DNA from: Saccostrea cucullata
Taxonomy: Eukaryota
Assembly (NCBI RefSeq): GCF_032062105.1
Contig: NW_026940671.1
Coordinates: 62,001-125,871, forward strand
Length of the DNA stretch: 63,871 bases
Reading direction: 5' to 3'
The notes beneath the pieces were generated by a model. That model made no database searches. It was not told where the DNA came from and was given only the letters and a program-made list of their open reading frames with translations. The number at the start of each line of letters is the position of its first letter. Position 1 is the stretch's first letter. Positions 1 to 63,871 of the stretch are shown one piece after another. Made by a program: the position numbers and the translations under genes.

Positions 1-450
1 GGGGTTTATACCGGGTATGTCTTATTTGTTTCGATTCACAAGAGCATGCTCTACGTATGTACGTACATGTATAAAGAATTTCTAAAACTAGGTAAGCTTT
101 TGATAAAACAAGTTGCTGAAACAGTCTCATTTGAAGTCATCATTTCGCAAGTTCTACCATAATGGTCGATTCAATGACTTTGTCAGCAAGTACAAATTAG
201 AATGAGTCAAATACTACCTGACGTTTTCTAACTTATTGCTAGACCATATATTACAAACTGAATTGTCTACGAATTTTCTAGTTTTTCCTGATCATAACAA
301 GGAGCACAAGGATATGACCGGTCGGCAGGGGATGCCCACTCCTCCATAGCACCTGATCCCATATCTCATGATTAAAGGTCCGTGTTTGCTCTGATCCTGC
401 TCTGTATTGCTTAAAATAAATGGACTTTGAGTTTGAAAACATTTGCTATC
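1..450 (+). mobile_element. Penelope-like retroelement 3' fragment
   Basis: Degenerate end of the RT region followed by the tail GACCGGTCGGCAGGGGATG..CACTCCTCCAT.GCACCTGATCCC..GTCCGTGTTTGCTCTG, which recurs more than 10 times in the window. Confidence 0.65.
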
Positions 451-761
451 TCTGTATAATGCAATTTCAATTTAATTCATTAACTTCTCTTGCAGTAGGT
501 TTACATTTTCCATATACATGTATGTTCTTTATGACGCTTCCAAATTAGTATAGCTATAGCAAGCATCAAGTTTAAGATTCAAATATTCACATTGAAAAAG
601 TGCAATATTCAGGCAACTGACTGTTCACTCTTGGGTAGGGGAATAAAAGGCAGAAATCAGCCAATAAGTTATCAGTAAAGCAGAGCTCTGTATTTAAGTC
701 ACCTTTCAATGAAGCAGAAATCAACCACCCAGTCACTTTTAGTAAAACAGAGCTCTGTCTT

Positions 762-951
762 TACTGTAAACCAACTTTTATTTGCGTGCGAGAAATATCT
801 GCGAGTTCCGCGACCTACTCTAACTCGCGAATATTAATCGCAGCGAGCCATTCATTTTCCTCAAGTATTTGTAGAAAAAGTTTCAATCGTCGCAGATTGA
901 TTTCAAATTGACGAATCGCAAATAAAAGATGATGATAATTAGTTTACAGTA
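762..951. mobile_element. MITE with TA-flanked termini
   Basis: TACTGTAAAC...GTTTACAGTA terminal inverted repeat. Confidence 0.6.
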
Positions 952-1004
952 ATTAAGATACTAAAAAAGCAGGGCTTTTCATTTTAAGTTTCCTTTCAAT
1001 ACAT

Positions 1005-1125
1005 GAAACATATGGAGAAAACGAACAGTATTCAAGATCAAAATCCATAAAACAATACAAAACAGGAGCAGAGCAAACAGGAAAGGTGGGATCAGGTCAC
1101 ATGGAGGAGTGAGTATCCCATGCCG
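1005..1125 (-). mobile_element. Penelope-like tail fragment
   Basis: Reverse complement of the recurring tail (GGTGGGATCAGGT..CATGGAGGAGTGAGTATCCC). Confidence 0.6.
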
Positions 1126-1335
1126 ACATTTTATATTCTCTCTCTTCTTACAGTTTACTGAATGACATACTTTTGTCTTGTTATTGAATGTTGTCTAGAA
1201 CATTTTAACTTAATTCTGCTTCATAGTGGGATATATTTTACATTATAAGTTCACATTTCATTACTTCGTTTTTTTTTTCTTTTTACATATAATTAATGAA
1301 AGGAATCATAAATAAAATTTGAGAGTCAATTTCAG

Positions 1336-4300
1336 ATATATGTCCGCCCTCGCTATGCTTTATGAAGGAAAACAAACGGGTGAAACCTAGAGGAACTGGT
1401 AAGTTAACATTTCACTTACTAAAGATCTAAGCTTTATCCTCTAAATTTAAAATTTCTTCAAATAAATTTTCTTAGTACTGTGGAATCATTTTATTTCTTT
1501 GGGGCTCAATGTTCGTGGTTAAGCAAAATGTTGCTGGTTCGTGGGACAGTTAATTCTGGCGTTACTCATTTACTCAGTAAATCCAAAAAAATAAATATAT
1601 TGCAAAATATTTGTTCTGTTGGTACAAATTCATGGATAAGGTTAACCCACAAAATCCACGAACTTTGGTCCCCCGCGAATAACGGTGATTCCACGGAATA
1701 AGAAGATAGATGGAAGGAGAGGCGCGTGGATGAAATGCATTTACACTATATACTGTATAAATTCAGGTAACAGTGCATTTTACAATGGCGACATCGTCCT
1801 TGATGAAATGGCTGCAGACATGATGTATGGACCTGTAAAAAGACGTCGAAAACGAGCGACAACTCGTATGAAAGACCGGTTATGGAAGGATGGCATAATG
1901 TACTATCAATTTGCGCCATCACTTTGTGAGTTATATCTTTCCGTCTACGCTTTATTTTAGATCGAAAGATCTATTAATCTCAATCACTGAATTCTCTTAT
2001 AGCATTCTTTAAATTTTCTCAAAAAAAGAGAAGAAAAGAAATTATTTTTTATAACAATAGTCTTAAAGCTACTAGTATTTTATTCATTTTTAAAAATATT
2101 TTCTGCTCAGAGACGGTTTAATCTAAGTTTGACTTACTAGTAGTTAAATCACCCAAAGTTATTTTTCTTTTTTTACAATCTCACTTCACGCCCTATTAAA
2201 TTTGATAATTAATCATATAATATAAACTATTGAAAAGAAACTGAATGCCCTCGTCTCTTTAATGTTAATTTTCTTTCAAAAAACCCTTTTCAATTTAAAG
2301 GGCCATTTTCTGATGAACGGGTGTATTATTTCAATATTACCATTGTCATGATAAACGTCAAATCATCATCGTACTCAAAACCCCAAACAACATTCCTATA
2401 CGATTGAAAATATTTGGTAACGTATGTATAAAAATACGATGTCATTTTTCTAAGTTTTAAAGAATATTTCACAAGAACACTTTGTAGAAGTGCAACGATT
2501 TGATTTTTTCTTTTGTAATAGCATAATATTATCTTCTTTTAAGAAATCTTCATTACTATATGATTTTTTTCTCGATCAAAAATACTATTTCTGCTTCACC
2601 AAAATGGTGAAAAAAAATATATTTCGAAGACCCCTGAGAATTATGTTTAAAACATATATTTGATTATTTTTCTATCTTAAAACACTGATAGAATCAGTAT
2701 ACTTTCCTATCATTTAATGTATTAATTAACACTTTAATTATAAGGAATTTATTTATCAGCCAGGTCAGCCAGGAAAGCAGTCAAGAAGGCGATGGAACAT
2801 ATATCAAACAGGACGTGTATAGTATTCAAAAAGAAAAGGAAGAAAAACCCGGACTTTGTTAGATTCATCAGTGAACCAGGGTATAGAATTTGAGTTTTGT
2901 TGGCTATAAAATGTACATTATACAATGCCTTTCTAAAATTATATTTTAGCAATTTAAATGACAGTAACACTTACTGAATATGATAAAAAAATAAAATGTT
3001 CAATAGGTTGTAGTGTGTGACTGAAGGAATAAAATGCTACTTTTGATATGAAAGTGAACGCATCTTTATAATATACATGTACATGTACTGCAGTTTCCTC
3101 TTTTACACTTAGTACCTATAACGTTTAGTTGACGGTAGCATTTAAGTACTAGGCTTTCGTTATATTACGTCATTCTTTTAGCTCTCTGTATATTTAAAAA
3201 TTTTATTATGTCTCCCCATTTACCTTCCCAGCTGCTGGTCCAATGTAGGCCGCGTGGGGGGCCTGCAAAATCTCAGTCTCGGTTACGGATGTGGGAGAGA
3301 GGGTACGGCAATTCACGAAATTAACCATGCGCTAGGATTCTGGCATGAGCAGGTCATAATTTTAAAATTCATTATATCTTTAAATGAAGAAAATGATTAT
3401 CACTATTCTTATTAATTTTTGAAAGAAAATTCAAATGAGTTTTTAGGTAGGAAAATAAATTAACTAGAAAATGAATGTTTTTTACCCTGTTTTCTTGTTT
3501 ATTTTAGGCCCGATCTGACAGAGACAAATACGTGGAGGTTAACACGGATAATGTCTCCCCAAACTATATTGGAGATTTTGCCAAATTAAATAAAACAATT
3601 GCCGTATCAAGAGGGTACGCTTACGATTATTCCAGTATTATGCATTACAGTGAACGGACGTTTACCAACAATGGACTCAAGACAATTAAGGCAGGTGATG
3701 AAGTTGTGGTCGATATTCAGTACAGCGATTCATTAGAGTAAATGTTTGATGATCTTACGTATATTTTATGTTGTAGGTGATAGGTATAGGAAAAGAATTA
3801 GCTCTTAGGATCGGGCAGCGTGATGGTCTCAGCAATATCGACATTGCACAACTTCGAGATATGTATTTTTGCAATCGGAAGCAAGATAATGAAGAAACAA
3901 GTAAATGACTTGTAATTTATTAAATACGTGTAATAAGCATTTATATTTTTTGACATTTCTATATATATTCTGATAAAATAGAAAAGTTCTAAAGGCGGTT
4001 CTAATATTTGCAGCATGCCCAAAAGATTGGATAAAACACAAACGTAGCTGTTACAAATTTGTTACCCGCCCTAGGCTTCAGTATGCTGCCGCATACAAAG
4101 CATGTACGGAGTCCTTTAGCACCCTGGTCCATCTTAACACTGCAAACGAAGATAGATTTTTAAAACAATATTTAAAGAAAAACTTTAAAAAGTCGACAAA
4201 ATGGCGAACAGGTGCTCGTAGAATAAATGATACCTTTGTATGGGACAATGGAGAAGACCGGAAGCCGAAGTCTATGACGTTTACTGCCTGGAATAGTGGT

Positions 4301-5025
4301 CCCCCAGAGGGATATTCTACCATGGTTCTTGGACGGGAAAACTCGACATCTGATTTTGCCTGGGAAGGGGCGTGGACAGGATCGGTCAAACAGCTTCCAG
4401 ATCACGCATTCTCCTTCATCTGTGAACGGAAGGCGAGACGTATGTACAACTGTACATGTATTATGCAATCAAAATTATTCTTTGCTTACAGGCATACTAG
4501 AAGTTACAAAAAACAATTAATTTAGTATTGGATTTGTATAAAATAAAATTCCGTTTGACAGGGCTTTTTGTGTATTTTCCCCCTGTTTTATCTTGTCTGA
4601 TTTCTCCTGTAGGTAAGTGCTTACCTCTAGAGTTTGAGGATGGGAGAGATTATCGCGGGAATCTCCAGCATACTGTATCGGGGATCACGTGTCAAGACTG
4701 GACATCTAAATACCCCCAACGGCACAGTCTGCTGGCAGGAATTACCGCAGATGTAAATCCAGACGGTCTGGGGGATCATAATTATTGTAGGAACCCATTC
4801 CGCATGCGCAGAAAAAGACCATGGTGCTTTACAACGAAAAAGAACGTTGAATGGGAGTATTGTGACGTCACTATTTGTAAAGGATCTCAAAATAACACAG
4901 TTGATAATAAACAGAAAAGAGAGAAACTTGTTTCCAAGAATAGTATATCGATATCTGAAAAGTTTGAAGAATACTCAAATAGTATATCAGAACAGATTAG
5001 CGCAAATAACGTTATACAGCCGTAG
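1336..5025 (+). CDS. Astacin-family zinc metalloprotease with C-type lectin and kringle domains (5' end lies outside the window)
   Basis: Phase-consistent exons 1336-1398, 1767-1925, 2760-2880, 3232-3352, 3508-3690, 3777-3900, 4014-4439, 4613-5025. Motifs: prodomain YNGDI, furin site RRKR|ATT, zinc motif [17 protein letters not shown], Met-turn [22 protein letters not shown]...SCYKF...FICE, kringle DYRG...CQDW...HNYCRNP...PWCF...WEYC. Confidence 0.93.
1476..1698. mobile_element. MITE in the astacin gene intron
   Basis: CTGTGGAATCA...TGATTCCACGG inverted termini; accounts for the spurious ORF 1480-1701. Confidence 0.6.
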
Positions 5026-5470
5026 CAAACTTAGTTATACTTTTAATTCTTAAAAAAAAGTCTTGTAATAAATAATGTATATGCTTTTTGTTTTATTTAA
5101 AAAAGCGATGGCAAAATGCTTTGTTTTTTATTATTTTCTCTGAAATGGAAAATGAAACTTAAATCGATTATTTGTTTCAATTTTATCATGAAAAATTATA
5201 CATGTGTTCTGAAAATCTGCAAGTAGCAAGAATTTTGACATATATTTTTCAAAATCATAGAAATTAATTTTTGAAATAAAACAAAGTTTTGCCTTTATCA
5301 CTGTGATATACGCTAGCCAACGAAATGAATGTATTATCAATCAATTGACACATAAATTTGGAATCAATATGATTTGATTTAAGATCAGATCCCCACTGTT
5401 AGGTAGCATGTTATTGTTAATCATTTATTAGTAGATCTTTTTCTGTTTTCTTATGAAATAAAGTTTGCAT

Positions 5471-5602
5471 AAAAATTCTACATGTAAAAAATAATTTTGT
5501 CGTGTCCTTTAATTTGACGTTAAGGTATATGAAATAAACACACAAAAATTCTACATGTAAAAAATAATTTTGTCGTGGCCTTTAATTTGACATTAAGGTA
5601 TA
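5471..5602. repeat. Direct duplication of ~59 bp, period 73
   Basis: AAAAATTCTACATGTAAAAAATAATTTTGTCGTG.CCTTTAATTTGAC.TTAAGGTATA occurs twice. Confidence 0.8.
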
Positions 5603-6563
5603 AATTGTTTTATCAATTAACAAATAAACACAAAAATGTAAACCTAGTTTCACAATTAATAAACTAGGTTTATGACTGTAAACTATAGTTTACAAATCGT
5701 AAACTATCTCATCCCACTTCTGATGTTTTTTGAGGTCTGCGGTTTGCTCTGTTCCTGAAATGCAATGTTTTAATAGACGTTAGAGCTTAAATACAGCTCG
5801 AGGACATTTCATTGTTTTATCAATTAACAATATTCATTTTCTATGGTTTACAAATGTAAAATATAAATTCGCTATAGTTTACACTGATAAACTATTGTGA
5901 AATATTTTTGTGAACGTCACTGAACTAGAAATAAACACAGAATCTAACACAACTGAATTTGAATGTTTTACAAAAGAACCATGTGAAAATTCGGGTTGAC
6001 TTTGGATCGATCCTTTTTCATCTTTGTGTATCTAGTGATTATGTAAAATCAAATATAGTATGATTATACTGTCCTTGTTGGCAAATACACTTATCGCTAA
6101 GACTAATTTTAGCTGCCATGCTTCATACAATATTAAATGATCCTTTTAAACTAAATTTGAATACGGAGCAATCCGTCGACATGATAAATGCATATGGTTC
6201 CTGAGGCCGTGACTGTGGACAGGGGATGCTCACTCCTTCTAGGCTTCTGATCCTACCCTGTTTACTGGGATCCATGTTTTGTACTGCTTGCGATTGGTAA
6301 GGTTTACTTGATTTTTCGAGATCGATCAAAAATCCCTCACCTTATTACATTCTATAAAAAGTGATTCGGGTTCTTCGAAGCTCACATACTTTCTTTTGAA
6401 TTAGCCAAGAAACCCCTTAAGATAAACAGATCCAAGCAGGAATTAGTGTTTAGTTTGTAAATAAACGTGCCAAAGTTCACGTGAACTTCCTAGTTGTCCC
6501 TATTTGTAAACGTAAATTCTCCGATTCCTCGATAAGGCATAAACTGAGTGCATTGTTTCTAAA

Positions 6564-8312
6564 ATGGCAGCAGGCAGCATCTCGTATAGTCCCATTTTCC
6601 TTTTGGTTGTAGCAGTAAGTATCTTTTTTTGTATTAATCCCTTTAAAGAGACTGGGTAGTCAAACAAATTACGTCTAAATCCACAAAAGATGGTAAATAT
6701 ACTTTTGTTTTAACCAAACTATTATTTCATAAGAAACAGTCAAACATATGCTAAAGCCAATTATATACAATGTAATTCTTTTTTTTCCAGCAGGTTTTAT
6801 TAAATAGTCTTAAAATGGTCATGAACACCCAGTCTTATAGAAGTTATTACATTGTTCATTTTTTGGAAAAAAGTATTGTTTTCTACCAAATTAATTTTTA
6901 GTATCATCCTACAAGTTCTTCCGAGCCACATTGTTTATTTCATTTTCAGCAACAATTTTATGCTGTCAATGTTTTAATCTTAAAGTACGCCAAATTTTCA
7001 TTTTTTTGAAATAGTTTTTATTTTGTCATAGTTATTATTTTATATATACATGTATAATCATTTTTACAAGAATTTCTGATCTTTGTTCACAACCCTAACT
7101 TGTACTTTTAATATAAGTGTAAACTTCATTAAAAATAGATAACATAGATAACATTTATCATTTAAGTAATAAAGTCTAAATCGTTTATTATTGATGTAAA
7201 ACACTTTTATTGTAAATATATAAGATTATTAGTATGGCATTTATATATATAATCATTTTTACGAGAAAATCTTATATACTTTATATATTGTTATATGTGT
7301 TATATGTAAATAAACTCTCTAAGTGAAATGCTGAAGGACTATTTTCAATTTGAAATTAAAGGCAGTGGTCTTTGGAGGACATCACCATCATCATAGATCC
7401 ACCACTACCCCCAAGCCCACCACCCCAACTACGACACAAAAACCGACCCCCGAGTCCTTCGAATACGGCTACACATTCTACTTTTATGATCCCATTTCTG
7501 TAAGTATAAATTGATAATTTTATTAATTTGGTTGATTCATGGCAACACCTGAACCCATCTCTGATGTTGTGGAGGTTCGTTTTTGCTCTGCTCCCATTTT
7601 GTATTGTTTTATGGACTTTTGAGCTTGAACACTGTTCCTTATATACGTATATATTGCATAACTAAACGTGTTATATACTTTATTTTATTAATTAATAATA
7701 ATACTGAGTATATATAATTATTTTGGAAGGTGTTGTAGTCAAACTGATTTAAAAAAAAACTACACTTTTTATAAAACAATGTAATACTTATATTTTTACA
7801 CCTTTACACGCTAAAAGCATTTTCCATTGTTTTTTAGCATTACATATGCTCTATCCACGTGACGAGATTAACTAGATTATGTATGTGTTACCATGTACCA
7901 TACGATGAACGGGATACTGTGCATGATCAACAAACTGCTATAAACATCGAGGTAAGTAAAGACGTAATACGCAATTATTATCAAATATGATTTCCCAGAG
8001 AATATTCCTACTTTGAACAGCTAAATATTTTGTACAAAAACGTTTGTGAATGTTTAGATTTAGTTTGATAATTTAACCTGTTATTATAACCACAGCAGGT
8101 AACGACCGCCATTGAGATCAAGTATGCTTAAAGAAATATTGTTTATTTTACAGTTTGTATTGATTTCTTAACAGAAAAGGATGTATGCCTTGTATGCTGC
8201 TGGACACCACACCCCAATGAACGATCTTCAGTACTATAGCAAGACCAACTACGACATGTGTATCGACCACGGCAGGCACCTCAACACCACTATAGAGCTT
8301 GTATATCCGTAA
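6564..8312 (+). CDS. Secreted His/Thr-rich 4-Cys (BRICHOS-like) family protein, copy A, 146 aa
   Basis: Exons 6564-6614, 7362-7499, 7838-7951, 8175-8312, all GT-AG phase 0. Signal peptide MAAGSISYSPIFLLVVA/AVVFG, HHHHH, Thr/Pro linker, FYFYDPIS/HYIC...CMCYHVPY...YSKTNYDMC...NTTIELVYP*. AATAAA at ~8345. Confidence 0.85.
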
Positions 8313-10094
8313 TAGGTCATTAAAATATATTTACACTTATAGACAATAAACGTCATTTTGAAGTAGTTTGGTTTTTGTTGAATTTAACAAAAATTCTCTC
8401 ATAAATAGAGAGAGAGGCATATATTTTAGCATATATATTTGAATTTTGGGAGAAAAAAATTGATTGTGTTATTTATCCTTGAATCAGCTAGAGGTTAAAA
8501 TTAGCACCTTACAACACATATAATATAACAATGAGTTCTTATTCATATTTGATTTATTCCTGATAATTTGTTGGATACTTAAGATCGTTTTGAAGAAGAT
8601 GAAATAGCTATTTGTTCGTCGTAGATCTGTGCATATATCTCCAATAACATTCCTGTCATAATTGTATTCTATTTCAATTTTTTTTTATCATTCCATTTTA
8701 AGCATTTGATCAAAAAAAATTATTGTATTGAGAATACATAAATTTTGTATTAGCAAATATATGGTATTGAAACTAAGAAACTCGATCGTTGTATACTTTA
8801 CTTAAGAGTAATATAATTACAAACAGCATACCGTTCTTATATTAAAAGGTAGGTATTTTTTATTCATAAATCATAAATGTTTTGAGATTTTCCAACTAGT
8901 CTCCCTTAAAAACTATATTTGTACAACCTCTTTGTTACCAAAGAAGAAAGAAATCTATTTCGACTTGACAAGTTAAAAAAGATATAAAAATAATCAAAAT
9001 ATCTTAATATATACTGTTATTAGAGACAACATTATGGATTTTGAAACACTTCATATTCATGTCACAGAGTGGAATATGATTCACGTTTTGATAAGATTTG
9101 TACTTATTATTGTACTGTATCAGTGTAATGGAATGCTTAAATAGATAAGACAATAATATATAAATATGTTTCATACAAATTTTTGTTAAAGAATTATGCT
9201 TTAAAGAAAATTCTGTCTAATTTCATTATATAGCTCAAGGATTCCAGTTTTATTCTTTTTGGTGCCATAATGCCCAACTGAGGATTATTTTAACAATATA
9301 AAAATATTTTTAAGTAAGTGCTTTTTAAACAACATTGCCACTTTTCCTGAGTATTAGAATAAAATTAAAATTTTCGAAAGTGTATAGTATCATGACAAAA
9401 TTATATTTTAATATCATTTCAGAAGAAAAAATAATATAAACCTTATTTCAATATATAAGTTATATGAAACAGAAAATTAATTTTTGTATGGGTTTTATTG
9501 ATACATCATTGCACTTTCACAAATTTTAATTTTATTCATAATACTTAGGAAAAGTGGCAATCTTGTTTTCATATAAATCATTTCATAATATAGAATATCA
9601 GCTGAATATAAACAGTATGCTTTTATCATGTGATGTCGCTAAATTAAGCACTGATAAACTCATCTAATCTATCTAGTTGTTTTATTACTCTGACTATTCA
9701 TTACGTCATCCAAAGAACAGGCTTCATTATTTGATGCACTATAACGCAGTTTTATAAGGAAACAGAAAGATATATGGTTTTCGTATTTTTATGAGCACAA
9801 GCTAGATGGTTTTCATTTTGCCCTTCAATCGCTTAATGCGAGATTTTAACATACATCTGATTGTTGGATTAAAGCAGACATCCGATACATTTCATGTCTG
9901 GCCCTTCGCCTGCCATGGTCTTCACACAATTGGTATGAAAAAAAAGTCAGTCATCATTTGACGTAATGACCTTGTCAGCTGATAAATACAATTTATCATT
10001 GAGAAACAAAGCTGTTTAAACGTTTCATCAACTTGATTGTTAATCCATTATTTATACACAGAATTGGCGATGGATTTGTTTCCTTTGTTTCCCG

Positions 10095-10440
10095 ATAATG
10101 ACAGGTATGACCTGTCGGCTTGGGATGTTCACTCCTCCATGGCACATTTATCATATACCTTGGTTGAGAGATAACTATTAATTTATTTTTCTAGTACAAT
10201 ATCCAATATGTGTCAGACTCTGTTGTATGTTTCTTTTCATTTTCAAAAGTGTTATTATCGTATAGACAAAATGTTGCACAGTGTTTATGTACTGTACGCC
10301 GTCGATATAACAGTATGTAATCGAGTTGAAAGTCACAACAAATGTTTTCTTTCTTTCATATATTAGATTGTTTAACGAACTCGGCATCCTATGCATACAA
10401 AAAGGTCCTCATTATAACCTACATATATGTATATGTTAAA
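10095..10440. mobile_element. Penelope-like fragments (tail on +, RT remnant on -)
   Basis: Tail motif at ~10105-10145. Minus-strand TFVVTFNS...YID matches FAVVFNLTFRYIDD at ~47320-47370. Confidence 0.5.
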
Positions 10441-10695
10441 AGACAAAACTTTTAAATAAGATCATAGAAGATGTTATTGTTAATACTCCGAGGTATTAAT
10501 CGGGATTTCTTTCCTCAAAGTTTTAGTTTTAAATTCAGTATGTTTTTTTTACACAGCAGAACTGTCTTTCATCAAATTAGATATAACACTGTGTGAAATG
10601 TAGTTTGGAAAATATGTTGATTTACTTCTATATATAGAGATCTAGAATCCCAATGTCACAAGTGAGATAAGAACATTTTCCCTGTCCAAAACATC

Positions 10696-12113
10696 ATGAT
10701 TATGGACTGTAAATTGCTATTACTAATCCAGCTTAGTGTGTTATGTCTATTGTTTGTGAGTATCAGTTGAAAAACCATTACCAGCAGATAAATGATATTT
10801 AATGAATCAGTTAATATGCAGTTGTTTTCAGGAAAAGTATATATTTTATAGTTTTTTTTTCAATTAGATTATAACGTTTTATGAAAATTTAACATAAGTT
10901 ATCATTCGCTCATTTCTAATTTTGACCATAGTGAGGCATTTTGATAAAGAGAGGTTCGTATTAATAATATAATTCGTTTTAGTGTAGAATGTTACGTACA
11001 AAATGTACTTCACACCTGCTCTTTCTAGCATGAAACCAATCCTGCTACTATAGATCATGCTTCTACAACTAGAGAGGTGACGACCACGACTCCTCGTCCA
11101 ACACGGGAACACCCAGAATGGACCAACTCTTTCTACTACTATGATCACTACTCCGTGAGATTTATATTCTTATCAATATTATTTAGTATTATATGATTGA
11201 ATAATTCCTATCTTTCTGATTGGCTGAGATCCAAATATGTGGAAGAAATGCTACGTTATATTTACCTGCACGTGACGTTCCAGGTGAATACAAGGATTGA
11301 TTTCCCCTACATTGATCTAAAAATAGATCTGGAAATTCCAGATTGATACACATTGTTTTAGAAAGCTAAATTTGAACGACTATGACTTTTTTCATGTGAA
11401 CAAAATATATTAAGCGAATATATATTTTGGGGTGAGGGTGGTTAAAGGAGATACTTTTTAAACCGTTTCTTCTCAAATTGCTTCAATTTTTTTCGTGACA
11501 TTCTGAGATTTTTCAAAGGTTGCAACGCTGTTTGTTATTATTTTAGCACTACCTTTGCCATTTTCACGCCTCCAGACTTATACAATACTGCCACTGCTAC
11601 CATGTTCCTTACGAGCATCGGAGTGATTTCCATTCTCCGCTTAAGATGTTTGAAATGGAGGTAGGAAGTAACATATGACCCTTTCTTCGTAACAATATTT
11701 ATATATAACAATTTTCTAAACATTTTTAATATACTTGTAATGATCTAATCCATACAAAAACTGTTCTTTGTTTTGTTGTATTTAAAAATCAATAATTTTT
11801 TTTAAAAGCCAAACAAAATTCTTTATCATTCTTTTCTCTATTATGTCTTTTTCAGTTTATCGTGAAATACCAAAAATGTTTATAAAATTAATTTTATCCA
11901 TAATACAATGATAAATCATTAGTCTTCTTCTATAGATATCTGTCGAATGTTTTTTTTTAATTTACAAAGAAACATATGGCGGAATTGTACATAGCTGGGA
12001 ACCATGTATTGATGAATGATTTTCAAATATACAGTAAAGTTAACTACGACATGTGCCACGGCCATGGGAGAAGACCCAATGTTACCATATATCTATTGTA
12101 CGACAATAAGTGA
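10696..12113 (+). CDS. Secreted His/Thr-rich 4-Cys (BRICHOS-like) family protein, copy B, 147 aa
   Basis: Exons 10696-10755, 11029-11154, 11547-11660, 11970-12113, phase 0. MIMDCKLLLLIQLSVLCLLF/HETNP...FYYYDHYS/HYLCHFHASRLIQYCHCYHVPY.../KHMAELY...YSKVNYDMC...NVTIYLLYDNK*. Confidence 0.87.
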
Positions 12114-12503
12114 ACACATATACATAATATATCGTGTGACATTAAATTATAATTTTCTTAATATGTCATGTTTTTTTTTATTTTGAAGTGATATAGGCGG
12201 TCACGAGACATGCTCTTTGGCGTTCTGTCACAGAAGCTTAATTTTTTTCGGCTTTTGTATTTCTTACCATGCAAGTCATTTTTTACTACAAAAACAGTCC
12301 ATTTGTCAGAAATGGCATAATCTCGGCAATTGTATGGGTGGATAATGATATCATTTTGCAGAATGTGCATGATGACCATCAAAACCCAAGTCCTCTGTCT
12401 TTTGAGCGTCGTTTAATTCATGTTGATAAAGTATGGGTGCCTTCAATTTATCATATCTGATAAAACAAAGTAAACGATATATTTTAGAGATTTAATAATA
12501 ATA

Positions 12504-12718
12504 CCGTAAATCTGGAAATTTTTGCTGTAGATAAATTTTTAGCAAATTTGCCAGTTCATTGCATTCGCAAAAATATTTTTCTTAAAAATAAATTACCATT
12601 AAGAAAATGTAAACAAAGCTGTGGTAATTCGCAAAATTTTGAAACGTAAAAATTAATCAATAGCTTTTTGACCTAAATTCGCAAAAATAAATCGACGTAA
12701 AAATTTCCAGATTTACGG
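12504..12718. mobile_element. MITE, TA target-site duplication
   Basis: TA|CCGTAAATCTGGAAATTTTT...AAAAATTTCCAGATTTACGG|TA. Confidence 0.85.
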
Positions 12719-13555
12719 TATTATCGTAAAGATATTTATTTATTTTTCTAACTGTAACTTGGCGTTCTTTAATATCAAATTGCTTAACAAAGGACACGTC
12801 TCTTTCCCAGTTTGCTTTCACTGGGCAACAGAACAAACATCATTTTAAACATCTCCCTTCCTTCATTTAAACAATCAATCCAATTAATGACAAAACTTAT
12901 GGCAAGTCTTTTGTCTTCATAAACCATGTACAAATTATTATAAACTTCTGCAAAGGAAATTTCAGACATACGTTTACCTTTACAGCGTTCGTTTCACATG
13001 TAGGCAACAATAAACGTTTTTTGTCACAATTGATCTACCTTATGATGTCATATCACACTGTATACACATGGGCAAAACGTTCCATTACATATGCTATTTA
13101 TAGAACATGTGTATGACTGTATTTGTGCCAAATTTAATTCTGATCTTAATTGTGGTTTAGCAAATAGAGAGATAGCTCGCAAACTTTTTGATCACCCGTC
13201 GTATAGTATAACGTATTTTCAGTGATATAGAAATATTCAAGCTAAATTTGATCTTATTAGCAATTGATGACAAAATATGATGAACATGATTGGAAATGTA
13301 TACAATTGTAAGACAGCAAACATTATGAGAGAAAGTGATAATGAACTTTGAATCAGCTTTTTAAAAATTAAAATTTAATTTAAAAAAAAATCAGAAAAAT
13401 TGCAAGCCTGGCGTTTATATTACCCCGATATTTACTATTACTAGTGAACTTTTAAATTAAAAAATGAAGACAATACCCTGCTCAAAAATGTAGAGTAAGA
13501 TTCACATTTTGATAAGGATTGTACTTATTATTGTACTTTGCAATGTAACAGAATA

Positions 13556-26300: not shown

Positions 26301-27337
26301 ATCTACAACTCCTATGTAATATTAAAAATATTTCGAAAATAAGATTTCATCAGAATAATATTTAAATGCAGTAAGGATATACAAATATTTACAATACAAT
26401 ACTCTTTTAAACACGAAATCGAATTGCGAAGAAAACATTTTCCTATTTTACCACAAAACCTTTTACCTTACAAAAATAAATGCTCAAGTATAAACAAAAT
26501 GACATACCTGAATGATAGTATGCTTCATGGATTTTAGCAGATACATCGCTTTCTTTTCGAGCATCAATACACACATACGGCTTCAAAAATGGCGGCAAAT
26601 CATTATCGGTATCTAAGCCATGTAATATCAAGGGAATTATTCTCAAACTGAACTTCCGATCAAATGACATTTGAACAGCTAACCTTGCCTCCATGTCACA
26701 CCAATGACTACACAGAAAGTCTGGACTAAGGACCAATAACACTTTGACACTTTTTTCCATCTCGTGTTGGATATTCTCATCAATTTTTTTGGCAATCGTA
26801 AAATCACGATCATAATACATGCACTTCAAAAGAAATCTGTTTTCAAGTTCTTGACATATTTTTAAAGCTTGGTCACCATCAACGGCAGAATGAGCGATAA
26901 ATAAATGGTAAAGTTTACCAGAAGGGAGATCATCGAATTGTTTTCCGTCAATACTGACTTGATCACTGTTTATCTGGAGGATATCCCCAGTGTCATCACT
27001 GTCCAGTAAAGGACAGTTTTCTTCTCGGCTGTTTGTTTTGGACCTTGAAATGTGATGATGTAAATTCAAACTTCTTGTGTTAGAGTCATTTTCAATTTTA
27101 CACAGTTGTAAGTCAACATTTTCCGCCATAATATCTAATTCTTCCTCATTATTTTCTCTTCTCTGTTGAAAACCGGAATTAAAAAGCATATCAATGTATT
27201 AATTACGTTTCAAATTTTGAAGGAGATATTCTTATTTCCAATCAGATTGACTTCTCTAAATGATTTATATAAAGTGAAAAAAAATCCTTAAACACACTAA
27301 TAAAACAAAGCTACAAACCAAAAATACTTACTTTCAT
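23326..27337 (-). CDS. TIR-domain protein with two TM helices and a TMEM268-like C-terminal region, ~503 aa
   Basis: Minus-strand exons 27337-27332, 27162-26508, 26311-26279, 26181-26030, 25850-25578, 25438-25334, 24296-24261, 23704-23645, 23517-23326 join in frame (1512 nt). TIR: YHLFIAHSAVD, DRDF, VLLVLSPDFLCSHWCDME, IIPLIL, LPPFL. Two hydrophobic segments in 25578-25850. C-terminal IRYDIKACQEY and RHNTWLRKACVCQVLE. Confidence 0.85.
24098..24232. mobile_element. Hairpin (foldback) MITE in a TIR gene intron
   Basis: Imperfect palindrome over its whole length: TTTATTGACT..ATGCGTTTTGT..CGAACCAA / TTGGTTCG..ACAAAACGCAT..AGTCAATAAA. Confidence 0.75.
24516..25211. mobile_element. Long-TIR foldback element in a TIR gene intron
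   Basis: ~280-bp imperfect arms from TAGGGTTAATGAA/TTCAATAACCCTA inward to TTCCGATGACCCTACCGAGCGTTA/TAACGCTCGGTAGGGTCATCGGAA. Confidence 0.8.
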
Positions 27338-27609
27338 TTCCAAGTTTTGAAAACATCTCGTAACTATTTAACTTGCATTGCACAAGAGTACAGCGATTTA
27401 AAGCTTTCTGACAATAACAAGCTCATTGATTAAAAGTAGACCTTAAAAAATGTGCATTTAAAATATGAATTGAACTGTGAAAATTCCATTTTCCATTTCG
27501 AATCAGTACACTTTAAACTATACAGCAGGAAATTTTCAGAAAAAGCATTTCATTTCTCGTCCCTCAAGAAGGTTGTTCCTATAAAATAAACAGAAAGTAG
27601 AAAGCGACA
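27338..27609. promoter_or_regulatory. Putative bidirectional promoter between the TIR gene and the furin-repeat gene
   Basis: 272 bp between divergent ATGs. kappaB-like GGAAATTTTC (~27528) and GGAATTTTCA (minus strand, ~27478-27487); IRF-type GAAATGGAAA (minus strand, 27490-27499). Confidence 0.55.
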
Positions 27610-30600
27610 ATGAAACAAGCCACTCTTTTTGCTATATTTCTAGTGTTACTATTTCAGGTAAGAAATATATGCTATTTCTTATTCTTACTTACGTATATAT
27701 TTTATCGAAAAATAACAGGAAAATCCGTCGTCAATTCAGTGTATAAATAATGGACTAACAATTAGTATGAAAAACATCAGTCAGCATTTGACGCAATGTT
27801 AAATTTATTTGCTGACAAGGTCATTGTATCGACCATAGTACTTACGAAATACTGCTTCTAAAAGAGACTGCTGAAATTCTTGTTTCATCAACTTGTTTGT
27901 CAGTAATTTACTTCGTTTTAGAAATAGTTCATACGTAGAGCATGCTTTTGCGTATCGAATCAACTGAGATATATATAAACTCCGTATGCAGGTGATAAAC
28001 GTATATTGCTGCATAAGAAAGGGAAGTTGGCGATAGAAAAGTTAAAGTCATAACGTTTATCATAGAGCTTGCTTGTTAAATTACCATTAACGTCATTTTC
28101 AAGTAAAATATCCGAGCATGAAACAGATATGTCAGATGCTCCTGAAAATATTCAATATTTTATTTTTCTTTATGCAAATGGGAAAAACCAAATAACACTT
28201 TTACTCAAAGACACAAACCACCAGTGTCTTGTCACTTAAATTATATGTCAATCAGATATTCTCATTTCTGTTTGCCAACAATAAATCCAAAAGCATTAAT
28301 TCTTTACAATTTATCATTAACTATATAAAATCATCAGCTTTCTTTAAAAAAAAAAACACACAGACTATTTTATGATTTACTTTTTTTTTTATTTTTGTCA
28401 GCAAAGTTTACAAAATGAGGGCCATGTTGGACTTTTAAAAGCTTCCGTTCGCGCCAAAACAGGGTATATTGCAAGATGCCCACCTGCAAAATACATAAAC
28501 AACGGAGAATGTGTGGATCAGTGCCCTCCATTCAAAATTTCAATATTTAATGGCTTTGCAAAAATATGCGTAACAAGAAATGAGATCTCTTCTTGTCCGA
28601 CCGGTTCTTGCAACAACTTTTGTTACAAGCTAGAATGTGTGAACATGTGTCCATATTACACATTTGACTTGAACACCTCATGTATTGTACGGTGTCCCAA
28701 AGATGCTAATTTTGTTGTAACTCTTAACTGTGATGATGATTGCTTTTTTGTAATGAAAACATGCTATTCAAAGTGCCCCGATTCTTATTATTATTTGATG
28801 AAAACACCTTATTTTGACTGGTGTTTAAAACAATGTCCAATATACACCGCTAAGAATAATTTCACTTGTGAACTATCGTGCAGTACTGACAAACAATACC
28901 TTTTTAACAACACATGTTTGAAGGCTTGTCCATCTAGTCATAAGTACATGTTCCTTCATGTTTCTAAATTCAATGAAATCTTAATGTGTACCGATAATTG
29001 CCATGATCGAGTGCTATATGGAAATCAATGCATTTCAAAGTGTCCTTCATTAACTGTTTTGTACAATGGAACTTGCTCTACTGGCTGTCCATCAACACAC
29101 CCTCTTCTTTATTCTTCGCAGTTGAAATTTCGGGATGACATTCAGCTCAATAGGTCTGACCTTGCATGTGTCAGTGAATGTGGGAATGATTACAGCATTT
29201 TTAATTCTACATGTGTTGCAGATTGTCCTGACTCATTTCCATTTTCACTCAACGGAACTTGTACGCAGGAATGCGCCGATGATAAACCAGTCCATGTAGA
29301 AAAACAGACAAAGTGCATTCCATCATGTCCCTTGGATTATTTTCTCTTTAACGATACAGGCATATGTTATGACCGATGCCCGAAATCATATGTGTATACG
29401 TACAATCAGACATGTCACTCAGAATGTCCAGATTATCTCCCTTTCCAACTGACACGTCAAAAGAAAAGTTTTATTCTAATTGGTCATTCATTTCAACCCG
29501 TTTTGTATTATGAATGTGTCGAAATGTGCCCCAATCTACATTATCAACAACAATGTGTTGATGTTTGTCCATTAAATGCTAAATATAAATCATTCAAATC
29601 CTGTGTAAATCAATGCTCTGGGGATCTCCCTTTCTATCTTACTTTAACAATGCAATATGTTTTCTATGCACATGAAAAGGAAACTATTTGCGTTAAGTCG
29701 TGTCCTGCATACTATGTTAATCATACAAAAGTTTGTACATCAACATGCCCCTCAGACTCTATGTTTCTTTTCAACAATATTTGTCTAAAGCGTTGTCCGT
29801 TAACGAAAAAATTTGGAGAAAAAAGTCATTCATTTTACGTGTGCGTTCAAAAATGTCAACATTTGTCTTTCAATAACATATGTGTTGATAAATGTCCAAA
29901 TGCTGCAAAATATAATTCAAATTCAACTTGTGTAAGCAAATGTAGTAACTCATTATTACCTTACTATTACTTAAATACAACCAAAGTCAGAGCCCGTTAC
30001 TACGGCTACAAGATGGAAACAAATTTCTACTGCTTGGCGTCATGTCCGTCGAATTTATTTGGCTTTGAACATAGATGTGTTGATAAATGTCCGAAAGCAA
30101 CATTCTATTTTGGAAAGAAATGTTTATTTGACTGCCCACTGTCTTATCCATATAAAATACCGCCATTACAAAAATGTGCAAATGTTTGTCCAAACACGAC
30201 ATATTTATATAACAGGACGTGTGTTCCAATGTGTCCAGACAGTACGTTTCAGTTTCAAAACAGATGTGTTTCAGAGTGTCCAGACTCTCACTCGTGGATT
30301 TATACAAAGAATGCTTCTGCAAAGCATGTTCAATACCTATGCGTTGATGTTTGTCCAGTAGCTACTTTTGAATTTAAACCTAATAAACTTTGCTTTGATA
30401 AATGTCCAGATGGTTTCTTCATTGACCGTAATGAATGTGTGAAAACATGTCCAAAGAACAGAAAACTGGTAAACAACTCCACAAAAGAGTGTACAATGAA
30501 CTGTACCGGCATGTACCTGCAGGGAAATTTTTGTGTGAATCTCTGTGTCGAAGAAATGTTTATATTTCAAAATTCATGTGTGAATTCATGTCCCTCTTCA

Positions 30601-32035
30601 CATCCTCTTAAATATATAACCAACAATAAAATACTAACCCAAAAGTTTTGTGTCAAAGAATGTTTAAACAACACATATATTTTCAATGCATCATGTTTCG
30701 ACGTTTGCCCAAAAGGGCTCCTTGCTTATAATAGAGATTGCTTAAAGGTATGTCCGTCGTCACATCAAATTATTAATGTCATTACAAGAGAATGTGTCCA
30801 GAAATGTCCAAGGAATCTTGTTTTATCATATCCCAATAAATGCGAGAAAAGGTGTCCATCTGGGAAACAATTTATTGAAAATGGAATTTGTCTAAGCTCC
30901 TGCAAGAACAACACCCGTTTATACTATCCAACTTCAAATGGATACCTCTGTACACACTCGTGTTCAGGTGAATATGTCCAGCTTCAAGAGACAAATCGTT
31001 GTGGGAAAAAATGTCCCTTCAACAGAATCATAATTGATGAAATTTGTATGCTTTATGAAAAATGCACAGATCATCCACTCATCGAATACACAGCCAAGGG
31101 CAAAGTCTGTAAACATGGATGTTCTGCTGGAATGTATCTGAATGGGACCAATTGTATAGATTCTTGTCCAAAAGATATGTTTATTCTTAACAAGACTTGT
31201 GTACAGACTTGTCCAGAGTCAGCTCCGTATCTGTGGAAGAGTTTTGGGATGACTTTCTCTCGAAAATGTTTGCCTCGTTGTCCATTTTTTACGGTTATGA
31301 ATAGCTCTAATTGCATTCTAGTAGAAGAGTGCATTGGATTCCTTGGTGAAAAGAATAACGCTATTCATAACGGAAAATGCGTTCCAGAATGTCCCTATGG
31401 GTCTGTGGAATTTAAGGACAAAAAATGTAGATATAGATACGAGTTTATTTTACCAATCGTTATATGTTCTGTCATTTTTATTGGCCTTGTTACATCAATT
31501 TGTAAGATGGTGTCGTGTAGGATGAAGAAAACTAATACGGTGAGTCAAAAACATGTGTTAAAAAATATTATTCTTATATTCAAATTGATTTTTTTTAAAT
31601 ATTAGAATTCTAACAGTTAAGGTGCACCAAAGCCGTATTGTTTTTTAAATTCAAACTTTGATATCAAGAAGATCTTTTATCCATTTATTTAAAGATGTGG
31701 TAAATACATTGTTGTTACAGAATACGCAACAAAGGTCTGATGGAATAGATAAACAAAATGAATTCACCAGCTTAATTGAGGACGAAACTGAAGCAAAAAG
31801 CATAATCGAAGGCTTTGAAAGACAATCAATCGAGGACAATGAATTTACAGGTTCTTTCCAACCCGGAAATAATATCAAAAGTGTGATAGACGATGAAAAA
31901 CGTCTCCCTAATGAAGACGATAATTTACAAGGCTTGATCCATAGCAAGGCATCAGTTAAAGATACCTCCGAAAACGACGAAAGACAGCCAAATGAGACAG
32001 AAAATAAAGTAACTATAGATGTACATGAAATTTAA
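27610..32035 (+). CDS. Type I membrane protein of tandem furin-like Cys-rich repeats (PCSK5-like repeat region, no protease domain), ~1166 aa
   Basis: Signal exon 27610-27657 (MKQATLFAIFLVLLFQ|gtaag). Single 3138-bp exon 28402-31539 with dozens of CxxxCP...C repeats and TM FILPIVICSVIFIGLVTSIC. Final exon 31721-32035 encodes an acidic tail. All junctions phase 0. Confidence 0.9.
27710..28135 (-). mobile_element. Penelope-like RT fragment in intron 1 of the furin-repeat gene
   Basis: Translates as YISQLIRYAKACSTYELFLKRSKLLTNKLMKQEF...FRKYYGRYNDLV. Confidence 0.8.
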
Positions 32036-32859
32036 TGTTACCTAACATCAATGCTTGCTGCGACCATTTTTTTTCTTATTGACTTATAGTTTTTTCCGAG
32101 CGTAAAGAATATTTTTGCTCAAAAGCGCAATTATTTTTGCACTATATTTTGTAAAATAAAGAATTATTGATGCACTTTTCAAAACTGTCTTTCTCTTCCC
32201 TTTTAATTGAAGATAAAACACTCACAAATCAGCATGATATTTTAGGTAAATATGCAAGCTTAACATGAGATGTATATATAAGGATCATAAATTGGTAGGT
32301 TTTTCTGTAGAAATTTTACGAAGATTCAATCAAATAATATGAGTAATTTGTCGTGTGCCATGTGACAAAGAACTGAAACGCCTTGTTATGAGTTTATGAA
32401 ACAACGCGATAAGTCCAAACTACGTGTAAGCGATGCAGTGAAATAACACAACAACCACACACACAAACACACCCTAACCACTTTAAGCACAAATAAAGTG
32501 TATATTTTGTTACCTTTTTTTGGTATCCATTGAGAACAGTTTTAAGACACGTTTTGAAATCAGTTGTCCATATTTTTCAAGTAAGTTATGGTCTGGTTCC
32601 TGTACACTGGTGGGTAACTTTATTTTCTTTCTTTATTATTTTTCTTAATTCTCCAACCTTGTGTCATTATGTCATGTGAAATTTTGAAAATTAGAGTACC
32701 CCAAAAAATGCGAAAGAACCTTATCTATTAAAATTAGAAAAGACAAATGCTTTCAAATTATCAAATCTTTCTATTAAAATGCTCTAAACATATTAATCGC
32801 ATTACAAATAGAGGGAAAAAACTCAATATTAATGACATCACAATTCAGGATATATACAT

Positions 32860-33080
32860 GTACCGTGTGTGTGGAAGAGTCTTCCCAAAATGTTTATCCA
32901 ATTGCCCTTTTTTACTGTTAATAATAAATAATATATTATTGCATTACAAAGGAAGAGTGCATTGTTGCATTACAAAGGAAGAGTGCATTGGATTCCTTGG
33001 TGAAAAGAATTAGTACCCTATTCGTTATGGAAAATGCGCACATGTATCATAATGTCCTAATCTGCGAAAATTAAGGACAG
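32860..33080 (+). pseudogene. Degenerate partial duplicate of the 3' ectodomain of the furin-repeat gene
   Basis: GAAGAGTGCATTGGATTCCTTGGTGAAAAGAAT is identical to the stretch at ~31324-31356. Flanks align to ~31225-31420 with indels and stops; local ~26-bp tandem duplication at ~32939-32990. Confidence 0.8.
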
Positions 33081-33247
33081 TCAATGCAGGACCGAAACAC
33101 ACCATAATGGTAGGTCCAGTCAGACTAAGAATAACAGCAAGCCATTATAATAATATTGACCAAATCCATTTTACTTTCAAATACTTATAATTTTGAAAAT
33201 CAAAATGATTTTAATGCATTTATCATTATTTATACAATGTTTTTACA

Positions 33248-35029
33248 GGCATACTCTAAAACCTGGCCTGGCCCCTTTGGCCTGACCTGGCCTCTAAGTT
33301 GGCCTGGCCTCTATTTTGGTCTCTAATTTGGCTTCAAACCAAATTTTGGCCTGGCCTCAAATTTGGCCTCTGTAAAACTTTTTGGCCTCAATTTTGGCCT
33401 CACTCAAAAATAATTTCTTTTTCAGAATTTGATTGATTTTATTGATTTTTTTAAATTAGTTTCAGTTTTTCAAAGATAAAGCAGATAAATAACATATTTC
33501 CGTTGATATGTAATTGTGAACATTAAAAATGATCATGTACTAACACCAATATGCTTTATTTTATTGATTATCAATCGATCAGTGTAAACTTATTTCATTT
33601 TATGTTTTGATGACCGGTATTTCATACTGACACACTACCGACACTCTTGCTTAATTATTTAGAAGAAAATTTCAGAATTTATTTTGTGTTTTCCAAATTG
33701 TGCACATTGAAAAAATCTCTATTAATAATTCATGTCAAATGTCATTAATAGCTCCGAAAAATTCCCACTTGTCAAGTGATGAATCATCACCTTTCACACA
33801 CTGTATAGAGTGTTGTGTTACTGTTATGCCTGCATCATCTTAAATGAGATATATGGATACAGGCACCAAATAATTTTTAAATAAATATACTACCCTATAC
33901 CAATGCAGATACGAACATATTTCTATTATAATGATTTGATTACTCTGTTAAAAATTCATATGTACTTTAATCTCAGTTCGTATTTAAAAAATTAATTTAA
34001 ATAACATTTATCAGATAATTTATAACATTCTGTTCCTGAGCGGAAACACTGTAATTAGATATCTAATGATAAAAAATTCTGCAGCATGGTTCTTGTCAGA
34101 GAGTTAAGGTTGATGTTAATCAGTAATGAAATGTATATGTGCATAGGCTATTAAGCCACCCATGATTTGAAAAGAATTTCCTGATACAACTTTCACTATC
34201 TACAATTATCAAACAAAAGTTGAGTTTGATGATAGGTTATTAACATTTGTGCTGTAAAACAACCGCATCCTATCAACCAGACCATTAGAACCCTATCATA
34301 TAAAATGTGGCTAATTACTTGCATATATCATTGTATTAATTGACACTTTTTCGATCAGTTTGTAAAATTAGTCCACATCATCAAAAAGATTTTTTTATTC
34401 CGAATAAAGAAAGGTAAAAAAAACTTGTAACAAGTAATACTTAAAATAGCAAATTAAAAATTCTATTTACTGGGCAGTTCTTAGGTAATTTAATACTATC
34501 CATCTGCATTTCTTTGTTGTCTTGATAATTTAAATTGATGTATCTAAATATTTTACTCTGTAAAAATCACCATGGAAATTAAAAAAAAAATTAAAAGCAC
34601 ATTTACTAAATCATTAAAATAATATCTTATTGGAAGTAAAACTACTAGTATATGCTCTGTGTTATAGTCTTCAGAATTGCAACTGATCAATAGAAAATCA
34701 ATAAAAAATAAATCAGATTGGTAGTAGTGTATTATTATTTTAATGTTTACATTTACATATCAACAGAAATATGTTATTTACCTGCTTAATCTTTGAAAAG
34801 ATAAAACCAATAAAAAGATCAATAAAATCGATCAAATTCTGAAAAAGAAATTATTTTTGAGTAGGGCCAAAATTGAGGCCAAAAATTTTTACAGAGGCCA
34901 AATTTGAGGCCAGGCCAACTTTTGAGGCCAGGCCAAAATTTGGTTTGAAGCCAAATTAGAGGCCAAAATAGAGGCCAGGCCAACTTAGAGGCCAGGCCAA
35001 AGGGACCAGGCCAGGTTTTAGAGTATGCC
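33248..35029. mobile_element. Non-autonomous Mutator/foldback-type element, 1782 bp, 9-bp TSD
   Basis: Termini GGCATACTCTAAAACC/GGTTTTAGAGTATGCC. TIRs over 250 bp, with TGGCCT subrepeats in the outer part. Perfect TSD GTTTTTACA at 33239-33247 and 35030-35038. Confidence 0.92.
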
Positions 35030-35226
35030 GTTTTTACAGAAAAAAAAATAAAGAAATAAATTAACAGAATAAAAACACCTGTTTAATGCAGAACGAAAAT
35101 AAAGCCAAAAGCATGATCGACGACTTTGAAACACAACCAGAGAGGAGCAGATATTAAACCCTTTTTAGAGATAAACCGTTGACATAATAGCCACCTAAGT
35201 CTGAAAGCGATAAAGATTTTTACGTA

Positions 35227-37352
35227 ATGGCACGCAGTTCTGACATTGGAATTCTGTTATTGACATTGTTTGTAAGTTCATTGAATTATTTTGATAGTAC
35301 ATGCGCTTAAAAGTCTCTACAGCATCAACATTTTAAAATAACTTGTTATTCAGTTATTGTGCAAGTGCATCATAGTCCTTGTTTTGTGAATTCTCCTTCA
35401 TAGCTAGGTTTTATCAGGCACTGTCCACTACCATCTCCAGAGGTTTAACGACTGAGAGGATAAGGTTGCAGTCCTTAACTTCTCCGTCCTTGTAAATGAT
35501 ATCTTTAACCTGCTAGAAGGTGGAGACTAAATAATACATGTAATATCTCGTCAATGGTTGGTACCTTTTATTCCAATTAAACTGTTTTTTGACCAATATA
35601 AAATATGCATGAAACTCACCAGCGGTACCCAAAATTTCATCTTCTTCCTCTCCTCTGACCTCAAACCCAATCAAATTAAACAAATTTCATGCCCCTTTTA
35701 TCCTTTTTTGGTTTCTTCACTTTCAAAGGCATCTTAAAGACAAATAAAAAATTGTCTTCGTGTTAATCAACCATCTGTCAAAGCTATTGAACATGAAAAT
35801 ATGTGTTTATCTTTGGTTGCTCAACCAAAAAGTTTGCAAAACGTACGACTCTTCTCTCTCTCTCATGCCCAAGGTTGCCAATTTGATTGATATATTGATA
35901 CTTTCAGGCACAGACTTGAAATATCAGTATCTTGGCTCCGTAGTCCAAACAATAAATCGTGATAAATCTCTCAGTCCGTCCCTTTTAAGTCAACTTCCTT
36001 CTTCGTGCCATCATGCCTTTAGCATTTTTTGTAGGTTGTTACGTTCTATGGATCTCCATCAGTACCAGCTGCTTCTCTTACATATTTGGCGTTAAATAAT
36101 ATCTAACCATTGATGCTATGCATGTTTGACTCAATTTGCTTAAAAAAACGTCGGTATGTTCATTGCATTTTGATACGCATGGCACTTCTTTTTCAGTATA
36201 CATGTTCTCAACCACAATTGCTAAAAAAAGTCTTCCCTTTTTTTTTTTTTTAAATATTTAGGTTTTTTTTTTAAAATACAGTATGGAAGTTTTACAGTGG
36301 ATTTACTGCTCAAACCATACATGCATACATTTTCCCTTTCCTAAAGTGTTGAAACATGAAAAATATATATAAGGCATAAAGAAAATAATGGTTAAGCATC
36401 AGTCTTCATAACTTTGAAATACATATTTACTTACCAGGTAAAGATAAACTTTAAACAGACTCTTCAACGCTTTTGTATATTTCTTTGAACGCTAAGTCTT
36501 GTCTCGCAGGGTCAGGCTTTTGCCGCAGCAGTGCATCCGGGAACTTCTAGTCATGTGACAAACACAGAAAATACATCACCTCCTCGGCCAACTCCAGAAC
36601 GTTATGAATTTGTTAATAACTTATACATGTATGATAGAAATTCAGTAAGTATACTTACATTTAACGTGTTGAATCTGATAACACCAACCAAATTGTCATC
36701 TTTGCAATCTAAAACAAAATATAAAATAATTTTTAACCACAAAATTGTTGATGGTTAAACATGCATACAAATTATATAATTGTAGCATTTCCTGTGTGAT
36801 TCGCATTATTCCAGAATTATGCATTACTGTATGTGTTACCATGTTCCTTATGACCACCGAGCTGATATCCACGAACCATCTACTCTTCTGGCAACCGAGG
36901 TACATTAGACACACATTATAATTACCGGTATTTACAAACACATAAAACTGAAAATAATAATTGTCTATCATATGAATTAAAATTAAATAACGTCAAAGTA
37001 ATGGAAGCAATTTGCTGTGTTTAAAACATTAATATTTGAAGAATGCATTCAATAAACAATTTAACGACCTTATGGTTTTGCTATTCAAAAATCACCCATT
37101 ATAATTATGTTTTCTTGTGTTGCATGAACATGTATGATTAAAATTTTATATACTAATCTATTTTTTTTTTAGAAACGGATGTATGAGTTATTTCTAACGG
37201 GGAATTACGTAAAGAAAAATATGACAGAACTGAAGTTTTATAGTATGCGATGCTACAGTATGTGTACCCGCACCAATTACAATCCAGGGGATAATACGAC
37301 CCTTTATATGGTCTACGATGATCCTCTAATGTCCACACAATACTTATCTTAA
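35227..37352 (+). CDS. Secreted 4-Cys (BRICHOS-like) family protein, copy E, 157 aa
   Basis: Exons 35227-35271 (signal exon, less certain), 36510-36644, 36786-36899, 37173-37352, phase 0. ...LYMYDRNS/HFLCDSHYSRIMHYCMCYHVPY.../KRMYELF...FYSMRCYSMC...NTTLYMVY. Confidence 0.82.
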
Positions 37353-37421
37353 TAAAATAGTAATGAAACATAAAAAAAATTATCACAATGACATGAATTT
37401 CTTGAATTTCAACTCTTATTT

Positions 37422-37756
37422 CAGGGGCGTAGTATCCGGGGGGGCCAGGGGGGGGGGGCCTGCCCACCCACTTTTTTTCCCAACCTAACTTACACTATAG
37501 GAAATGGTAATTGAAAGCCTGGTTGACCCCCCACTTTTAGAAATGTACCGAAAATGTAGTATAAGAATTGGAACTAAAAGTAGTTGACATTGAGAAAAAG
37601 TTAACCCCCCCCCCCCCCACGAAATAGGATTTTCGACTTTGGGCAATTTTTACCTTTTTTTTTTTTTTTTTTTTTTGCTTGTCAACTCTTTCAGGTAAGT
37701 AAAAAAAAATTTTCTCTGCCTGGCCCCCCACTTTCAAAAACGATGCTACGCCACTG
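37422..37756. mobile_element. MITE (hAT-like termini)
   Basis: CAGGGGCGTAG...CTACGCCACTG termini, with TATTT on both flanks. Confidence 0.7.
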
Positions 37757-37996
37757 TATTTCCAATGTGAAACATGCGTGCAGAAGGATGCATAGCATTT
37801 AAAATGCCTGCAAATCGCACTCCAAATTCTTCGAAGATCCTGTATTTTGAGACATACAGATGTATTCTGTATAATTTGCTCAGGATGATGTGTGCAACCC
37901 TTTGCCTCACAATGCCATCTAAATGATCAGCTCATATGTTGACTATTGCAGGTCATTTTTAAGTGGATAGAAGTATTAAATTCACGAACGTCATAA

Positions 37997-51459: not shown

Positions 51460-52257
51460 AACAAGAGGCCCATGGGCCTTATAGGTCACCTGAGCATTAT
51501 GCAACATCTTTCCAGTGATTGAATTTGATTCATGTTTTAAGCCAAATGCTATGGCATTCACAATTTTGAAAGAGGCACCATTGATCATCATAACAATACA
51601 CTTAGCAGTTGCTTAGTTTGTTTACTTAATACCCATATGCAGGGTAAGGGAACAAAAAAATGTATTTCAACTAATCAGTAATATTCAGCAATAATCAGTA
51701 GTGCCCCTACCACACATGAACCCCTGACCCTTAGGCCTTGATATCTGATTAATACCAAGGAGCAGATTTCAAACCATTCATTCATTTTCAGTAAATAAGT
51801 ACAGCCCCCCCCCTTCTATGGAACCCCTGACCCTGGGGCCTTGAAATTCACAATTCTGGAAGATATGGGCCCTTGTCCAGCATAACTATATAGGTAGTTC
51901 ATCTGCTTAATACCCAGGAGCAGAGAAGAAGATTTTCAAAGAATTCATGTATTTTCACTATATAATCAATAGAGCCCCGCCCTAACACCAGAACCCCTGA
52001 ACCTGAGGCCATAAAATTCACAATTTTGGCAGAGGCACTCTTGCTCATCATAACTATGCACTTAGTTAGTTTATTTAATACCCAGGAGCAGAGAAGAAGA
52101 TTTTCAAAGAATTCATGTATTTTCACTATATAATCAATAGAGCCCCGCCCTAACACCAGAACCCCTGACCCTGGGGCCATAAAATTCACAATTTTGGTAG
52201 TGGCACTCTTGCTCATCATAACTATGTGCTTAGTTGGTTTATTTAATACCCAGGAGC

Positions 52258-52291
<34 letters not shown>

Positions 52292-52700
52292 CACTGCCTA
52301 CTTATTTAGCCCCGCCCTAGCGCTAGAACCCCTGACCCCAGGGCCATGAATTCCACAATTTTGGTAGAGGACTCATTGCTGATTACAATCATGCAAACAG
52401 TTTGACTGCTTGATGTCCAGTATATGTGTTTCTTAATAGGAGTAAAGAAGAAGATTTTTAAAGATTGCATTAATTTTAGTGGTTTTGGCCCCACCCCTCA
52501 GGCCCCAGAGGGGCAAGGATCATGAAATTCACAATTTTTGTTCCCCTTCACCCATAGATGCTTTAGGCCAAATTTGGTTGAAACTGGTTCAGTGGTTGCA
52601 GAGAAGAAGCTGAAAATGTTCAAATGTTAACGCACAACGCACGACGACGGACGAAAACAGATAGCAATAGGTCACCTGAGTTTACTCAGGTGACCTAAAA
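51460..52700 (-). mobile_element. Helentron-like element carrying a 168-bp satellite array
   Basis: Ends AACAAGAGGCCCATGGGCC..TAGGTCACCTGAG and TAGGTCACCTGAGTTTACTCAGGTGACCTA. Units TAATACCCAGGAGCAGAGAAGAAGATTTTCAAAGAA at 51908, 52076, 52244. Confidence 0.88.
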
Positions 52701-53189
52701 ATTCATCAATAGAAACAATTAACTTGTATATCAAATGAGATCTGTAGTCTGTCCAATTTACATATCATATTCTAATGAATAATAAATTACATAACTGTAC
52801 ATATTTCTATATTCTTATCTATAAAAGCAATTTCTCTTTGATCATTTAAATGCTGCCTTCTTTACCATAAGGTAAAATACTATATTAAATATATTTTTAA
52901 ATTTTTAGCATTGATTTTCATACAAAGCATTCGATTCAAATGGAAAATAGATTGAAGTACATGTATGAAGCGTTGCTTACTTTTCAGAAATGAATATTGT
53001 GTCAAATCATGATTTGAAGAAAAAAAATTTATCACACGATTAAATTTAACAACAACAAATTACATTCACACCTTTACAAAATAACCCCCTCCCTCGCCTG
53101 GAATTTACCAACCGTAAAAAAATTACGAGCAATCTTCTTTGAGAAGAACAATTTCCAGTATTTATTACAGAGATTAGTTTTTTTAGTAT

Positions 53190-53455
53190 ATTTCTTACCA
53201 GTCCTCTCGAAAATTATTCACTCATATGCAGACGCCATCACTTGCCAGTGAAGAGCAGCAAATTTAGTCCTATACTCGGCACTAACGGACATTGAGCAGT
53301 GAGGGGTCGTTTTAGTGCCAGCACCTACTGGGACGCGGCACTTCGATTTTTACGGTCTCATCCGAAGGACCGGTTTCCACGTCCCGCAATGGGATTCGAA
53401 CAGCGACGTAAGGATCAACTCCTTAATCTGCAACTCTACAGCTGATACGGGCGAC
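53190..53455 (-). mobile_element. tRNA-derived SINE
   Basis: Same core and B box as the 46668 copy, reverse orientation. Confidence 0.8.
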
Positions 53456-54409
53456 TACAAAGATTTGAACACAAATAAATAATTTTTTTACCAGTGACAC
53501 TTAACCTGCCGAAATGACGTTTAACGGTTTATTGCGTGGACCCTGAGGTCCACGCAGTAAATATATAAGCGAGGTTTAACCGGATGCCCTGGGCATACGC
53601 CAGGCTAAGCATGCGCGAGAATGCTAGAGAGTTCCAATCGGCAATCCTCGGCTGACTCCGCTACACGAATCGACTTTTCCGAATAGCTTTACGATCTCTG
53701 ACGGAAAGACCCGAGATGATGCGATTGAGAGTTCATTGATGGATCCAGATTTCTAATGTATACACATAACTAAACATTCGTTCTATGGCACAAGCATTCT
53801 CATAAGTAGGAAGAAGTTGCAGTTTATACTATACAAGATAACTTAACAACTTGAATTAAAAACTTCATTCAACGACTAGTTCTAGCTTTTAAAAAATAGA
53901 ACAAGTCTTCACAGGCATTAGTTTTGAACATCAAGGCTCGCATAATAATTTGATATATATAGGAATCCAAATACAGCTTGATACAAGTCTGTAGCAACAG
54001 TTTTCCATGTGAGGGAGGGGGGGGGGGGCTCCGAAAACAAAATCTGCATACTATAGAGTTCTGCTACACGTGTACCATCAGATCTAATTTTCCAATGATA
54101 GATCTCTTCTGAATAAATCTAGAATACTAGTATATGTAAAGTCCCATCCATTATGGGTTATATATATCAAAATAGTGTAAAACAGTCAAAGTAGGCAGAT
54201 GACGTTGTAGAAAATGCGAACGAACCTACATGAATATCCAATAAATTTAGAAATTTTCTTTAATATCGGTTAGAAACACATGCATATGGTCCACGTATTG
54301 TAGTCCTTTTTTTAAAGGACAGCAACTTGTTCATATTAATAATACACTTTCAGGTCATATCCATGGTGCCCTCATTCATTTTCCATATGGTTATAAACCA
54401 GACAAGAAT

Positions 54410-54532
54410 TTTGAATGTTTCCGACAGATACAATACAAAAATGGAGCAGAGAAAACACGGACCTCTAAAAATCAGAGGTTGGGATCAGGTGCCATGAAGG
54501 TGTGAGCATCTCCTGCCGACCGGTCACACCTG
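54410..54532 (-). mobile_element. Penelope-like tail fragment
   Basis: GGGATCAGGTGCCATGAAGGTGTGAGCATCTCCTGCCGACCGGTCACACC. Confidence 0.65.
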
Positions 54533-54543
54533 TCTAAAAATGT

Positions 54544-57500
54544 TCAAAGCTCCACAATATCTGAAGAACTAACTACATGTTCCTGTAAGCGCATAAGATG
54601 CAGTAAGGACTTGTAAAGGTTCTTCACACTATCCCAGGTGGTCATTTCCCTAACACGAATTTTGTTAAATCTTTGTTCAAACTGTAATTTGTCACCTTGA
54701 AGAACGATGAAGACATATCGCACACCGTCTGTCAAGATGTTAAAAAGAGGCATGTTTTTGTTGTTCGTTTTCCTCGTCAGGCGCTCTGTCTGAAGTATGC
54801 AGAGTTCTAGGACAGCTTGAACTACAGAATCTGGCTTGAGAGATCTAGAGCTTTTGGCTTCGACTGCTCCAATAACTTCTCCATTACTGTTGACGATTCT
54901 ATAATCAAATTTGCAATTGGGGAGATAAGAACAATCCACATTTCTTTCAATTTCAACAGAAAGGTTTAAACATGAACAGAGTGGAAAGAAAATTTCATTT
55001 AATATAAGCCTTGTTCCCACTTCTGTCCTACACAGAGACTCAAAGTTACAAGTTAGCGTTTCTTCTTTTTCATGTCCGAAAAATTTAACTGTTGATGATG
55101 CTATATGAATTCTACGTTTAAACTCGGAAATCATCTGATCTACTTGTAATTCATTTTCACAAAGATTTTGTTGTAAATCCAACTCTTCCACAGAGCTTTC
55201 AAAATCGAAGTAGCGAGAAAATAAGTCTAAATTCCATTGAGAACAAGGTTTGTCGATGTCGTCCTTTTTATTCGGTGTACGTTCAGCTCTTATTCGTGGC
55301 CTTTCAATTGAATGCTCCTTTTCAAGGGAAGCCAGATGCTGTGGATTTATGTCTGCCAATATGTCGATTTCATCCGATTCCTGATCAGGCGAGGACAGAT
55401 GTTGTTGAGGGAAAACAATTGGTGATCTCTTGATTTCACCGTTTGCATTGCTGGTGGATTTCATATTTGAGATGCCATTTCCTAGTAATACATTATCAGT
55501 TTTGAGATTTAAACTTTCATTTTTGTTAAATCCAGTGCTTATAACTTCTTCATTGTAAACTTTTCCAGATAAACTTTCCCAACTATCCTTCTTGAATTTA
55601 TTATTCTTCTCCTCCCATTTTCTTTGAGAACCAGGTTTTCCGGTTTCCAGTACAAATCGTTCTTGTTCAAGGTCACCGCTTATTTTCTTTGTTTCTATAC
55701 TAACTCCGGAATCTTGCGCTCTCCCTTGAGTCTCATTCTTAAGGTCTAAGTCAACATCTTTTATTGCTGGGACGCTGCACAAATCATGTTTTTCAGTATC
55801 AATATGTTTTCTGGGGCTAAGCTCTGTTATATCCAATGCAATAACATTGTCTTGCTTTCTTTTCTTTGGTGGAGAAAATGTCTCATCTATGTTCTCTTCA
55901 ATTGACTCGTCATCGCTAATGGCTATAGGATTTTCTATGGAATTATCAAGCAATTCGATATTGATTTGACCTGTCGGAGAAAATATGCTCGCACCTGTTG
56001 AAAGTGTTCTCTGCTGGTCTTGATTATCAGTGTCTCCTTTTTTGACTGCATTAGGTCTTTTTGACAAAGAACCTGAATCCGTGCCATCAAGGGAAGCACC
56101 TCTTGAATCTTGAGAATGGATGCTAGATAATTGCCCTTTTGGAAACGATGTTCCACTTCCAGCCTTGTCATAAAGTTTGAGGACTTCATTTTGTTGAAAA
56201 TTTTTGGTAACTTTTCTTAGTTCCTCCGACCTTCCTTTGACAGGTATCGGCTTCTCGGTATTTTCAAGTAATCTATTGGCAAATGTTTGAGATAAATATT
56301 GCGTTCCAGGTAACTTCTTCTTGATTTGCATTCTGCTTGAACCACCCCATGTCACTTTGCGAGGAGATCGAAGAGGGCTTAAGAAGGAATTCCATTTCAG
56401 TTTATTCTCTATAAGGAAATCAAAGATATAAAATTAGAAACTTAAATTTTAGTTTAAAAAAATAATTCTATTTTGATTCCTTTGTATTTTAATTAAAATA
56501 TATTTGTTACTATTCAGACTCAGTGCTTAGAGCGTCTGCTCTAAAGTGGGGGATCCTTATGTCCTGGATTCAAATCCACTGCGGGACGTGGAGACCGGTC
56601 CTATGGATGAGACCGTATAAACCTAGGTCGCGTGTCGCAGTAGGTACATGTACTGGCACGAAAGTGCTCAATGTCCCTGAGTGACGGGTATATGTCTAAA
56701 TTTGCAGCCCTTCCACCGACAAATGGTGGCTTCTCTATATGAGTGAAAATTGTCGAAACGGACGATAAACAAATAAGTCCACGGAGGAAGGACATGCATG
56801 AAATAATAACAATGTATTTTATGTAATCCATGTGAAGAACACCAAGAGAACAATTACTGGGAAGAAACGGACTCAAAGATATTTGAAATAAGTGTACACA
56901 GTTTTCAGGAAAATTAAACATTTAATTTGCCATGACTCACATGAGAACAGAACTTCAAATTGTAACTAAGAAGTTCAATCGTACCTGGGGTCTGGTTTTA
57001 ATTTTTTTTTTTAATATTATCATTTTTTTTTTACACATGCAGCTCCTAATTTTTCTGTCAAACAATGTTTAACACTACTGTCTCAACATGACGAAATCTT
57101 TCAATCGGAAAAGATCTGTATCATGGTATTTCTGAATGATTAGGACAATACTAATGACTACTTCGTTTGTTTGTTGCTTAACATCCCTCTCGAGAATTTT
57201 TCACTCATGTGCCAGTGGAGAAGCCGCCACGAGCGGTGGAGGGCTCTACTCCGTAACTCGGCACTCAAGGCAATTAAACAGTGAGGGATCTTTTTTTCGT
57301 ACCAACACACACCTACTTCGACATCGGACCTCGGTTTATATGGTCTCATCCATGTCTTCATGTCCCGCACTCGAACCCGCGACGCGGACTACTTCGTAAC
57401 TAAGGCACTATTTCCTCTAATAAAAGTTTACATCTCAGAGAAAAGAATAATACAGGTGTATGTTGGTACCTATTAATTAAAGTATGACTCTCTTGAAAAT

Positions 57501-58914
57501 TGATTTTTGAAGAAAAGTGCAAAAGTTTCCTACAGTAGTTCATCATGTAGGATTCCACCTTATCATGCATGGTACTATTGTGTATTTAAATATTCACAGT
57601 CCAAACACATCTAACTGGTTTCAGATATAACGAAAAATTATATAACTTTATACACAAATTTCGGAAGGAAGTCTTGAACAAATTTAACTTGAAGTGCAAA
57701 TTATTGCAATAATTTAATACCAAGGTTTTCATTCAACAAAATAGCATGAGTCAAGAGGATAACATTCAGTATTTCAGAAACAGGTGCCATAAAAAATATG
57801 AAATGAAATTCTTGCCGAATTTTTGCTCTTTTTTGTTTTAGAGACCACGATTAAAAAACGTTGGCGTGTATGTAATTGCTTATTAACGTCCAGTTGTCAA
57901 GGTAGTAACACATTTTAAATTGCAAAATAATTTTTCACGCCCTGCAAACCATTAACTTAGCCTTTAGACACACTTGTTTAATAAAGATACAAACAACTGT
58001 ATATTTAATTATGATTTACACAAAAGAAATATTATTAATAGCCCTTTATGTTCATGTGGAAAGTATGAAGATGTTTACCATTTCTTCTTTGCCTGCAGAA
58101 ATTATCCAAACGCTAGGAATAATCTTTTCAATCGCCTATTTTTACTTGACGAATTGGTCAATATTGACAATATTGACACAAATTTGTTATTATGTGGTGA
58201 TGTAAATTTGCCTGTTGAAACAAACACATATATTTTTGCTGCTGTGCATAAATTTATTGACGAATCTTGTAGATTTTAAATTGTTATATTTCTGAACAAA
58301 TATTCCACTTGTATCTCTTTTGTATTTATATCTCTATGTACTACATGTATTTTTATTGCATGACATATAGTTATATTTAAGGAGAGGAACTCGTAAGTTG
58401 AAAGAACTTGTTTCCAATCCTTTTGTTTAATACAATAAAATATGTTCAAAACAAAACAAAGATATTTATTGTAAACTTTGACTATTAATCTAAGTTAATG
58501 GTTCTGGGACCTGGGTAGCGCTTTCGCGTGACGTGATTCAAATCGGTCGAGTTACGTATTCACTTGACACCGGCTGAACTACTGGAAGGAAACTTCCTGA
58601 AACAAATTACTAGTTTTTGAAACAAATTACTATTCGAAGAATGCTTTGGGTTTTTAATCACAATGTACTTACATGTTAATAATTTTAACTAACCACACGT
58701 TTTTCTTTTAATTCAAATTTTTTTCTTACTTCAATTGAAAACAACGTTGTATGTAAGAGATTCGCAAAGTCATGACTTATTATTGTTCGCTGTATGAAGT
58801 TTGTGAACAAAATACTATCTCCAAAACCTTAGATATCATTCTATTTACTTTAAGCGAAGGGAAAAAAATGCGGTAGAACTTTAAATGACGAAAATTCTTA
58901 CCTGTCCACTCCAT
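54544..58914 (-). CDS. Protein with disordered N-terminus, NLS and C-terminal PD-(D/E)XK (HsdR_N/REase-like) nuclease domain, ~625 aa
   Basis: Large exon 56408-54544, containing the 603-aa ORF. Probable first coding exon 58914-58902 (ATGGAGTGGACAG|gtaaga, phase-compatible, less certain). Motifs TEVGTR..., KFDY, AVEAK, VVQ, ILTDG.RYVF; NLS PPKKRK. Confidence 0.78.
56515..56776 (+). mobile_element. tRNA-derived SINE
   Basis: GGATTCAAATCC B-box remnant, GGATGAGACCGTATAAACC core, ATGAGTGAAAATT..CGA 3' part. Confidence 0.75.
57160..57385 (-). mobile_element. tRNA-derived SINE (partial)
   Basis: (TTTG)n tail, TCTCGAGAATTTTTCACTCAT, GACCTCGGTTTATATGGTCTCATCC. Confidence 0.72.
57930..58460 (+). mobile_element. 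3' end of a non-LTR retrotransposon (CR1/L2-group-like), 5'-truncated
   Basis: NYDLHKRNIINSPLCSCGKYEDVYHFFFAC...LLCGD...FIDESCRF* is a typical LINE ORF2 C-terminus, followed by a 3' UTR, AATAAA and a (CAAAA)n tail. Confidence 0.82.
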
Positions 58915-59762
58915 AGGCGTGTCCCTTTGTTGTGATGTTATTTTTAGCACCCTGTGTAAGCGGAAATGAAAGAAGGCACTTAAACACCGAAAATGCAATT
59001 TAAGAAACACGGAAACGGGTATATGGTGTTAAACTGATACCAGTGCAAATGGAAATTTTCTAATACGCTGCAAAGGGTGTGTTAAATGTTATAACAAGGA
59101 AGAAATTTAGGTGACGCTTAGTTACCTTATGACCTACTTTGCATTATGTACCTACATGTCTATACTTGTCCTGTCATGCGGAACGATTGAGAAGCGTATG
59201 TCATGTGTATGTCGCCTATGGCTAACTGTCGCATTCATTTAGCGGATCCAAAAAACCATTTAGGCAGTTTAGTTGCGAAAAAGCTCTTGACAATCTAAAA
59301 ACAACCCATTCTCTTTATAATGATAATTTCATGCATGAACGTACAAGAAGAGAATTATTCCGAAATAGACCTATCTGACGTTTTTCAGGCTTTACTAATG
59401 ATTTTGATATTTTACGTGCCAGGAAAACGTCAGAACCGGTGCCATGACGAAAACTGTGAATTCGCAGCCACCAACCCAAGGCGGCATTTTTGGGTTGGTT
59501 TTCGAACCGAATTAAAGGTCAAACTAATAACCAATCAATAGTACAATACTTTTAGTACTCACCAACATCGTTTTATGGTTCGTTTATAAAATATACAATT
59601 CGAAGAAACAATTAAAATATCTTGACTGTCGAGAGGTTTTCATTTCGTGCATTTTAATATTTTGCTAGTCTTGTATCGAAATGTGAACTGATGTTTTCTT
59701 TTCATCAATATTTTTTTAGAAAAAGAATTATGCTATTGAAATATTGTGAATTTTACATTTAA

Positions 59763-59977
59763 GGAGGCTGGAGGGTCAACAAATAAACCAAAAATTAACC
59801 ACCAGAATTAACTTATTTTTTTAAATATGGTATATTAAGCTATCATTTATTATTTGGCAAAGAAAAAATTCCTACATTTTAGTTTTAAAATTTTATCATT
59901 TTTTATATCTTTATATGGAGCTCTTCTTTTAAAGGAGATCGAAATAGTCTGAAAATGGCTGCCACCCCCCAGCCTCG
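59763..59977. mobile_element. MITE with TTAA TSD (Kolobok/piggyBac type)
   Basis: TTAA|GGAGGCTGG...CCAGCCTCG|TTAA. Confidence 0.7.
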
Positions 59978-60079
59978 TTAATTCAGTTTGCAAGTATCGA
60001 AAATCAATTCCGGTTTGAGACGGCGATTTCCAGTTTTCGTTTTCCTGGCACGTAAAAAATCAAAATGGTGAAAATAGCC

Positions 60080-60250
60080 AGGAAAAACATACCTTTTCCA
60101 AAAACGCATTTTCCAATTTTCAATTACAGCGCATATATTAAAATCACTGGCACTTGCTTCGGACATAAATATTTAACTCATAGTATAATAATAACACAAG
60201 ATTATTAAAATATGGGTTAATAATTTATTTCCGGAACAAGTGCCTTCTTT
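60080..60250 (+). repeat. Dispersed direct repeat, second copy at ~63465-63640
   Basis: AAAACATACCTTTTCCAAA.ACGCATTTTCCAATTTTCAATTACAGCGCATATATTAAAATCAC is shared. Confidence 0.8.
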
Positions 60251-61350
60251 TGAATCACGTGTCCTTGGTTTACTTTGCAAAAATCCAAACAACAGTGATA
60301 TATTAACCTAGCACCCCACCCCCCCCCCCCCACCCCACCCCCCCATAGTTCATTAGTGTTTAGAGTTTTCTAAAGTATGATGCAGTTCTTACCACTTTAT
60401 AAATAAACATGTCTAGTAAATTCAAGAAGTCAAAAAAAAAATTTAACAGTTAGTAGAATGACCAATTATTTATTTTCAAGACATAAATATGCTGTCTAGT
60501 CCCATTCACTTTTGTAAATATAAGTAAAATGTTGTTTAAATAAATACGAGGTATAAAAGTAGATAATATTTAGTGTCATTAATATAAAATTCCGTTTAGA
60601 AACATCACATTTTTATCCCTGCCTCTAAAATAAAATATCCAGAAGTGTTACATGTAAATAACTTAAATATTGTAACTCTTCACATTTTCTCCTCTTTTTA
60701 TATTCACCTAGACCTATAACGCTGCCGAAATATGGTTTTTTTTCTCGATGATTAATTTTTCGCATTTTTTGCAACCATTTTTAATTTACAAAATATAAAA
60801 ACATGCTGACATTATGTCAGCAATGATTGATGTGTCATAAAAACATAACCATTTTAAACAAAAAAAAAATCATCAATCGTAAAAAATAACTTAGGCAAAA
60901 TAAAAACTGTACTAATCTATCCCTTTTTCGCAAAATTTCCAACATGTGAAAATAACGGATATATGGTACATTACGTGTATATCATAAAACATTTACTTCA
61001 TAATCCTCTCAATACTTTCTTCACATTTGTGAAATCATTTTATGTATGGAAAAGAAAAGAAAAGTTAATTATACCATTCTGATCAATCTCCATTGTCCAC
61101 CTGGCCTGTAGTCAAATGCTATCTGTAGTTCACTGGTGATGAGGAACCATCAGTTTCAAACAACTTTGGGGTCTTAGTGGTATTTCTGTCAAATATGTTA
61201 ATATTCATAAACATGTACTTTCATGAATAACCTTATTTTCAATCTGTTATAAGATTGTAAAACTGATAAATAAGTAGAATTTTTCACGGATTTATGACAA
61301 AAACTGTATTGATTCTCCGTTTACATGGTTTACATATAATATCAATTATC

Positions 61351-62209
61351 CATACTTGCCAACCTCCAGCATTTAAAAATCTGGTCATGACCAGATTTGG
61401 AAAGTAAAAAATCTGGTCATAACGCGTAACGACATTCACGACATATTTACCATGATTTAATTTTATACATATATATACAAAGTATTTGTGTATTGAGAAT
61501 TCTTTTATTGAAAAAGGATTTAATTAACTATGACAAAAAATTCATACATAATTTGATTTAAATTTACATGTTAAAAAAATGGAAATTGAAGGTTTTTTGT
61601 ATTAGTATTGACCTGTAGTAAGTGTGCATTAAAGCCTTTTCAGTTTTCTGCTAAATTTGAAAGAATACCAATTTCAGTTGTGAAGTTATTTTTCCTCTCT
61701 CTTAATTAATTAACTACTGCAATATGTTTTAAATGTGAAGTTAGGCCAACACTGTTATCGATCATTTTATTTCATCTAGAATGAAAGTTTTTTTTCCAAG
61801 ATTCCTTGATATGTAGATCTACATAAATATCGTTTCTCTTTGTTATATCAGAGAAATGTGTTTAGTTCAACTTGTTCCTGTTGGCCCAGATAACGATTTA
61901 GTTCTATCGTTCCAAGCCATTTTAATTGACTTCAAACATTGATTTGTCAAAACAACACCCAGTTAATTGTTAACACCTGCACTGATAATTAATCCATCGG
62001 CATTGTTTACGTAGATCTAAGCTTGGGTTGTAACTGGAAGTTAAAAGTGCAACCTAATTTACGAACCAAATCCGGAAAATCGGGAGATTTTCGGGTTGAT
62101 CGGCAAAAATCGGGTGATAAGCATGACCCGCCGGGTCATAAAAAATAATCGGGTTACGGGTTAAAAAATCGGGTGTGACCCGACGAAATCGGGTGAGTTG
62201 GCAAGTATG
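61351..62209. mobile_element. Non-autonomous DNA transposon, 859 bp, 6-bp TSD
   Basis: TIR CATACTTGCCAAC/GTTGGCAAGTATG, TSD ATTATC on both sides, subterminal AAATCGGG/AAATCTGG repeats. Confidence 0.88.
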
Positions 62210-63871
62210 ATTATCTTGCATTCCCCTAGCCAGGGACCAATATCATGTATATATATATATTCAATTCTCATTATATCGCGGGTTCCATTGTATCGCGGTA
62301 TATTCCAAAAAATTAGATACATAGCCCATGTGATTTTTGTGGATAAAGCTATCTGTTTGTCACCAGAATACAACACAACAATCTATCCATTCATCATGAA
62401 ATAGAGATCTATATAATACGTTAGTTTGTTCTGTGTGATTTTATGAGGCGCCCTTCTACGGAGTAGTATTTCAAAAGTACTTCCTGATTTTTCTGACCAA
62501 AACCAAAAAATAAAAATAAAAAATAAAATAAATCGAATTTTAGATCAATAAAGGGGGGTTTGGCTTTGTGAGACCAAAAATGAATTTAGGAAAAATTCTG
62601 CTGGATTTTTTTATGTCAAAAGAAACTATTCTTAGGATATCAAACATTCAACTGACAATGATTAAATATATCTTAGTGTTTAGGTTCATATTTGTAATCA
62701 ATTTAAAATTTCAATAATTAAAAAAAGTATTCCTGACTTTGCATTTAGAAATGTAGTTAATTTTTTTAAAGGAATAATATTAATGCACAAATTAATATTT
62801 TATTAGGTAGCCCGATTCTCTCATAGTTGTGTCATATTCATGATATTGCTGTCTGTTTTTGTTCGTCGTTTGTATAGTTATCATATCGTAAAAGTGTACA
62901 CATTATTCTTAAAAAAAAAAAATTCTTTTTTAATTCTCCTTGTGTATTTAGTGTACAAACTTTAATGCATAGATATGATGAGCAATTAAGATGGGTACGT
63001 CTTCCAAAATTAATTACCCCTTGGTCTTGGATTCTATGTTTAGGACGATCGAGGCTCTTTTGATTTTGAAAATGCATTGATTCTGTGAAAACCTTATTAA
63101 TTCTCTGTTCTCTGAAGGATTTTTCTCACACAAAGCTGTATTTCTTGTATCTAAAAATTAATGAAATTTTCACAGAAACAATAAGACAATATTACTAAGT
63201 GATGGTATCAATTAGATTAGTTTTGACCGTTTTACATAAGAGTCAAGGTCAGGTCAAGGTCATTAATTTTTCCCTGGACATTAAGAATAAAAATAACTGC
63301 ATCCAATCATGCGATAGGGTCTTCTATTTCAAAAGATGATTTTTTTTTTCTTTTTGCATTAAAAATAAAACCATATAGGATATATAAGATGATATTATCA
63401 AACTGACAAAAATAGTTTGAATTTTCTCTATTTTTCTTAAATTTTTTATAACGTTTTCAAGGGAATAAAACATACCTTTTCCAAATACGCATTTTCCAAT
63501 TTTCAATTACAGCGCATATATTAAAATCACAGACACTTGTTTCGGACATAAATTAATTTTTTAAACCATAGTATAATAATAACGCAAAATTATTAATATA
63601 TGGGTAAAAAATTATTTCCAAACAACTTGAAGTGCCTTCATGATTAAATTTTATTGCATTTCAGTCCTAACACCTACTTTTTTAATTACTTGATTAGCTA
63701 ATTGCGTTTATACTACGACTGCGTGCACCCTGCATGCCTCGAATGAAAGCAAACTTTGCTAAACAAACACGTCGTTAATTAGCGACTTTGGTGTGAAGCG
63801 TGACAATCAATGGAGAGTCAATCAGCTGATCAGATAATCAATATATTGAGAGTTTATTATTCTGTACACAT

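Follow-up and report, generated by a model that had tools for sequence, protein, structure and literature searches.

A PD-(D/E)XK nuclease-like protein, predicted to have a split fold, of the oyster Saccostrea cucullata belongs to an apparently unnamed family and may be a nuclear endonuclease

We have identified, in the genome of the oyster Saccostrea cucullata, a two-exon gene on the minus strand that encodes a protein of 625 amino acids with a predicted nuclease fold, its catalytic motifs being located at the C-terminal end. The gene lies within a stretch of 63,871 nucleotides (contig NW_026940671.1, positions 62,001 to 125,871), referred to below as the window, whose own numbering is used throughout. 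The product belongs to a real and apparently unnamed family of PD-(D/E)XK nuclease-like proteins, widely distributed in invertebrates and unicellular holozoans. Our preferred reading, to which we would give a probability of roughly 45%, is that the protein may act as a nuclear, Mg2+-dependent DNA endonuclease, recruited by SUMO via a long disordered loop and serving genome upkeep or surveillance. A literature search retrieved no account of this family, which may be covered by Zhang et al. 2016 or its supplements.

The motifs reported for this locus in the first-pass annotation, made from the letters of the DNA alone, were all found where it had placed them and share a single open frame on the minus strand (56433..54544, 629 codons): E..TR.IL (55023-55000), KFDY (54912-54901, with the Asp codon at 54906-54904), GAVEAK (54870-54853, of which VEAK occupies 54864-54853), a downstream Q (Q535, 54819-54817) and ILTDG..YVF (54738-54709, containing D565). 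The predicted catalytic residues E467 (55023-55021), D506 (54906-54904), E521 (54861-54859) and K523 (54855-54853) span 54853..55023 and correspond to the core of restriction endonucleases (REases), with an acidic residue in helix 1 (E467), an Asp in strand 2 (D506) and E521-A-K523 in strand 3. The earlier claim that the catalytic D/E/K is intact was borne out by a 90-row alignment (A2), the rows of which were gathered with the oyster protein as query and are hence biased towards conservation: E467 is kept in 85 rows, D506 in 90, E521 in 88 and K523 in 89, along with the clade-motif residues Q535 (84) and D565 (87), at about 20–35% identity among the relatives. When the domain was shuffled 100,000 times the chain of motifs never appeared, but this is a weak test, as the pattern had been written from the same sequence; for this reason the conservation in A2 and the fold search are the better tests. 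The interval originally flagged covers the catalytic part only; the folded domain begins near 55266 and the gene extends to the ATG at 58914. Retention of the E-D-E-K core at such low identity is hard to explain without catalysis. A silent or barely active nucleic-acid-binding scaffold, the job of which would reside in the SUMO-binding loop, is in our view improbable, even though the mitoribosomal proteins mL37 and mL65, discussed below, demonstrate that the fold can be repurposed, and some relatives have decayed cores.

The coding part of exon 1 (58902..58914) comprises 13 bases (58914-58902), encoding M-E-W-T together with the first base of E5, and is indicated by the RefSeq-derived protein P0003, which starts with MEWTE, by the sequence context and by spliced reads. 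The donor GT at 58901-58900 opens a GT..AG intron of 2493 nt (56409..58901) that contains dispersed repeats, and exon 2 (54544..56408) holds the remainder of the protein and the stop codon (54546-54544). The RNA evidence, poly(A) RNA from a close relative about 93% identical, consists of three raw runs and the contigs of a fourth. The joint between the exons was covered by four reads with four different starts in run X21 (one of the three raw runs), and was also present in one contig of the fourth run, X13; depth over exon 2 was about 1–11, and the unique bins of the intron had no coverage in the raw runs. The gene is spliced in the RNA of this relative. Its N-terminus, MEWTENKLKW, would not appear to be a presequence. 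In a homologue search, the RefSeq protein of S. cucullata was 100% identical over 613 residues. The RefSeq model leaves exon 2 at 54571 and continues into a downstream cysteine-rich and C-type-lectin gene (45505-42650), a fusion that we dismissed as a likely chimera, because reads of all three raw runs of the relative pass uninterrupted across 54531-54571, orthologues end at the same place as the nuclease ORF of the window, the 9-residue bridging piece (at about 46981) falls in a heavily repeated bin, and the lectin gene opens with a separate hydrophobic start, in frame, at 45550.

The nuclease domain with an N-terminal extension (KDDIDKPCSQW...) occupies residues 386 to about 616 (54574..55266), and its AlphaFold model had a pLDDT of 90.1 and a pTM of 0.89. 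In a search of 48,161 solved chains the predicted model matched the type IIG/IIL enzymes DrdV (Z 12.7, rmsd 2.6, 140 residues aligned, 16% identity) and BpuSI (Z 12.2, rmsd 3.3, 149 aligned), as well as HsdR of V. vulnificus (Z 9.2, rmsd 3.5, 127 aligned); most of the 50 structure-search rows obtained with the domain model were REase-fold proteins, and Foldseek gave an E-value of 5e-5. These matches agree with the restriction-endonuclease-like fold proposed in the first-pass annotation and place the oyster domain, as predicted from its model, in the HsdR-N / type IIG-like branch of the PD-(D/E)XK fold. Foldseek against viral structures returned generic PD-(D/E)XK matches only, and the query sequence gave nothing useful against Pfam, PDB sequences and NCBIfam.

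The top fold match was mitoribosomal mL37 (Z 13.7, rmsd 4.3, 202 aligned), which in a second fold comparison reached up to Z 14.7 (rmsd 3.8, 207 aligned). Matches to mL37 ranged over Z 13.7–14.7, 202–211 aligned residues, rmsd 3.5–4.6 and 8–11% identity, and those to mL65 over Z 12.6–13.6 (in the first search Z 12.6, rmsd 4.2, 200 aligned). Together mL37 (MRPL37) and mL65 (MRPS30), the PDCD9 proteins (PF07147), provide the best structural match, over about 200–210 residues including the extension, and among the top matches they alone cover the first 47 residues of the domain. As a mark specific to mL37/mL65, the extension was weakened by cyanobacterial REases, which score higher and, judged by eye, possess extensions of similar length. 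The available portion of one source describes mL37 and mL65 as repurposed endonucleases (PMC8998825); that of another presents them as a metazoan-specific duplicate pair, leaving their outside origin unstated (PMC1950548). As the best match binds rRNA and is described in these terms, neither substrate nor activity is settled by the fold, and the oyster protein might be directed at RNA, as an RNase or RNP factor functionally nearer to mL37/mL65 or RAP-domain proteins than to restriction enzymes. We regard this as unlikely. The match to mL37 does extend over the whole domain and its extension, and the family profile also matches oyster mL65 with 13.2 bits (best of 5000 shuffles, 7.5), a GILTDG-x-x-F-x-F stretch being common to both (GILTDGRKFQF in oyster mL65). 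However, mL37 superposes with a higher rmsd and a lower identity than DrdV, the hhalign comparison with mL65, represented by a single sequence, gave a probability of 28.9% over 29 columns, cyanobacterial REases outscore mL65 against the family profile, and the NLS-like and SUMO-interacting-motif (SIM)-like sequences of the protein point to chromatin. Unlike mL37 and mL65, the nuclease family keeps its catalytic core, and neither the query nor the listed members match PF07147; the oyster's own mL65 gene is separate, with PF07147 matches on another contig. The ILTDG..YVF stretch also finds matches in the cyanobacterial stand-alone REases. The nuclease family and mL37/mL65 likely share descent within one REase branch. 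A bolder and rather doubtful extension of this idea is that the family, as pre-animal, split-fold, SUMO-recruited and active endonucleases, would be the living sister of the pseudo-nucleases mL37 and mL65 and would show the source of both.

With DrdV, BpuSI and HsdR the oyster protein shares the fold, the D...EAK core and a conserved Q in the following helix, but it has no methylase, specificity or helicase part. Furthermore, the family differs from these enzymes in having an additional N-terminal extension, a module split off from the nuclease and a long loop predicted to be disordered, and shows QxxxQ/E-L where HsdR has QxxxY. With HSDR_N (PF04313) the query gave no match at E up to 1; with this model and HSDR_N_2 (PF13588) no family member attained the Pfam cut-off (best member 23.1 vs 25.1 bits), 23 of the 90 matching HSDR_N and 9 of the 90 HSDR_N_2 below it. 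Nor did any member pass the cut-off of another Pfam family. A fused SF2 helicase or an HsdM/HsdS partner is absent, the protein ending about 10 residues past the domain, and no helicase or methylase of the HsdR kind was found in 86 relatives (E up to 0.01).

The first-pass annotation had compared the order of the motifs to HsdR N-terminal nucleases and to Crinkler-type effectors alike. The former comparison holds at the level of the HsdR-N/type IIG fold branch, whereas the latter does not extend to the Crinkler architecture, since neither the query nor the 86 relatives had a Pfam match to a Crinkler Ubl (LxLFLAK) header, NTPase or kinase module. The CR-REases of Crinkler/RHS-type effectors (Zhang et al. 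2016, as described in PMC5289972, PMC11342252 and PMC6131194) are likewise eukaryotic REases of fungi and oomycetes with the same motif order, and fungal hypothetical and FunK1-associated Atlas clusters scored 0.95. In contrast to them, the oyster gene is low in copy number and apparently vertically inherited in molluscs, and the His found three residues after the catalytic E in CR-REase7, according to the accessible part of PMC11342252, is absent from its E-A-K-S. No Crinkler-like expansion was seen in the oyster genome (at least four matches, two paralogues), although expansion may have occurred in other lineages. The accessible parts of PMC5289972, PMC12957317, PMC11342252 and PMC6131194 credit Zhang et al. 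2016 with reporting CR proteins from free-living eukaryotes, animals among them.

A family-specific N-terminal module, WxxFLxPL ... xLSxxFxxxL (residues 10–52; 56266..56394, minus strand), was recognised by alignment, HMM and full-length model, and is present in the alignment from Sphaeroforma to oysters. Of 73 other proteins, many of them fragments or devoid of the module, its profile (35 rows) recognised 5 at E < 0.01, and the module had no match in mL65 or in the cyanobacterial proteins. In one of the five, the Haliotis protein P0045, the module is placed after the nuclease domain (E 8e-11), a circular permutation, and in 38 further proteins the linker between module and nuclease ranges from about 0 to 416 residues. 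The full-length model (pTM 0.63; pLDDT below 50 for 268 of its 621 residues) has pLDDT values of 96 for the first ten residues, 76–91 for exon-2 residues 31–70 and 84–87 for residues 351–370. The module is predicted to dock on the nuclease, so that the long disordered segment would loop out from a single folded body; the packing is suggested by the model's pTM of 0.63, as the domain alone makes up 40% of the chain. A complex prediction of exon-2 residues 1–82 with residues 340–621 gave a median of 0.62, but one control reached 0.50, and the result was given no weight in either direction.

The loop itself, rich in Ser, Asp, Glu and Lys, comprises about 260 residues (55390..56160, minus strand, limits approximate), as judged from composition, linker lengths and a pLDDT below 50 nearly throughout exon-2 residues 83–339. 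It contains a SIM-like island, NPIAISDDES (residues 164–173; 55903..55932), and, following it, an NLS-like PPKKRK (residues 184–189; 55855..55872). In a further alignment (A1) the island (ENPIAISDD) is conserved in all nine oyster rows, that of the paralogue being the most divergent, and the KRK core of the NLS-like motif in seven of the eight other rows, while the rest of the loop is unalignable. The island matches SIM patterns. They were found in 7 of 23 representatives of the lophotrochozoan clade (2.3 expected; 7 was reached in 1 of 500 shuffles), the seven including four related oyster sequences, with no excess outside this clade (3 of 43, 2.8 expected). From their sequence, the island may bind SUMO and the KKRK motif may import the protein into the nucleus.

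With an E-value limit of 0.001, a phmmer search of 1.84 billion representatives retrieved 98 proteins. A taxon was available for 15 of the 30 relatives looked up, every one of them a eukaryote: 11 animals from five phyla (the molluscs Saccostrea, Magallana, Pinctada, Argopecten, Gigantopelta and two of Haliotis, the annelid Owenia, the brachiopod Lingula, the nemertean Lineus and the rotifer Didymodactylos), two unicellular holozoans (the ichthyosporean Sphaeroforma and the choanoflagellate Choanoeca) and two Rhizaria (Paulinella and Nonionella). The protist records could include contamination, and vertebrates, arthropods and nematodes are not among the 15 named relatives, which does not imply their absence from those groups. 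Two apparently base-converted records (P0037 and P0043) and fragments were excluded from the alignments, leaving 90 rows in A2 and 88 in the tree. In the FastTree phylogeny the named molluscs cluster together with Owenia and Lingula (SH-like support 0.97), and Lineus and the rotifer are found outside this clade on weak or long branches. Some lineages have many divergent copies and decayed cores (P0136, P0138, P0139).

Next to the fungal hypothetical clusters, the nearest Atlas matches were cyanobacterial stand-alone proteins (0.93), labelled there 'putative Type I restriction endonuclease subunit R'. These REase-like proteins of ~210 residues are the nearest bacterial relatives found, with profile matches spanning EAK...Q...G, but they are far more distant than any eukaryotic member and possess neither the N-terminal module nor the disordered loop. 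Six such proteins from five cyanobacterial genomes scored 20–28 bits against the family profile, far below the eukaryotic members (about 140–260 bits), which suggests that the family probably has its source in stand-alone REases of bacteria and is older than the animals. No family match was found in plasmids or phages, and none of 132 pattern matches in a metagenome scan was confirmed.

The first-pass annotation had suggested a domesticated transposon or horizontally acquired nuclease, and noted no terminal inverted repeats (TIRs). The exclusively eukaryotic named relatives and the low bacterial scores speak against a recent event of either kind. Exon 2 does lie within an inverted pair (53250-53416 and 56552-56713, 75–84% complementary), so the remark on repeats was incomplete as worded, but true TIRs are indeed absent: both arms belong to a dispersed repeat that recurs at 57166-57351 and elsewhere, and exon 1 lies outside the pair, which we accordingly rejected as TIRs. 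Two different protein queries converged on four shared loci of the 1.17-Gb assembly (at least four matches), namely the window gene, a 96% copy on contig C6841, and a paralogue (61–62%) on C5597 and again on C6841. As C5597 overlaps the right end of the window at 98–99% and bears the paralogue just upstream of the nuclease gene, these are two tandem paralogous genes, most simply on two haplotypes; the first coding exon copy of the paralogue is at 61072..61093 (minus strand), and its exon 2 just past the right end of the window (G000:C5597:10087-11550). The C6841 copy of the window gene is a broken, haplotype-like copy with its 5' part gone and a frameshift. A DNA search, in which 40 of 6446 candidates were scored, revealed no further copy of the coding region, the other matches corresponding to a repeat that lies downstream of it.

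Both the flanking pair and the association of CR-REases with transposons in the literature (accessible parts of PMC5289972 and PMC11342252) might favour an ordinary ORF of a transposon or selfish element, or a recent horizontal import. That reading is largely refuted, and we consider it extremely improbable: the arms belong to a dispersed repeat, the ORF has just one further near-identical copy in the genome, the intron is at the same position in both paralogues, orthologues were found in other oysters, and plasmids and phages gave no match. We thus regard the locus as a spliced, low-copy host gene. The domain is under purifying selection: by the Nei-Gojobori method its dN/dS was 0.14 between the window gene and the C6841 copy, 0.20 between the window gene and the paralogue (dS saturated at 1.7), and 0.31 between the paralogue haplotypes; the RNA differences yielded 0.11, based on the 36 that are in frame out of 40 listed (184 more). 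In the loop, dN/dS between the paralogue haplotypes was 1.46 (30 non-synonymous and 6 synonymous differences), a ratio not distinguished from 1, which argues for little constraint.

In type I and type IIG restriction nucleases, acidic residues bind Mg2+ and a lysine positions the attacking water. By analogy, E467, D506 and E521 would hold Mg2+ and K523 would place the water. The KKRK motif would direct the protein to the nucleus, and the PIAISDDES motif would bind SUMO and so carry the protein to DNA that is damaged, stalled or foreign, which would then be cut at SUMO-marked chromatin. As the protein has no recognition or methylase partner, its aim would be set by recruitment and DNA structure, and not by a sequence site. 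Several observations stand against this reading: the divergent multi-copy lineages with decayed cores fit defence better than housekeeping, the SIM excess is confined to the lophotrochozoan clade, and the C6841 copy is broken.

A possible, if doubtful, alternative is a role as an effector of innate defence. A latent nuclease, held off by its N-terminal module and loop until triggered, would then destroy viral or foreign DNA or kill the infected cell, in the manner of NucC, Shedu or Crinkler-type REases. NucC, SduA and Can2 are of the same fold class (Z 6.5–7.5), the fungal REase-like clusters were the nearest Atlas matches, some lineages show a birth-and-death pattern, and the loop dN/dS between the paralogue haplotypes is 1.46. 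However, that ratio is not distinguished from 1, no sensor, death-fold, NTPase or kinase domain was found in the 86 relatives scanned, and the oyster has only two genes, whereas bivalve immune families tend to expand.

Active PD-(D/E)XK nucleases are few in animals, and those that are known act mostly in DNA repair or RNA processing. The family described here would add a putative enzyme to them, being a further animal PD-(D/E)XK family with an intact core that extends from ichthyosporeans and choanoflagellates to molluscs and has no Pfam model. The two-exon model corrects a RefSeq entry that shows a nuclease–lectin fusion. The split module, the freely varying loop length and the natural circular permutation amount to an unusual regulatory anatomy, and the fold match provides a concrete candidate source for the animal-specific ribosomal proteins mL37 and mL65. 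Should the protein prove antiviral, the nuclease would matter for oyster disease.

The nuclease gene has a second copy on another contig of the same oyster assembly (locus L005, G000:C6841:6948-7922; DNA identity 93%), which has lost its 5' part, carries a frameshift and is adjoined by LINE-like ORFs. Despite this damage, a dN/dS of 0.14 was obtained for its nuclease domain, and we regard the copy as an allele or a duplicate broken recently. Upstream of the nuclease gene itself, a local duplication holds an extra copy of the first coding exon of the tandem paralogue (61072-61093, minus strand) with an identical splice phase, which could provide the nuclease gene with an alternative first exon.

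The RefSeq model LOC134255978 unites the nuclease gene with a gene for a cysteine-rich and C-type lectin protein (45550-42650, minus strand), the cysteine-rich part of which is three-finger-like by eye. An in-frame, hydrophobic start that belongs to the latter gene lies at 45550, and the joining of the two is likely to be wrong. An array with a repeat unit of 168 nt (51460-52540) is very deeply covered by the reads of the related organism.

Other frames of the window also bear recognisable domains. A TIR-domain exon (25566-27198, minus strand; Pfam TIR_2, E 3.7e-16) is followed by a hydrophobic, membrane-like frame, transmembrane segments after TIR being an unusual domain order. Furin-like cysteine-rich repeats occupy a single plus-strand frame of 1085 codons (28348-31605) with a hydrophobic segment at its end. 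C-type lectin and kringle domain exons (1646-5025, plus strand) are preceded by a frame that we take to resemble an astacin pro-region, for which no Pfam match was obtained. Outside the window, on another contig of the assembly, exons of oyster mL65 (PF07147), the mitoribosomal protein structurally matching the nuclease domain, were located at L011 and L012 (G000:C17639); the S. echinata orthologue is named merely 'uncharacterized' in RefSeq.

Among relatives of the nuclease protein, the predicted protein record P0045 (Haliotis cracherodii, XP_071086571.1) is circularly permuted, with the nuclease domain preceding the N-terminal module. The database proteins P0037 and P0043 resemble a base-converted Magallana-type orthologue, with S->L/F, T->I and A->V replacements all along, and are likely artefacts. 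The ENA records P0064, P0099 and P0135-P0140 make up one subclade in which several divergent copies occur; two of these come from equally long contigs and some members have altered catalytic residues, a pattern we interpret as birth-and-death evolution.
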